A stretch of DNA of 63,846 nucleotides, counting the filler, from Limisphaerales bacterium (GTDB taxonomy: Bacteria; Verrucomicrobiota; Verrucomicrobiia; Limisphaerales; SIBE01), in assembly GCA_044225505.1 (NCBI GenBank). It is 3 parts of 3 records of this genome, joined end to end, with 100 filler letters (N's around TTAATTAATTAA, not from the genome) between each part and the next. Parts side by side here need not be neighbours in the genome. Positions count along the whole stretch, not along the records: positions 1 to 24,905 come from JBGAIN010000124.1; 2 more parts are not named here. One strand, written 5' to 3'. Below the pieces are notes generated by a model, which made no database searches, was not told the origin of the DNA, and worked only from the letters and a program-made list of their open reading frames with translations. The position numbers were made by a program, and so were the translations under genes. The first letter of the stretch is position 1. Each line of letters begins with the position of its first letter. Shown in pieces: positions 1 through 63,846 of the stretch.

Positions 1-548
1 GAATCGGTGCTGTTGATACTGTAGCCCTTGTATTTCAGAGCAGCGCCGATGCAATGGTGGGCGTCGTCCATCAGCAAGAACGGACCGGGTTGCTTGCTCG
101 GGTCGAAGGCCAACCCCCACGTGGGTTCGACCGTTTCCCCCTGCACCTTGCGAATGTATAGCCCGACTGTTCCCCACTGATACGGCACTCCGTATTGGTT
201 TTTCGGATTGAACGGCGGATCCGCAAAGCGCGCATCGATGTTCTTGACGTTGGGAATGTTCTCGTGCCGGAGCGGCGCAAGTAATCCGCGTTTCACCAAT
301 CCTGGCAACGTTTGGTTGCTCGGAACAACCAAGTCATAGGTCGAAGCACCGCCCGCGGACAGCTTTGCCACCATGCTGTCGGACGTTTCGTAAAGGTCGA
401 CCGTGACGTTACAATCGAACTGTCTTTCGAAGTCCGAGATAATTTTGGGGTCAATATACTCACTCCAAATGAAGAGGTGGAGTTGCTGCTTGCTACGTCC
501 GCAACTGGTCGCGAGCAACGCGAGGCAAACGAGTAAGAGGTGTTTCAT
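1..548 (-). CDS. potD: Spermidine/putrescine ABC transporter substrate-binding lipoprotein (PotD/PotF family); 3' end runs off the window
   Basis: Manual translation (absent from the ORF track): MKHLLLVCLALLATSCG (lipobox), LHLFIWSEYIDP, YDLVVPS, VPYQWGTVGL, LMDD...IGAALKYKGYSINSTD; frame open to position 1. Confidence 0.85.
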   Translation of the reverse strand, partial: MKHLLLVCLALLATSCGRSKQQLHLFIWSEYIDPKIISDFERQFDCNVTVDLYETSDSMVAKLSAGGASTYDLVVPSNQTLPGLVKRGLLAPLRHENIPNVKNIDARFADPPFNPKNQYGVPYQWGTVGLYIRKVQGETVEPTWGLAFDPSKQPGPFLLMDDAHHCIGAALKYKGYSINSTD

Positions 549-833
549 GGAATGCAGCGGCAGCTTCAGCATCTCTGGTGATTGGCCGAGGCAGACAGAC
601 CGCCAGCAGGTGCCTGTTCCTGGGCCAGGTCCGCCTCGCGTTGATAGAATTACCGGAGAGAGCCGGAAATTCCAGCGCTTTGATGCTTGCCGTCGTTTGG
701 GGGTCTGGCCTCAGCTCTGGGCCGGTGATGTTTCTCAGGGGCCAGACGCAGTTCCGCGACTCGCTCGCTGCCGACGCGGGCCGGTAACTGGTCCGCCCTT
801 GCGTCCATGGAATGCACTCGGGGGCTAACCCGA

Positions 834-1928
834 TTATTGAGGGAAAGTCGGGCTCGAACTCGTCTGGACTTGTGAGTGACCGTCAGCATATCCGTAGGTC
901 TGCGCCCATAATCCGTGGGGTGTTTGCCAGGCCTTTTTCTCGCGCAGAATCACCGTTCTCGATAGTTGGGTTTTTTCAGACGGCAGCGTGCCCTGATAGA
1001 CGAGTTCGAATGGGTCGCCCGGTTCAGCCCCCCCGTCGAGGGTGGCTGGCACCTGGTTGGTGTGATCAGCCGCAAAGATAATAATATTGCGGAGGTGCTC
1101 GCCTGCTTGCATCAGTCTGTCGCGCTCCATCTGCCTAAACTCGGCAACAGCGTCGGCCTTCGCCTGGAAATGGTGTTTGAGGAAGACGGACGTGCAGAGT
1201 CCAAACCCGATAACGCCGACGGCGGCAATTTTCATTTTTGTGGAAGCCATAAGCAGTGTGATTCCTGTATGAGTCGTTGCGATCGTAGGTGCGCTGAGCG
1301 CCGCGGCGCAGATAGCACTGGCTAACTCGGCCGAGCTAGCCTTGACGCTGGAGCTCACGAGCACCGCGGCTAGGGCGGCAGAAGTCGTTGTGACACCGCG
1401 CGCGGCCAGCATGGAACGAAGCCGTTCTAACGCCCTAGTGACGCGACGCGAGGCGCCACTTTCGCCGAATCCAAGCCGTTCGCCGATTTCGGCCAGGGAG
1501 CGTTGCTCAAAGAACCGCAGGAGCAGCGCATGGCGATCCTTCGGTTTCAGCTGATTCAAAGCTTCATCGATGTGTGGCCAGATTTGCTCCCACGTGGTCG
1601 TTGGGTTTGAGTCCTCCGGTTCCTGCATGCTCATAGCCACTTGCTCACGATTGTGACGACGGCGTTCGGCCCGCAAAACCTCCAGTGCAGTGAAGCAAGT
1701 GTCCCGATGCAGCCAGCCAGCCAGAACGGTTTGCGGCCCCAGTTTGTGGGCCTTGACCGCCAGATTGGCAAAGACCAACTGTGACACATCCTTGGCCAAC
1801 GCCGCATCGCCGTTGAGTCGTCGTAATGCGGTCGAATAGACCAGGCCCAAGTGACGCGTCACGAGTTGTTCAAAGGCCTCTTCTGCGCCGGTCTTTCCGA
1901 AGGTTTGGAGTAATTGCCAGTCGTCCAT
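834..1928 (-). CDS. ECF sigma-70 factor with C-terminal transmembrane/extracytoplasmic extension
   Basis: Region 2 (AFEQLVTRHLGLVYSTALR..DVSQLVF..LAGWLH) and region 4 (ALLLRFFEQRSLAEIGERLG..RALERLR), then an Ala-rich linker, hydrophobic segment and YGYADGH; start placed at MDDWQLL. Confidence 0.88.
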   Translation of the reverse strand: MDDWQLLQTFGKTGAEEAFEQLVTRHLGLVYSTALRRLNGDAALAKDVSQLVFANLAVKAHKLGPQTVLAGWLHRDTCFTALEVLRAERRRHNREQVAMSMQEPEDSNPTTTWEQIWPHIDEALNQLKPKDRHALLLRFFEQRSLAEIGERLGFGESGASRRVTRALERLRSMLAARGVTTTSAALAAVLVSSSVKASSAELASAICAAALSAPTIATTHTGITLLMASTKMKIAAVGVIGFGLCTSVFLKHHFQAKADAVAEFRQMERDRLMQAGEHLRNIIIFAADHTNQVPATLDGGAEPGDPFELVYQGTLPSEKTQLSRTVILREKKAWQTPHGLWAQTYGYADGHSQVQTSSSPTFPQ

Positions 1929-2114
1929 TTCAGCGTTCACGAGGGAGATGCCGCTGATCGCAGATTCTTGACAAATGTTCGAATGCAACCGAATCCAGCC
2001 GGTCGTTTCGCCCGGCGGATTTTTGCGTCGACGTTGCGGCTTGCCTTGGCGCCAGACACTGCTGCCGGGTCTTAGCCTCGCCAGCCGACCTAATGCCGAC
2101 GCCCGAGCGAGGCG

Positions 2115-2987
2115 TTAATTTGGCGGTATCTCCGATGCGTCGAGGGCTCCGTTGCTCACCGGCCCGTCCCAGCGTTTGGAGGAGTTCGGGATCGAGTTGC
2201 CGCTAAACACCGCATAGAATTGGCCCCATACCAGTTGACTGGGCTTGCTCCCGGCGGAATGTCCGTCGACAAACACCGAGTTGACCCTGCGGTTGTGTTT
2301 GCGCATTTGAGATTGGAATCGGAAGTTCTGATTGCCTTTCGGCGCGGTCTGCGCGGGGAAAGAGCCTCCGGCCCAATAGCCGTCCAGCCACGCGGCGTCG
2401 GCTTTCTCATTGCCAATGCCCCCTCCAATCTCTTTCGGATTGTCGGTTCCGTTCACTTCGGTGACGGCAATCACTTCGGACGGCCGCTGGACACTAGCAA
2501 CTTTAAAGGCCCGTGGTTGATTAGCGTCGCCGCCAAAGACACCCAGATAATTGAAGCCATAGGAGAGGAATCCCGTGATGCTCGGATCAAAATCGCCCGG
2601 CTCTGTTTTGTAGGTCAGTCCGCGACGCTTCTTCGGACAAACCCAGACTTTGGGAGCTCCGGTATAATTGGAAAGAGCGCTCGCTGGTGTTCTTTGCCAC
2701 TCGCCGCCACAGGCGAGGCCTCGGGCATTCTTGTAGGGGCCGACGACCCACCATTGGTTGGGGAAAACGTCGAGGTTGTCGTCCGCATACATGGTGAAGG
2801 CGAGGCCAATCTGCTTCGTATTACTTAAGCAAGCGGCGCTCATCCCCTTGTCCTTCGCTTTGCTCAACGCCGGGAGGAGCATTCCAGCCAGGATGGCGAT
2901 GATGGCGATCACAACCAACAGTTCAATCAGGGTAAAACCGCGCTTTTCAAAAAACGGTGCGCTCACACTGGCGGATGAGGGCTTCAT
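2115..2987 (-). CDS. Prepilin-type N-terminal cleavage/methylation protein with H-X9-DG C-terminal motif (DUF1559-like)
   Basis: [26 protein letters not shown]-terminal [13 protein letters not shown]; start placed at MKPSS. Confidence 0.92.
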
Positions 2988-3170
2988 GAAACCTATGGTG
3001 ACCAGGCGCAGGACGTTTGGCAAGGCTGGGACGGGTGGCACGCGGCGTCCAATCCATGCCCTCGGCGACGGATGGGCCGCTGTTCTCTCCCGACCTTTCA
3101 TGGCCGCCTGATGCAGGGCGGGGAGGGTTTTGGAAAAACGCGTGGTGAGGCCTGGTGGTGCGCCATTCTT

Positions 3171-3246
3171 TGGTACTCCCGCCCAGAATTGAACTGGGAT
3201 CAACGGTTTAGGAAACCGCTGCTCTATCCATTTGAGCTACGGGAGC
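3171..3246 (-). tRNA. tRNA-Arg (anticodon CCT)
   Basis: Reverse complement folds as a cloverleaf: acceptor GCTCCCG/CGGGAGT, D-arm GCTC-AAATGGATA-GAGC, anticodon arm GCGGT-TTCCTAA-ACCGT, T-arm CCCAG-TTCAATT-CTGGG, encoded CCA. Confidence 0.96.
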
Positions 3247-3332
3247 TACCCATCGGCCAGATACGGTAGTAAATCGCGCGGCAAACACCAATCTTTTTGA
3301 CGATCTGGCAAACAGGCGCAAACAACCGTCGC

Positions 3333-3959
3333 TTAGTAGACAATCAGTTCGGTCAGCGGGACGGTTGCCTCGTACTTGCCTAAGATCCGGATTTTTAGTT
3401 TGCCGACGTCGCCTTCGCGTTCCGCGTCCAGGTCAATTGGGGTCGTTTGTGCTCGGTCCATCGCTTTGAGCGGGACGTGCAAGAGCGGCTCTTTCGCCTT
3501 GCCGAAGACCAGGAGTTCCAGAGTGCCAGCGTCGCTCCGCCGCACTGCGAGGGCACATTGGGGCACCGTGGCTTCGTCGCCATCCGCGCGGACGGTGACG
3601 AGCTTGAGATCATTTTGCGACACCACTTCCCCATTTCGCATCGGAGCGAGCTTATGCAGCCACAGTTGGCCGATTGGCACCGGGGATTTTTCAGCTCGCG
3701 CAATGGCGTCCACGGTTAGCTGCTTCTGAGGCAGCACCATGCCTCCATAGTCCTCATCTTTTAGCGCGACAGGCTGATTCACATCGACGTCGGTGGCGAT
3801 CGGAGTCGCGGTCAATTGCTTGGCGTCTGCACCCACGGCTCGGGCATAGCCGAGGGCCTCGTCGCGGGTTAACTTCTCTTGGGCTGACGCGCTGTGCAGC
3901 GCGGATATTAAGGCGAGTGCGAACAGGGTTTTTTGTATCATAGGATGGGGTATTTTCAT
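3333..3959 (-). CDS. Hypothetical secreted protein
   Basis: 208-aa ORF with signal-peptide-like N-terminus (KTLFALALISALHSASAQ); co-oriented downstream of the ECF cluster. Confidence 0.7.
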   Translation of the reverse strand: MKIPHPMIQKTLFALALISALHSASAQEKLTRDEALGYARAVGADAKQLTATPIATDVDVNQPVALKDEDYGGMVLPQKQLTVDAIARAEKSPVPIGQLWLHKLAPMRNGEVVSQNDLKLVTVRADGDEATVPQCALAVRRSDAGTLELLVFGKAKEPLLHVPLKAMDRAQTTPIDLDAEREGDVGKLKIRILGKYEATVPLTELIVY

Positions 3960-4073
3960 GTGGTTAGTCTCTGCATCGTTAACAACGTCGTGAATTCATG
4001 GCTGGTTACAGCTCACCGATCTTTATCGCATCGATGCCTAAGGCTCGGTGTTGAAGCGCAGGTGCACAGCTGC

Positions 4074-4502
4074 TTAGCGCGCGTTGGTTCCCAGCTTCGC
4101 GGGCGACAGGTGCAAGACGTCGAGCGTCACCTCGGACGGTTTCGGCTTCATCGCTTCAAAGGCCTGGCGCTGCTCCGGAGTCAATTCCCGCTCCACGTCA
4201 GCAATCAGGCGCCAAATGACGTTGGTGCTGCGAGCGATCGTATCGAGTCGAATGGCTTGGAGCTCACGCACCGCGGCATCGAAATAGCCTTGGAGTTTTG
4301 CACCTTGGGCCGGAGTGGGTCGAACGATGCGATCGAATTCACGGGTGACATGCTCGTTCCAGGTCTCGGGGTTATTGCGGGCCTCCAGATCTCGTCGCGC
4401 CAGACGATGCCCAATCAGTCCGCCGGATAGGGCGGTCGCGGCCAAAATTCCGAAGATACAGAAGAGCACCTTGGGCGAGTGGAGTGGATTCATAGCGACC
4501 AT
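4074..4502 (-). CDS. Membrane-anchored helical protein (Spy/CpxP-like), third gene of an ECF sigma cluster
   Basis: N-terminal TM segment; PTPAQ and LTPEQ repeats; overlaps the upstream gene. Confidence 0.65.
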   Translation of the reverse strand: MVAMNPLHSPKVLFCIFGILAATALSGGLIGHRLARRDLEARNNPETWNEHVTREFDRIVRPTPAQGAKLQGYFDAAVRELQAIRLDTIARSTNVIWRLIADVERELTPEQRQAFEAMKPKPSEVTLDVLHLSPAKLGTNAR

Positions 4503-4780
4503 ACCAATTGAGCGACGGTGTTTTCAATGCTCGGCTCGAGTGAACGCGAGTTGCGCCAGTGCGGTCCTTCCAAGCCCCAACAGAGGACGAGAACCGAGAC
4601 CGCGCCAATCAATGCGCGCAAGGCCAAGCGATCCCAGGCCAAGTCCGTTGGCTGCGTGGGAAGAGCCACTACTCGTGCCGCGAGCCGGGTGGAGAACCCG
4701 AAAGGCGCCCGGTCATCCCGGCCGGCGGCTGCACGGGCCCGGGCGGCGGCTTTCTGCCATCTGGTATTAAATCCTTTCAT
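4490..4780 (-). CDS. Putative membrane anti-sigma factor
   Basis: Small ORF overlapping the ECF sigma gene; APFGFSTRLAAR motif followed by a single TM helix. Confidence 0.65.
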   Translation of the reverse strand: MKGFNTRWQKAAARARAAAGRDDRAPFGFSTRLAARVVALPTQPTDLAWDRLALRALIGAVSVLVLCWGLEGPHWRNSRSLEPSIENTVAQLVWSL

Positions 4781-5369
4781 ACGGATGTTCTTTCTTGAAG
4801 GCCTCAGCGAGCTTTCGCAGTTTTGCCCTGGCGCGAAACGCCTGGATCTTCACACGCGGGACGCTCCAGCCTGTCAACTGGGCAATTTCTTTGACGGACT
4901 TCCCTTGCAGATCGAGCAAATGAATGGCCAAGCGATCATTGGGAGGCAGCTGTGCGAGAAGGGCTTCGAGCAACTCGCGCAGCGGTCCGGGACTACTCTC
5001 GGGTGTCGGGCTCTCGTCCGTTACCATAAATTCCAGCCACGCGGATTGCTCTTCGGAAAGGTCGCTCCATCGCAACTCGGGGCGGCGTTTCTCAAAGCGC
5101 AGCGCATCCAGGCAGGTTCTCACCGCCAGGCGTGACACCCAATGTTCAAATGGAATGCCGCTTTGAGTCTGGTAACGATCGAGTCGCGAAAAAAGTTTCA
5201 CGAAAACCTCCTGGGCCAAATCTTCCTCGGCCGTGCGCACGGGCAGATGACTTCGCACGATGCGGATTACCAAAGGATAGAGACGTTCGATCAGGGCGCG
5301 GGCTGCGTCCTGGTCGTGCTCCCGCACTCGCTGCAGGCTCTCGGCGAGGTCGGTATCGGCGTCGATCAT
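4767..5369 (-). CDS. ECF RNA polymerase sigma-70 factor
   Basis: AEEDLAQEVFVKLF, FEHWVSRLAVRTCLD, GKSVKEIAQLTGWS..VKIQAFRAR. Confidence 0.92.
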   Translation of the reverse strand: MIDADTDLAESLQRVREHDQDAARALIERLYPLVIRIVRSHLPVRTAEEDLAQEVFVKLFSRLDRYQTQSGIPFEHWVSRLAVRTCLDALRFEKRRPELRWSDLSEEQSAWLEFMVTDESPTPESSPGPLRELLEALLAQLPPNDRLAIHLLDLQGKSVKEIAQLTGWSVPRVKIQAFRARAKLRKLAEAFKKEHPYERI

Positions 5370-5510
5370 GATTCATGCATGACGAGTAGACCAATATGCC
5401 TAACGCCGGCGTCGAGGCCTTGGTTACATCCTTGCCGTGCGGGGTAACCTTGGAGTGAAGACTCCCAGAACTGGCATTTGGTTCCCACCCGTCGATGCCG
5501 CCCTGCCAAA

Positions 5511-6308
5511 TCAGCGAGAAACCGGGGTTGAAGTTTGAACCTTCGAGCCCGCGGCCCAGGCGCAGCCGCGTCGCAGGAGTTCTGGCACTGCCGAATTAGT
5601 GATGGCACGAACATCGTGGCCCAGCACGGTGTGAAATACCCGTCCCTTCCCATAATTGAGGACGAAGGCCATTGGGTAGTCCAATTGATCGACCTTAGAT
5701 CGCGCCGTGGCCAGAATCCGAATCACCGCGTCGCCTTTGAGACACGTATACAGTTCGTCGGTCGTGTCAAAGGGTGACAAACCTTGGGTGATCGGATGGT
5801 CTCGATCCGCGATTTGGACTTGGAACGTTCCGTGCGGGTCGTGTGGGCGAGCTTTTGGATCATAGACCCGGCCGACGAGTTTCCCGAACTCCGGCCAGTC
5901 CTGCCACGCTCCGCACGCAAAATGGAGTAGCACAAGGCCTTTGCCTCCATCGACGAAACGGCGTAGGGCTTCCCGGGCGTCAGCTCCTGGGGACGGAGAT
6001 TCCCAATTCATAAAATGGAGCACCACGGCATCGAATGCTTCAAGGTCGATCGCGCTCAACGAGCCGGGATCTTCGGTGACCTGGACTTGAAGCCGCTGAT
6101 CCTTTTCCAAGATCGCCTTGAGGGCAGGGGCCGTTTCGCGCCAGTGATGGCCGGGATAGTCAATTCCCGTGACCAAGAGCACTCGAGCAGGGCGCACTAC
6201 AGCGGAAGAACTCGATTCCGGTGCAGCTGCTTGGACGGTCGGGAGCGACTGGCTTCCCGCGGCGACGAGAATCAGGCCTTGAACCAAGGCCAGGAGCGCG
6301 CGTTGCAT
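5511..6308 (-). CDS. ThuA-like (class I glutamine amidotransferase fold) secreted protein
   Basis: VLLVTG..YPGHHW, FVDGGKGLVLLH, DELY, YGKGRVFHTVLGHD; signal peptide; start uncertain (6308 or 6380). Confidence 0.85.
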   Translation of the reverse strand: MQRALLALVQGLILVAAGSQSLPTVQAAAPESSSSAVVRPARVLLVTGIDYPGHHWRETAPALKAILEKDQRLQVQVTEDPGSLSAIDLEAFDAVVLHFMNWESPSPGADAREALRRFVDGGKGLVLLHFACGAWQDWPEFGKLVGRVYDPKARPHDPHGTFQVQIADRDHPITQGLSPFDTTDELYTCLKGDAVIRILATARSKVDQLDYPMAFVLNYGKGRVFHTVLGHDVRAITNSAVPELLRRGCAWAAGSKVQTSTPVSR

Positions 6309-6468
6309 AAGATGTTGGGAGATAAGTTTGTAAATACCGGCAGGGCGTCCGGTCGATTGAACCGGAACGTCCGGCTGCAAGGTTGACGATAAGTTATCCG
6401 GTCCATCCTGGAAACAATAATTAGGGGGCAGAATTCACATCGCTGCGGATTCGGCTTCGGGCTGGATA

Positions 6469-6591
6469 CGCTCTTGATATGCTTATAACAGGGATATAAC
6501 ACGGATATAACAGGGAAATAACACGGCTAAGATCCGAGGTAAAACCAGGTAAAAGCCCTGTCTATTCCTTGTTAGTAAGCTCGGAAGAGCG
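6469..6591. repeat. 123-bp dyad-symmetric element, copy 1 (16 + 4x11 + 3 + inverted 4x11 + 16)
   Basis: CGCTCTTGATATGCTT + ATAACAGGGAT ATAACACGGAT ATAACAGGGAA ATAACACGGCT + AAG + four degenerate inverted units + TAAGCTCGGAAGAGCG. Confidence 0.85.
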
Positions 6592-6673
6592 CCGGGAATT
6601 CACCCGACCTCAGGCTCCGATGCGGGACACGCCTTGACCCAGCACGTCGAGCCCGCCAAGGTAAACTCTCACC

Positions 6674-7654
6674 ATGCACCGTCGCCGATTTATCGGGCTT
6701 ACCCTTGGCACCGGGGCGGCCGCTGCCTTTGCGGGCAAGCGGATGTTATCGGGATACCAGCGCATCGAACGAACTTCCTGGGCCCTGGGATCCAACGTGA
6801 CGATCACAGCCTGCCATCCAGATGCCCGGTCTGCGGAACGGGCGATAAATACCGCATTTCTCGAGCTAGATCGCTTGGAGGACGTTCTCAGCCTCTACCG
6901 ACCTCACAGCCAGATCTCTGCTCTGAATCGAGACGGAATACTCGACAACCCGGACGCAGATCTGGTGGCTGTTCTCACCAGCGCGTTGGCTTGGTCGCAT
7001 GCCACCAACGGTGCCTTTGACCCGACCGTGCAGCCGCTCTGGCCGTTGTACGCGACCGGTAAGCCGCCTGACCTCGAAATTCTCGAATCCACGCGGCGAC
7101 GGATCGGATGGCAGAGAGTCGAGTTGTCGCCGGGACGAGTCCGGCTCGGGCCAAATCAGGCCATTACGCTCAACGGGATCGCCCAAGGGTTCGCCGCCGA
7201 TCGAGTCTGCGACGTCTTGCGCGCGCACGGGATTGAGCACGCGCTGGTCAATACCGGCGAGTTCGGCCCAATCGGAACCAAGCCGAACGGAGATCCATGG
7301 AAGTTGGGAATCCAACATCCGCGCACTCGCGACGCGTTGGTTGCTTTGACCGCGTTGGACGGCCGCTTCCTGGCGACGTCTGGCGATTATGAAACGGCTT
7401 TCTGCGATGATTTCACAAGGCACCATATCTTTGACCCGGCATCGGGCCGATCTCCGACCACGTTGTCTAGCGTATCGGTATTAGCCCCGAGTGGGATCGA
7501 GGCAGACGCCCTCTCGACGGCGATCTTTGTTCTCGGGCCTGAGCGGGGCCTCGAGTTGGCCGCATCTCGGGAGCGGGTCGATGTCCTGTTAGTCCTGCGC
7601 AGTTTGGAGACGCGGATGACAGCTGGATTTCCTCGAACGCCTGGGCCGAACTGA
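6674..7654 (+). CDS. apbE: FAD:protein FMN transferase (ApbE family)
   Basis: GAFDPTV, NGIAQGFAAD, ATSGDY, HHIFDP.SG, ADALSTA; twin-arginine-like N-terminus RRRFIG. Confidence 0.92.
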   Translation: MHRRRFIGLTLGTGAAAAFAGKRMLSGYQRIERTSWALGSNVTITACHPDARSAERAINTAFLELDRLEDVLSLYRPHSQISALNRDGILDNPDADLVAVLTSALAWSHATNGAFDPTVQPLWPLYATGKPPDLEILESTRRRIGWQRVELSPGRVRLGPNQAITLNGIAQGFAADRVCDVLRAHGIEHALVNTGEFGPIGTKPNGDPWKLGIQHPRTRDALVALTALDGRFLATSGDYETAFCDDFTRHHIFDPASGRSPTTLSSVSVLAPSGIEADALSTAIFVLGPERGLELAASRERVDVLLVLRSLETRMTAGFPRTPGPN

Positions 7655-7776
7655 GCGCTTCCTATGGGACAGAGGAACGCTGCTCCAGTGCCGGGCGAGG
7701 CTCGTTGGACACTCCGCCGAATCCATGGCAAGCTCCCGGACGCTGGCCGAAGGTATCGGCACGATAAACGAATTTT

Positions 7777-8193
7777 ATGAAATTTCCGAGAAGCGGTTTC
7801 GATCAGGTGGGGGGAATCTGTTATCTGCCTCGAATGCTGGACAAGATCCGCTTGCACAGGTCGGGGGAATTGCCGGCGGACTATCGCGCGAACTTAGGTC
7901 AAGGGATGGACGGGCGATGCTGCCGCTACCTGCACGTCCAGTACGAAGCGTTGGTTACCCAAGTTCACAAAGGCGGGTCTGATGACGAGGTGCTGCAATG
8001 GATCCAATCCGCTGGCCGTAAGTTGAATGAAGTCGAGATCATGGTTTGGAACGGATTCACGACGAAGCGCGGTTGGAACGACGAAGCGAGCCAGGTGTTG
8101 GAGGAGCAAAAGCAAAGCGGCGGTTTGGGGCATCGGACGGATATTCGTACGTTTTTTGAGTATTTTGAAGTGGACGAAAAGCGAAAGACTTAA
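7777..8193 (+). CDS. DUF5069-like protein
   Basis: PRS..VGGICYLPRMLDKIRL...G.LPADY..NLGQGMD pattern recognised for this family. Confidence 0.75.
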   Translation: MKFPRSGFDQVGGICYLPRMLDKIRLHRSGELPADYRANLGQGMDGRCCRYLHVQYEALVTQVHKGGSDDEVLQWIQSAGRKLNEVEIMVWNGFTTKRGWNDEASQVLEEQKQSGGLGHRTDIRTFFEYFEVDEKRKT

Positions 8194-8522
8194 GTTCGGG
8201 CTCGGTTTCCCCGGCTAATCGCCTGTGACAACCCTATGGTCTGGTCGATTGGTTTGTCTGGCCGCGGACCGGGATGTCACCAGTTCTGGGGACTGGTCGT
8301 CGCCGAGAAATTCGGCATACTCAAGCTCGTTAGTACGACGCAAAACGCGGTGTTCTGTGTGTGAAGAATGCGTGGTCCGCGGCGCAGCGTCGGTAAAGCG
8401 ACTTTGTTCTAGGAAACGGCCGGATGCAAATCCGGCCATTTTCTTTTGTGTTGGCCCTTCTTGATTTCCCAGCCCACGAAGGTTGCGCTTGCCATTTCGC
8501 ACGACTGACGGGAAAAGAGGAC

Positions 8523-11500
8523 GTGCGCTGGGAACGAAACCCGATTCAGTTCTGGGCGTGGGTGCTCCTCTGGCTGGCCGTGGCGAGCGGCAGATCCTCC
8601 ATAGCGGGCGAACCCGCAGTGGGTTCTGTGAATCGGGACTATCTTCTGCGCATTTGGGAACCCGACGAGGGCTTACCCAGTATTTCTGCGACCGCGGTGG
8701 CTCAGACAGCGGACGGATACCTCTGGGTAGGCACGTTCAATGGTTTATCCCGCTTTGACGGAGTCCAGTTCCACACATTTCGCCCGGAAAACACGCCCGC
8801 GTTGCCTAGCGCTGCCGCTGTTCGACTCTATGTGGATCGCAAAGCTCGGCTCTGGGTGGGAACAGACCGAGGTCTGGCCGTGCTCGACAAAGGAGTGTGG
8901 CAGGCTTTTGGAGCGCCGGAGCGTTGGCCTGGGCTTTTACCGAAATCGTTCGCGGAGGATCACGACGGTGGGCTCTATGTGTCGGCGCGTGATCAGGTCC
9001 TGCGCTTGGATGGAGATCGGTTCGTGCCGGTAGCATTGCCTGAGCGCGGGGGGGATGACTCCACGTTAACGCTAACCGCTGACCAAAATGGCACTATTTG
9101 GGCCATTGGAGATAAGTATTTAGGTCGGATGCGGCACGAAGAATGGCGGCCCGTGCAGCAGATCGACCCTGGAAGCGCCGAGCGGTTCGAAGGTATCGCT
9201 CGGGCTCAGGCCGACGGCGTCTGGGTCGCGGACTCTCGACGCGTTCGGAAATTTACCGGGGAGAAATGGACGAAGGAATTCATCCGGCCTCTGCCGTTCC
9301 AGAGGGATGCACCCACGATTTTGCTCGAAGACTCCCGAAGTAACGTTTGGGCAGGATGTTTCACCAAAGGGCTCGTTGTCTTCTCCGGCGACGACATTCT
9401 CGCATGTGTCCGAGAAGATGGGTTGTCCGCAACCGGAATCACTTCTATTTACGAGGATCGAGAAGGGAACATTTGGGCCGGGACGGGTGCGGGAGGGCTC
9501 GTCCGACTTAAACAGAGAAGCTTTACCTCGTTTGATGATCCAAAGCTCCTGCGTTCGCCTCTGGTTAATTCGGTCGCGCCGGATGTCGAAGGCCGGTTGG
9601 TTCTGGGCGGCAGCGGATTGTTGTGGTTTGAAGGCGGTCACTTTGTCCAACACGCTGCCATTCAATCGGCGCGTCTTGATCTACGTCACTCGGTCCTCTG
9701 TGTACTCAGGGATCGCGCCGGGGCGACTTGGGCAGGGGTGCGTGATCTTGGGCTGTTTCGGATTTCGAGTTCGGTTGTGCGTCCAGCGGATTCTGAACTG
9801 GTTCGCGATCAGTCGATCTTTGCGCTGTTTGAGGATTCCAAGGCCCGATTGTGGATCGGCTCGGCATCCGGGGTCGTCTGTCGGGTCGACGATCGATTCC
9901 GCGATTACACTTCTGAAGGCGGGCTGCCGGTCGCCAGATATCACGCCATTGCCGAAGCGGCGGATGGCAGCATTTGGGTCGGAAGTCCAACGTCCGGATT
10001 GTTCCGGAGCGACGGCGGACCCTTTGCGGAGGTCCTTGAAGCGGGACAATCCGTTACCAATATCCTGTCCCTCTGCGGCTCTAGGAATGGCGGGACCTGG
10101 GTGGGCACGGAGAATGGCCGCCTGTTACGGGCAGACGGGGCAGGTTGCCACGAATACGCCCCGGCGCGGGAAATCCCGTTGGGCAGGATTTCCTGCATTC
10201 TCGAGGATGAGCCGGGAAACCTTTGGATCGGCTCGGATCAGGCCATTGCGCAGCTCGCCGTGCGCGGCGATGAGCGTCCGGTCCGTTTCCGGCTCTTTGG
10301 GAAAACAGATGGGCTCAAAGGAGGGATCTATGTCGAACGCACTCAGCCGGCGGCGTGCATCGCCCCGGACGGTCGGCTATGGTTTGCCACGACCAAAGGC
10401 CTGGCGGTGGCGGATCCCCGAACCGTCCGACGGACCGCCACGGCTCCTGCGGTCTATGTGGAAAGCATGCTCGTTGACGGCAAAGCGCAAAGGCTTTTGA
10501 GCGCCTCGGCGCAGTCTGTGACCGTGCCGGCCGGTGCCGGGCGCATCGAGATCGCCTATACCGGCATCAGCTTGGCAGCCCCTGAGAGCTTGCGGTTCCA
10601 GTATCGAGTGGATGGCTTGGATGGAGAGTGGCGAGATGTCGGCGGGCAGCGCCAAGTGGTCCTGCAGAAGCTAGGGCCTGGAGATTACCTCTTTCGCGTG
10701 CGTGCGGTGAATAGCGACGGCATTTGGAGCAGCGGGGATACGTCGCTGGCGTTTACGGTGCTGCCCATATTCTGGGAGAGTTGGTCGTTCCGAATCATCG
10801 TTTTGGTGTGCAGTTTAGGCGCGGTCTTCTCGCAGTTGTGGCGGGTGCATCAACGCCGGTTGCGCGAACAGGACGAGCGTGCCTTACGAGATGCTCACCG
10901 GCTCTCCGAAGGAACCATTGACGCTCTGCCTGCAAACATCTGCGTGCTTAACGAAACGGGAGAAATCATTGCCATCAACAAAGCGTGGAGTCGATTCGCC
11001 AAGGGGAATGGGGCGGGACATCCGTTGGCCTGGCGCGGAACGAACTACCTGAGTGTGTGCGATGCCGCCCGTGGGGCGGAAGCTGCGAAAGCGGCGGCTT
11101 TCGCCGCGGGGATCCGGGAGGTGATCCGTGGGGCTCGCCGCGACTTTGAACTGGAGTATTCCTGCCATTCCCCCGAACTGAAACGCTGGTTTATCGGGCA
11201 TGTAACGCGATTCGAAGCGTTGGGGCGCATTCGGATCGTCATTGCCCATGAGGACGTCACCAAGCAGAAGAATTCCGAACTCATCCTCGAACAAGATCGA
11301 CATCAACTGGAGGTCAGCGTCCGGAAACGGACCACAGAATTGCAGAGCGCCAATGAACTCTTGGCAGGCAGCCGCGAACGACTCATCGCCATGTCATTGC
11401 GCCTGGTCGAGATTCAAGAGGCGGAGAGGCGAGCCATTGCCCGAGAACTACACGATGAAGTTGGGCAAATCCTGACCAGTTTGCGGATCCTGTTGGATAT

Positions 11501-12023
11501 GACGGATCGGCAACCCGTGGATACGGTTAGGACAACCCTTGCGGAAGCGAAGAGCATGGCCGGCGAGTTGATTGAGCGGATCCGTCAAATGTCCTTAGAC
11601 CTGCGTCCGCCGATGTTGGACGATTTGGGCTTGCTCCCAACGTTCGAGTGGCATTTCCGCCGCTACACGAAGCTTACGGGGATTCAGGTCCATTTCCAAC
11701 AAACGGGGCTGCCTTGCCGATTGCCAACGGCGATCGAGACCGCCGCTTATCGCCTGGTCCAAGAGGCGCTCACTAATGTCGCGCGCTATGCCAAAGTCAC
11801 CGAGGTCTCGGTCGACCTCCAGTGCCAATCGGATCGGCTCGACTTGGAAATCGAAGACTGCGGAATTGGCTTTGATCCCGCGTTGGTTCTTGCGGAGCGG
11901 AATTCAACGGGATTATCCGCCATGCGAGAACGCGTTGACTTGTTACACGGTCGGTTTGAGGTCTTTTCCCGCCGGGGGGAGGGGACTCGCTTGCAGATCT
12001 ACTTGCCGCTGGGGGAGTTCTGA
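8523..12023 (+). CDS. Sensor histidine kinase: periplasmic beta-propeller (Reg_prop) + Y_Y_Y + TM + PAS + HisKA_3/HATPase
   Basis: Repeats such as QTADGYLWVGTFNGLSRFDG and EDREGNIWAGT; FQYRVDGLD; ERRAIARELHDEVGQ; QEALTNV; D.GIGFD; GTG start after AAGAGG. Confidence 0.92.
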   Translation: MRWERNPIQFWAWVLLWLAVASGRSSIAGEPAVGSVNRDYLLRIWEPDEGLPSISATAVAQTADGYLWVGTFNGLSRFDGVQFHTFRPENTPALPSAAAVRLYVDRKARLWVGTDRGLAVLDKGVWQAFGAPERWPGLLPKSFAEDHDGGLYVSARDQVLRLDGDRFVPVALPERGGDDSTLTLTADQNGTIWAIGDKYLGRMRHEEWRPVQQIDPGSAERFEGIARAQADGVWVADSRRVRKFTGEKWTKEFIRPLPFQRDAPTILLEDSRSNVWAGCFTKGLVVFSGDDILACVREDGLSATGITSIYEDREGNIWAGTGAGGLVRLKQRSFTSFDDPKLLRSPLVNSVAPDVEGRLVLGGSGLLWFEGGHFVQHAAIQSARLDLRHSVLCVLRDRAGATWAGVRDLGLFRISSSVVRPADSELVRDQSIFALFEDSKARLWIGSASGVVCRVDDRFRDYTSEGGLPVARYHAIAEAADGSIWVGSPTSGLFRSDGGPFAEVLEAGQSVTNILSLCGSRNGGTWVGTENGRLLRADGAGCHEYAPAREIPLGRISCILEDEPGNLWIGSDQAIAQLAVRGDERPVRFRLFGKTDGLKGGIYVERTQPAACIAPDGRLWFATTKGLAVADPRTVRRTATAPAVYVESMLVDGKAQRLLSASAQSVTVPAGAGRIEIAYTGISLAAPESLRFQYRVDGLDGEWRDVGGQRQVVLQKLGPGDYLFRVRAVNSDGIWSSGDTSLAFTVLPIFWESWSFRIIVLVCSLGAVFSQLWRVHQRRLREQDERALRDAHRLSEGTIDALPANICVLNETGEIIAINKAWSRFAKGNGAGHPLAWRGTNYLSVCDAARGAEAAKAAAFAAGIREVIRGARRDFELEYSCHSPELKRWFIGHVTRFEALGRIRIVIAHEDVTKQKNSELILEQDRHQLEVSVRKRTTELQSANELLAGSRERLIAMSLRLVEIQEAERRAIARELHDEVGQILTSLRILLDMTDRQPVDTVRTTLAEAKSMAGELIERIRQMSLDLRPPMLDDLGLLPTFEWHFRRYTKLTGIQVHFQQTGLPCRLPTAIETAAYRLVQEALTNVARYAKVTEVSVDLQCQSDRLDLEIEDCGIGFDPALVLAERNSTGLSAMRERVDLLHGRFEVFSRRGEGTRLQIYLPLGEF

Positions 12024-12108
12024 AAAAGCTTGGGCGATTTTTGAGGTTGAGTGGCGGAGGCTAAAGTGCTTACACTGTCGGCCAGTCAGACGGACTGGAA
12101 CGTGAATC

Positions 12109-12765
12109 ATGGAAATCGGGGTCACCTCCATCGCCATTGCCGACGATCATCATCTGGTTCGACAGGGCTTAATGCTCCTGTTGAAAGGTGAGCCTGATTT
12201 CCGTCTGCTCGGAGAGGCCGGCGACGGTTTGGGCGCCGTGCAGTTGGTCAAAGATAAATGCCCGGATATCCTCCTCCTGGATTTAATGCTCCCGCGCATT
12301 CATGGCCTGGAGGTCATCCGCCAGGTGCGGATGGGGAATCCGGATACGCGCATCATCATCCTGTCGATGCATAAAGAGGAATCCTACGTCATTGAAGCCC
12401 TTCGCAACGGCGCTTCCGGGTATATCCTCAAGGATTCCACGGGAACAGATCTCATTGAAGGCATCCGCAAGGTCAAGGCCGGTCGCCGCTATCTCAGTCC
12501 TTCCTTGCAGGAAATTGCGATTGGACTGCTCGAGCAAAGGCCAACCACGGGGACGGGAGATATTTATGATTCGCTCAGCAATCGGGAGCGACTGGTCTTG
12601 CAGTTGGCCGCGGAAGGCCTCAGTTCTCCGGAGATCGCAGAGCGGCTTTTCATCAGCCGCCGGACGGTGGAAACCCATCGGGCAAACTTGATGAGGAAGT
12701 TGGATCTCCGTTCTCAGACCGACCTGGTGCGCTTTGCGATTCGCAAAGGAGTGATGCAAGCATAG
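12109..12765 (+). CDS. NarL/LuxR-family response regulator
   Basis: ADDH..LLDL.LP receiver; LSNRE..TVETHRANLMRKL HTH. Confidence 0.95.
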   Translation: MEIGVTSIAIADDHHLVRQGLMLLLKGEPDFRLLGEAGDGLGAVQLVKDKCPDILLLDLMLPRIHGLEVIRQVRMGNPDTRIIILSMHKEESYVIEALRNGASGYILKDSTGTDLIEGIRKVKAGRRYLSPSLQEIAIGLLEQRPTTGTGDIYDSLSNRERLVLQLAAEGLSSPEIAERLFISRRTVETHRANLMRKLDLRSQTDLVRFAIRKGVMQA

Positions 12766-13006
12766 GGGCGATCCCCTACCGTAGCTCCACGGGCGTAAAT
12801 ACCAAGCTGTACGGATGGACGCTGAGATCTCTGCGACGCATCTTGAATTGGTGATCCGGTTCCAAGTCCATCATCGTGTGAGATGTTTTGCACGATACGA
12901 AGTTAACGCGCTCCGTCGGATCAGGAGCTGAGCATCCACTTGTGCACTGCGGTCGGTGCATTTGAACCGGTGCATGCATGCCATGGCGAAACCCTCAGAC
13001 AAGTTT

Positions 13007-14626
13007 ATGAACACCTATCCCCACACTCCGCGCCGATCCTGGCTGCTGCTCATTGCAGCAGGCTTGGTTTTGGCTCCTATCAGCACTCTGTTGGCTCAAA
13101 CGGCCAACGAAGTCGAATACAATAAACAGTACCGCTCTTACCACGATGTTCCGCTCGGCGAGAATTATACCGGGCGTTCTCCGTTCCTTCGTCCTAAAGG
13201 GGAGCCAGAAGCCCCGCCGCCGCGCCGCGTGCAAGTAGTCAAGCAGGTCGAACGAGCTCCGGAACCTCCGCAAAGTTGCTCGGAGATCAACACCGGACTG
13301 ATTCGCATGACCAAGCGGATGCCAGCGGAGGTGACCCTCGGTCAAGAGTTCATGTATGAATTGAACCCGACCGCGGTCGGCTGTGCCGGGAACGTCGTCA
13401 TCACGGACCATATTCCGCCAGGCGCTTCTTATGTTCGCAGTGAACCACCCGCGGAAGTGCAAGGAGAACACCTCGTTTGGCGCATCCACGACATGGACCC
13501 GGGTGACGCGCGCAATATCAAAGTTTGGCTGAAAGCTGAACAAGAAGGGCGATTGGCCTCCTGCGCGACCGTTTCCGCTGATCCTCGTGTCTGCGCAAGC
13601 ACAATGGTGGGCAAACCCGTCTTGGCGATCACCAAGACCGGACCGGAAGTGGCCCAAATTGGCAGCGAAGTGAGCTACAACATTGTGGTCAGCAACAACG
13701 GCTCGGCCGTGGCCCGCGACGTGACGGTGACAGATACCGTCCCGACAGGGTTGTCGCATTCAAGCGGACAGCGCACGCTGTCGTTCCAAGTCGGCGATTT
13801 GGCTCCGAAGCAATCGAAGTCAATCCCAGTGGTCCTGCATGCTGACGCCCGCGGCAAAGTGTGCAACGGCGCCGTGGCCGCGTCCAGCAACGCTGGACAG
13901 GTTAACGCTGAAGCCTGCACAACGATCGTTCAACCTGGCTTGAAGATCGTGAAGACCACCAACGACAAGGAACTCTTGATCAACCGCACCGCGACTTATT
14001 CCATCGTGGTATCCAACATCGGCGATATTCCGCTGACCGGCGTGGTGGTGACCGACACCGCTGCTCCTGAGACCACCATCACCGCGGCCGAGGGCGGCAG
14101 CGCGGCTGGCAACGTGGCGACCTGGAACATCGGCGAGCTGCGTGCTGGTGAGCAGAAAGAACTGACCGTGAAGATCGCGTCCAAGAACCCTGGCCATTTC
14201 TGCAACACCGCCACGGTTTCGACGGCTCAAGGCCTGAAGGAATCCGCTCAAGCCTGCTCCGATTGGATCGGTGTGACAGGCGTGTTGGTGGAAGTCGTGG
14301 ACGATCCTGATCCGATTCAGGTGGGCGAAACGACCACATTCACGATCCGGGTGACCAACCAGGGATCGACGCGCGACATCGAAGAACTCAACGTGAAGTC
14401 GATCTTCGGCGAAGCGATGAGCCCGACCACCGCGTCGGCAGGCGGCACGGTCAGCGACAAGACGGTCACATGGCCGACTCTGCCTCGCTTGGCTCCGAAA
14501 CAGTCGGTGACTTACACGATCATTGGTAAGGCTGTTAAGGCTGGCGACCATCGTCTCGAGACGCAGGTCACAACCCGGGAGCGCACCAATCCGATCGTCG
14601 AGCTCGAGAGCACGACGATTTACTAG
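13007..14626 (+). CDS. OmcB-like cysteine-containing DUF11-repeat envelope protein
   Basis: Signal peptide; repeated DUF11/Ig-like modules (YNIVVSNNGSAVARDVTVTDTVP); VVDDPDPIQVGETTTFTIRVTNQGS; C-terminal ESTTIY. Confidence 0.82.
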   Translation: MNTYPHTPRRSWLLLIAAGLVLAPISTLLAQTANEVEYNKQYRSYHDVPLGENYTGRSPFLRPKGEPEAPPPRRVQVVKQVERAPEPPQSCSEINTGLIRMTKRMPAEVTLGQEFMYELNPTAVGCAGNVVITDHIPPGASYVRSEPPAEVQGEHLVWRIHDMDPGDARNIKVWLKAEQEGRLASCATVSADPRVCASTMVGKPVLAITKTGPEVAQIGSEVSYNIVVSNNGSAVARDVTVTDTVPTGLSHSSGQRTLSFQVGDLAPKQSKSIPVVLHADARGKVCNGAVAASSNAGQVNAEACTTIVQPGLKIVKTTNDKELLINRTATYSIVVSNIGDIPLTGVVVTDTAAPETTITAAEGGSAAGNVATWNIGELRAGEQKELTVKIASKNPGHFCNTATVSTAQGLKESAQACSDWIGVTGVLVEVVDDPDPIQVGETTTFTIRVTNQGSTRDIEELNVKSIFGEAMSPTTASAGGTVSDKTVTWPTLPRLAPKQSVTYTIIGKAVKAGDHRLETQVTTRERTNPIVELESTTIY

Positions 14627-14638
14627 TCCTCCTCGTTC

Positions 14639-14673
14639 AGGGGCTGGCCGAGCGATCGGCCAGCCCCTTTTTT
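14639..14673 (+). terminator. Intrinsic terminator after the omcB-like gene
   Basis: 13-bp perfect stem AGGGGCTGGCCGA/TCGGCCAGCCCCT, GCGA loop, T tract. Confidence 0.85.
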
Positions 14674-14694
14674 CTTTTCTCTCTGTCTCTCCTT

Positions 14695-15195
14695 ATGAAA
14701 TACCAACGCATTTTACTTTCCGCCTGTACAGTGGCTTTTTGCCTGATGGCCGGCTGCTCTAAAACAGAAGAATCGGCGCCAGCGCCCGCCGCGGTCGAAC
14801 CTCCGAAACCCCCCGAACCTCCTGTCGCCGCGACGCCGGCACCGAAACCCGCGGAACCAGCAGTGGCAACCGTGGTGCAACAAGCCAACGAACAGGCGGC
14901 AGCGGCTCAAAAAGCAGTCCAGCCCGCGGCCGCGGCCGTTCAAGAGCAAGCGGCAGCGATCACTTCGAAGGCCCAGTCGCTGATCGATCAAATTCGCAAG
15001 CAGATTGCCGATGGAAAATGGTCGGACGCCTTGAAGTCTTTGGGTGAAGTCAGCGCCTTAAAGCTGACTCCCGAACAGCAAGCAACCGTCGACAGCCTGA
15101 AGCAACAAGCCCAAACCATGGCGCAGCAAGCGGCGACCAGCAGCGCGGTCGACAAGGGCTCCAAAGCTCTGGGGGATATGCTGAAGAAGAAGTGA
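14695..15195 (+). CDS. Pro/Ala/Gln-rich lipoprotein
   Basis: Lipobox MAGC; Pro-rich linker; helical C-terminus. Confidence 0.8.
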   Translation: MKYQRILLSACTVAFCLMAGCSKTEESAPAPAAVEPPKPPEPPVAATPAPKPAEPAVATVVQQANEQAAAAQKAVQPAAAAVQEQAAAITSKAQSLIDQIRKQIADGKWSDALKSLGEVSALKLTPEQQATVDSLKQQAQTMAQQAATSSAVDKGSKALGDMLKKK

Positions 15196-15610
15196 GCGGA
15201 TTGTTCGATTTGAGGGAAACACTGCCTGGCAGTGACTCGATGCGGCTGCATGGCTGACGGCAAGCTCTGGAGTTAGCTCTGCCAAAGCCATGCAGCGGCA
15301 TCCTTAGTCTGGAAGCCGCTGCGCCATATCGAAGCCACCGTCTGGATTCGAGCTTCTTGTGTCGAACCTAGGCCCGACATGAAGGGCGGAGGCACCTCTC
15401 ATGCAACGGAACGGGTAGACTTCCGCTACATTGTCGAGGAACCCTCTAACCCGCGCAATCCACGCTTCTCCAGTGCGAGTTTTAGAATGTCCCGGGAGCG
15501 TTCACTAACGTCCCTGCGGAGACGGTCGCATCCTTGGTTTGGCCCGGCGATAGTGGTGACTCGCGCCGACTGATCGATGATGTGGTCCACCCCGGAGCAA
15601 TACAAACGTT

Positions 15611-16021
15611 ATGCACACTATTGTGCTTGCTGAGGATCACCCTCGAACCCGGCAGGTCCTGCGACGGATCCTGCAGGACGAGGAGGACTTCACCCTGGTT
15701 GGGGAGGCTCAAAACGGTGTGGAGGCCTGTCGTTTGCTCAGCGATCTGAGACCGGATGTTTTAGTGTGCGACCTGGTCATGCCTGGATTGGGCGGGCTGG
15801 CTTTGGCAGAACAGCTCGGCCGCATGTCGCCGCGGACGAGAATGGTGATTGTTTCTAATCACATCGAACCTCCCTATGTGCGCGAAGCGCTCAGCCGAGG
15901 GGCTGGAGGGTATGTTGACAAACTGGAATGTTCCTACTGCCTGGCTGCCGCTGTGCGCGCGGTCCTGAAAGGAGAACAGTACTTAAGCCCCTCACTTTCC
16001 GAAGAACGTTCCCATTGCTAG
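15611..16021 (+). CDS. Stand-alone receiver-domain protein (NarL-type REC, no HTH)
   Basis: LAEDH, PDVLVCDLVMP, GYVDK; ends after YLSP. Confidence 0.85.
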   Translation: MHTIVLAEDHPRTRQVLRRILQDEEDFTLVGEAQNGVEACRLLSDLRPDVLVCDLVMPGLGGLALAEQLGRMSPRTRMVIVSNHIEPPYVREALSRGAGGYVDKLECSYCLAAAVRAVLKGEQYLSPSLSEERSHC

Positions 16022-16050
16022 ACTCTCTCCCCGCCGCCTACCTGGCGCTG

Positions 16051-16839
16051 TCACTCAAAGTCCTGCCCGTCCGTCACGCTCCAGCCCCCGTCCACGGCGA
16101 GAACTTGTCCCGTCGCGAAGCGTGACTCCTCCGAGAGGAAGTATATTGCCGCCGAGTCCAAGTCTGAGGGACTTCCAATTCGTCCTCCGTCCAAAGGTTG
16201 CTTGCTAGCAATGAACTTCAAAACGGAAGAGTCCTTTTGTGCACGGGCGGACATCGGGGTCGCGACAAGCGCGGGAGCCAATACGTTAAAGCGAATCCCT
16301 TGGGCGGCATATTGCGCCGCGGCCGATCGGGTCAATCCGATAATGGCCGCCTTGCTGGTCGCATAGGCTTGTGTTCCGAAATGCCTGGCCGATGGGGAGA
16401 ATCCTAACACGGATCCCATATTGAGAACGCTGCCACCCATTCCGGCCCTAAGAAACTGCTGTGTCGCGGCGCGATTGGAGTAGAACACCGAGCTCAGATT
16501 CACGCGAAGCGTATAATCCCATCCGGCGTCGGTGATTTGGTCAAGGGGACCGTCGCCAGCCTTTCGGCCACTGCCGCCTGCGACATGATAGAGCCCGTGA
16601 AAACCTCCAAAGCGTGTCAGCGCCATTTCAATGCACTTCTCGGCGAGGCCTGGCACCCCGGCATCCCCAGCGAACACGACGGCGGAATCGCCAAGTTCTC
16701 GCTGCGCGGCTTCGCTCGTTTCGTCATCGCGCCCAGCGACAACCACGCGCGCGCCTTCTTTAAGAATAGCGTGGGCTGCTGACAGTCCTATCCCGCTGGT
16801 TCCACCAATGATCACGATTACTTTCTCCGCGAGACGCAT
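16051..16839 (-). CDS. Short-chain dehydrogenase/reductase
   Basis: GGTSGIG, YATSK, VDGG. Confidence 0.93.
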   Translation of the reverse strand: MRLAEKVIVIIGGTSGIGLSAAHAILKEGARVVVAGRDDETSEAAQRELGDSAVVFAGDAGVPGLAEKCIEMALTRFGGFHGLYHVAGGSGRKAGDGPLDQITDAGWDYTLRVNLSSVFYSNRAATQQFLRAGMGGSVLNMGSVLGFSPSARHFGTQAYATSKAAIIGLTRSAAAQYAAQGIRFNVLAPALVATPMSARAQKDSSVLKFIASKQPLDGGRIGSPSDLDSAAIYFLSEESRFATGQVLAVDGGWSVTDGQDFE

Positions 16840-16863
16840 GGAGCAACAAGTTGAGTCTGGGGT

Positions 16864-18135
16864 CTAGTTCTGTTTTAACCCGAACTGGTCGGCAAGTTGT
16901 CCGAAAAGTTGATCCCGGGTAAAGCTGCCTGAAATGAGGTTGGTCCCGATAATCACTTCTGGCATGAACCCTTTTCGATAACGCCGATAAATGGCCCCGT
17001 AAATCGCCACGTCTTGGCTGATCTGATCGGCAACCCAACGGTTTGTGAACGCTTGGTCAAATGCCGCACCTCCCACCAGATCGCGCGCGAACTTCTCCGC
17101 GGCGGACGGAAGAGGCGGCGCCGTGGTCGCAAAGATCCATTCGTCAAAAGCCGGTGCGGCAGACCGATTGGCGCGCCAGACGGTCAAGCCAATGCGCGCT
17201 AAGGCACAGGCGTTGGTGTGGGGTGCCTGAGTGCGTTTGACGAGAGGATTGCACTGGCTATCCAACGGCATCGGAAGACTAATGATGGCCAATTCGTTGC
17301 TAAAGCGGTGCTGCGCTTCCATTAAAGGATGGTGCATCTCACGGCAATGATGACAGGTGTAGTCGAACAGGCTGACCATGGTGTGAGGCGCATCGGGTCG
17401 GCCAATCAAGGGAACGTCGTTTAAATCAAATTGGAACTGTCCCTCGAAGATTTGGAACATGCGACGTGGAATAGCTGCCGGCACGTTGGTGGTGACGCCA
17501 GCTGTGATCGGGCTCGAGACGAATGTTTTCGGTTGTCGCAGGCTCTGCCCAAAGATCAGGACTGCCACCATCGCTAACCCCGCGGCGCCAAGTCCCAGAG
17601 CGCGCTTGGTCGTGATGAAAATGGCCTGGTCGCGTTCCCGGAGTTTGAGCGGAGCGTTCCGAATGGGCGCGCCGCTTAAAAGCAGGGCGGACGCGGTCAA
17701 CGCAGACGCATGAGCCGTCATGCAAAACGGGCAGATCGTTTTGATCAGGAAGACTTGGATGCCGATGAACCAGAGTCCAGCCGCGAGCACCGTAACGCAG
17801 CAAGGGATCAAGATCAGCCAGGCTGACTTTTGTTTCGCCGGCGGAGTGCTCGGTCCGAGACCGAGGCTGGTCAGAAGCATGGCGCCGTAGACGCCAAGGG
17901 CCGGAAGGCTCACTGGGACGCCTAGCCAATAAGCGTATCGGCTTCCCAGCACCGTGCCGCAGTTTGATTCAGGGCCGCATCCTGCGACCGAACCTCCGCT
18001 CAGTGAAACCCAGGCAAGATACAGGTCCACTCCCAGCGCCACCAAGAGCAGGGATCGAACGGCGATCCTAACCCGCGGGGATGGTCGACCTTCAGGCGCG
18101 GGGCCTTTTGGTTTGAGGTTTCGGTTGCCAGCCAT
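16864..18135 (-). CDS. VKOR-family protein fused to a DsbA/thioredoxin domain
   Basis: CGPESNC..VLGS, CPFC in the membrane part; FDYTCHHC in the thioredoxin part. Confidence 0.88.
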   Translation of the reverse strand: MAGNRNLKPKGPAPEGRPSPRVRIAVRSLLLVALGVDLYLAWVSLSGGSVAGCGPESNCGTVLGSRYAYWLGVPVSLPALGVYGAMLLTSLGLGPSTPPAKQKSAWLILIPCCVTVLAAGLWFIGIQVFLIKTICPFCMTAHASALTASALLLSGAPIRNAPLKLRERDQAIFITTKRALGLGAAGLAMVAVLIFGQSLRQPKTFVSSPITAGVTTNVPAAIPRRMFQIFEGQFQFDLNDVPLIGRPDAPHTMVSLFDYTCHHCREMHHPLMEAQHRFSNELAIISLPMPLDSQCNPLVKRTQAPHTNACALARIGLTVWRANRSAAPAFDEWIFATTAPPLPSAAEKFARDLVGGAAFDQAFTNRWVADQISQDVAIYGAIYRRYRKGFMPEVIIGTNLISGSFTRDQLFGQLADQFGLKQN

Positions 18136-18239
18136 AAAGGCGGAGTGTTTGCCGGGGGCAGTCAGGTTTCAAACAAAAACTTCATGAGATTGAGGCGTGG
18201 ACTCGAGGCCAGCTTCCGGCTACTTGTAAGTTCCATCCC

Positions 18240-18866
18240 ATGGTCGCCATTGATAGCCTCGTCTCGCTGAGAGTCCGCTTGCCCGCTTCTACCTGGCGTC
18301 TGTTGACCGGGCGCGCTCGCACTCGCCGTGTCAGCATCGGGACCTATGCCGACATGGCCTGGCGCTACCAGTGGCACGAACGCGCTCCTGTTCAGATTCC
18401 CATGGGGCCGCCCGTGGAAGCGGAGCGGGAACCGGTCTATTTTGAGTTGGAGATCCCGCGCCGGACGAAGGAACGACTTGCGGATTGGAGTCAATCGCGC
18501 CAATCCAGTATTGCGGCGTTCTCAGGACTTGTTTTGGAAGGCTTTGTCGACCGATACCCACAAGATCCCAGGGATCTCGTCATGATCCATTACCTGGTCT
18601 CAAAGCTCGAGCATGCCGGTGTGCTGACCTTGAATGATCTCCGGCAGGCGGTGGCTCGGTGCGAAACCAACCAGGCGGTGCGCTTGCCTCCCGGATACTT
18701 GGGCAAGTGGCTCTGGCAGCGGATTCGTTCCGTCTCCTCCACGGTGAATATCGCGGGATCCATGGTCGAGTTGACCATGGAGGTTGTGGACGGGGTCCTG
18801 CGTTCAAATGTCCATGCCCATCCTCCCAAGGATGTCCGGACTCAGGCCGGCGAGGCGCGAGATTGA
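18240..18866 (+). CDS. Hypothetical protein with two ribbon-helix-helix-like segments
   Basis: VSLRVRLPASTWRLLTGRARTRRVSI and VYFELEIPRRTKERLADWSQSRQSSIAAF. Confidence 0.6.
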   Translation: MVAIDSLVSLRVRLPASTWRLLTGRARTRRVSIGTYADMAWRYQWHERAPVQIPMGPPVEAEREPVYFELEIPRRTKERLADWSQSRQSSIAAFSGLVLEGFVDRYPQDPRDLVMIHYLVSKLEHAGVLTLNDLRQAVARCETNQAVRLPPGYLGKWLWQRIRSVSSTVNIAGSMVELTMEVVDGVLRSNVHAHPPKDVRTQAGEARD

Positions 18867-18900
18867 AGGCGCGTTCAGAACGTCTTGGCCATTGGCATGG

Positions 18901-19854
18901 CTAGGCGCCGCTGGATGGCGCTGCGTTCCCGACGTTCGAAGTTTCCCGCCAGAATAGCAGGGCCGCAAGTGTTGCCCAAACGAGATATATCAAAAAGACC
19001 AGCAGCGCCGCCGCCACTGCGTCGCTGGCTGGAATGGAGTACATCCCCAACAGAACCAACGCCGCGCTTTCCCGCAGGCCGACGCCCGAAAAAGTCACGG
19101 GCGCAGACGTAACCAAGGAAATCACCGGGAAGATCCAGAGGACGGCGGCGGCTGAGAAAGGCGTTTGGCAGACGGCGTGCAAACAACAGAGGAAGACCCC
19201 GGCAACGCACAAGTGAGCGAGAACTGCCAGGGTCACCGCTTGGATGGCCACGCCTGGGGTTCGGCAGAACTGGCGCAAGGTTTTCATGAAAGTCTCGTGC
19301 ATCGCGGCCAACGACGGAATCCTCGTGAAGTGACCCCGGAACCGTATCAGGAGCAAGATTCCGACCGCGGCGGCGGCCAAGCCCCACCCGAACCGAGGCG
19401 ACTCCCAGAGCTTGGCTGCCCTTTCGGACCAACGCCCGCGCGTCAGCGCAAAGCCTGGGGTCAGCGCGATGAAGAGGAAGAATCCCACCCCTCCGAACGA
19501 TCTGTCGATCAGACACGTTGAGAGTATTGCTGGCGTTTTGAATCCGTAAGTGCGCGCGTAATAGGCGGCCTTGGCCAGGTCCCCACCGGTCGGGCCAAAC
19601 AATATCGTGTTGAACAGATGCCCGATCAAAACCGTCCTCAGCGTCGCGATTGCGCGTGTCTGAAACTGGTTCATGCGCAGGACCAGGTGCCAGCGCGCGG
19701 AGGCTAAGGCGAGAGCTGTTCCGAAACTGGCGCCGGCTCCCACCAGCCAAAGGGGCCGGGCGTGAGTCAGGGTGCGTCGCAGCGTCTGCCAGTCCACGTA
19801 ATGGACCACCCACGCCAGGCTCAACACGGAGAGAACGACGCATACACTCCGCAT
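18901..19854 (-). CDS. Lysylphosphatidylglycerol synthase TM-region / UPF0104 flippase-like membrane protein
   Basis: SARWHLVL, FNTILFGPTGGDLAKA, DR, PVTFSGVGLRE; multiple TM helices; start uncertain. Confidence 0.85.
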   Translation of the reverse strand: MRSVCVVLSVLSLAWVVHYVDWQTLRRTLTHARPLWLVGAGASFGTALALASARWHLVLRMNQFQTRAIATLRTVLIGHLFNTILFGPTGGDLAKAAYYARTYGFKTPAILSTCLIDRSFGGVGFFLFIALTPGFALTRGRWSERAAKLWESPRFGWGLAAAAVGILLLIRFRGHFTRIPSLAAMHETFMKTLRQFCRTPGVAIQAVTLAVLAHLCVAGVFLCCLHAVCQTPFSAAAVLWIFPVISLVTSAPVTFSGVGLRESAALVLLGMYSIPASDAVAAALLVFLIYLVWATLAALLFWRETSNVGNAAPSSGA

Positions 19855-20058
19855 CAAGGCCGGCAACGTTTTCGTGTGGGTCGTCAAACGGAGAGAGCAT
19901 GGGGTTCCTCGGCTCGGCGCGCAAGCAAGGCGTCCCATGTGCGCGCGGTCCTGCGCGTGTGGAAATGGCCGTGCGTCGCTTATTTGACATCCAGGGCGAG
20001 GCTCGCAATTATCCACACGGCCTTGATCGACGAACGGCCAGGCAGCTCTATCATACTT

Positions 20059-22530
20059 ATGCAAGATTTCGAGAAACTGGGCGTTTTTTATTTAGGCCGC
20101 CGGTTCGATCCCGAACAGCAAAAGACCAAGTCGGATCTCCTCCTTTTCGAATCCAGAAAACTAGTGACGCACGGGTTTATCGTCGGCATGACCGGGAGCG
20201 GCAAGACCGGTCTCGCTTGCGACCTGATCGAGGAGGCGGCGATCGATGGAATCCCTGCCATGGTCATCGATCCGAAAGGTGACCTTTCTAACCTGCTCCT
20301 GACGTTTCCGGACCTCCGTCCGGAGGATTTTGCCCCCTGGGTGAACGAAGACGATGCTCGCAGACAGGGCGTCGCGACGGACCAGTTTGCCGCGCAACAG
20401 GCCGAGTTGTGGCGGGCTGGCCTCGCCAAATGGGGACAGGACGGCGAACGGATCCGCCGCCTCCGATCCGCCGCCGAGATGCGGATTTATACCCCGGGGA
20501 GCAATGCGGGCTTGCCTGTCTCGATGCTGAGCTCTTTTGCCGCGCCGCCCGCCGCCATTGTCGAGGATCCGGAACTCTTGGAAGAGCGGATTGGTTCGAG
20601 CGTGGCAAGCCTTCTCGGGCTGATCGGCGTCGTCGCCGACCCAGTCAAAAGCCGGGAAACGATCTTGCTCGCGACGCTCCTGCAGAACGCCTGGTCTCAA
20701 GGGCGCGACCTTGACCTGGCGACATTGATTCGGGAAATCCAACAACCGCCCGTCAAAACGTTGGGGGTTCTGGAGCTGGAAAGCTTCTATCCGGCGAAAG
20801 ACCGGTTTGAGCTCGCCATGCAGTTGAATAACCTCCTCGCCTCTCCACGGTTTGCGGCTTGGATGAAAGGCGCTCCGTTGGATGTGGACAGCTTCTTTCA
20901 CTCTCCATCGGGCCGCCCGCGTGTCACCATCTTTTCCATCGCGCACCTTGGCGACGCGGAACGTATGTTCTTCGTGACCCTGCTCCTGAATCAGATTCTG
21001 GCCTGGATGCGCACGCAGTCCGGCACGACGAGCTTGCGAAGCTTGCTCTACATGGACGAGATTTTTGGCTACTTCCCGCCCGTCTCCAATCCGCCTTCCA
21101 AAACGCCATTGTTAACCTTGCTCAAGCAGGCGCGCGCTTACGGGTTGGGCGTGGTGTTAGCCACCCAGAATCCGGTGGACTTGGACTACAAAGGCTTGGC
21201 GAATATTGGCACGTGGTGCATTGGCCGGCTGCAAACCGAGCGAGATAAAGCCCGCCTGCTCGACGGTTTGGAAGGGGCCGCCGCAGGGCAGGGGACCTCC
21301 TTCGATCGCCGTAGCATCGACAGCCTGATCTCCCGTTTGAGCGGTCGCGTCTTTCTGCTGCATAGCGTGCACGCGAGCGAATTGGAACTATTCGAATCGC
21401 GGTGGGCAATGTCCTACCTGCGAGGTCCGCTATCTCGGGATCAAATCAAGCGCTTGGCTCAGAGCGCTCCCTCGACCGAGGGGGCAGCAACCGAACCGCC
21501 GGCAGCGGCGCCCGCCGGGACTTCGCCAGCCCCGGTAATGCCCAAGGCCGAAACCGCTCCGACCTCAAGCCCGCGCCCGAGCCGGACCAGGCCCGTTTTG
21601 CCGCCTGAAATAACGCAGGTGTCCGTGCCGGTTCGCGGCGCTGTCCCTGCGGGAGCCGCGCTGATCTATCACCCGCGGCTATTAAGTGCTGCGCAAGTGC
21701 GGTTCGTCGACGCCAAGAACCGGATCGACGCGAAACAAGAGACGCTCTTTCTGACCGAGGTGACTGAAGGCCCCGTGCCCGTGGAATGGAATAACGCGGA
21801 GGAACTTTCCATGACCGTCACTGACCTGGAAACCACGCTGGCAGACGGCGCGTTTGCATCGGTGCCAGCGGCTGCCGCGCAAGCGAAGAACTACGAGAAA
21901 TGGTCCAGAGACTTTAGCAACTGGATTTATGGGAGCCGCAAATTGACGGTGTTTCGGTCGGTGGAGACCGGTCTAACCTCGCGGCCTGGGGAGGAAGAAC
22001 GCGAGTTTCGCATCCGCTTACAACAGGTGGCGCGCGAGGAACGGGACAGCGTCGCGGAAAAGCTGCGTCAGAAATATGCTCCGAAGCTCGCGGCGTTGAA
22101 CGAGCGGCTGCGTCGCGCTCAAGCCGCTCGCGAACGCGAAGCGTCCCAAGCTACTCGGGCGAAGTTCGATACCGTGATCTCATTTGGGTCCACCCTCCTG
22201 GGAGCGTTTTTGGGACGTAAAGCTCTGTCCGCTTCCAATATTGGAAAAGCCGCGACCACTATGCGCAGCGTCGGGCGTTCCATGGACCAGGCCGGCGACG
22301 TCTCGCGTGCGGACGAAACGGTGGAAGCGGTGCAACAGCAACTCAACGCCTTGGAAGCGGAGTTTCAGGCGGAATCGGAGGGGCAAGGGAAAAAGGTGGA
22401 GGATCGCGCGACGGAGATCGAGCCCATCGAACTCTCTCCGACGAAAAGCAATATTCAGGTGAAACTGATCGCTTTGGCTTGGTTGCCTTTCTTCCTCAGC
22501 AGCAACGGCACGCTGGACCGCGCGGACTAG
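20059..22530 (+). CDS. HerA/FtsK-like P-loop ATPase (DUF87/DUF853-type) with C-terminal coiled coil
   Basis: Walker A GMTGSGKT, IDPKGD, Walker B LYMDE, ARAYG..LATQNP; start MQDFEKLG. Confidence 0.88.
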   Translation: MQDFEKLGVFYLGRRFDPEQQKTKSDLLLFESRKLVTHGFIVGMTGSGKTGLACDLIEEAAIDGIPAMVIDPKGDLSNLLLTFPDLRPEDFAPWVNEDDARRQGVATDQFAAQQAELWRAGLAKWGQDGERIRRLRSAAEMRIYTPGSNAGLPVSMLSSFAAPPAAIVEDPELLEERIGSSVASLLGLIGVVADPVKSRETILLATLLQNAWSQGRDLDLATLIREIQQPPVKTLGVLELESFYPAKDRFELAMQLNNLLASPRFAAWMKGAPLDVDSFFHSPSGRPRVTIFSIAHLGDAERMFFVTLLLNQILAWMRTQSGTTSLRSLLYMDEIFGYFPPVSNPPSKTPLLTLLKQARAYGLGVVLATQNPVDLDYKGLANIGTWCIGRLQTERDKARLLDGLEGAAAGQGTSFDRRSIDSLISRLSGRVFLLHSVHASELELFESRWAMSYLRGPLSRDQIKRLAQSAPSTEGAATEPPAAAPAGTSPAPVMPKAETAPTSSPRPSRTRPVLPPEITQVSVPVRGAVPAGAALIYHPRLLSAAQVRFVDAKNRIDAKQETLFLTEVTEGPVPVEWNNAEELSMTVTDLETTLADGAFASVPAAAAQAKNYEKWSRDFSNWIYGSRKLTVFRSVETGLTSRPGEEEREFRIRLQQVAREERDSVAEKLRQKYAPKLAALNERLRRAQAAREREASQATRAKFDTVISFGSTLLGAFLGRKALSASNIGKAATTMRSVGRSMDQAGDVSRADETVEAVQQQLNALEAEFQAESEGQGKKVEDRATEIEPIELSPTKSNIQVKLIALAWLPFFLSSNGTLDRAD

Positions 22531-22878
22531 GCAGCGGCTGAGCCGCTGCTTCTTCGCATCGACCGAAGGGTTGGAGGGAAGCGCGACCAGGTTCCAGGGC
22601 GAGACCCACAAAGTGGCGGCGGCGTCTCGCCCGTGGCTGGGAATTCCGGTGCTCCCTGGAGAATCCCAGAGCCGGTACGGCTCTGCCACTTTGATCCTGA
22701 CTCGGTTCTTGCCGGCACCTCACTCGTACGTCACGGGCAAGGCCACGCCTCAGCCGACCAGCCATTGCTGATCGAATCCGAAGGATCATTGCCCGAGCAG
22801 TTAACGACAAACGCTGGGAATTTATGGCCACGGTGGCGAAGCGTCAGCGGCTAAGAAAAAGTTCCAGGAGCCGAGTCA

Positions 22879-23001
22879 CGCCCCTGATCTGGACCAACCG
22901 CGGTGCAACGCCCATGCAAACACGGTGCAAGGCCGCTCACTGACCGGCGTTGCAGCGGCCTTGGACCGGCCTTGGACCGGCCTTGCCTCGAATGACCGCG
23001 G
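22879..23001. repeat. 123-bp dyad-symmetric element, copy 2 (GC-rich variant)
   Basis: CGCCCCTGATCTGGAC + CAACCGCGGTG CAACGCCCATG CAAACACGGTG CAAGGCCGCTC + ACT + GACCGGCGTTG CAGCGGCCTTG GACCGGCCTTG GACCGGCCTTG. Confidence 0.75.
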
Positions 23002-23270
23002 GCGTGGCCAGGCGCATTTGCCTCAGGAACAAGGATTCGAGTCCCAGGCTGGCCCCTCCTTCGTCGGGCAATCAGCAAGTGCTGATCGGACTGCAAGTGG
23101 CTCTCAGACAATGGTCATAAACCTATTTGGGAATTTCTGCCGGCAATTAGCGAAATCACGGCACTCGGTACCGACCGATTCGCACCGTCAGGCGATAGAA
23201 CGAGAATGGGATCGGAACCCCGCGACCGCCAACTTACAACTTCAGGGCTGACGCCGAGGCCTCCAATCCG

Positions 23271-23700
23271 ACGACCAATGGCGGTCGGAGTTGGGAATCC
23301 CAATCCGTAACGGTTCCGCCTGGCAACATCGTCATGGAGACCACCGTCTTCTTTCTCAACGCGACCCACGGATGGGTTGGGAATACGACCACCATTGGTT
23401 CGCGATCCGAAGAGATTCCACCGCTCTTGCGCACCACGGACGTTGGCAAGACCTGGTCCGTCGCCGGCCGTTGGCCTGGAAATTGGGTCTGCGACACTCA
23501 ATTCCAGGACGCGGACACTGGCTATTGTGTCGACATGGGCGGGATTTACTCGACGAAAGACGGTGGACGTTCCTGGCACAGGGAACTCGACAGCAACGCC
23601 GAGCCTCTCTGCCAGTTGGTGTCTGTGGGGCAGTCCCGTCGCTGGGTCTTAACGTCGACCGGCAACGTTTACACTTACAGCCCTAAACTCCACCTGGGAC
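23271..23700 (+). pseudogene. Fragment of a BNR/Asp-box (YCF48-like) beta-propeller protein
   Basis: In-frame Asp-boxes TTNGGRSW, RTTDVGKTW, STKDGGRSW; no signal peptide or full set of blades; reads into a mobile-element remnant. Confidence 0.65.
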
Positions 23701-23701
23701 G

Positions 23702-23892
23702 CATAGAATCGTCGTCAGACCACAGCGAGTGTTTCACGTGCGAGCAGGACGGAGGCTGGGTCTCGTCGGACGAATATGGCGCTTTTTCTGGCCTGGAAAA
23801 ATGGGCCATGCACTGGTTTTGCGCGCTTCGAAGGCCCTTAATCTTCTGCTGCCGAACTTCTTGTCGTGGTCCGACGAGGATGTAGGATGTAG
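23702..23892. mobile_element. MITE-like element with imperfect terminal inverted repeats
   Basis: Left CATAGAATCGTCGTCAGACCAC versus right (rev-comp) CCTACATCCTCGTCGGACCAC; right ~100 bp repeated at 24462-24565. Confidence 0.55.
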
Positions 23893-23893
23893 C

Positions 23894-23973
23894 AAGCTCT
23901 CCTCGGTCGGAATGCCGCGGTCCATCGCCCAAATCCGACGCGCTTTGCCATACGGCTTCTCCAACGCGTTCAT
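23894..23973 (-). pseudogene. IS1634-family transposase fragment
   Basis: EKPYGKARRIWAMDRGIPTEE resembles the DRG catalytic segment of IS1634-family transposases. Confidence 0.65.
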
Positions 23974-24461
23974 TCCTCGGATCCGTCGCGCCGACTGTCG
24001 TCCGCAATTTGCGGACGGGACACGCAGTCGCCATGCCGGAGCGCCGAGCGGAAATGCGGTCGCAAGGGATGCAGCCGTCGGTGCGCGATCGTGATTTGGT
24101 GACTTTTTGTCACCGCCCGATCTTCGGTTTGGGAACGGTCCGTTCCCAAACCATGCGTCGATTGGCCGATTTGTCGCACACTCTGTCAACAAATTGTTGT
24201 CAGCCTGCAGAAGGCATTTGCTGGGATGGTGCGGTAAACGAGTTTTAGAGGCACCTTAGTCCTTCCGCGCCAGCGTCTTGGGTGTGCCAGACCTCTGGCG
24301 CTTTTCCGTGCAGATGAGCCGGAAATGCCGCCTCCCTCTCGGATTCAACTTTTTGCCCCGTCCCACCCGGAGGCGGCCGCGGCCGCTCGTCCCCGCGTTT
24401 GTTTGACGGCAAAGCTCGAACTTCCGCCCGAATGCAGCGTGTGATAGGATCGACTCATGTC

Positions 24462-24565
24462 CCTGGAAAAATGGGCCATGCACCGGTTTTGAGCCGCTGG
24501 AAAACCCTTAATCTTCTGCTCCCGAACTTCTTGTCGTGGTCCGACGAGGATGTAGAGGATGTAGC
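24462..24565. repeat. ~100-bp direct repeat of 23792-23893 (IS/MITE end-like)
   Basis: Both copies share CCTGGAAAAATGGGCCATGCAC...CCCTTAATCTTCTGCT.CCGAACTTCTTGTCGTGGTCCGACGAGGATGTAG. Confidence 0.85.
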
Positions 24566-24746
24566 CGGCCTGCGGTCAGCCGCTGCACCGAAGCTTGGGC
24601 CCTACGACTTACCACGCCCGGCGCCAACGATGTTGCGCCTCGTCATTGGGTAATAATTGGAGCGCGGAATTTATTCTAATGCCATTCGGTAATTGCCTCC
24701 TGGCGCCCCGGATGGGGCAACTCGAGAATAGCTCGGCGTTTTAACG

Positions 24747-24905
24747 CTTGTCTTTACCCACAAATAGGTGTGCCATTTTGTCTCTTGTACTTTTTGTACT
24801 GATGCCTAAACTCGCTGGTCATGCAAAACTCTTTGCTGACCTGCGCGCAGTGGGCAGAACAACAATTTAGCTCGGTTGCTTTGGGCGATTGCCGGCGAGT
24901 TCGCC
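24747..24905 (+). mobile_element. Left end of an IS4-family (IS50/Tn5-like) element, truncated by the contig break
   Basis: End CTTGTCTTTACCCACAAAT resembles IS50-type ends; ORF from 24821 MQNSLLTCAQWAEQQFSSVALGDCRRVR fits the Tn5-type N-terminal WA..F....LGD.R motif. Confidence 0.8.
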
Positions 24906-25005
24906 NNNNNNNNNNNNNNNNNNNNNNNNNNNNNNNNNNNNNNNNNNNNTTAATTAATTAANNNNNNNNNNNNNNNNNNNNNNNNNNNNNNNNNNNNNNN
25001 NNNNN
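24906..25005. other. Artificial contig-joining linker
   Basis: N run + TTAATTAATTAA (stops in all six frames) + N run, 100 nt. Confidence 0.98.
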
Positions 25006-25007
25006 GC

Positions 25008-25229
25008 GAGACCGCCGATCGATTGGAGTTTCAGACGCTCGACGGCCGCGGACTGACTTTGAGGGTTTTCGGCGCCGCGAGCACGGTTTGGCGGATCCAG
25101 CGCGCCCCGGCCGTCACCGGTCCTTGGGCCGACGTCGGAACGCTCGTCCTGGACTCGCAGGGAGCAGGGCTCTTTCATGACCCCAACATCCCCTCCACCA
25201 CCGGCTTTTACCGAGCTGCGAGACCTTAG
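25008..25229 (+). CDS. C-terminal fragment of a probable secreted protein
   Basis: Open from the contig start; ends ...GPWADV...FHDPNIPSTTGFYRAARP*, resembling a C-terminal FYR-type domain of verrucomicrobial exported proteins. Confidence 0.65.
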   Translation, partial: ETADRLEFQTLDGRGLTLRVFGAASTVWRIQRAPAVTGPWADVGTLVLDSQGAGLFHDPNIPSTTGFYRAARP

Positions 25230-25656
25230 CGAAGCTGTTTTAGTCCAAAAAGCGGGTCGTTCAGGGAAGCGCCAAAACCACCCGCTTTGCAGCCCGATGG
25301 AACGTGCAACGGACAGTTTAGATGTTGTATTCCAGACGGTTAGCAGAGCGTCCGCAATTTGCGGACACGCTGAGCCCTGGCGTCGAAAGAAGTATTCCCC
25401 CACACTTAATTGCGGGGAATGGTTGACCTTTTGCACCTTATGGAAAATGTTAATGCTTAGCCCGAAACGAAATCTGGGGCTAGCAGGTGCAGGCAGTTCG
25501 CCGTCCTGCTTCGCCCAAGAGAGTAGGATCGGGCATTTTTTTATTTTGCCCGTCCAAGGATCGACTTGGCTATAAATAGTCGTTACCAAGAAAGATGCCG
25601 AATGGGTTCAGTACTGAGAGCAGCGGTGGCGAGTCCACGTAATCTCTCACTGCTCC

Positions 25657-25700
25657 ACGGACGCTGTGCAAAGTCTCCCTTTGGGCGTCCGTTTTTTGTT
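25657..25700 (+). terminator. Intrinsic terminator-like hairpin ending a structured non-coding region
   Basis: ACGGACGC...GCGTCCGT stem followed by TTTTTGTT. Confidence 0.65.
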
Positions 25701-25770
25701 CTCCCCCCACCGTGATCGATCGTTGGGTAGTTGCGGAAGATCCGCCGTGGTCGATCGCTGGAAACGCATG

Positions 25771-25893
25771 CGCTCTTGATTCATATATAACACGGATATA
25801 ACAGGGAATTAACACGGATATAACACGGCTCTCTTCCCTGTTATTTCCCTGAAATTTCACTGTTAAATCCGTGTTAAATACGCCCCACGAGCG
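25771..25893. repeat. 123-bp dyad-symmetric element, copy 3
   Basis: CGCTCTTGATTCATAT + ATAACACGGAT ATAACAGGGAA TTAACACGGAT ATAACACGGCT + CTC + TTCCCTGTTAT TTCCCTGAAAT TTCACTGTTAA ATCCGTGTTAA + ATACGCCCCACGAGCG. Confidence 0.9.
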
Positions 25894-26131
25894 CGTCCAC
25901 TCCATTCCCGCCAACCAGGAAACTGCATCGAACAAGATTGTAAGTCCCATCGCCAGAACAGCTTTTCGGAGAGTCCGCCATGCCCGCTCGAGGTCCTCCC
26001 CCCCACGTTGCAGGCGTGTTCCGCCGCTCACCAGCCGGCTTGCTCCCATCCCAGATTCTTGCTCTCATACGCTGGTTCCAGCCATGCAACGGCGCACCTT
26101 CCGACACTTGCGAGCTGCCACCGAAAGCGGC

Positions 26132-26449
26132 ATGCATCATTATGTCTATGTGGTTCTACTGGAATCGAAAGCAGCCAAACTAGCCAAAGTCCGGCGTGAA
26201 AACCCGCATCGCGATCCTCGAAAACCGGCGGTATACGTGGGGATGACCGGCCTGAAGCCGGAAGAGCGGTTTGAAAACCACAAAATGGGGATCAAATCCT
26301 CCCATGTCGTCGAACGCTACGGCGTCCGGCTGCTGCCAGAGCTTTATGAGTGGCTGAATCCGATGCCGTTTGCAGCGGCCGTCCAAATGGAGCTAGACCT
26401 CGCGGAAGATCTTCGTCGACAGGGATATACAGTCACAGGAGGGCATTGA
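26132..26449 (+). CDS. Stand-alone GIY-YIG nuclease-family protein
   Basis: HYVYVV...VYVGMT...ERFENH...E, 105 aa. Confidence 0.8.
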   Translation: MHHYVYVVLLESKAAKLAKVRRENPHRDPRKPAVYVGMTGLKPEERFENHKMGIKSSHVVERYGVRLLPELYEWLNPMPFAAAVQMELDLAEDLRRQGYTVTGGH

Positions 26450-26600
26450 TCACCCATGCTCCGCCACGCTCGCCGCATCCCCGCCCAGCCAGAACTCATC
26501 GCCCTGCGCAAACGGTTCACTCGCAACGCTCCCGTCGCATGGACCAAAGAGACGAGGATTTATGAATTTATCTTAATCCACAACTGTCCGATAATTAGAT

Positions 26601-27443
26601 ATGTGGATTTGGTGGCGGTCGATTCGGCGGTATTGGGCGGAGCTTATTCTGAGCGGAATTGGACTGTTTGCGGTCGCAATCCTAATTGCGTTTCCGGTCC
26701 ACCGCAGTTTGATCCTGGAAGCCAACTGCGAAGATGAGCCGCACGCGTGGCGGCGGCGCGAAGAGTTGCCGACGGGAAACAACTTTGCACATCGCGCGAT
26801 CGAGGAAATGGGGCCACGCGCGATTCCCGTGATATTTGGACGAGTCCCCACGGAAGGTCCTTTCCATTTCGATACTGTGCTGGCTTTGAGCCAGTTAGGC
26901 CCAGCCGCTGTCCCGGGGCTCGTGGAGGGATTCAGGCATCCCCAGGCAGAAGTTCGCCTGGTCGCCATACGAGCGTTGGCGTGTTTGGCCCCGCGGCTAG
27001 GGAGCCAAGCCGGCATGATCCTGCCGAAGTTAGTCCGATTGCTGCGGGATCCGAACGAAGAAGTGCGTTTCGGGACTGTCCTTCTCTTGGGACGGATTCC
27101 CTCAGGAAAGCAGGAGGCGGTGCCGGGGCTAATATCTCTTCTTCAGGAATCCGAAGTGAGCCTGGACGACAGCCCCGCTTACATTCGGCAAGGTGCCGCG
27201 TATCTCCTCGGGAAAATAGGCCCAGCCGCCGAGGCGGCCGTGCCTGAACTCGAGCGCCTTTTGCAAGATCCGCAACCGAGCGCACAACAGGAAGCAGCCA
27301 TCGCTTTATGGCGCATCACGGGAAAAACCAACACCCTGGTGCCGCAATTGACGCGGCTAATGCAGGCGAATGATCGGATCGTGCGGGAGCAAGCAGCCAC
27401 CGCCCTCGCGCGCATCAGCCAAGTCCAGCGCCCTGGGCATTGA
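26601..27443 (+). CDS. Membrane-anchored HEAT-repeat protein
   Basis: N-terminal TM; repeats LGPAAVPGL, VR..AIRAL, LGKIGPAAEAAVPEL. Confidence 0.85.
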   Translation: MWIWWRSIRRYWAELILSGIGLFAVAILIAFPVHRSLILEANCEDEPHAWRRREELPTGNNFAHRAIEEMGPRAIPVIFGRVPTEGPFHFDTVLALSQLGPAAVPGLVEGFRHPQAEVRLVAIRALACLAPRLGSQAGMILPKLVRLLRDPNEEVRFGTVLLLGRIPSGKQEAVPGLISLLQESEVSLDDSPAYIRQGAAYLLGKIGPAAEAAVPELERLLQDPQPSAQQEAAIALWRITGKTNTLVPQLTRLMQANDRIVREQAATALARISQVQRPGH

Positions 27444-27694
27444 TTCGCTTTCAGGACGGCCCCAGTGCCCCTTGGCGCCCACAAGTTGCGCTTGCGACCT
27501 CTGGCGGCAGTGCCGCCGAAACAGCCTGGCTGGAGCGTGGCATTGCCATGCCATCGCAGTGGTTCAATTTGGTTGCGCCACGGGGAGATCTCAGGCATAG
27601 TTCTTCCATTCCGAACCCAAACGCAGGCTGCCTCATTGTCCCTGGCACTCGGCTTTATTACGCCGGATTGGGGCACTAGAAATCGCACAGCCAA

Positions 27695-28153
27695 ATGGAA
27701 ATTGCCGTTTTCACCGCCCTTGGACTGTTACTGAGCGTGTTTTTGATGCTCTGGCTGATCACGCGTCTACGCTACCGAATCGGATCACGCCACGTGAAAG
27801 TCACCTTGTTTGGGATTTGCATTCGGCGCGTCGCGCTCGAGAACATTGAGGCCATCTCAAAACGCCGCGGAGGGGGTTTGGCGGAGCATTGGTGGAGCAC
27901 GATGCGGCCGAAACACCGGATGCTCGTGATTCGCAAGAAACGGGGGCTCTTCAAGAATTTCGTGATCACGCCGAAGAACCGCTACATCTTCAAGACGGAT
28001 GTGGTGCGCGGCGCCAAACGCGTCGGCAATCCCCTGCCCCTTTTCACCGAGGGCAAAGGCGAATCCGGTGCGGAGATGGGCGATCTCGAGCCGGAAAAGC
28101 ACGAATCGATCGAGGAAACCCAGGCGGACGAGCAAACCTCGAACCCGAGGTGA
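27695..28153 (+). CDS. Hypothetical membrane protein (bacterial PH-like)
   Basis: N-terminal TM then LRYRI...I.AI...FVITPKN pattern. Confidence 0.65.
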   Translation: MEIAVFTALGLLLSVFLMLWLITRLRYRIGSRHVKVTLFGICIRRVALENIEAISKRRGGGLAEHWWSTMRPKHRMLVIRKKRGLFKNFVITPKNRYIFKTDVVRGAKRVGNPLPLFTEGKGESGAEMGDLEPEKHESIEETQADEQTSNPR

Positions 28154-28315
28154 TTGGGGCACGAGACGGTTCGTCCGGGAAGCTCTGCCCTGGGCGCAGG
28201 CCTTGGGGATGGATGGACAACCCCTTTTCCAGCAAGCCCCTTGCAATTCCGGAGACCCAAGACAAATTGGGGCTTGTCAACGAGCAGGCCGCTGCTAGTC
28301 TGACCAACCTTTTTT

Positions 28316-28561
28316 ATGAAAGCTGAAATTCATCCGAAATACGTGGATGCAGAGATCCGTTGTGCATGCGGGAACGTGATCAAGACTCGTTCGACCCGGC
28401 AGACGATCCTGGTGGGTATCTGCAATGTGTGTCATCCGTTCTACACGGGAATGCAGAAGTTCGTCGATACCGCAGGACGGGTTGATAAGTTCCAGCAACG
28501 CATGGCCAAGACCCAAGCTGCGCAGGCCGCCGCCGCCGCCACCAAGAAGAAGAAGAAGTAG
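28316..28561 (+). CDS. rpmE: 50S ribosomal protein L31 (Zn-binding type)
   Basis: [32 protein letters not shown]. Confidence 0.97.
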
Positions 28562-28622
28562 CTCTTTCAAGCTCTTTCGCCCGCAGTGTTTGACACTCGC
28601 GGGCGATCTTTTTTTCCGGGGT

Positions 28623-29705
28623 ATGGATCTACGGCCACACGTCGAAAGGTTCGCGAAACGCTTCGCGGAAATCGAAGCCGCTCTGAGCGATCCAAAAGCC
28701 TTTGAAAACAAGCAGCGGGCCCAAGAACTTTCCCGAGAATACGCTCGGTTGAAAGAGTTGGTGGGCCACGGCAATGCTTATTTGAAGGTCCTCGCGGATG
28801 TGGAGGAGAATCGCGCTCTGTTGAAAAGTGAACCGAGCGATTCCGATTTAGCGGGCATGGCGCGCGAGGAAGTCGCCCGGCTTGAGGCGGAAGAAAAACG
28901 GCTCGCCATGGAAGTGCAAAGGGGCGTGCTCCCGCCCGACCCGGCAGATTCGCGCAACACCATCATCGAAATCCGCGCCGGCGCGGGCGGCTCGGAATCT
29001 GCCCTCTTCGCGGCGGACCTATATCGGATGTATACGCGGTATGCGGAGTCTCAAGACTGGAAGGTAGAGACGCTCGATTCCAGCACGTCGGATTTAGGTG
29101 GATTCAAAGAGATCATCTTTAGCGTCACTGGCACCAACGTTTACAAACGGCTGAAATACGAAAGCGGCGTCCACCGGGTGCAGCGCGTTCCTGCGACCGA
29201 AGCCCAAGGCCGTATCCACACGAGCACAGCAACGGTCGCGGTCCTGCCCGAAGCGGAGGAGGTCGATATCGACATCCGCCCGGAAGAGCTGGACATCACC
29301 GTCTGTCGTGCTTCGGGTCCTGGCGGCCAGGGAGTGAATACGACGGACTCCGCCGTCCAGATCATTCATAAACCCACCGGCTTGATCGTGCGCTGCGCGG
29401 ACCAACGGTCCCAGCAAAAGAACAAAGCGCGAGCCATGACCGTGCTGCGTTCCCGCTTGCTCGAACAACGGGTGGCCGAGGAAAACGCCAAATACGCCGC
29501 TCAACGCAAAGCTCAAGTTGGCACCGGTGAACGCAATGAACGAATCCGCACCTACAATTTCCCGCAGAACCGGGTCACGGATCACCGCATCGAACTAACC
29601 TTATACAATCTCCCGGCGTTGATGGACGGCGAGATTGACTCCGTGATTGAGCCGCTCATGACTCAGGATCTGGAGGATAAACTGGCCGCTTTGAAGCTCA
29701 CGTAA
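28623..29705 (+). CDS. prfA: Peptide chain release factor 1
   Basis: ESGVHRVQRVPATE (PxT), GGQ, IRTYNFPQNRVTDHRI. Confidence 0.97.
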   Translation: MDLRPHVERFAKRFAEIEAALSDPKAFENKQRAQELSREYARLKELVGHGNAYLKVLADVEENRALLKSEPSDSDLAGMAREEVARLEAEEKRLAMEVQRGVLPPDPADSRNTIIEIRAGAGGSESALFAADLYRMYTRYAESQDWKVETLDSSTSDLGGFKEIIFSVTGTNVYKRLKYESGVHRVQRVPATEAQGRIHTSTATVAVLPEAEEVDIDIRPEELDITVCRASGPGGQGVNTTDSAVQIIHKPTGLIVRCADQRSQQKNKARAMTVLRSRLLEQRVAEENAKYAAQRKAQVGTGERNERIRTYNFPQNRVTDHRIELTLYNLPALMDGEIDSVIEPLMTQDLEDKLAALKLT

Positions 29706-29713
29706 GCGATCGT

Positions 29714-30298
29714 ATGCCCGTGCGAGGTTTGATCTTCGACTGCGACGGCACTTTGGCCGACACCATGCCCTTCCATTGGAAAGCATGGCAGGCCATCCTG
29801 CAACGGCATCGGTTGCACTTGCCCGAATCCCGCTTCTATGCGCTCGGCGGCGTCCCGTCGCGAGACATCCTGAAAATGCTCGGCCAAGAGCAAGGAATCG
29901 CCCTCGATCCCCATGCCGTTGCGCGCGAAAAAGAAGCAGCGTACCTCCCGTTCTTACCGCAAGTGAGCCCGATCCAAAACGTCGTCGATGTGGCGCGCGA
30001 GCACTTTGGCAAAATCCCAATGGCCGTCGCCTCGGGCGGCACGAAGCCGATTATCGAACAGGTTTTGCAGCATCTCGGCATCAGGCCTTGGTTTCAGGCC
30101 GTCGTCACTAATGAAGATGTCGTTCGCCAAAAGCCCGCCCCTGATATCTTTCTCGAAGCCGCCCGACGCATCGGCATCGAGCCAGCCCATTGCCGCGCTT
30201 ACGAAGACACGGATCTGGGAATCCAAGCGATCCGAGCTGCGGGCATGGAAGCGATCGACGTGCGCGACCTGCTACGCACCCCAAAGAATGGCGCCTAG
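29714..30298 (+). CDS. HAD-family phosphatase (YqaB/beta-PGM-like)
   Basis: FDCDGTLADT, KPAPDIF, YED..G..A..AAGM. Confidence 0.92.
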   Translation: MPVRGLIFDCDGTLADTMPFHWKAWQAILQRHRLHLPESRFYALGGVPSRDILKMLGQEQGIALDPHAVAREKEAAYLPFLPQVSPIQNVVDVAREHFGKIPMAVASGGTKPIIEQVLQHLGIRPWFQAVVTNEDVVRQKPAPDIFLEAARRIGIEPAHCRAYEDTDLGIQAIRAAGMEAIDVRDLLRTPKNGA

Positions 30299-30332
30299 CG
30301 TCGGCGTCGCCTTCTTAATACTCCGGTTGCCT

Positions 30333-31601
30333 TCAAGGACTCGAGAGCAATTCGCTCTCGCGCACTTTCCACACGTAGCGGAACATCAGCGCACGCAGCG
30401 CGGCCGTAAGCGGAATGGCGAGAATGCCCCCCAAAATCCCGCCCATCAAAGTGGTTCCAACCATGACCGCGACAATAATCGTGAGGGGATGCAAGCCAAC
30501 CCGATCCCCCATGATTTTTGGTGAGATGACCAGGCCTTCGAGCAATTGCACCACACCAAAAACGACGAGCACCAGTGCCGGATGGAGCCAATCCCCAAAC
30601 TGTGCGAAAGCGATAATCAGCGCCGTGATCGAAGTGATGATAGCGCCCAGAAACGGGATCATCGTGAGCACGGTTCCCAATGCTCCAAGAAGGAAAGCGT
30701 AAGGCAGGCCGATGGAAAAAAAACCGATAGTGTAAAGGATGCCATCGCAGATCGCGACCAGGACTTGTCCGCGGAAGAAACTAATCAGGCAGTCGTTCAT
30801 TGACCCCAAGACAAAGACGATCTCGTCTTTCAACCCAGAGTTCGCGAGCGGAACATACTCGGACCAGTTCTTTTCGATGCCTCGCTTTTCCAAAAGCAAA
30901 TAAAAGGCATAGACCGGGATTAAAGCCAGTCCAGCAAGCACCCCGAACCAGGACGCCACCCGCGTGACTTGCCCAAAAGCCCAGGAACCTAGTTTGGGAA
31001 GGTTGCTTGCCAGCCACGTCGTGGCCGATTGGATCGCCCCGGGATCGAACGCTTTGCGCAGCAACGCCCTGCCGCCGGGTGAATTACTGTCTGTCGTGCT
31101 CGCAGGAAGTTCGTTGGTCACGGCCAGATCCGTCGAAAACTCAATCGCCGGCTCGGTGTTCGTGATCTTCGGTGCGGGCGCCAGGCTCAACCATCGGCGC
31201 AGGCGCGCGGGAGGATTGTCAATCCAGTTACGGATACGGTTCTGCACTCGATTCGCATAGGCTGGAATGCGTTCGGTAAGCTGCCGGGTTTCATCCACGA
31301 TCTGCGGAACGACGCTGCCGATCAGCGCCGCGACGGTCACGAACGCCAAAGCAAACACGCAGATGATTGCGCGAGCCCGGGGCAGCCCCCGCTTTTCCAA
31401 GGCGTCGACTACAGGGTCCAGAAGGTAGGCAATAATGCCGGCAATCCCGAGCGGCAGCAGCACAGACGAGAGTTGTTGCAGCACAAGCCCTAAGACCCAG
31501 ATAAACCCGACCGCTAGCGCCGCTAGCACGCCAATCGCCAGCGCCGTCAGCGAGGCCCAGAGAATTCGCGCTTGCTTGGGAGTGGGAGACGGAAAACTCA
31601 T
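30333..31601 (-). CDS. AI-2E family transporter
   Basis: AYLLDP, FFRGQ, IPFLG, GLHP, GILAIP. Confidence 0.92.
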   Translation of the reverse strand: MSFPSPTPKQARILWASLTALAIGVLAALAVGFIWVLGLVLQQLSSVLLPLGIAGIIAYLLDPVVDALEKRGLPRARAIICVFALAFVTVAALIGSVVPQIVDETRQLTERIPAYANRVQNRIRNWIDNPPARLRRWLSLAPAPKITNTEPAIEFSTDLAVTNELPASTTDSNSPGGRALLRKAFDPGAIQSATTWLASNLPKLGSWAFGQVTRVASWFGVLAGLALIPVYAFYLLLEKRGIEKNWSEYVPLANSGLKDEIVFVLGSMNDCLISFFRGQVLVAICDGILYTIGFFSIGLPYAFLLGALGTVLTMIPFLGAIITSITALIIAFAQFGDWLHPALVLVVFGVVQLLEGLVISPKIMGDRVGLHPLTIIVAVMVGTTLMGGILGGILAIPLTAALRALMFRYVWKVRESELLSSP

Positions 31602-31607
31602 GGGGGA

Positions 31608-32422
31608 TTAGCGCTGGCCGAGTTTCTTGGCCTTATCAGCCGCCGCACGGGACGGCTTGAATGACTCCACCGCGGAACCGGCCCGTTCAAGTTCGTGAAC
31701 GCCTTCGATCGTCGTTCCCCTGGGCTGGTCACCATATCCTTCAAGGCCCCGGGATGGAGTCCAGTTTCCAGAACCATGCGCGCGCTTCCCAGGACGGTTT
31801 GAGCCGCGAGCCGTGTGGCCACATCACGGGGCAAGCCGGCCGCGACTCCGCCATCGCTCATGGCTTCAATCATCAAATAGACATAAGCGGGACCGCTGCC
31901 GCTGAGGCCCGTTACCGCGTCGAGCAGACTCTCTTTGACCTGATAGGCAATCCCAATTGCCGAAAACAGGTCTTTCGCCAACTGACCGTCTTTGGCCGTC
32001 GCCGCTTGGCCAAGCGCAAATCCGGTCGCTGACGCCCCGACCAGAGCAGGAGTATTGGGCATCACTCGAACAACCCGGGCCCCTCCAGGCAAAGCCGCTT
32101 CAATGCGCGACAGTGTCAAGCCCGCCACGATCGAAATGAGCTGATGCCGCTCACGGAGATGGGGGCTCATCTCCCGCAAGACTTCGTCCACTTGATCCGG
32201 CTTCACCGCCAGAATAATGACATCGGCAAACTGGGCCACATCCGGATTGAAAGCCGTGGTTTTGCTGCCGACGACCTCCGCAAAATGAGCCCGCGACGAT
32301 TCAATCGGGTCACTCGCCAGCACTTGGTTCGATGTGACCAATTGTGCGTGGACAAACCCCTTCGCCAGGGCCGCCGCCATTTTCCCAGCGCCGATAAAGC
32401 CGATCTTGAGCTCCGAGGCCAT
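31608..32422 (-). CDS. proC: Pyrroline-5-carboxylate reductase (C-terminus carries three single-base indels as sequenced)
   Basis: IGAGKMA, LAVKP, RVMPNTP, TGLSGSGPAY, VTSPG; the expected tail GGTTIEGVHELE...AADKAKKLG is split across frames. Confidence 0.9.
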
Positions 32423-32579
32423 AGGCATTTCTAGCACGGAAACGGCTGTTGGGGAAGCAAAAGCACCGCGCCTCAGGATTAAACCCGCCGCAAAATAGAA
32501 AATTCCCATCCGAGAGCCCCTGGGAAGGGCGGTTTTGGGCACGGTGCACGGACTCTTCCAGGACGGGTCCCGAAGTTAG

Positions 32580-33455
<876 letters not shown>

Positions 33456-33653
33456 CGGATCGACGGACAGGACGTCCCAACGGGATCCCATTCCCGAGAC
33501 GGATCGATCCCACCAGCGAACAGGCTCCCTGCGGAAGTGAGCTGAAATCCGAGCGGTCTCCGCTTGGCACGACATCTGCCAATGGTTTTTGCGTAACCGA
33601 ATCGACGGCCGCTCGGTCAAACAGGTAATCGCTGATTTGACGAACCTGACGAA

Positions 33654-35285
33654 ATGAAGCAATCTCGGCGTCCCATGCAAGTCACTCGAATTGTTGGTGT
33701 TTTCATCTTGAGTTCGACCTTTGGCCTAGGCGCCCAGGAGCCCGCGACGCGCCCTGCCAATGGCCCGCAAACACCTCCCCCTGGCAACACTCCGCAACCG
33801 GCCGTACCGTCGACCACCCCGGGACGTCCTAGTGCCAGTGTCACCTCTCAAGTTGTCGTCAACACACGCTCTATCTCGCTGCAGGAAGCGATTGATATGG
33901 CGTTGCAGCATAATTTCGACGTCCAGATCCAACGCTATTTGCCGGAGTTGGCTCAGTTCAGCTTGCAGAACGCCTACGGGGTCTATGACCCGGTAGCGTT
34001 TGCCAGTGGTCAACACAACTACAGCCTTTCGCCAGGCGGCTTGAACCCGTACAGCAATACCCTGTTTCCTGGACCGGAAAGCGAATCCGACTCCTTTAAC
34101 ACCGGGATCAACGGCGTATTACCTTGGGGACTCAACTACAATTTGATCGGAAATGCGTCCGACTCCATCAGCACGACCCCTCCAGCTTCCCCGGTCGAAG
34201 TCTCCACTGCCAACGCCGCCGTTACGCAACTTCGACAACCGCTCCTCCGAAATTTTTGGATCGATCCGGCGCGGGCTACCATCCAGATCTCGAAGAATCG
34301 CCTGAAGTATTCCGAACAGGCGTTGCGGCTGCAGCTGATGACCACCATGGCGCAGGTAGAGCAAGCGTACTACAACCTGATTTTCGCGCGCGAGAACGTC
34401 AAGGTTCAGGAATCTGCCCTGCAACTGGCAGATCGGCTTCTGTGGGAAAATCGTAAGAAAGTCGAAGTCGGCCAGCTCGCCCCCCTCGACGAAAAACAGG
34501 CTGAATCGCAAGTCGCGGCCAGCCGCGCCGATTTGCTGGTGACTCAGCGCGCCCTGGACGTCCAGGAGAATACCTTGAAAAGCCTGATCACCGACGATTA
34601 TACGAGCTGGCATAGCATCCGCGTAATTCCTGCGGAAAACCTGGTCGCTGTGCCTCCCATCGTGAATTTGCAGGATAGTTGGGATAAGGCCCTCAAGCTG
34701 CGCCCGGATTTGGCGCAGGCGCGCTTGGACGTAAAACGTAACGAAATCACCGTCCGATTGGACAAGAATCAACTTTTCCCTCAGCTCGATTTGATTGGGC
34801 AGTATGGCTACGCCGGTCGGGAGAAGGAATTCAGCGGTGCTTTCAGCCAAATCCATGATCAAAACTATCCCTTTTGGTACTATGGCGCTTCGGTAAGCTA
34901 TCCTTTAGGCAACCGAGCAGCCCGCGCCAATTACAAAGCGGCGAAAGCGCAAAAGGAGCAATCCGAACTGATTCTCAAGCAGCGCGAACAGAACGTCCTG
35001 GTGTCCGTTGACGATGCCGTCAAGCTTGTCCAAACCGACTTCGCTCGTGTGGAAGCGACCCGCGAAGCGCGTCTTTTCGCGGAGGCTGCCTTGGATGCAG
35101 AACAGAAGAAACTCGAAAACGGGAAGAGCACGAGCTTCTTTGTCCTTCAATTCCAGCGCGACCTAACCGCCGCGAAGTTCCAGGAAATCCAGGCTCTCGC
35201 CGAATATAACAACGCGTTAGCGCAACTCGCGTTTCAGGAAGGAACTACCTTCGATCGGCATCGGCTCAACGTCGAAGTCAAGTAA
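33654..35285 (+). CDS. TolC-family outer-membrane protein
   Basis: SLQEAIDMALQHN, QPLLRN, VEQAYYNL, RPDL, PQLDL. Confidence 0.9.
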   Translation: MKQSRRPMQVTRIVGVFILSSTFGLGAQEPATRPANGPQTPPPGNTPQPAVPSTTPGRPSASVTSQVVVNTRSISLQEAIDMALQHNFDVQIQRYLPELAQFSLQNAYGVYDPVAFASGQHNYSLSPGGLNPYSNTLFPGPESESDSFNTGINGVLPWGLNYNLIGNASDSISTTPPASPVEVSTANAAVTQLRQPLLRNFWIDPARATIQISKNRLKYSEQALRLQLMTTMAQVEQAYYNLIFARENVKVQESALQLADRLLWENRKKVEVGQLAPLDEKQAESQVAASRADLLVTQRALDVQENTLKSLITDDYTSWHSIRVIPAENLVAVPPIVNLQDSWDKALKLRPDLAQARLDVKRNEITVRLDKNQLFPQLDLIGQYGYAGREKEFSGAFSQIHDQNYPFWYYGASVSYPLGNRAARANYKAAKAQKEQSELILKQREQNVLVSVDDAVKLVQTDFARVEATREARLFAEAALDAEQKKLENGKSTSFFVLQFQRDLTAAKFQEIQALAEYNNALAQLAFQEGTTFDRHRLNVEVK

Positions 35286-35303
35286 TCGGCATTGCGTACG
35301 ATT

Positions 35304-36131
35304 CTAGACCGGCTGGAGCATGCGCTCCAGGGCGGACCGAGCTTGGGTTAACCCCTTATACTTCGCGATGGCTGGCGGCATGGTTCGCAACGCCCGCCAC
35401 AATCGCTGGCGGACAACGACATCGTCCAAAACCTGCCCGAGCGGATGCATCGTGACCCGGATCCCAAAAAGTATCCCCCCGGTCTTTGGCAGCGAAACCA
35501 GCGCCTGATGCTCCATCCGTAGCCAAACCGAATCTGCGGTCACGCCTTCTACCAAGCGCGGCAATCGGCGCGAAGGATGCTGATTCATTTCCGACGTGGC
35601 ACTCAATCCCCAGTTATTTCGCAGCCACGCCGCGCCCGGCCTGAGGCCCGTCAAAAATCGATGAATTTGCGGACCGATCTGAGCATTCAACTCAGGGACG
35701 ACGCCGTGAATATCCTCCAGACGTAGCCCAATCTTCTCAGACAAGTCCCAGGAAGACGGGAAGCAGACACACCCCGCCCACAGGCGAATAGCTCCTGCTT
35801 CGTCGGGTTTGAGAACGAGAAAGTCGGGTTCCCAATGCCTTCCCAAGCGCTGGCACCGCTCGACCAAGGAAACGCCGGAGTTCGAGTCTTCGTCCAGGAC
35901 GGGCACTGGATGGACGCTCGCTGCGGCCAACGCGAGCGCTTCGGCCAGAAGCGGTGCGCCGTCGGGCAAGACAGCAACACAAAGCTCCGGGGTCTTTCGC
36001 AGCCAATGAGAACGTTCCTCGAGGATTTGGCGTCGGCTTGAGGTCGGTCCAAAGAACTCCGCAAAAGAGCCGCGCTGAAACCGAAGTTGAAACTCGAAAT
36101 CCGCATCTGGAATGGCGTTGGCCAGATCCAT
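35304..36131 (-). CDS. DUF3445 / heme-dependent oxidative N-demethylase alpha-subunit-like protein
   Basis: VCFPSSW..EKIG....IHGVVP, RNNW, LRMEHQ.L..LP.TG.ILF.I. Confidence 0.85.
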   Translation of the reverse strand: MDLANAIPDADFEFQLRFQRGSFAEFFGPTSSRRQILEERSHWLRKTPELCVAVLPDGAPLLAEALALAAASVHPVPVLDEDSNSGVSLVERCQRLGRHWEPDFLVLKPDEAGAIRLWAGCVCFPSSWDLSEKIGLRLEDIHGVVPELNAQIGPQIHRFLTGLRPGAAWLRNNWGLSATSEMNQHPSRRLPRLVEGVTADSVWLRMEHQALVSLPKTGGILFGIRVTMHPLGQVLDDVVVRQRLWRALRTMPPAIAKYKGLTQARSALERMLQPV

Positions 36132-36154
36132 AGCGGAAGTGGAACTAACGACGA

Positions 36155-37450
36155 TTAAGCTGCGGCCTGATCCTGTTTTCGACGGATCAGTGGCTTGCTC
36201 TCCTCGAGCACAACCGGGCGGGTTATCTTGACCGAAATGATGTCATCTCGACCTGGGATATCGTACATCACGTCCAGCATCAGCCTTTCCAAGATCCCGC
36301 GCAACGCGCGCGCTCCCGTGCCTTTTTTGACCGCCAGCGCGGCCAGGGCATCCAACGCGTCCGGAACAAACTCCAACTGCACTCCTTCCATCGCCAGGAG
36401 CTTGGCATACTGTTTGGTGAGGGCATTCTTTGGTTCGGTCAGAATCGAGACCAATTGCGTCTCGCTGAGCTCTTCCAGCACTGTCACCATCGGGAGGCGG
36501 CCGATGAACTCTGGAATAAAGCCATAGCTTAAGAGATCTTCGGGCTCAACGTTCTGCATGATCGCCGATCGATCGAGCGTCGCGAGTTTATGGTCTTTAT
36601 CCACCGAAGCCCCAAACCCCATGACACGGTTACCAAGACGCCGCTGCACAATACGTTCGAGCCCCACGAAAGCGCCTCCACAAATGAACAAAATCCCAGT
36701 CGTATCGACGCGGATATATTCCTGTTGAGGATGTTTGCGGCCGCCCTGGGGGGGAACGTTGCAAACCGTTCCTTCCAGAATCTTTAGCAATGCTTGCTGC
36801 ACTCCCTCGCCTGAAACATCGCGAGTGATCGAGACATTCTCTGTCTTACGAGAGATCTTGTCGATTTCGTCAATGTAAACAATTCCCATCTGCGCCCGCT
36901 TCAAATCGTAGTCGGCATTTTGGAGCAAGCGCAGAATGATGTTCTCCACATCCTCACCGACATAACCCGCCTCCGTTAAAGTCGTGGCGTCGGCAATCGC
37001 GAACGGGACATCCAGAATGCGAGCCAAGGTTCGCGCCAGCAGCGTTTTTCCAGAACCGGTCGGGCCGATCAACAGAATATTGCTCTTCTCAATCTCGACC
37101 TCCGCATGGCGGTCCATGTTGAAGTCGTGCACCCCGTCACGTCCGGCTGGCGATACCCCTTGCTGGATTCGCTTGTAATGGTTATGCACCGCGACGGCCA
37201 GGGTCTTCTTCGCTTGTTCCTGGCCAATGCAGTATTGATCCAACTGACGCTTAATGTCGCAAGGCTTGGGAACTTTGAGCTTAAGAACGTTTTTCTTGTT
37301 GTCCGCTCGGAGTTCCTTATCCAGAACACTCTTGCACACGACAATGCAGCTGTCGCAGATGTAGACCCCTGGACCTTGGATCAACTTTTTGACTTCCGCG
37401 TGGGATTTTCCGCAAAAGCTGCAGAGAGTGAGTTGAGTGGGGCGCGCCAT
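36155..37450 (-). CDS. clpX: ATP-dependent Clp protease ATPase subunit ClpX
   Basis: CSFCGK zinc finger, [27 protein letters not shown]. Confidence 0.98.
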
Positions 37451-37456
37451 GCGGTT

Positions 37457-38101
37457 TTATTCCTTGGGAATGCCCACCGACTTTTCGATCAAACCTGGAA
37501 TCTCTTTCCGTGACTGCACGACTTCATCAACCAGTCCGTAGGCCTTGGCTTCATCTGCAGTCATGAAGTTATCACGGTCGCAATCCTTTTCCACCTGTTC
37601 AATCGCGCGTCCCGCGTGTTTAGAGATGATTGAGTTGAGCCGCTGCTTCAACCGTAGCATGTACCGCACCCGGATCTCGACATCGCTGGCCGGCCCTTCA
37701 GCCCCTCCCAAGACCTGGTGAATCATAATATTCGAGTTGGGCAAGGCGTAACGCTTTCCTTTGGTTCCGCCACAAAGTAGAACGGCTCCCATGCTAGCTG
37801 CCTGCCCGATGCAATAGGTATTCACATCGCACGTCAGGAACTGCATGGTGTCGTAAATCGCCAATCCAGCGGTCACGCTCCCACCCGGGGAATTAATGTA
37901 AAGGTGAATGTCTTTTTTGGGATCGGCCATTTGCAGGAAAAGCAATTGCGCGATGATTACATTTGCAACCATGTCATCCACCGGCGTGCCCAGAAAAACA
38001 ATGCGGTCAACCAGCAGCCGGGAGTAAATGTCATACCCGCGTTCGCCGCGGCCCGTCTGCTCGACAACCATTGGAACCAGAAAGTTTTGCATGATGATCA
38101 A
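37457..38101 (-). CDS. clpP: ATP-dependent Clp protease proteolytic subunit
   Basis: [30 protein letters not shown]. Confidence 0.98.
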
Positions 38102-38122
38102 TAGCTATACCGCTAGTGACGC

Positions 38123-38151
38123 AAACTAGCTAACCAACCCTGAAGCGTCAA
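38123..38151 (-). promoter_or_regulatory. Candidate sigma-70 promoter of clpP-clpX
   Basis: TTGACG-N17-TAGTTT on the minus strand, just upstream of clpP. Confidence 0.5.
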
Positions 38152-38428
38152 GCACCTGCCTCGCGACTGCCCATCGACGCTAGGCAGGCAAACAGACTCC
38201 AATCATCTTCTCAGATTTGACAATCGCCACGCTAAAGTGGTGCCTCCCCTGCATTTTTCCCTATTCCAAAGCCGAGTTCCGTCTAGGTCTAAGCCTTGCT
38301 GAGGCTCGGTCCTCCACCTGTTCTTAGCCTTGCTAAGCATTTTTCCTAGCGGCAGGCAGCTGATTGTGCAGCCCCGTTTGGATTGCCTCCCAATTGTTTA
38401 AATCGCTCTCTCCCTCTAACGTCGTTAC

Positions 38429-39442
38429 ATGTCGAAAAAAGAAGTCTCCTCTCAGCCCGCCCCTCATTCACTGACAGAAGACGCTATTGGCGCCGCCGTT
38501 GAGCAGACCGGTGAGGTCTCAACCGAACCGTTCGCCGACAGTTGTCTGGCGGCCAAGAACGGCCGGAACCTGATCGACGTTCTTGCTGGATCCAAGCTAT
38601 ACCGAGAATACGAGCGGGCCTTCGTCGACGCTACGGGTGTGCCCCTGACGTTGAGGACGCCCGAATCCTGGCAACTGCCCTATCACGGAAAACGTGGTGA
38701 GAACCAATTTTGCGCCTTTCTGGCGGCTAAGAGCAGGTCGTGCGCGGCCTGTCTCCGAACGACCCAACGGCTTTCGCGGATCGCGGTCCAGCAAGCGGCA
38801 ACCGTCACGTGCGCGAGTGGTCTTTCCGAAACGGCCGTGCCTGTGCGGGTCGGTGACCGTGTCCTCGGTTTTCTTCAAACGGGGCAAGTATTTACGAAAC
38901 CGCCAACCGAGTCCCAGTTCGAGCGCACGGCCAGCCTGCTTCAGCAATGGGACGTTGCGGTCAAGAAAGAGCAACTTCGAGATGCGTATTTCAAAACCCG
39001 GGTGCTGACGACCGCGCAACAGCAGTCTCTCGTCTCGCTACTAACCATCTTTGGTCAGCACCTTTCGATGGTCGGAGACCAGATCGCCGTCTGGAAATCA
39101 CACGCCGAGCCGCCCGTCATTGCGCGAGCCCGCAGTTACATAATTGAGCACCAGAGCGAAGATCTTTCCTTGGGACAAGTGGCCAAAGCGGTGAATGCCA
39201 GCAGTTTCTACTTCTGCAAGCTCTTCAAGAAGTCAACCGGGATAAATTTTATCGATTACGTCTCCCAATTACGCATCGACAAGGCCAAGAACCTCTTGCT
39301 TAACCCCAACTGTCTCATCAGCGAGATTGCTTTCGAAGTCGGATTTCAGTCACTCACGCACTTCAACCGTGTTTTCAAGAAGATCACGGGACAATCGCCA
39401 TCGCGCTATCGAGCCCAACTGCCGGTCACCCGGGAGGGTTAA
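38429..39442 (+). CDS. PocR-domain AraC-family transcriptional regulator
   Basis: N-terminal NQFC..SCAAC..TCASG...VPV..G.LQTGQV; C-terminal AraC HTH ISEIAFEVGFQSLTHFNRVFKK. Confidence 0.9.
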   Translation: MSKKEVSSQPAPHSLTEDAIGAAVEQTGEVSTEPFADSCLAAKNGRNLIDVLAGSKLYREYERAFVDATGVPLTLRTPESWQLPYHGKRGENQFCAFLAAKSRSCAACLRTTQRLSRIAVQQAATVTCASGLSETAVPVRVGDRVLGFLQTGQVFTKPPTESQFERTASLLQQWDVAVKKEQLRDAYFKTRVLTTAQQQSLVSLLTIFGQHLSMVGDQIAVWKSHAEPPVIARARSYIIEHQSEDLSLGQVAKAVNASSFYFCKLFKKSTGINFIDYVSQLRIDKAKNLLLNPNCLISEIAFEVGFQSLTHFNRVFKKITGQSPSRYRAQLPVTREG

Positions 39443-39652
39443 GTGTCTGCTGGCAAGCGCCCTTGAGCCTTGCCGGAGTGGCGCCCGCCGCACCAAAATA
39501 CGGTTGGCACTCGACAAAATTGCGGTAGTGCTAAACCAGGCCTCGTTACATCGTTCTAGCGAGGACACTCAGGGAACTCCTCGGGCGCAGTATTCGTGAT
39601 CCTCAACTGGCGGCCAAAGCGGCCCACCGAAGGTGTTTTCTGGCGTAAGCCT

Positions 39653-41644
39653 ATGCGAGCCTCTCGCGACAAACTCCAGCCCGATCAGAGTCGGGCTCGC
39701 CCCCAACGGGTCGTGCCGCTTCCACCGGAAGCGACCGCCGTGAGCGCGTTGGACGACATCGTCGGGATGAGTGCCGATCAGCTCCGTGCGGAGCTGGCAC
39801 TGTCCCGCCGAGAAGTGGAATCGTTAAGGGCCGCCCTGAAACAGAGGGTTGCCCACGACGGGTCTCTAAACACTTTGGAAACGCGGCTCCGCATGGTGAT
39901 GGACGCGGCGAATCTTGGATTCTGGGATTGGGACCTTCAAACCAACGCAATCTATCGTTCCCCCGAGTGGAAACGGCAGCTGGGCTTTGAAGACCACGAA
40001 ATCAGCGACGCGATTGGAGAATGGCAAAACCGGCTGCATCCTGAAGATCGAACCCGTCTCGCCACGGTGATGCAGCGCGTTATGAAGGACCCGGAATCGG
40101 GCTTCGATCTGGAATTCCGGCTTCAGCACCGGGACGGTACCTACCGGTGGATTCGATCTCAGGGCAAGGTGCTCACAGAGAAAGGCAAACCAGTTCGGCT
40201 ATTGGGTGTTCACGTGGATGTCACGTCGAGCAAGCAACGAGAAGCGGATTTGCGCGAAAGCGAACAGCGTTTTCGACGATTGCTGGAGGCGGCTCCGATT
40301 ATACCCTGGGAAGCCGATGCACAAACTTGGCGATTCAGTTATGTCGGGCTGCGCGCCCAGTCGTTGCTGGGCTATCCGCTCACCGAATGGTTTGAACCGG
40401 AATTCTGGGTAAAGCACTTGCAGGCTGAAGGGCGAGACAGCGTCGTTGCGTTTCGCCGCGAACAGATTATGCACCGCGTCGACTTCGACTGCGAGTACGG
40501 GATGATCGCGCAAGATGGCAGGGTCGTTTGGTTTCACGACATTGTGCATGTCGTCCGCGGCGCTGGAGGGACTGAAAAACTTCAGGGATTCTTGGTCGAC
40601 ATTACCGAACGTAAGCGGGCTGCAGAAGACCACGGACGTTTGGCCGCAATCGTAGAGTCTTCCAACGACGCAATTATCGGCGAGACTCTGGACGGCATCA
40701 TCACCAGCTGGAACAAAAGCGCGGAGCGCATTTACGGGTATGCCGCCGCCGAAGCTCTAGGCCGCTCCGTACGAATGATCGTGCCCAAAGAGCGAGCTCA
40801 TGAAGTGACGCAGATTCTTAACCAGATGAAGCGCGGTGACGTCATTGAGCAGTTTGAAACTGTTCGAGTTCCGCGCGATGGCCGTCCAATCCACGTCTCA
40901 CTGATGGTCTCTCCAATTCGCGACGCCAACGGGGCGATCACGGGCGCATCGGCTATCGCGCGCGACATTACCGAACGCAAGCAACTTGAAGCTGAGGTGC
41001 TTCAGATCAGTGAACGTGAACAACAGCGCATCGCTCGCGACCTGCACGACGGTCTCGGGCAATTGCTCAGCGGCACCGTCCATCTGGCGAACGTCCTTCA
41101 ACTTGAACTGGCGGAACAGGCGCTTCCCGAAGCGGCTGAAGCTTCCCGCATTACGGAACTCCTGAACCAGGCCGTGACCGAAACGCGGAGTCTGGCCCGA
41201 GGGCTTTATCCGGTCCGGCCGGAAGCGAACGGTCTTCTGGTCGCGCTTGAGGAATTAGCTGCTCGGACCAAAGAACTGTTCAAGATTCGTTGCACCTTGG
41301 AATGTCGCAGCACCGTCCAGATTGGTGATAACACGGTGGCAAGCCACCTCTACCGTATTGCGCAAGAGGCCGTTAACAACGCCGTTAAGCACGGACAAGC
41401 ACGGCATATCCAATTAAGACTGACCGCCATCCCACAACGCTGGGTGCTGACCATCCGCGACGACGGGGTTGGGTTTCCTAGTCAACCAACCAGCCGCGGA
41501 GGAATGGGGATTCGTATCATGCAATACCGTGCGGGCATGATCGGAGGATCGTTGAAGATCGAACGAGGCTTGCGGCGTGGAGTTCGGGTCGTCTGCACGG
41601 TGCACCGACGATCATCGAAGCTCGTTGGCCGGACTCTCGCATGA
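39653..41644 (+). CDS. Cytoplasmic multi-PAS sensor histidine kinase (HisKA_3)
   Basis: Three PAS/PAC modules; EQQRIARDLHDGLGQ; QEAVNNAVKH; DDGVG. Confidence 0.93.
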   Translation: MRASRDKLQPDQSRARPQRVVPLPPEATAVSALDDIVGMSADQLRAELALSRREVESLRAALKQRVAHDGSLNTLETRLRMVMDAANLGFWDWDLQTNAIYRSPEWKRQLGFEDHEISDAIGEWQNRLHPEDRTRLATVMQRVMKDPESGFDLEFRLQHRDGTYRWIRSQGKVLTEKGKPVRLLGVHVDVTSSKQREADLRESEQRFRRLLEAAPIIPWEADAQTWRFSYVGLRAQSLLGYPLTEWFEPEFWVKHLQAEGRDSVVAFRREQIMHRVDFDCEYGMIAQDGRVVWFHDIVHVVRGAGGTEKLQGFLVDITERKRAAEDHGRLAAIVESSNDAIIGETLDGIITSWNKSAERIYGYAAAEALGRSVRMIVPKERAHEVTQILNQMKRGDVIEQFETVRVPRDGRPIHVSLMVSPIRDANGAITGASAIARDITERKQLEAEVLQISEREQQRIARDLHDGLGQLLSGTVHLANVLQLELAEQALPEAAEASRITELLNQAVTETRSLARGLYPVRPEANGLLVALEELAARTKELFKIRCTLECRSTVQIGDNTVASHLYRIAQEAVNNAVKHGQARHIQLRLTAIPQRWVLTIRDDGVGFPSQPTSRGGMGIRIMQYRAGMIGGSLKIERGLRRGVRVVCTVHRRSSKLVGRTLA

Positions 41645-42324
41645 CGTCCAACTTACTCAACGTTGGGAACGCTTCCCCGAAACGCAAAATCCTGATCGTA
41701 GATGATCATCCGATTTTTCGTGAGGGCCTGACTCAATCGATCAACCGCGAGCCAGATCTAACGGTCTGCGGTGATGTCGAAGACGCTGCACAGGCTCTGG
41801 ACGCACTTCACCGTTTGAAACCAGATTTGATCGTTCTCGACCTTACCCTACCTGGAAAGAGTGGATTGGAACTAATCAAGGACCTCCAAGCCTTGGCTCC
41901 AGACCTGGCTCTCCTCGTCGTATCAATGCATGACGAGTCGCTTTACGCATCACGCACCTTGCGTGCGGGTGCACGGGGTTATATTATGAAGCAGGAAAGC
42001 CCGCAGACATTGCTCCGAGCTATTCGGCTCGTGCTTGAGGGGCGGATCTACGTCAGCGATAAAATGTCCGCTCAGATACTTGAAAACTACTCCGGACGCC
42101 GTGCTTCAGGAAGTCACTCACCCATCGAACAATTAAGCGATCGCGAGTTCGAAATCTTTCATCTCATCGGCCAAGGACGCAGCAATCGAGCTATTGCTCA
42201 ACAGCTTCATCTCAGCTTGAAAACTGTCGCGGTGCATCAGGGGAACATTCGCCGCAAGATGAATCTGGCCAGCAGCGCCGATTTAATTCGTTTCGCGGTG
42301 CGCTGGGCTGAAGCGAGCGGATAA
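41641..42324 (+). CDS. NarL/LuxR-family response regulator
   Basis: VDDHP, LDLTLP, LSDRE HTH; overlaps the kinase stop (ATGA). Confidence 0.95.
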   Translation: MTSNLLNVGNASPKRKILIVDDHPIFREGLTQSINREPDLTVCGDVEDAAQALDALHRLKPDLIVLDLTLPGKSGLELIKDLQALAPDLALLVVSMHDESLYASRTLRAGARGYIMKQESPQTLLRAIRLVLEGRIYVSDKMSAQILENYSGRRASGSHSPIEQLSDREFEIFHLIGQGRSNRAIAQQLHLSLKTVAVHQGNIRRKMNLASSADLIRFAVRWAEASG

Positions 42325-42340
42325 AACCGACGCCGATCGG

Positions 42341-43984
42341 TCAGGGATCGTTCGGAAAGGACTTCGCCTTACACCCCGCGGAGGCTGGACTTACCGTGGG
42401 AGCATCTCGCAACACCAACGCCCCCGTCGGACAATGTTCAACACACTCTGCCGCGACTTTCTGCAGCCCTTCCGCAATGGAACGTCCGAAAGGCGCTGTC
42501 ACCCGCACGTCGAATCCACGCCCCACAAATGTCAGGCCTAAGGGTTCGCGCGCTCGTTCTGCCAGTTGCACGCAGATTCCGCAGAGAATGCATTTCCCGG
42601 GCTCGAAGATGACGTGTCCATCCTGCAGCTCTTGCTCAAACACGCGTCGCTGTTCCCGAAAACGACTCGGCTCTGCGCCGTAAAGCTCACCGTAGCGCTG
42701 GAGGGCACAATTCCCAACCGCGCGGCAGTCACAATGCAGGCATCGGCCTGCCTCTTGCTGTGCGAGCGCACCTGATCCCGGGCCACAAGTTGCACAAAAC
42801 AAATTCGCTCGTGGCCCAGCGCCCGCGTGCTTTAAGAACAACTCCACCTCCACTTTCTCCACCCGGCCCATGATACTGGAGAAAGTCTTTTCCTTGGATT
42901 GGAACTCCTGCCCGCTCAGGTAGCGATCGATTTGTTCGGCTGCGGCCCGGCCCTCGGCCATCGCACGGACAAGTTGAGCGACTCGCTTTACCGCGCTGCC
43001 AGCCGCAAATACATTGGACGCATTGGCGACGCTGGCCTGATAAGTCAAAGGATCCGCTTTGATCCCATTCCCCGCGAGGGTCACCCCAAAATTGGTCCCT
43101 TCTCCTGGACTCAACTCGCCCACCGTCAACAGCACGGCATCGAAGCCCCGCTGCAAACCATCCAAAGTTACGACGGTGCCAAACTCAACGCCCAGCTTCA
43201 GATTTAAACCCCAACGGCGCAGCTGAGCCAGTTCCGCATCAAGTATCTCTCGAGGCAGCAACTGGGCGTCAACCTTGGTGCGAAGGGCCCCACCCGCCTC
43301 GGACTGACGGTCCACAACGGTGCACGAGTGCCCTTGCTGAAGAAGCGTAAACGCGGCAGAAAGCCCGGCGGGACCCGACCCAACCACTACCACGGACTTC
43401 CGCGTCGCCATCTTGCGGTGTGGCAGTTCATCGGATCCCTGGCGCAAATCGGTGTCCGCCACGTGCCGCTCCAGATCGCGAATGGCTGCGGGTTGATCCC
43501 ACACTGACCGTCGGCAGCCGTTCTCGCAGGGATGATGACACAGGCGGCCCAAAACTGCGGGGAGAGGAAGTGCGCTCCGAACTGTGCGCGCCGCCTCGGC
43601 GAGCTGGCCGTGCTCCACCTGTCGCAGCATCACGGGTATATTCAGGTGCAAAGGACAGATGCGATGGCACGGCGAGAGACAATCGCCGACATGATCGCTT
43701 AGCAACAGTTCCAACGCTGTTCGGCGAGCGGCGTGCACTTCCGTCGTTTCGCTTTCGATGACCATCCCAGGTTGAACAAGTGTCGCGCAGGATGGCACCA
43801 TCCGTGCCGCGCCTGCGCTCTGAACCTTGACCAAGCACACTAAACACGAAGTGGCTGGAGTGCACTTCTCCAGAAAGCAAAGCGTTGGAATGTCCAGGCC
43901 GATCTGGCGGGCCGCTTGAAGAACCGTGCTGCCCGCAGCGATCTGGACAGGTCGACCGTCGATCGTTAGAGAGACCAAGTTCAT
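42341..43984 (-). CDS. Fe-S flavoprotein: NuoG-like 2Fe-2S N-terminus + GltD-like Fe-S/FAD region + 4Fe-4S ferredoxin C-terminus
   Basis: IPTLC..CLVC..PSC, HVGDC, GRLCHHPCENGC, GSGPAG, EAGRCLHCDC, KCILCGICV, CPTGAL. Confidence 0.88.
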   Translation of the reverse strand: MNLVSLTIDGRPVQIAAGSTVLQAARQIGLDIPTLCFLEKCTPATSCLVCLVKVQSAGAARMVPSCATLVQPGMVIESETTEVHAARRTALELLLSDHVGDCLSPCHRICPLHLNIPVMLRQVEHGQLAEAARTVRSALPLPAVLGRLCHHPCENGCRRSVWDQPAAIRDLERHVADTDLRQGSDELPHRKMATRKSVVVVGSGPAGLSAAFTLLQQGHSCTVVDRQSEAGGALRTKVDAQLLPREILDAELAQLRRWGLNLKLGVEFGTVVTLDGLQRGFDAVLLTVGELSPGEGTNFGVTLAGNGIKADPLTYQASVANASNVFAAGSAVKRVAQLVRAMAEGRAAAEQIDRYLSGQEFQSKEKTFSSIMGRVEKVEVELFLKHAGAGPRANLFCATCGPGSGALAQQEAGRCLHCDCRAVGNCALQRYGELYGAEPSRFREQRRVFEQELQDGHVIFEPGKCILCGICVQLAERAREPLGLTFVGRGFDVRVTAPFGRSIAEGLQKVAAECVEHCPTGALVLRDAPTVSPASAGCKAKSFPNDP

Positions 43985-46332
43985 GAGATTACAACGGCCT
44001 TCACCGGGCAGACCTGACGACAGGAATCGCACTTCGTGCACAGGTCCTGCTCGATCAAGTGCTGTCGATACGGCGTGAGCGGGATCGCCTTTACTGGACA
44101 GGCCTGCGCACAGAGGGTGCAGCCGGTGCACGACTCCGTGATCCGATAGGAAACTAGCGCGTGACAGCGTCCAGCTGGACAACGGCCCTGCAAATGCGCT
44201 TCGTACTCCTCCGGAAAGTAGCGCAGCGTTGTTAACACCGGGTTAGGCGCGGTCTTCCCCAAACCGCACAACGAACCTTGGTTCACCTGCAGTGCGAGTT
44301 CTCGCAGTTCGTCCAAATGCTGGCGTTGGGCTTTCCCAGCGCAGAGTCGCTCAAGGATGCCCAACATTCGCTTGGTGCCGACGCGGCAGAAGGTGCATTT
44401 CCCGCAGGACTGCTCCTGCGTGAATTGCAGAAAGTAGCGCGCAATGTCGACCATGCAGTCGGAGTCGTCGAGCACGACTAACCCTCCCGAGCCCATAATA
44501 GCGCCGACGTCCCGGAGTGACTCGTAGTCTACGGGCGTATCCGCCAAACGCGCGGGCACACACCCCCCTGAAGGACCCCCAATTTGCACCGCTTTGAATC
44601 TGCGTCCGGGCGGCACGCCCCCACCAATCTCTTCCACAATCTCGCGGATCGTTGTGCCCATCGGAACCTCGATCAAACCTCCTCGGACGACTTTTCCAGC
44701 CAGGGCAAAGACCTTGGTCCCTTTGCTTTGACGCGTCCCATAACGACAGAACTGTTCTGGCCCGTGCCGGAGAATCCAAGGAACTAATGCCAGCGTCTCG
44801 ACATTGTTGATTAGAGTTGGGTGATTCCACAGACCTGACTGCGCGGGAAAGGGCGGGCGAAGGCGCGGCATGCCTCGCCGCCCTTCGATCGATGCGATCA
44901 ACGCCGTTTCCTCGCCACAGACAAACGCACCTGCGCCCTGTCGAATGGTCATTCGAAAGGGATAGTCTGTCCCCAACAGCTTTTCCCCAAGCCAGCCCCT
45001 CTCTTCGCAAGCGGTAATGGCCGCTTGAATGCGTCGCACAGCCAAAGGGTACTCGTGGCGGATGTAGAATATTCCCTCGTGCGCTCCCACAGCCACAGCG
45101 GCAATCGCCATACCTTCGATCACGCGGTAAGGAAAGGACTCAAGGATCATCCGGTCCATGAACGCGCCAGGATCCCCTTCGTCGCCATTGCAAATAACAT
45201 ATTTAACACCCGCTGGCTGCTGACGGACCATCCGCCACTTCGCGCCCGTTGAAAATCCAGCTCCGCCCCGGCCACGCAGACCGGATTTTTCAATTACCTC
45301 CAACACTTCCTCCGCTTTTAATTCTCCAAGGCACCGGCGCAAGCCGGCGAATCCGTCATGCGCCAGATACTCGTCCAAATCTAACGGATCCAGCTTGCCG
45401 AAGTGCTCGGTGGCAATGTGAACCTGCTTTCCCAGGAACGCCTGAACGGACGGATCTCTCAAACTCATGGAGAAGCGTGAGACATCTTGCTCGCCATCGT
45501 CCAACAGTAACCCATCCATCGCCCGCGCCCATACCCCGCGAAACCGCCCCAGCCATTTGCCAGCCCGGAAGTGCCGCTGCAGCAGGGAAGGAGCGAGCCC
45601 CGGAGTCAAGTCAGCGTAGAATGTTGGCTGATCTCCGGCGGCGGCAACTTCGAGCATAGGCGTGCGGTGGCACATGCCCACGCAACCCACGCGTTTGACC
45701 CGAACGGGCGAGCCGCTCTCCTGGACCAGCTTGGTCAACTCCTGATATAACCGGTCACTTCCCTTGGCCATGCAGCACGAGCCCAAGCCAACGTTGATCT
45801 GACTGATCTGCTGCAATCTGGGCCGGATTTTTTCCAGGCTTTCCAACGATTCTTTCCGCTCCGGGCGAGTCAGGAAATCCCGCACGGTCGCCGGCACTTT
45901 TTCAACGGTGACATGTCCGCGAGTGTGACCGTTCATCTGGACGACAGGGGCTAAGGTACAGCACCCCAGACACGCCACGGACTCGATCGTGAACTGCCGC
46001 TCCGGATCCGTGTCGGTGCCTGGCGGGATTTTCAGATGACGACGCAGGGCATCCTCAACGCGTTCCGCGCCTGTGACATGACACGCCGTTCCTCGGCAGA
46101 CCCGGAAGATGTTTTTGCCCACTGGCTGATGCCGAAACATGTCGTAGAAGCTCGCCACACCCTCCAGATTGGCCGGCGTAATCTCGGTCTTGGCACAAAC
46201 ATGTTCCAGAACTTCAGAAGGCAAATACCCGTAGTGCTCCTGGATCGCCTGGAGGATCGGCAGGACCGCGTCCGGAGTTCGTCCGGAGCTTTGAACAATT
46301 CGATCTGCGATTTTGAAGTCGGTGTCAGTCAT
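43981..46332 (-). CDS. NuoE-NuoF (HydC-HydB/HoxEF-like) fusion NAD(H)-dependent flavo-Fe-S subunit
   Basis: CRGTAC..CLGCC; thioredoxin-like 2Fe-2S; GLRGRGGAGF; NGDEGDPGAFMDR; GAFVCGEET; CGKCTFCR; two C-terminal 4Fe-4S motifs. Confidence 0.93.
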   Translation of the reverse strand: MTDTDFKIADRIVQSSGRTPDAVLPILQAIQEHYGYLPSEVLEHVCAKTEITPANLEGVASFYDMFRHQPVGKNIFRVCRGTACHVTGAERVEDALRRHLKIPPGTDTDPERQFTIESVACLGCCTLAPVVQMNGHTRGHVTVEKVPATVRDFLTRPERKESLESLEKIRPRLQQISQINVGLGSCCMAKGSDRLYQELTKLVQESGSPVRVKRVGCVGMCHRTPMLEVAAAGDQPTFYADLTPGLAPSLLQRHFRAGKWLGRFRGVWARAMDGLLLDDGEQDVSRFSMSLRDPSVQAFLGKQVHIATEHFGKLDPLDLDEYLAHDGFAGLRRCLGELKAEEVLEVIEKSGLRGRGGAGFSTGAKWRMVRQQPAGVKYVICNGDEGDPGAFMDRMILESFPYRVIEGMAIAAVAVGAHEGIFYIRHEYPLAVRRIQAAITACEERGWLGEKLLGTDYPFRMTIRQGAGAFVCGEETALIASIEGRRGMPRLRPPFPAQSGLWNHPTLINNVETLALVPWILRHGPEQFCRYGTRQSKGTKVFALAGKVVRGGLIEVPMGTTIREIVEEIGGGVPPGRRFKAVQIGGPSGGCVPARLADTPVDYESLRDVGAIMGSGGLVVLDDSDCMVDIARYFLQFTQEQSCGKCTFCRVGTKRMLGILERLCAGKAQRQHLDELRELALQVNQGSLCGLGKTAPNPVLTTLRYFPEEYEAHLQGRCPAGRCHALVSYRITESCTGCTLCAQACPVKAIPLTPYRQHLIEQDLCTKCDSCRQVCPVKAVVIS

Positions 46333-48134
46333 GGATCGTGAGCGACGGATGCCAGCTTCTCCTCATTTCCAATACGAAAGAGATGTTTGCTGCCTCGGAC
46401 GAAGATGCTTCCTCCCACAAACGCCGGACTGGCAAACACACCTTCAGACAAATTATTCCTGGCAAGTTCCCGATAAGTCGGCCCTGCCTCGACAACTAGC
46501 GCGAGGCCCTTGATTCCGAAGATATAGACACGCCCTGCGGCCACACTGGGAGTGGATTGGCATTCAAAACCTAACTCCTTTTCCCATAGCTTTCGTCCGG
46601 TCTTGGCGTCGACGCATGTGGCTACTCCCGGGGTGCTGACGGTGACGACAACCTGTCCATCGCTCGCTGGACTGCTGATGTCTGGCACATTGTCTTCCGT
46701 CGACCAGACGACATGGGTCTTGGTCACATCCCCGTGGCCGGTCGGGTCAACCGCCATCAGCTTTTCATTTGGGCTGACAACTAGAACACGGCCTCCGGAC
46801 AATGCCGGCGATGGAGTGACTTCGTTATTCAACCCCTCCGCTCGCCACAGCTCAGCCCCATCTTGCGCCGCATAAGAGATCACCCAAGGCACTCCCAAAG
46901 TAATAATCTGAGCCGAGCCTGCGGAGTGGAGAACGACCGGTGTCGCCCACGAGCTTGGCACTGCGCGCGGTCGTTGCCAGAGAACACGCCCTGTCCGACC
47001 GTCGAACGCGGACAGTTTGGACAGCTTTTCGTCAGATTCTCCCTGGTCAAGCTGCACAATCACGGTCCCTTTCCAGGTCGCCAACGAGGCCGCATGCCCG
47101 TGGGGATTCTTGGGAACACCCAGGTTTTTCGCCCAGATCACTTTCCCATCCAAATCGAGAGCGCCCAAATCGCCGTTGGCGAATATCACGTAGACCCGGC
47201 GGCCATCCGTTGCCATGGTCGACGGAGCATACCCGGTATGCTCGGGAATTTCGGCAGCCTGCGCCGCTCCGGGTCCCGTGACCGTCACCGGCCGATGCCA
47301 GAGCAGTGCTCCCTGATGCGCGGAATAGCAGTAGACCTCGCGCCGCGCGGCGTCGCCGCCGGAAACCAGCACTCGATCCCGCCAAACAATCGGCGAATTG
47401 AAACCCGTCACAGGAACTTCCACCTTCCAGACGATTCCAGTTCCGGACGTCGCGTCCCAAACCAGCGGGGCGTTGGTCTCCGCGGTGAAACTGTTGCCGA
47501 GCGCACCGAGAAATCGAGGCCAGTTCTGTTCCAGCTCGTCCATGGTCGCGAAATCGTCTCCCGCGACAGCCGGTGCAGCATCGCGTGCCGGCAATAAAGC
47601 CGCGAGGGCGTTCGAACGTTGGGCCAGAGGCGCTGGCCCCATCATTACCAAGGTCCCTCCTGACAGCAGGAAAACCAATCCCACGGCGGCAGTCGACCAC
47701 CGGGATCGGACAGCCGCTTGTTCCAGATCGGCCTCCGTAAAAGGTGCTCGGAAGGCCCAAACGGGTGTGCGAAGTCGCCTGGCTTGCCGCGATGCCAAAA
47801 TTAGAATAGCGACTCCCCCTAGCGCCAGCCAAGCCCCGGATCGATGCACGAAGAGCTGTTGGAAATAGCGCTGGCGTAATTGCAGATCCAGGACCCGGAT
47901 CTTCTCCAGAAGCACCTGATTCTTCGGCTCCGCTCGAAGCTGCTCTTGCAATGCCGCCAACGGCTGGGAATGGAGCGGGTCTTCGCGCTTGGCCAGTTGG
48001 CGCTGAACCAACATGACAACACCGACAATACCAGCAAAGAGAGCGGCCACGAGCGCCGTCCGCCATAGAGTCACAGCCAAAGACGTCGTCAAGTCCGTCG
48101 TGGCCTGCGCGGGTTGCGTGACGGAACCACTCAT
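46329..48134 (-). CDS. Membrane-anchored PQQ/BamB-like beta-propeller protein
   Basis: Three N-terminal TM helices; NWPRFLG; repeated SP/TP and G..LW blades. Confidence 0.85.
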   Translation of the reverse strand: MSGSVTQPAQATTDLTTSLAVTLWRTALVAALFAGIVGVVMLVQRQLAKREDPLHSQPLAALQEQLRAEPKNQVLLEKIRVLDLQLRQRYFQQLFVHRSGAWLALGGVAILILASRQARRLRTPVWAFRAPFTEADLEQAAVRSRWSTAAVGLVFLLSGGTLVMMGPAPLAQRSNALAALLPARDAAPAVAGDDFATMDELEQNWPRFLGALGNSFTAETNAPLVWDATSGTGIVWKVEVPVTGFNSPIVWRDRVLVSGGDAARREVYCYSAHQGALLWHRPVTVTGPGAAQAAEIPEHTGYAPSTMATDGRRVYVIFANGDLGALDLDGKVIWAKNLGVPKNPHGHAASLATWKGTVIVQLDQGESDEKLSKLSAFDGRTGRVLWQRPRAVPSSWATPVVLHSAGSAQIITLGVPWVISYAAQDGAELWRAEGLNNEVTPSPALSGGRVLVVSPNEKLMAVDPTGHGDVTKTHVVWSTEDNVPDISSPASDGQVVVTVSTPGVATCVDAKTGRKLWEKELGFECQSTPSVAAGRVYIFGIKGLALVVEAGPTYRELARNNLSEGVFASPAFVGGSIFVRGSKHLFRIGNEEKLASVAHDP

Positions 48135-49507
48135 AATTCGCTCAAACGCTGATTCCAAGAACGGGCGATCGCGCCCGTCCCGGCCGGTATCGGCTCAGAC
48201 CCACCCGGTCCCGTAACCGCGGCCGAGCCACATCGTAACCGTTCACTCGGACAGGCTGTAAAGCATCGGGCGCAAGCTAAACACCCGCCACGATCGGGCT
48301 GATAGTCCGTTCGTTTGTAACGCAACGAAAGGAAGACAAGCTTGAGGCCGATAACCAAGCTGGCCCAAGCCCCAAAAGCGCCTCCAGCCCACCGAAACTT
48401 CTGCTGTACAGCCATGGCTTGCCGCACCAGCGCCGTCGGATCCTGCTCAGCACGACTCAGGGCCAAAGCTCCAGCCGTCTGCGGTGCGAATCCGGCTGGC
48501 TGCTGTTTCGCACGGAGATAGGTTTCGCTCAAGGCGACGGCGGGATGTAATTGAGACGCGAGCGGACTTAAACGCACTCCCAGCCATGTTCCAGCGCTGA
48601 TGAACGGAACGAGCCCAATCAAGATCCAGGCTAAACGCCGACGATCACGGCCAAGCCTTTCAGCGGTCATGGCGGATTGGACCGGATACTGAATCGCGTT
48701 GTATGGGCAGGAATCTTCACAAAGCCGGCATTGGGTGCACGTATCCGGCGTAATGCTGACGCGCCATTTGGAGACCGTCGAAGCCATGCGCAACAGAGCT
48801 CCGTACGGACAGAGGAATCGGCAATAGGGACGCCCGACAAAAATCCCCGCGAGCAACAGCGCCGCGCCGCTCACCACCATCCCAATGCTCCCGCTCATGC
48901 GAAACAATGGCACGAACGGATCATACCTACAGATCACCCAGGCACTCCCCGTGGCGGCAAACATGACCCCAGCGCCCAAATACAGGAACGGCAAAACTCC
49001 CAAGCCATGCTCGAGCCAGGGGGGCACCCGAATGGGTCTCAGCAGCACCAGGTCCTGTAATGCGCCGTGCGGGCAAACCGCTGCACAAAAGGCTCGGCCC
49101 GCAAACAAGGCCACGACCAGGGGGAGGAGAAAAAAAGCCAGCGCCGTCAGCGGAATGGCATAAGCACTATCGAATAGTCCGCGGGTCACATTCTGAATGG
49201 AACCAATCGCGCAGATGCACCCCTGGCGGTAGAAGCCAAAATACAAGACAGAGCCGAGGGATAAGCCCATGACCCAGCGCCGCGATCTCTTTCGAAAAAT
49301 CGCATCACAAGCCAAGCCAAGTCCGACAGCGAGAACAACCACGTCGAGATACTGCAGCGCCAAACTCCGCGGTAGTGGAGTTTGGGTCGCCGGAAGCTTG
49401 TAGCCACTTTCGAAATCAGGCGGCGGAAAGCGCTGCTCAGCCACGAGCCCTTCGGTGACGAACCACGAGAAGAGCAACATCAGGAGAATAGCAAAGCGCG
49501 CGCGCAT
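48131..49507 (-). CDS. Polytopic membrane 4Fe-4S protein (NapH/MauN/NosR-like)
   Basis: GCIC.IG, GRAFCAAVCPHG, RPYCRFLCPYG, CTQCRLCEDSCP, CLACARCFTACP. Confidence 0.88.
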   Translation of the reverse strand: MRARFAILLMLLFSWFVTEGLVAEQRFPPPDFESGYKLPATQTPLPRSLALQYLDVVVLAVGLGLACDAIFRKRSRRWVMGLSLGSVLYFGFYRQGCICAIGSIQNVTRGLFDSAYAIPLTALAFFLLPLVVALFAGRAFCAAVCPHGALQDLVLLRPIRVPPWLEHGLGVLPFLYLGAGVMFAATGSAWVICRYDPFVPLFRMSGSIGMVVSGAALLLAGIFVGRPYCRFLCPYGALLRMASTVSKWRVSITPDTCTQCRLCEDSCPYNAIQYPVQSAMTAERLGRDRRRLAWILIGLVPFISAGTWLGVRLSPLASQLHPAVALSETYLRAKQQPAGFAPQTAGALALSRAEQDPTALVRQAMAVQQKFRWAGGAFGAWASLVIGLKLVFLSLRYKRTDYQPDRGGCLACARCFTACPSERLRCGSAAVTGPGGSEPIPAGTGAIARSWNQRLSEL

Positions 49508-49643
49508 TTAGTGAGCGTGAGTTTTCAAGAGGTACGGCTCCTGAACCGGGACGCGCTGAAATGCATCAGCAGGACAGACTCGAGCAATGGCACACTCATT
49601 GCAGTTGAGGCATCGATCCTGACGAACTTGAAGAAAGAGCGAG
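49508..49643 (-). CDS. C-terminal fragment of a 4Fe-4S ferredoxin-type protein
   Basis: Manual translation SLFLQVRQDRCLNCNECAIARVCPADAFQRVP...*; stop abuts the next ATG; 5' part lost at the contig break. Confidence 0.8.
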
Positions 49644-49743
49644 NNNNNNNNNNNNNNNNNNNNNNNNNNNNNNNNNNNNNNNNNNNNTTAATTAATTAAN
49701 NNNNNNNNNNNNNNNNNNNNNNNNNNNNNNNNNNNNNNNNNNN
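49644..49743. other. Artificial contig-joining linker
   Basis: N run + TTAATTAATTAA + N run, 100 nt. Confidence 0.98.
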
Positions 49744-49932
49744 ACTTACCTACGACTGACAGGTCTGAGGCTAGGCTACCTGTTGAACTTCGGGGAAGCG
49801 CTGATGCGCGACGGGATCCCCGGGATCATTCATGGAACTCTCGATCCGGATCCGCTGTGCCTCGGTGCCTCCGTGAGAGAAAAATCTATCGTACCAGGCG
49901 GTTCACCGAACGCGGTGCCGCCGCGTCAGTGA
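49744..49932 (+). CDS. C-terminal fragment of a GxxExxY (PD-(D/E)XK-like) protein
   Basis: TYLRLTGLRLGYLLNFGEALM.DGI. Confidence 0.75.
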   Translation, partial: TYLRLTGLRLGYLLNFGEALMRDGIPGIIHGTLDPDPLCLGASVREKSIVPGGSPNAVPPRQ

Positions 49933-49946
49933 CCTTATCCTTCGGT

Positions 49947-50291
49947 ATGAAATCTCCGCTACAGTGGATTGCGCCTTGGGAGCCGATCGATCCGATGTTG
50001 GCAGCCAAATTCGAAGACGAGTACGCCAACGAGATTGCAAAGGGTCATCCCTTATACGGCGTCCCAGTGAGGGCCATTGGCCGACGCATCGATCGAGATG
50101 ACGTGTTGTTCGAGTTGCTTCGACACTTGTGCGACTACGCGGTCGTACACTTGACGTGGTCTGGGCGGGAGGAAGCGGCTCCGCACTGGCCGCGCTTTGA
50201 GCTGTTTCTAGACGATGAGTTGATGGAGAGATGCATCCGGCCGGCACAAAAGGATTACGAGGCATCAGGGAATCGGCGAACCCGACAGTGA
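49947..50291 (+). CDS. Hypothetical protein
   Basis: 114-aa ORF with a GHPLYG...RR.D.DDVLF...VVHLTW pattern. Confidence 0.65.
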   Translation: MKSPLQWIAPWEPIDPMLAAKFEDEYANEIAKGHPLYGVPVRAIGRRIDRDDVLFELLRHLCDYAVVHLTWSGREEAAPHWPRFELFLDDELMERCIRPAQKDYEASGNRRTRQ

Positions 50292-50450
50292 AGGCGGAGT
50301 TGCTGCACCACGTCACCGTTTGATGCCGGACGAAGACATAGGCACGCCGGGCCGAGTCAAGCTGGCGTTTTCGGCAGCAGTCGCTTACCTTCCAGGCCGG
50401 CCAAATTCTGACCGCGAAATGAACTTCAAACGGATGCGCAATAATTCCGA

Positions 50451-51137
50451 ATGGAAAGCGGAGATTCCATCGTGACCACTCCTTCGACCGAGAAGCACTT
50501 GGCTGCCAGAACACTGGTGGCCTTTGCCGTGTTGATGCTGGCGTGGTCATTAGCATGGTTGTGCAAGAGTGTGCTCGGCACCCGTTTCCCGTCGCTCGGC
50601 AGTGATACAGGCAGCGCGGTATTCTGGCTGACCGCCAAGCTGCTTCTCTGGATTCTGCCGGCTTGTTGGTTGGTGTGGAGTTCGGGTCGTCGGCTGGCCG
50701 ACGTGGCGAATGCCTCCGCGTGGTCGCGCTGGCTGTTCTGGGGCGGGACGGTGGGCTTGGCGATCGCGCTCACGGGGATTATTCCGAAAGTGCAGCGTGG
50801 TGCTCCCCTGCTGCCCAGAGGATTCGACTACGGAACCATGAACGCGCTGATCGTATCGCCGCTGTTTGAGGAGTTCCTGATTCGCGGCGCGCTCCTGGGC
50901 AACCTGATTCCTGCGTTGGGCTTCGCGCGAGCAAACGTAATTAGCGCACTGTGTTTTCTGGCGCTGCACCTTCCTGGGTGGTTCATGATGGGTTCGCTCG
51001 GAGCCAATCTAAGCCGTCCCGTTGGCGGGGCGTTGTCGATCTTCGTGTTAGGACTCTGCTTTGGTTGGGCTACGCGCCGGGGCGGGTCATTTCTCGGAGG
51101 GGCAGTTGCACATTTTCTCAATAACCTGTTTGCCTGA
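50451..51137 (+). CDS. CPBP (CAAX/Abi) family intramembrane metalloprotease
   Basis: EEFLIRG, FLALH, AHFLNN; multiple TM helices. Confidence 0.88.
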   Translation: MESGDSIVTTPSTEKHLAARTLVAFAVLMLAWSLAWLCKSVLGTRFPSLGSDTGSAVFWLTAKLLLWILPACWLVWSSGRRLADVANASAWSRWLFWGGTVGLAIALTGIIPKVQRGAPLLPRGFDYGTMNALIVSPLFEEFLIRGALLGNLIPALGFARANVISALCFLALHLPGWFMMGSLGANLSRPVGGALSIFVLGLCFGWATRRGGSFLGGAVAHFLNNLFA

Positions 51138-51445
51138 CGATGTGCGCGGCATGTCGAAACAAGAGAAACCTGTTCCGGGCAATGGCGAACAATGGCAGCA
51201 GCTTTTTCTCCTACGCGCTTTCGACGGGGAGCAGCTAACATGCTTGAACTTTGCGAAATAGAAGGTCCGACGTGGCGCTCCAACAGGCAGCGGGATGCGG
51301 GCGCCATCAGTGCCTAAATGACGGGGGGCGCCGCGGATCCAAAGGGTCAGCTGCAGAATAAAGGATGAATGCAGCGTCAATGAACGCCTGAGTGGGAAGG
51401 AGTGTGCGGCTAGTCTTCGACCTAGCCGCGATTCGTGAGGACGCC

Positions 51446-51922
51446 TCAGCCTCGCCGCGCGGCTTCGATCGTGGCGATGTCGATCTTCTTCATCGTCATC
51501 ATCGCTTCAAAAGCGCGCTTTGCCTGGCTCCCACCCGCGGCCATGGCCTCGGTGAGGGCGCGCGGAGTAATCTGCCAGGAAAGCCCCCAGCGGTCCCGAC
51601 ACCAACCGCACTCGCTTTCCTCGCCGCCATTGCTGACGATGGCATTCCAATAGCGGTCGGTCTCTTCTTGATTATCGGTTGCGACCTGGAAGGAAAACGC
51701 TTCGCTATGTTTAAAGGCCGGACCGCCATTGAGACCGAGGCAGGGAATGCCCAGGACCGTGAATTCTACCGTGAGGACATCGCCTTCTCTGCCACTTGGG
51801 TAGTCGCCGGGCGCGTTGTGAACCGCGGTTACTTTGCTATCTGGGAACGTCGCGGCGTAGAAACGCGCCGCCTCCAGCGCGTCTTTGTCGTACCAGAGGC
51901 ATATCGTGTTTTTCGGAATCAT
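51446..51922 (-). CDS. VOC/PhnB-like protein (3-demethylubiquinone-9 3-methyltransferase family)
   Basis: CLWY..A.EAA.FY, LNGGP.F..SEAFS, CGWCRDRWGLSWQI. Confidence 0.93.
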   Translation of the reverse strand: MIPKNTICLWYDKDALEAARFYAATFPDSKVTAVHNAPGDYPSGREGDVLTVEFTVLGIPCLGLNGGPAFKHSEAFSFQVATDNQEETDRYWNAIVSNGGEESECGWCRDRWGLSWQITPRALTEAMAAGGSQAKRAFEAMMTMKKIDIATIEAARRG

Positions 51923-52440
51923 GATTCTATACTCCTTGGGTCTTGGCTTTAGGGCAAGCGGCAGCGGTTGTTAGGTCGGTCCGCCTCGGCGGTGCACTCG
52001 TGGTCGTGAACCCCCGTTACGGCTGGCTTTGTCCAATTGTCCGAGTCTGTCCGGTATTCTGAATCGAATCGCTGGATCGACATCAACGCAAAGGGCCGGA
52101 GAGGCAAGCACAGAGGTTTACATAACGAGCGCCTAATTTCCAGAACCCGAGCTTTGCGAGGCATTCCGCACGCAACAAGTCAATCGTACCGCCGGTCTTG
52201 CTATTGCACCGAATCTTGGCACAGTCGAGGGATCTTTGGATCTGTTGTTCACTCCACAAGATGGAAATGCTGGGTGGGCCGGGAATCGAGGTTTCAAGGT
52301 CGCCAGAACGACTTCCAGGATAGCGTTAAGCCCGTTGTCGCACCCATTGGGTAACGGATCGAATAACCGATTCAAATGAAGAACACGTTCTACAGTCTGG
52401 ACACAGCCTGCGCGCTCTGTCGGATAGATTAGGCACGGGC

Positions 52441-53865
52441 ATGCAAGATCCTCTCATTATTCAAGGTGGCATGGGCGTGGCGGTCTCCAATTGGGCGCTG
52501 GCTCGTGCGGTTTCGCGCCTCGGTCAGTTGGGCGTGGTCTCGGGGACGGCCCTGGCCGTGGTGCTCGTGCGGCGCTTGCAACTTGGCGATTCCGACGGCC
52601 AAATGCGCCATGCGCTTGCTCAGTTCCCATTGCCAGCCATGGCTGAACGGATCCTGTCGGACTATTACATTCCCGGCGGCAAATCCAGTCGCGCTCCTTT
52701 CAAGCTCACGCCGGTGCCCAACGTGCCCTCCCGTTGCAGTTTGGTCGAACTGACCGTTGTGGCGAATTTCGTAGAGGTCTTTCTGGCAAAAGAGGGGCAC
52801 GACGGCCGGGTGGGCATCAATTACCTTGAGCGAATCCAGGTTCCGACACTTCCATCCATATACGGCGCGATGTTGGCCAAGGTGGATTACATCCTGATGG
52901 GGGCAGGGATTCCCCGTGCTGTCCCGGGAGCTCTCGACCTTCTCGCACAGGGCCAGACCGCGTCACTGCCGGTCGACGTGGAGGGAGCGCTCCCCGGCGA
53001 AAAGCTGACCACGAGTTTTGATCCGCAAGACTTTTTTGCCGGCCTCGCCCCGCAACTGCGGCGGCCGTTCTTTCTTGGGATTATTTCCTCCGCAGCCTTG
53101 GCGCTCACGCTGGCGAGGAAAGCGAGCGGACGCGTCGATGGGTTCATCATTGAAGGGCCCACGGCGGGTGGTCACAACGCCCCGCCTCGGGGTCCTCTGC
53201 AACTCACCGCGGAAGGCGAACCTGTCTATGGCGCTCGCGACATTCCCGAGTTGGATAAGATACGCGCTTTGGGTTTGCCCTTCTGGCTGGCCGGCAGTTA
53301 CGGCCGCCCTGGCAAACTGGCCGAAGCTCTCAGCTTAGGCGCGGCAGGCATTCAAGTGGGAACGCTCTTTGCCTTTTGCCAGGAGTCGGGACTGCAATCC
53401 GAAATCAAGCGACAGTTGATTGCCGCCAGCCGTTTGGGGCAGATGCGGGTCTTCACCGATCCCGTAGCTTCGCCGACGGGATTTCCCTTCAAAATCGCTC
53501 AGCTCGACACGACCCTTTCGAGCTCTCCCAATTATCTAGCCCGACCTCGCATTTGCGACCTGGGTTACCTGCGTCATCTTTATCGCAAGGCGGACGGGAC
53601 GATTGGCTATCGTTGTCCGGCCGAAGTGCAGGATCAGTATCGGCGCAAAGGCGGCGCCATTCAAGATACCCTGGGTCGCAGGTGTATCTGCAACGCTTTG
53701 CTGGCTGCGGCTGGGTTCCCGCAGATTCGCGCCGATGGCCAAGCCGAACTACCGATCGTCACCGCTGGCGACGACCTCTCCCAGATCGCGAAATATATGG
53801 GGCCGGACCGGGATTCCTACTCCGTGGCCGACGTCCTTCACCTCCTTCTAGCTCCGGTCGCGTGA
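52441..53865 (+). CDS. Nitronate monooxygenase / FabK-like FMN oxidoreductase
   Basis: IIQGGMG, MGAGIP, EGPTAGGH, GA.GIQVGT.F..C.ES. Confidence 0.88.
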   Translation: MQDPLIIQGGMGVAVSNWALARAVSRLGQLGVVSGTALAVVLVRRLQLGDSDGQMRHALAQFPLPAMAERILSDYYIPGGKSSRAPFKLTPVPNVPSRCSLVELTVVANFVEVFLAKEGHDGRVGINYLERIQVPTLPSIYGAMLAKVDYILMGAGIPRAVPGALDLLAQGQTASLPVDVEGALPGEKLTTSFDPQDFFAGLAPQLRRPFFLGIISSAALALTLARKASGRVDGFIIEGPTAGGHNAPPRGPLQLTAEGEPVYGARDIPELDKIRALGLPFWLAGSYGRPGKLAEALSLGAAGIQVGTLFAFCQESGLQSEIKRQLIAASRLGQMRVFTDPVASPTGFPFKIAQLDTTLSSSPNYLARPRICDLGYLRHLYRKADGTIGYRCPAEVQDQYRRKGGAIQDTLGRRCICNALLAAAGFPQIRADGQAELPIVTAGDDLSQIAKYMGPDRDSYSVADVLHLLLAPVA

Positions 53866-53962
53866 TCGGGCCTGAGGAAAGGTGCCATCGAAGGGATGGC
53901 GAAGCTGGCCGGCAACGCGCGTTGCGGTTGAATCTGGGGACACAACCGCGCATGCTGTTCGC

Positions 53963-55360
53963 ATGAGTCTCTCGGACAGTTTTGATTATGACGTGGCAGT
54001 GATCGGCGGTGGGAGCGCTGGGTATGCAGCCGCCCGCACCACAGCGGCGGCCGGACAACGCACCGTGCTGATCGAAGGGGGAAAAGAGATTGGCGGTCTC
54101 TGTATCCTGCGCGGCTGCATGCCGACCAAAGCTCTGCTGCAATCGGCCGAGGTGCTACATCAGGTCCGGCGCGCCGAGGTTTTTGGGATTCATCCAGGGA
54201 CGGTGCGCTTCGATTTCCAAGCGGTCATGGAGCGGAAGAACCGGTTGATTGGCGAGTTTGCGGAATATCGGCGGGGCCAACTGCTCCTGGGCAAGTTTCA
54301 GTTCGTGCACGGGAATGCGCGCTTTATCGATTCGCAGACCGTCGCGATCAGCACGGGAGAAAAGATCCGCGCCAAACACTTTATCCTTTGCACGGGATCG
54401 GTCGTGGCGCCCAGTCCGTTGCCCGATCTGGATCAAGCGGGATTCCTGACGAGCGACGATGCGCTCTTTCTGACTCGGTTGCCACAGTCGTTGTTAGTGC
54501 TGGGAGGCGGTGCCGTGGCGATCGAATTTGCCCAGTTCTTCGCCCGGTTCGGAGTCCGAGTGACACTGATCCAAAGGAGCCCGCATATTCTGCGCGAGAT
54601 GGATGAGGATGCGGCCGCGATCCTGGAGGAAGCTCTCGTGCATGAGGGCATCATGCTTTACACCGGGACGGATCTTGTGGGCGCAGGGCGTCACCACGGC
54701 GGCAAGTTCGTGGAGTTCCATCACCACGGCAAGCGAGTGCGGGTCGAGGCCGAAGAGATCTTTTTCGGTTTGGGCCGGGTGCCGAATACTGAGTCGCTGC
54801 ATCTGGAAGCTGCGCACGTCTCGGTGGTGCGCGGCCGGATCGTGACATCGAACGAGATGCAGACCAGTGCGGAGAACATCTACGCGGCCGGGGATTGCAC
54901 TGGCTTGCACGAGATTGTCCACATTGCCATCCAGCAAGCGGAGGTCGCCGCGCACAACGTGATTTGGCCAGAGCGGCGCCGGTCCTGGGATAGCCGCCTC
55001 CTGACGTCGGTCGTGTTTAGCGATCCGCAAATTGCCACGGTCGGTTTGACCGAGAAAGCCGCTCGAGCCCTAGGGATTCCATATCGAACTGCGCAATATC
55101 CATTTTCCGACCACGGAAAGTCGTTATTGATGGAGGCTAAAGACGGAATCGTGAAGTTGCTGGCCGATCCGAGGACCGGCGAGATATTAGGGGGCGGGGT
55201 CGTTGGGCCGGTGGGGGGAGAACTGATCCACGAGATCATCGTGGCCATGGCCAAGCGCATGACCGTCCATGAGCTGGCGGCGGTGCCTCATTACCATCCG
55301 ACACTGGCCGAGATCTGGACCTATCCTGCCGAAGAGTTGGCCGCTCAGATCCCGGTATAG
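53963..55360 (+). CDS. Class-I pyridine nucleotide-disulfide oxidoreductase (Lpd/MerA-like)
   Basis: GGGSAG, GGLCILRGCMPTK, GGGAVAIE, AAGD, HPTLAE; no C-terminal Cys pair. Confidence 0.9.
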   Translation: MSLSDSFDYDVAVIGGGSAGYAAARTTAAAGQRTVLIEGGKEIGGLCILRGCMPTKALLQSAEVLHQVRRAEVFGIHPGTVRFDFQAVMERKNRLIGEFAEYRRGQLLLGKFQFVHGNARFIDSQTVAISTGEKIRAKHFILCTGSVVAPSPLPDLDQAGFLTSDDALFLTRLPQSLLVLGGGAVAIEFAQFFARFGVRVTLIQRSPHILREMDEDAAAILEEALVHEGIMLYTGTDLVGAGRHHGGKFVEFHHHGKRVRVEAEEIFFGLGRVPNTESLHLEAAHVSVVRGRIVTSNEMQTSAENIYAAGDCTGLHEIVHIAIQQAEVAAHNVIWPERRRSWDSRLLTSVVFSDPQIATVGLTEKAARALGIPYRTAQYPFSDHGKSLLMEAKDGIVKLLADPRTGEILGGGVVGPVGGELIHEIIVAMAKRMTVHELAAVPHYHPTLAEIWTYPAEELAAQIPV

Positions 55361-55617
55361 CGTAAGGGTTGCTGCGGGGTCAGGGAGTGCAAACGTCCGC
55401 ACGGCCGCCAAAACATTGAATTGGGACACGACCTCGGGCAATCTCCAGGTCCGAGACAGAGTCGAACTGCTGGTCGCTTCAATTTTCGAGAGCGAGCGGG
55501 GTGCGAGCGCCCGCGTCTATTCTTTGTCGAGGCCACCTTTGGCGGGCGGAACGGAAATCGCTATGACCGTACGTAGAAATGCGGCATCGACTAAACTTGT
55601 CTGCCTAACAGACGGCA

Positions 55618-56280
55618 ATGGAACAGAATGAGACAATAAAACTAATGTTGGTGGACGACCATCCGTTCGTTCTGGAGGGGATCCGCTCGTGGCTGAGCCA
55701 TCACCCGGGCGTGGAGATCATCGGGGACGCCAGCAACGGTCGCGAGGCCATCGAGAAAGCCCTGCAATTGAATCCGCATGTGATTGTCATGGACATCAGC
55801 ATGCCCGTCATGGACGGCCTAGAAGCCACCCGCCACTTACGGAAGACAGCGCCCGACATCAAAGTGCTCCTCCTGAGCATGCATGATAAAGGGGAGTTTG
55901 CCGGACAGATTGTGGAGTCGGGTGCGCGTGGATACGTCTCCAAAAACGCCTCCCCAGAAGAATTGTTGAGCACTATCCAGGCGATCTATCGTGGGGATAC
56001 CGTTTTCAATTCCGGGATGACCGACGCCTTCCTTAAACAATTCTTCGAAGGCGTTGGGAAACCCAAGAGCCCGCGCCCGATGGAATTGTCACTGCGCGAG
56101 CGCGAGGTTTTGACGCTGGTGGCCGAGGGTTTTTCCAACAAGGAAGCGGCCGGCGTGCTCGGGGTGAGCGTGCGGACGGTGGAGAAGCATCGCGAGCGAA
56201 TCATGGACAAACTGGATCTGCATAGCGTGGTAGAATTGACGAAGTACGCCATTGCGCATCAGATGGTGCGAGTGAGTTGA
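55618..56280 (+). CDS. NarL/LuxR-family response regulator
   Basis: VDDHP, MDISMP, LSLRE..TVEKHR. Confidence 0.95.
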   Translation: MEQNETIKLMLVDDHPFVLEGIRSWLSHHPGVEIIGDASNGREAIEKALQLNPHVIVMDISMPVMDGLEATRHLRKTAPDIKVLLLSMHDKGEFAGQIVESGARGYVSKNASPEELLSTIQAIYRGDTVFNSGMTDAFLKQFFEGVGKPKSPRPMELSLREREVLTLVAEGFSNKEAAGVLGVSVRTVEKHRERIMDKLDLHSVVELTKYAIAHQMVRVS

Positions 56281-56368
56281 TAGGTCCCGGCGGCGGATGG
56301 CGATCGACGGCCCGTTGGGGCAGTCGCTCAGCGCGGAGCGGGGTTTAGGCCGAACCGTTTCGACGAAT

Positions 56369-57187
56369 CTATTTGTAGAACGGGTCGAGGTAAAGGCGAT
56401 CCAGGCTTTCGCGGCCGAGCAGCATATCAATGACTTTCTGGCGGCGCCACGCTTCGATATGCCCGTCACAAAAAGCGAACTGAACTCGATTATTGTGTAC
56501 CACAAACTGGCCATGCACCGCGCTCGCTTCGCTCCCCGGATGGAAACTGGCGTTATGCATTGTTTCTGGCGATTCCTGAACGAACAGAATCTTCTGTGAA
56601 GGGCTGCCCAGCGCGGTCGTCTGAATTCCTCGCGGACCACTCGAGCGGCGGTTGGCCAGGGAGACGTTGGCGTCGATATCTCCGTTCATGCTGAAATTCA
56701 CACGCAAAGCCCGACCAATCTTGCCTGTGCTTGGGCATTGATACACGGCGAAGGTGTTGGTGTAGGAGTCCCGATGGGGCGTCACCCTCGGCTTGTTCAT
56801 GACAAACGGGAAGATCGATCCGGACTCCGCGTGATGCCCGTAACCGACGTTCTTCCATTGGGAAGGTGCGGCCGTTTGGTTGTTGGGTTGACCGCCGAAA
56901 ACCCAGTCGGGCTCCGAGTTTCGATCAACTCCTCCAGCCCAAGGCAAGTATTCCCGGTTGTCGTCCGCATACATCAAAGCGCCCAGCGCGAGTTGGCGCA
57001 TGTTCCCTTTGCAATAAGCCATGCGGCCGCTCTCTTTTGCCCTGGAGAGGGCGGGCAAAAGTAGACTGGCGAGAATGCCGATGATGGCGACCACAACGAG
57101 CAACTCGATGAGTGTGAACCCCGGCCGCAACGGGCGACGTAAGGGGCGAAGACGAAGCAAAGCCTTATTTGGCCATGAGACAGGCAC
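56369..57187 (-). CDS. Prepilin-type N-terminal cleavage/methylation protein with H-X9-DG motif
   Basis: [38 protein letters not shown]. Confidence 0.92.
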
Positions 57188-58221
57188 GACTCAAGGAGTT
57201 TGGCAGTTGGTGACGTGCGATTGGAGACAACGATAGGTGCACCCGCGAGCCCGGACAACTGTGCTTCTGTGGGCACAGCTAACGGATGACGCGTCTGGCA
57301 GGGCGCTCGGGTCGCAGACAGGATGCGGTTTTTGAGTGAGGGGGAGAGGGATCGTGAAGGAGCCTGCGCGGATCGTAAAGCATATGGCTGCGGCCCGCGC
57401 TCTGAGGACTCTGCGGCTTGCCCGTCGGAAGTAACGCGCCCTGATCACGAACCTGGCGACGCGCCTGGAGGAAATGCGCAGGGGAAGGTTTAGGGTATTG
57501 GTAACGCATTAATCATGAGAGAGAAAGGCGGGGATTGACGATTTGGCGGAGTGAGGTTGCGCTGAAGCTGGAGTTGAGGGAGAGTGATTGTCATGAAGCA
57601 GATCAGCGGCAACGTCCTCGATTTCGACGCGGATGAAGATGATGGGCGGTGGTCCTGTCGTCCACGCCCCGTACGGCGATCGGTGCGGCGATGTCGCAAA
57701 AGGCGGCCGGGAAGGCGATTTGTTTCTGTAACGTGTTGAAATCTAATACACGAGAGATTTCCAGGACTCACTTCGGCGGTTCGTCAACTGGATTGGTGCA
57801 GGCTTGATTCTCATTCGCCTCGGCCCTCTGCGGAATACGAGGCGCAGGTTTACCCCGGTTGCTAAGCAAGCTTGGTCCGGCTGATATCGACCAGTCCTGA
57901 CGGCGCTAAGAGGTCCCCGGAACCCCTCGGCGTTGAACCGCCGAAATGGTTCTGCTGCGTCCCTCCCCGATACTTGGTTTGCGATCTATCCCAATGCGAA
58001 CGTCCACCGCAAGACGTGCCGGGCCGCAACCGTTTCGTGTCTTAAGCCACACACAGGAAACCGAGATCACTGCTGCAAAACCCGGTTACAGCCGCAGTCC
58101 GAGCGACAGAGTTTCCGCGGTTGGCCCTTTCGGGCATCGCTGTGGTCCGCTTTCGTGTAGCCCGATGGAATACGTTGACGGGTTTTGTGGGGTTGCTTAA
58201 CCTGCAGCAGCGCAAGCCCGA

Positions 58222-59370
58222 ATGAACACGAACTGTTGTAAGACCCATCGGCGTGGTTGGTGGTTGATGATTAACGAGGGGCAAAGGCTGGTTCGATCGA
58301 GCCGACTGGCGGCCGGCTTCTGGGCGTTGATCCTCGCGTCTGGTATCGCGGGTGGGACGGGATGTCATAAGAAAGCGGCGGTGGCGGCGGCGGGGCCGCC
58401 GGTGGTGCAAGTCGTTGCGGTTCCTGCGAAGCGACAGGCTGTTTCCGAAACCTTGGCGTTGCCGGCAACCGTGGCGGCTAACGAAATGGTAGACCTCAAG
58501 CCGGAAGCAGACGGCATCGTTCAACAGATTAATTTTACGGAGGGCGAGCGGGTTCCCCAAGGAAAAGTCCTGGTGCAACTGGACGAGAGCAAGCTGGCGG
58601 CTGCGGTCATGGAAGCGGAAGCAAACTTGAAGTTGAGCCAAGCCAACTTCGAACGCGCCAAGCAACTCTACGAGCAGAAGCTCATCTCCCAACAAGATTT
58701 CGAACAAACAGCCGCGACGTTTTCTGTGAACCAGGCGGATGTCGAGTTAAAGCGACGCCTATTGCGCGACGCCCGTGTCACCGCCCCGTTTGGGGGAATG
58801 GTGGGCGCCCGTCAAGTGAGCCCGGGGCAAGTGGTCAGCCGCACGACGACCTTGACCTCGCTAGTGGACCTGGACGTCGTCAAAGTGGAAGTCAAGGTTC
58901 CCGAAAAATACCTGCGCCAGTTACGTCTGGAACAACCTCTGGAATTTACCGTGGCGGCGTTTCCCGATGAACGGTTTCGCGGCGAGGTTTACTTTATCTC
59001 ACCCCAGATTGACGAAGGGACGCGCACCGCCCTGGTCAAGGCGCGCATTCCCAATCCCGACGCCAAATTGCGGGGAGGAATGTTCGCGAGTTTGGATCTC
59101 ACGTTGCAACTCCGGGACTCGGCCATTGTGATTCCCGAGCCGGCGTTGATGAGCAATGGAGACGCTTTTTCCGTATTTGTGATCGACGCCAACAACACGG
59201 CGCAGCTGCGGCCGGTGCAGGTTGGGTATCGATTGGCTGGCAAAGCCGAAATCGTCAAAGGCTTGGAAGCAGGCGAACGCGTGGTTGTCGAAGGCGTCCA
59301 GAAACTCCGGCCGGGTGGCGCGGTGAAGTTGGCTCCGCCTGAAGCCGCGGCTCCATACACGAGCTCTTGA
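58222..59370 (+). CDS. RND efflux periplasmic adaptor (MFP) subunit
   Basis: G.V..I.F.EG..V..G..L; APFGG; LRGGMF; GL..GE.VV.EG; start uncertain. Confidence 0.92.
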   Translation: MNTNCCKTHRRGWWLMINEGQRLVRSSRLAAGFWALILASGIAGGTGCHKKAAVAAAGPPVVQVVAVPAKRQAVSETLALPATVAANEMVDLKPEADGIVQQINFTEGERVPQGKVLVQLDESKLAAAVMEAEANLKLSQANFERAKQLYEQKLISQQDFEQTAATFSVNQADVELKRRLLRDARVTAPFGGMVGARQVSPGQVVSRTTTLTSLVDLDVVKVEVKVPEKYLRQLRLEQPLEFTVAAFPDERFRGEVYFISPQIDEGTRTALVKARIPNPDAKLRGGMFASLDLTLQLRDSAIVIPEPALMSNGDAFSVFVIDANNTAQLRPVQVGYRLAGKAEIVKGLEAGERVVVEGVQKLRPGGAVKLAPPEAAAPYTSS

Positions 59371-59488
59371 GGTCTCAAGAAAGGTCGGTGTGTTGCCTAC
59401 TTCGTTCGAATTGTTAGTTTGGGCCGGGCGCCAGTGCTTCCTGGCATCGTCTCTTGGATTGTGAGCGAACCTATAAACTAAGCGCTGC

Positions 59489-62400
59489 ATGTTTCTTTCC
59501 CGCATCTCCATTCAACGCCCGATTCTCGCCACGATGATGAATCTGGTGGTGGTGCTGTTTGGAATTATTGGCCTCTCTCGGCTGCCTGTGCGTGAGTTGC
59601 CGGACATCGACCCACCCATTGTTTCGGTCAGCACGATTTATCCGGGCGCCAATGCGCAGGTGGTCGAGACAGAGGTTACGGAGCGCTTAGAGGAAGCAAT
59701 CAACAATATCGAAGGAATCAAGACCTTGCGGAGTGAAAGCCGCGAAGGGGTGAGCAACATCTCGATCGAGTTTGACCTTTCTCGGGAGATCGATGTGGCC
59801 GCGCAGGACGTGCGGGATCGTGTTTCACGCGTTCGGGGTCGCCTTCCCCAGGATATTCGCGAGCCGATCATCGCGAAGCAGGACGCGGACGCGCAGCCCA
59901 TCATTTGGATCACAATGAACAGCGACCGCTATGCCCCCGTGGAATTAACCACCCTGGCCGAGCGGCAAATTAAACCCCGTTTACAGGGCATCCCAGGCGT
60001 CTCGTCCATCACTGTCGGTGGCGAAAAACGATTCGCCATGAGGCTTTGGCTCGACTCGGATAAAATGGCCGCGCGCCGGGTCACTGTCCTCGACGTGGAG
60101 CGCGCCTTGCGAGAGCAGAATATCGAGCTGCCGAGCGGTCGGGTGGAGAACCTCGACCGGGAAATGACCATTCAAACCCGAGGCGAGCTCAAGACAGCCG
60201 AGGAATTCAAGAACCTGGTGGTGCGCGCGGAGGGGGCGACCTTGATTCGCATGCGTGATATCGGGCGGGTGGAGGCGGGCGTGGAAGATTATCGGACGGT
60301 GGCTAGAGCTCTGGGAAAACCGTGCGTCTTTTTGGGAGTCGTCAAACAGGCCAAAGCCAATACGGTCGCGGTGGCGCAGGCGATCCGGCGTGAATCGGAA
60401 GCGATCCGGCCGACACTCCCGGAGGGTTGTGACATTTGGGTGGGATATGATTCGAGCATCTACGTGGAGCGAGCGATTAGCGAGGTTTGGGATACGTTAG
60501 CGGTGGCCTTTTTCCTCGTGGTGCTGATCATTTTCGTGTTTTTGCGAAGCGTTCGCTCGACGATCATTCCATCAGTGGCGATTCCCGTGTCGATCGTTGG
60601 GACCTTTGCCATCCTCTACGCGTTTGGGTACTCGGTCAACATCCTCACGATGTTGGCGCTGGTCTTGACGATTGGGATCGTCGTGGACGATGCGATCGTG
60701 GTCTTGGAAGCGATTTACCGCCATATCGAACAAGGCGTCCCTCCATTACAAGCTGCCTACAAAGCAATGGAAGAAATCAGCTTCGCGGTCATTGCTATCA
60801 CGATTTCCCTGGTGGCGGTGTTTGCGCCGCTCGCGTTTCAAAAGAGCACGACGGGACGACTGTTTGTCGAGTTTGCGGTAGCGGTGGCTGGGTCGGTAAT
60901 CATTTCGGCATTCGTTGCGCTGACGCTTTCCCCGGCGATGTCTGCGCGGATCTTGAAACCCTTGCATGGGATTAAACACGGTCCGGTCTTCCTTTTCTTC
61001 GAGCGGGCCTTTGACTCATTGGCCCATGGCTACGGCCGTGGACTCCGGTGGTCCCTTCGCCACCGGATGATCGTAATAATGGTGGCGTTGGCTTCGCTGG
61101 TGCTAATGGTCATTTCCTACCGCGGCTTGGAGCAGGATTTCCTCCCGCAGGAAGACAAAGGGCGCATGTTCTGCATGGTCATTACTCCGAACGGTTCGAC
61201 GAGTGAGTTTACCGATCGGCAGTTGCGAAAAGCGGAGAAGATCGTTGCGGCTCTGCCCGAAGTGACGAGTTACGGAGCCATTGTGGCTCCGGGAATGGGA
61301 GGACCTGGTCAAGCGACATCGGGCATCCTGTTTGTGACCCTGAAAGATCGGCGTGAGCGGACGCGATCCGTCCAGGAAATGGTCTATGGGCCAGGCGGAC
61401 TTTCCGACCGATTCTTCAACGAGGTTGAGGGAGGCTTGGCAATTGTTAATTTGCCCAAAGCGATTGAGGTGAGCTTTGGCACGTCGTTCGAGCTCATTTT
61501 GCAGAATCAGGACCTGGAAACGTTGAGCAGGACGGCGCAAGGGATCGCGAACAAGATTCGCGGAATGAATAATCTGCGCAATGTTCGGGTCGGCTTCGAA
61601 GTGGATAAACCGGAGATTCGCGTGACGGTCGATCGCAGCCGCGCCGCTTCCCTCGGTGTCAGCATCGAGGACATTTCGCGGACAATGCAGGTCCTTTTTG
61701 GCGGACTCGATCTGAGCCGAATCAAAGTGGCTGGGAAAGAGTATTACGTGATGGCGCAACTCGAACGACAATCCCGGTTGCGCCCCCAGGACCTGGATAA
61801 AGTGTTCGTCCGTAACAATAAGGGCGAACTGATCCAGCTCAGTTCCCTGGTTGGGCATACGCAAGGGGCGGCGCCGAACTCGATCAATCACTACGGACGC
61901 CTGCGCAGTGCGAGCATTACGGCGTCGCCTGGCACAGTCCCCATTGGCACAGTCGTCAAAGAAGCCGAAGCAATGCTGGAAAAGGAATTGCCTCCGGGGT
62001 TTCTCTACGCTTGGGGGGGAGACGCTCGGAACTTGCAGGATGCAAGCACCGAGGTCTGGTGGGTGCTGGGGTTGGCTGCGATTATCGTCTACATGACGTT
62101 GGCCGCGCAGTTCGAGAGCCTCATCCACCCGTTGACCGTGATGCTGGCGTTACCTTTGGCTGGCGTTGGCGCTTTTGGGCTGCTGTGGGTGCTGGACGCG
62201 GGAGGTAAAGCGGGACTCTATCCTCCAGTCCCCGCGATGAACATTAACCTATTCAGCCAGATCGGACTCGTCTTGCTCATCGGACTGGTGACCAAGAATT
62301 CGATTCTGCTCGTGGAATTTGCCAATCAACAACGAGGCAAGGGCGCGACGGCGCAAGAGGCTATGATCGAGGCCGGGGTCGTTCGGTTACGCCCAATTCT

Positions 62401-62644
62401 TATGACGGCCTTTTCGACGGTGGCCGGCATTTTGCCGATTGCGATTGGGTTTGGGGCAGGCGCTGAAAGTCGCAGGCCGATGGGAATCGCCGTCGTCGGA
62501 GGTATGCTGACAAGCACCTTTCTGACTCTCCTCATTATCCCGGTGGTATACACAGTTTTCAGCGACCTGGCCGATCGTTTGCATCGCAAGCCACGCGGGA
62601 CGCCGGTGGAGACGGCTTCACTTCTGGAAGTGCCCGCCAAATAG
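59489..62644 (+). CDS. RND efflux permease (AcrB/MdtB family)
   Basis: RPI, YPGA..VE, GIVVDDAIVVLE, KNSILLVEF, RLRPILMT. Confidence 0.96.
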   Translation: MFLSRISIQRPILATMMNLVVVLFGIIGLSRLPVRELPDIDPPIVSVSTIYPGANAQVVETEVTERLEEAINNIEGIKTLRSESREGVSNISIEFDLSREIDVAAQDVRDRVSRVRGRLPQDIREPIIAKQDADAQPIIWITMNSDRYAPVELTTLAERQIKPRLQGIPGVSSITVGGEKRFAMRLWLDSDKMAARRVTVLDVERALREQNIELPSGRVENLDREMTIQTRGELKTAEEFKNLVVRAEGATLIRMRDIGRVEAGVEDYRTVARALGKPCVFLGVVKQAKANTVAVAQAIRRESEAIRPTLPEGCDIWVGYDSSIYVERAISEVWDTLAVAFFLVVLIIFVFLRSVRSTIIPSVAIPVSIVGTFAILYAFGYSVNILTMLALVLTIGIVVDDAIVVLEAIYRHIEQGVPPLQAAYKAMEEISFAVIAITISLVAVFAPLAFQKSTTGRLFVEFAVAVAGSVIISAFVALTLSPAMSARILKPLHGIKHGPVFLFFERAFDSLAHGYGRGLRWSLRHRMIVIMVALASLVLMVISYRGLEQDFLPQEDKGRMFCMVITPNGSTSEFTDRQLRKAEKIVAALPEVTSYGAIVAPGMGGPGQATSGILFVTLKDRRERTRSVQEMVYGPGGLSDRFFNEVEGGLAIVNLPKAIEVSFGTSFELILQNQDLETLSRTAQGIANKIRGMNNLRNVRVGFEVDKPEIRVTVDRSRAASLGVSIEDISRTMQVLFGGLDLSRIKVAGKEYYVMAQLERQSRLRPQDLDKVFVRNNKGELIQLSSLVGHTQGAAPNSINHYGRLRSASITASPGTVPIGTVVKEAEAMLEKELPPGFLYAWGGDARNLQDASTEVWWVLGLAAIIVYMTLAAQFESLIHPLTVMLALPLAGVGAFGLLWVLDAGGKAGLYPPVPAMNINLFSQIGLVLLIGLVTKNSILLVEFANQQRGKGATAQEAMIEAGVVRLRPILMTAFSTVAGILPIAIGFGAGAESRRPMGIAVVGGMLTSTFLTLLIIPVVYTVFSDLADRLHRKPRGTPVETASLLEVPAK

Positions 62645-62706
62645 GCCGAAAGCGTGGCGGACATCAGACCGTGCCATCGCGCAGCGATGATCACGTGTCG
62701 AACCGG

Positions 62707-63270
62707 TCAGCGTCCTTGTTTCCGCCCGGGTCGTGGTCGCTCTCGCATCTCAACGCTCCCCTGACAACAAGCGCACGGGCCGGCGGAAACCGATTCGATG
62801 CTGCCAACGCTGCACCAGTCATGGACGTCGTAGACCGTGCCGCAGTGGATCGAGAAGATGCGCGTCACTTCCAAGACCTGCCTGGCAGGGAGGATTCGGC
62901 CCTTCGGCTGGAGCTCCATCGCGCGGAGTTGCGCGTCCAGAAAGAGCGCGTCGGAAAACTTGGTGCGGATCAAGGTGAACTAGCGTTTGTTCGTGCTCTC
63001 GACGCCACAGAGGTGCGGATGATCGCTAGGCAAGTCCGTCCCAAAACGCTCGCGCGCGAGTTCGGCGAGGCAAACGATGTGCCCTTCGACTTCGATTTCG
63101 GACGGGGCAACCGACGCTGCGACCCCCTGGCGGGACGGCGATTCTCCGAGCGTTAGTGCTGGCGTTCCGAGAAGACAGGGCAGGGCGATCAGAGCCCAGG
63201 TCAGCGCCCAGGATGGGCGCGGGACCTTGCTCCCGGGAAAGCCGTTCGTCCGAATCATTGGTGAGCTCAC
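62707..63270 (-). pseudogene. Secreted Cys-containing protein interrupted by an in-frame TAG
   Basis: ORFs 62980-63270 and 62707-62973 are in the same frame, separated only by TAG at 62980-62982 (...STNKR*FTLIRTK...). Confidence 0.6.
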
Positions 63271-63846
63271 GGGATCGGAAAATCTTGGATTGCCTTGGCG
63301 TAATCTTCGGGCGTGTCCAGATCGAAGTCCAGTCCCGGGTCGTCCATCTCACAACAGGCGAGTAGGGCTGGCTCGCGATGGAGATAATGCTTCAAGGTTT
63401 CTGCCTCGCACGAAGCGAGTTTGTCGAACTCACCTTTGGGAAAGACGATGGGGTGCCTTGGACGGCCGTTGCGGCTCGGTTGACATATGGCCGTTGGGTG
63501 CGCGCGTGCGAACCCCAAGAGTGTTTGCAGGACGACCGGTGAGAGATGAGGCTGATCCCCCAGGGCCAAGGCGATGTGGCTGATCGTCGACTTCCAACCT
63601 GCCCATCCCGCGGCGCATTTTACCGAATGGAACATCCCGCGCTCCGGTGTGGGATTGATGATCCTGGCGTGCGTCGGGAAAGCGAGGCGATCCAATTCTT
63701 CGATCAAGGCGCTGTTGCCCGGCGCGTAGACGACAGCAATTTGGGCAGCCTGTAGCCGTTGCCATTGTTGGATCAAATGGCCGATAACGGTGCTGGATCC
63801 CCAAGGCAGCGGCAGTTTGGGGCATCCCATGCGGGAGGAGGCTCCA
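63267..63846 (-). CDS. MobA/MocA-like nucleotidyltransferase; 5' end runs off the window
   Basis: GASSRMG.PK..L, GM..S, LGDQP, HP.VF, DLDTPEDY; frame open to the window edge. Confidence 0.9.
   Translation of the reverse strand, partial: GASSRMGCPKLPLPWGSSTVIGHLIQQWQRLQAAQIAVVYAPGNSALIEELDRLAFPTHARIINPTPERGMFHSVKCAAGWAGWKSTISHIALALGDQPHLSPVVLQTLLGFARAHPTAICQPSRNGRPRHPIVFPKGEFDKLASCEAETLKHYLHREPALLACCEMDDPGLDFDLDTPEDYAKAIQDFPIP

What the first reader, a model, noticed from the sequence alone, without database searches (positions are those of the whole stretch)
6469..6591. Dispersed 123-bp palindromic DNA element of helically phased 11-bp units (copy 1; same geometry at 25771-25893 and 22879-23001)
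Seen: copies 1 and 3 share an exact ungapped layout of 16 + 4x11 + 3 + inverted 4x11 + 16 bp. Both begin CGCTCTTGAT-N6, have left units (A/T)TAACA(C/G)GG(A/C)(T/A) with ATAACACGGCT last, and end GAGCG. Across the 24 units of the three copies read inward, my count is A at position 3 in 21, G at position 8 in 22 and G at position 9 in 21. Neighbouring genes differ (ThuA/apbE, HerA-like ATPase, GIY-YIG), and no target-site duplication or adjacent recombinase is visible. It does not fit CRISPR (no spacers) or a REP hairpin, and I do not recognise it as a named element. Inference: AT/GC alternation at ~1 helical turn, symmetric about a single base over ~120 bp, suggests a site that wraps around or polymerises a protein. 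Candidates are a nucleoid/histone-like wrap, a gyrase-type site, a centromere-like site or recombinase arm sites; this could be an undescribed chromosome-organisation or recombination system.
Basis: partly seen in the sequence, partly recalled or inferred. Interest (0 to 1): 0.85.

Follow-up and report, generated by a model that had tools for sequence, protein, structure and literature searches.

The report
Phased palindromes paired with cognate proteins
The repeat is one of about 190 scattered DNA palindromes built of 11-base units; they fall into about eleven sequence families, ten of them matched to their own copy of an unstudied basic protein, which points to an undescribed protein-DNA recognition system found in at least two bacterial phyla.

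Summary
The three copies belong to two families (48 and 30 copies) among about 190 intergenic period-11 loci in about eleven unit families. Ten families also occur just upstream of their own paralogue of an unnamed ~190-aa protein: a basic N-domain with no fold match, related to the DUF6266 N-terminus, plus an Ig domain. Orthologues in sister species keep the same unit family in 4 of 4 well-supported pairs. A species-specific base change is shared by the gene-adjacent and the scattered copies. Four relatives without the gene gave 0 elements in 661 kb. A Bacteroidota genome shows the same pairing (13 of 14 genes). No hairpin covariation, target duplication or adjacent catalytic gene was found. 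Best reading (0.6): cognate binding arrays on which each paralogue polymerises, spread as gene-less copies by an unknown route. Binding is inferred, not shown. This scan noted DUF6266-linked 11-bp arrays before on other DNA (e1-5265558); the family-by-family pairing was not in the notes shown to me. Five paper searches found no description.

The parts
6469..6591 (+). Copy 1, family A (AT-rich unit, consensus ATAACACGGAT). Consensus-like arm 6485-6528, 3-bp centre 6529-6531, degenerate inverted arm 6532-6575, weaker outer caps. Gene-less copy between divergent ThuA-domain and apbE genes. Its matched gene lies outside the window (G000 C63:49023-49598, minus strand).
22879..23001 (-). Copy 2, family B (GC-rich unit, consensus CAAGGCCGGTG). 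Centre 22939-22941; the consensus-like arm is the right-hand one. Gene-less copy downstream of the HerA-like gene. Its matched gene lies outside the window (G000 C122:541-1116, minus strand).
25771..25893 (+). Copy 3, family A, centre 25831-25833, on a different contig (C217) from copies 1 and 2. Gene-less copy upstream of a 121-aa ORF with no family match.

Best explanation
Each element is a cognate binding array for one member of an unstudied family of small basic proteins (about 95-aa N-domain of three strands and three helices, related to the DUF6266 N-terminus, usually followed by an Ig/FN3-like domain). SHOWN: a gene of this family carries an 11-bp array about 80-360 bp upstream; each paralogue has its own unit sequence; gene-less copies of the same unit are scattered between genes; unit and protein lineage change together; most positions differ between sister species. 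INFERRED: one protomer or dimer sits on each 11-bp turn of double-stranded DNA, two head-to-tail rows meet at the centre and bend or coat about 110 bp, and the gene-adjacent copy works as operator and nucleation site. INFERRED more weakly: gene plus array is a minimal selfish or semi-domesticated unit, and the scattered arrays are non-autonomous copies that are gained and lost, with strand-cutting chemistry supplied in trans or by an unrecognised activity of the N-domain.
For: Period-11 score of 22 or more upstream of 9 of 14 paralogues against 123 of 5756 genes. Matrices trained on 183 scattered loci, with gene-adjacent copies left out, score 10 of 14 paralogue upstream regions at 24.6-42.0 (null 97th percentile 20.1, n=571), each for a different family except the near-identical pair C53/C128; an eleventh is borderline at 15.6. 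In 4 of 4 cross-species orthologue pairs that had 100/96+ support and a called family on both sides, the family is the same. In G002 the family-A unit has T where G000 has G, both beside the orthologous gene and in 122 overlapping matches across the genome. N-domain net charge is +4 to +13 in the 11 array-linked G000 paralogues aligned and -2 in the two without an array. 0 period-11 elements in 661,281 bp from four relatives in which the gene was not found, about 12 expected at G000 density, against 3 in 86,928 bp of G001. Flavihumibacter profundi: 13 of 14 members have a period-11 array upstream, and one unit family has 7 inverted loci, 2 gene-adjacent and 5 not. No arm-to-arm covariation. 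0 of 190 loci lie inside genes, with 81.5% of the genome coding.
Against: No binding was measured. The pairing could also arise if array and gene are merely inherited together while another factor reads the array. Not every member has an array: period-11 score of 22 or more upstream in 10 of 22 loci of relatives (one more row was an N-run artefact and one had no upstream DNA), 7 of 9 and 3 of 10 Bacteroidota loci (five more show short downstream arrays by eye only). One family (J, 9 loci) has no matched gene in this 95%-complete assembly. The charge rule has exceptions (G026 L049 is +10 with no array). No mechanism of spread was found: no target-site duplication, no copies over 88% identical in families A and B, and no catalytic domain recognised. 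At least one position is shared between species, and two more elements adjoin the same gene in both, which fits selection on some sites.
Confidence: 0.6

Rival explanations
1. Packaging or coating signals: the protein nucleates on the array and spreads into a long nucleoprotein filament with its Ig domain outward, forming particles that carry host DNA out of the cell.
For: Basic N-domain plus surface-type Ig/FN3 fold; an 11-bp period equals the A-form helical repeat seen in filamentous archaeal viruses (recalled, no call); a DUF5675 gene lies downstream in one Bacteroidota locus; unchecked earlier notes place DUF6266 beside lysis genes.
Against: No lysis, packaging or capsid family among 36 scanned neighbours in G000; PHROGs matches in only 3 of 150 members, one each; about eleven separate specificities in one cell are hard to explain by packaging alone; stand-alone N-domain genes without Ig also carry arrays.
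Confidence: 0.15
2. A domesticated nucleoid or transcription system: each paralogue is a regulator or architectural protein and the scattered arrays are selected sites of its regulon.
For: All loci are intergenic; family A leans to divergent gaps (22 of 44, against 725 of 2183 gaps of 200 bp or more); one position is conserved between species; geometry is kept although copies are only 48-82% identical.
Against: No neighbour family recurs beyond chance; 5 of 5 syntenic G002 intervals with an element are empty in G000; the orthologues of the genes beside copies 1 and 3 lack arrays in 4 of 4 and 1 of 1 relatives; the gene family is patchy (6 of 60 relatives, 3 of 300 phylum samples) and itself changes neighbours.
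Confidence: 0.12
3. REP-like or terminator hairpins that act as single strands and are spread by an HUH (RAYT-like) transposase; the matched gene is a passenger.
For: Copies fold better than shuffles (z -3.3, -2.7, -9.1); the genome has 9 Y1 transposase genes; RAYT-like genes lie near 2 of 14 paralogues.
Against: Folding follows from any palindrome. Arm pairing equals the permuted expectation (1716 vs 1711+-15; 1007 vs 1026+-8). All gene orientations occur. No Y1 gene has a catalogued element within 3.5 kb. No Rfam match.
Confidence: 0.07
4. Strong sites for a general host factor (gyrase, HU or histone-like protein) selected for bendability.
For: Size and symmetry resemble the gyrase motif (about 130 bp, 10.75-bp GC period; PMC6379681 passages); the AT peak has nearly the same phase from the centre in most families.
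Against: The gyrase motif is degenerate, whereas these units are discrete sequences that track paralogues; four relatives without the gene show none in the DNA sampled; families A and B are symmetric about one base, others about two.
Confidence: 0.06

Closest known systems
REP / TnpA-REP (RAYT) pairs (PMC8266576 abstract and outline; PMC3733652 passages)
   Same: A gene beside its cognate repeat, many gene-less copies between genes, and co-evolution of protein and repeat.
   Different: REPs are 20-40-bp tagged hairpins read as single strands by an HUH enzyme. These are about 110-bp tandem-unit arrays without covariation, and the partner has no HUH or other known fold.
Ssn nuclease / SRM repeats (PMC11893778 passages)
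   Same: A small single-gene partner with many protein-repeat pairs, found by gene-repeat association.
   Different: SRMs are 20-50-nt hairpins and Ssn is a GIY-YIG nuclease; neither applies here.
parC / ParR of plasmid R1 (PMC2241845 abstract and passages)
   Same: Two sets of about five 11-bp units upstream of the cognate gene; one binder per unit is the model borrowed here.
   Different: parC units are direct repeats split by a 39-bp promoter, in one copy, next to an ATPase gene. Here the sets are inverted about 3-4 bp, number about 190 per chromosome, and no partition ATPase was seen.
IS607-family ends (PMC6188088 passages)
   Same: Four helically phased motifs nucleate a cooperative filament; no target-site duplication.
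   Different: IS607 TnpA is a serine recombinase between two ends; no such domain is present and half-elements bracketing a gene were not seen.
Pfam DUF6266 (PF19781)
   Same: The family profile matches the first 60-94 residues of 3 of 3 DUF6266 genes found (E 1.8e-7 to 1.9e-6 per genome); the Atlas lists DUF6266 clusters nearest at 0.83-0.85, a lead only.
   Different: No G000 paralogue matches PF19781; the C-terminal half here is an Ig/FN3 fold.
HU-HIG clade (PMC5499826 passages)
   Same: DNA-binding domain fused to Ig, with lineage-specific expansions and solitary genes.
   Different: No HU match by Pfam; that paper argues against sequence-specific binding and the passages read mention no cognate arrays.

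Membership tests
REP / REPtron | Short (20-40 bp) palindrome with a GTAG or CGTC tag | tested here: not met
   Consensus is about 110 bp of tandem units with a TTCG cap
REP / REPtron | Cognate HUH transposase gene flanked by the repeat | tested here: not met
   No catalogued element within 3.5 kb of any of 9 Y1 genes; six of them lie on contigs with no element
REP / REPtron | Acts as a folded single strand | tested here: inconclusive
   No compensatory pairing, but copies can fold; needs biochemistry
Ssn / SRM | GIY-YIG nuclease gene flanked by 20-50-nt hairpins | tested here: not met
   The matched gene has no GIY-YIG match; the orthologue of copy 3's neighbour has no array
MITE / IS derivative | Target-site duplication | tested here: not met
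   At most 5 of 48 and 5 of 30 copies share a 3-bp duplication at any end pair; at most 2 at 4 bp
MITE / IS derivative | Autonomous element with the same ends around a transposase | tested here: inconclusive
   No half-elements above shuffled scores except contig-edge or variant copies; the assembly has 342 contigs
MITE / IS derivative | Filled and empty alleles with defined junctions | tested here: inconclusive
   5 of 5 syntenic intervals are empty in G000 but too diverged to align junctions; no joint skipping copy 1 or 2 among those shown for 4 runs
parC / ParR type II partition | Two sets of 11-bp units upstream of the cognate gene | tested here: met
parC / ParR type II partition | Direct orientation of both sets, single copy | tested here: not met
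   Inverted sets, 4-48 scattered copies per family
parC / ParR type II partition | Adjacent partition NTPase gene | tested here: inconclusive
   None among 36 of 83 listed neighbouring ORFs scanned
Strong gyrase site | About 130 bp, symmetric, periodic GC content | tested here: met
   against PMC6379681
Strong gyrase site | Degenerate sequence, independent of a dedicated gene | tested here: not met
   Discrete unit families track paralogues and gene presence
Strong gyrase site | Gyrase cleavage | not testable with these tools
   Needs Topo-seq
DUF6266 (PF19781) | Score over the Pfam cut-off | tested here: not met
   0 of 13 paralogues; no match in G000, though the control genomes gave none either
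DUF6266 (PF19781) | Homologous N-terminal domain | tested here: met
   Profile A3 hits 3 of 3 DUF6266 genes over residues about 6-94
HU/IHF (HU-HIG) | HU fold | tested here: inconclusive
   Not listed in fold searches of the N-domain; strand-helix order differs by my reading
Rfam RNA families | Match at gathering score | tested here: not met
   Only one tRNA in the window

The most novel reading that the evidence does not exclude
A new class of DNA-addressing system: a family of thousands of small proteins with a fold not matched in the PDB, each reading its own 11-bp unit by polymerising along a palindromic array, and each spreading its array through the chromosome without any known transposase, possibly by coating and moving the DNA as a filament. 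It would be both a new kind of mobile element and a natural library of orthogonal protein-DNA pairs.
Probability: 0.3. Interest if true: 0.95.

Novelty: categorically new. Interest (0 to 1): 0.82.

Why it matters
It gives a testable function to a large orphan family (4222 clusters at 50% identity) and, through the shared N-domain, to DUF6266. Each gene sits beside its predicted target, so hundreds of protein-site pairs can be read from genomes and the recognition code of a new DNA-binding fold can be worked out. It also offers a case of intergenic repeats that multiply with a partner lacking any known catalytic domain, which bears on the open question of how bacterial repeats spread. A cultured carrier exists (Flavihumibacter profundi KCTC 62290, record title). 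Orthogonal cooperative binders could be useful as tools.

Tried and rejected
Recurring neighbour family for families A and B: none beyond chance among 371 genes; the partner gene appeared only after widening to other families (3 of 14 homologues among 251 neighbours, p 0.012). Recombination-site reading: intervals with an element were 5 syntenic, 8 broken, 2 at contig edges, against 9, 16 and 1 for control gaps of 250 bp or more; 39 element intervals without an orthologue pair were left out. Tyrosine recombinases: 2 of 11 lie about 1 kb from an element. Gene remnants beside scattered copies: 0 of 183; the 7 hits among 190 are the intact genes. Empty alleles in four sequencing runs: no joint skipping copy 1 or 2 among the rows shown; contigs only, so no proof of absence. 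Homodimer prediction: no verdict. Fold search of the N-domain: best Z 4.2 (rmsd 5.1, 56 aligned), no Foldseek match at E 0.001; weak ANTAR-domain rows are not trusted, and absence does not show a new fold. The iterated census drifted between families (C53 and C128 to B, C43a to A), and split family A; family counts come. The count of 182 is not de-duplicated. The metagenome scan gave one partial locus. The strict family-B pattern matched only G000 of 61 genomes, although G001 has a looser copy beside its orthologue. The nine-module HTH lead was not followed. Junction alignment between species failed because intergenic DNA is too diverged. Gene calls in the scripts come from my own hexamer model, not a standard caller. 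Paper searches that found no description of the element or family. Supplements of PMC3733652 and PMC5499826 were not read and could list related repeats or families.

Full report
OBSERVATION. The window is three contigs of genome G000 (9.04 Mb, 342 contigs, 95% complete) joined by N linkers. A unit matrix finds inverted arms almost only at spacers of 3 modulo 11 and none in shuffled DNA. A symmetric matrix gives 78 distinct copies: 48 AT-rich (family A, copies 1 and 3) and 30 GC-rich (family B, copy 2). Copies are 48-82% (A) and 55-88% (B) identical over the core; conservation ends about 60-70 bp from the centre; there is no target-site duplication and no arm-to-arm covariation. Arms are unequal: mean difference 6.5 against 3.4+-0.4 by permutation in A, and 10.5 against 4.2+-0.5 in B.

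A SUPERFAMILY. A sequence-free scan shows period 11 is special in this genome: 169 tandem arrays against 31, 2, 63 and 1 for periods 9, 10, 12 and 13, and 170 palindromic hits against 6, 0, 11 and 0, with none in shuffles (a few are side hits of long arrays). Competitive clustering assigned 190 of 196 candidate loci, while 0 of 588 shuffles passed. The 183 scattered loci fall into eleven unit families of 48, 30, 25, 22, 13, 12, 12, 9, 4, 4 and 4. None of 190 lies inside a gene although 81.5% of the genome is coding, by my own gene calls. 160 of 190 have TTCG or CGAA within 75 bp (no control run). The AT-rich part of the unit sits at nearly the same phase from the centre in most families.

THE PARTNER GENE. 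Neighbours of families A and B showed nothing, but the wider set pointed to one protein family, which I first linked to DUF6266 from memory. G000 holds 14 full or near-full genes and two fragments; the 13 aligned are 21-39% identical to the first. Nine of 14 have a period-11 score of 22 or more in the 450 bp upstream, against 123 of 5756 genes. Matrices trained without the gene-adjacent copies pick 10 of 14 upstream regions, each for its own family except one near-identical pair; family A goes with the gene on C63 and family B with the gene on C122. Two genes without an array are second genes of tandem pairs, an arrangement kept in both sister species; their N-domains have net charge -2 against +4 to +13 for the other eleven aligned. 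Family J has no matched gene in the assembly.

THE PROTEIN. No Pfam family over its cut-off and no NCBIfam family; 4222 clusters at E 0.001; names read only 'hypothetical protein'. AlphaFold2 (pLDDT 94.5) gives three short strands (15-33), three helices (43-92) and an Ig/FN3 sandwich (96-188; best Z 10.4, rmsd 2.4, 93 aligned). The N-domain alone (pLDDT 84) has no clear match. It also occurs as a stand-alone gene of about 100 aa with arrays upstream, and its profile matches the start of 3 of 3 DUF6266 genes. Gly15 and Tyr72 are invariant in 150 sequences; whether Tyr72 is catalytic or structural is open, and some stand-alone versions lack it.

CO-VARIATION. The family is patchy: 6 of 60 relatives and 3 of 300 phylum samples. 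In a 35-sequence tree, four well-supported cross-species pairs with a called family on both sides share it (A, B, E, H); a fifth pair shares a weak best match, and other pairs had no call (kin are not independent, and no formal test was run). In G002 the family-A unit carries a fixed base change beside the orthologous gene and in 122 overlapping matches elsewhere, with the same 4+4 layout, 3-bp centre and polarity. Four relatives in which the gene was not found gave 0 elements in 661 kb; G001 gave 3 in 87 kb and G002 30 hits in 379 kb, in windows partly chosen for known copies. In the Bacteroidota genome Flavihumibacter profundi, 13 of 14 members have a period-11 array upstream (the other has period 10), and one unit family forms 7 inverted elements, 5 without a gene. 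Against a strict rule: many members elsewhere show no upstream array (12 of 22, 2 of 9 and 7 of 10 loci).

MOBILITY. Positions are mostly lineage-specific. Five of 5 syntenic G002 intervals with an element are empty in G000. Of 23 G002 loci, one position is shared, two more adjoin the same gene in both species, and one is the gene-adjacent copy. The orthologues of apbE (4 of 4) and of copy 3's neighbour (1 of 1) have no array. Orthologous partner genes mostly have different neighbours. Elements are not enriched at synteny breaks, carry no gene remnants, and no empty allele appeared among the rows shown for four runs. Gain and loss are therefore likely, but the route is unknown.

MECHANISM. The best reading (0.6) is cognate double-strand binding, one protomer or dimer per turn in two opposed rows, as ParR does on parC (PMC2241845 passages) and IS607 TnpA on phased motifs (PMC6188088 passages), embedded in a gene-plus-scattered-repeat logic like TnpA-REP (PMC8266576 abstract) and Ssn/SRM (PMC11893778 passages). 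Association and co-variation are shown; binding, polymerisation, autoregulation and spread are inferred. Rivals are a packaging filament (0.15), a domesticated regulon (0.12), a RAYT-spread hairpin (0.07) and a host-factor site (0.06).

NOVELTY. It fails a defining test for REP, Ssn, MITE, parC, gyrase site and DUF6266 proper. Five searches of the open library found no description; subscription papers and supplements were not seen. This scan had noted an orphan 11-bp TTCG/CGAA array tied to DUF6266, and a multicopy basic protein with 11-base arrays, in other genomes (unchecked AI notes, not independent support). I score it categorically new with interest 0.82, with the caveat that no activity has been measured.

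Noticed in passing
window 24906-25005 and 49644-49743: N linkers joining three contigs (C214, C217, C309); repeats reported there are artefacts.
   Followed up: yes
window 23792-23885 and 24462-24555: A 94-nt direct repeat (90% identical) in a gene-poor stretch; by eye its end resembles motifs upstream of family members in G007 (L053) and G297 (L091, L093), so it may be a further gene-less element type.
   Followed up: no
G000 C106:20177-20458 and many other contigs: A separate repeat of about 280 bp with inverted ends, 78-99% identical across the copies listed; looks like a young MITE family.
   Followed up: no
L021-L030 (G000 C106, C251, C63, C132, C256, C342) and C149: Composite modules of up to about 600 bp in which elements of families C, D and J recur in fixed order, 72-86% identical, with no clear gene.
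   Followed up: partly
L033:64-618 and L042:4025-4552: RAYT-like Y1 genes about 2.2 kb and 0.34 kb downstream of two paralogues; both score below the NCBIfam cut-off.
   Followed up: partly
L035:3362-4759: A DnaB-N/AAA_25 replication-type gene upstream of the tandem paralogue pair on C43.
   Followed up: no
   Followed up: partly
L063 and L073 against G000 C71:37992 and C165:999: Where sister species have a gene plus array, G000 has a gene-less element of another family beside the best-matching neighbour gene; possible preferred sites.
   Followed up: no
L079 and L081: Two Bacteroidota members have an in-frame stop in the N-domain.
   Followed up: no
window 3174-3246: One tRNA gene, the only Rfam match.
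   Followed up: no
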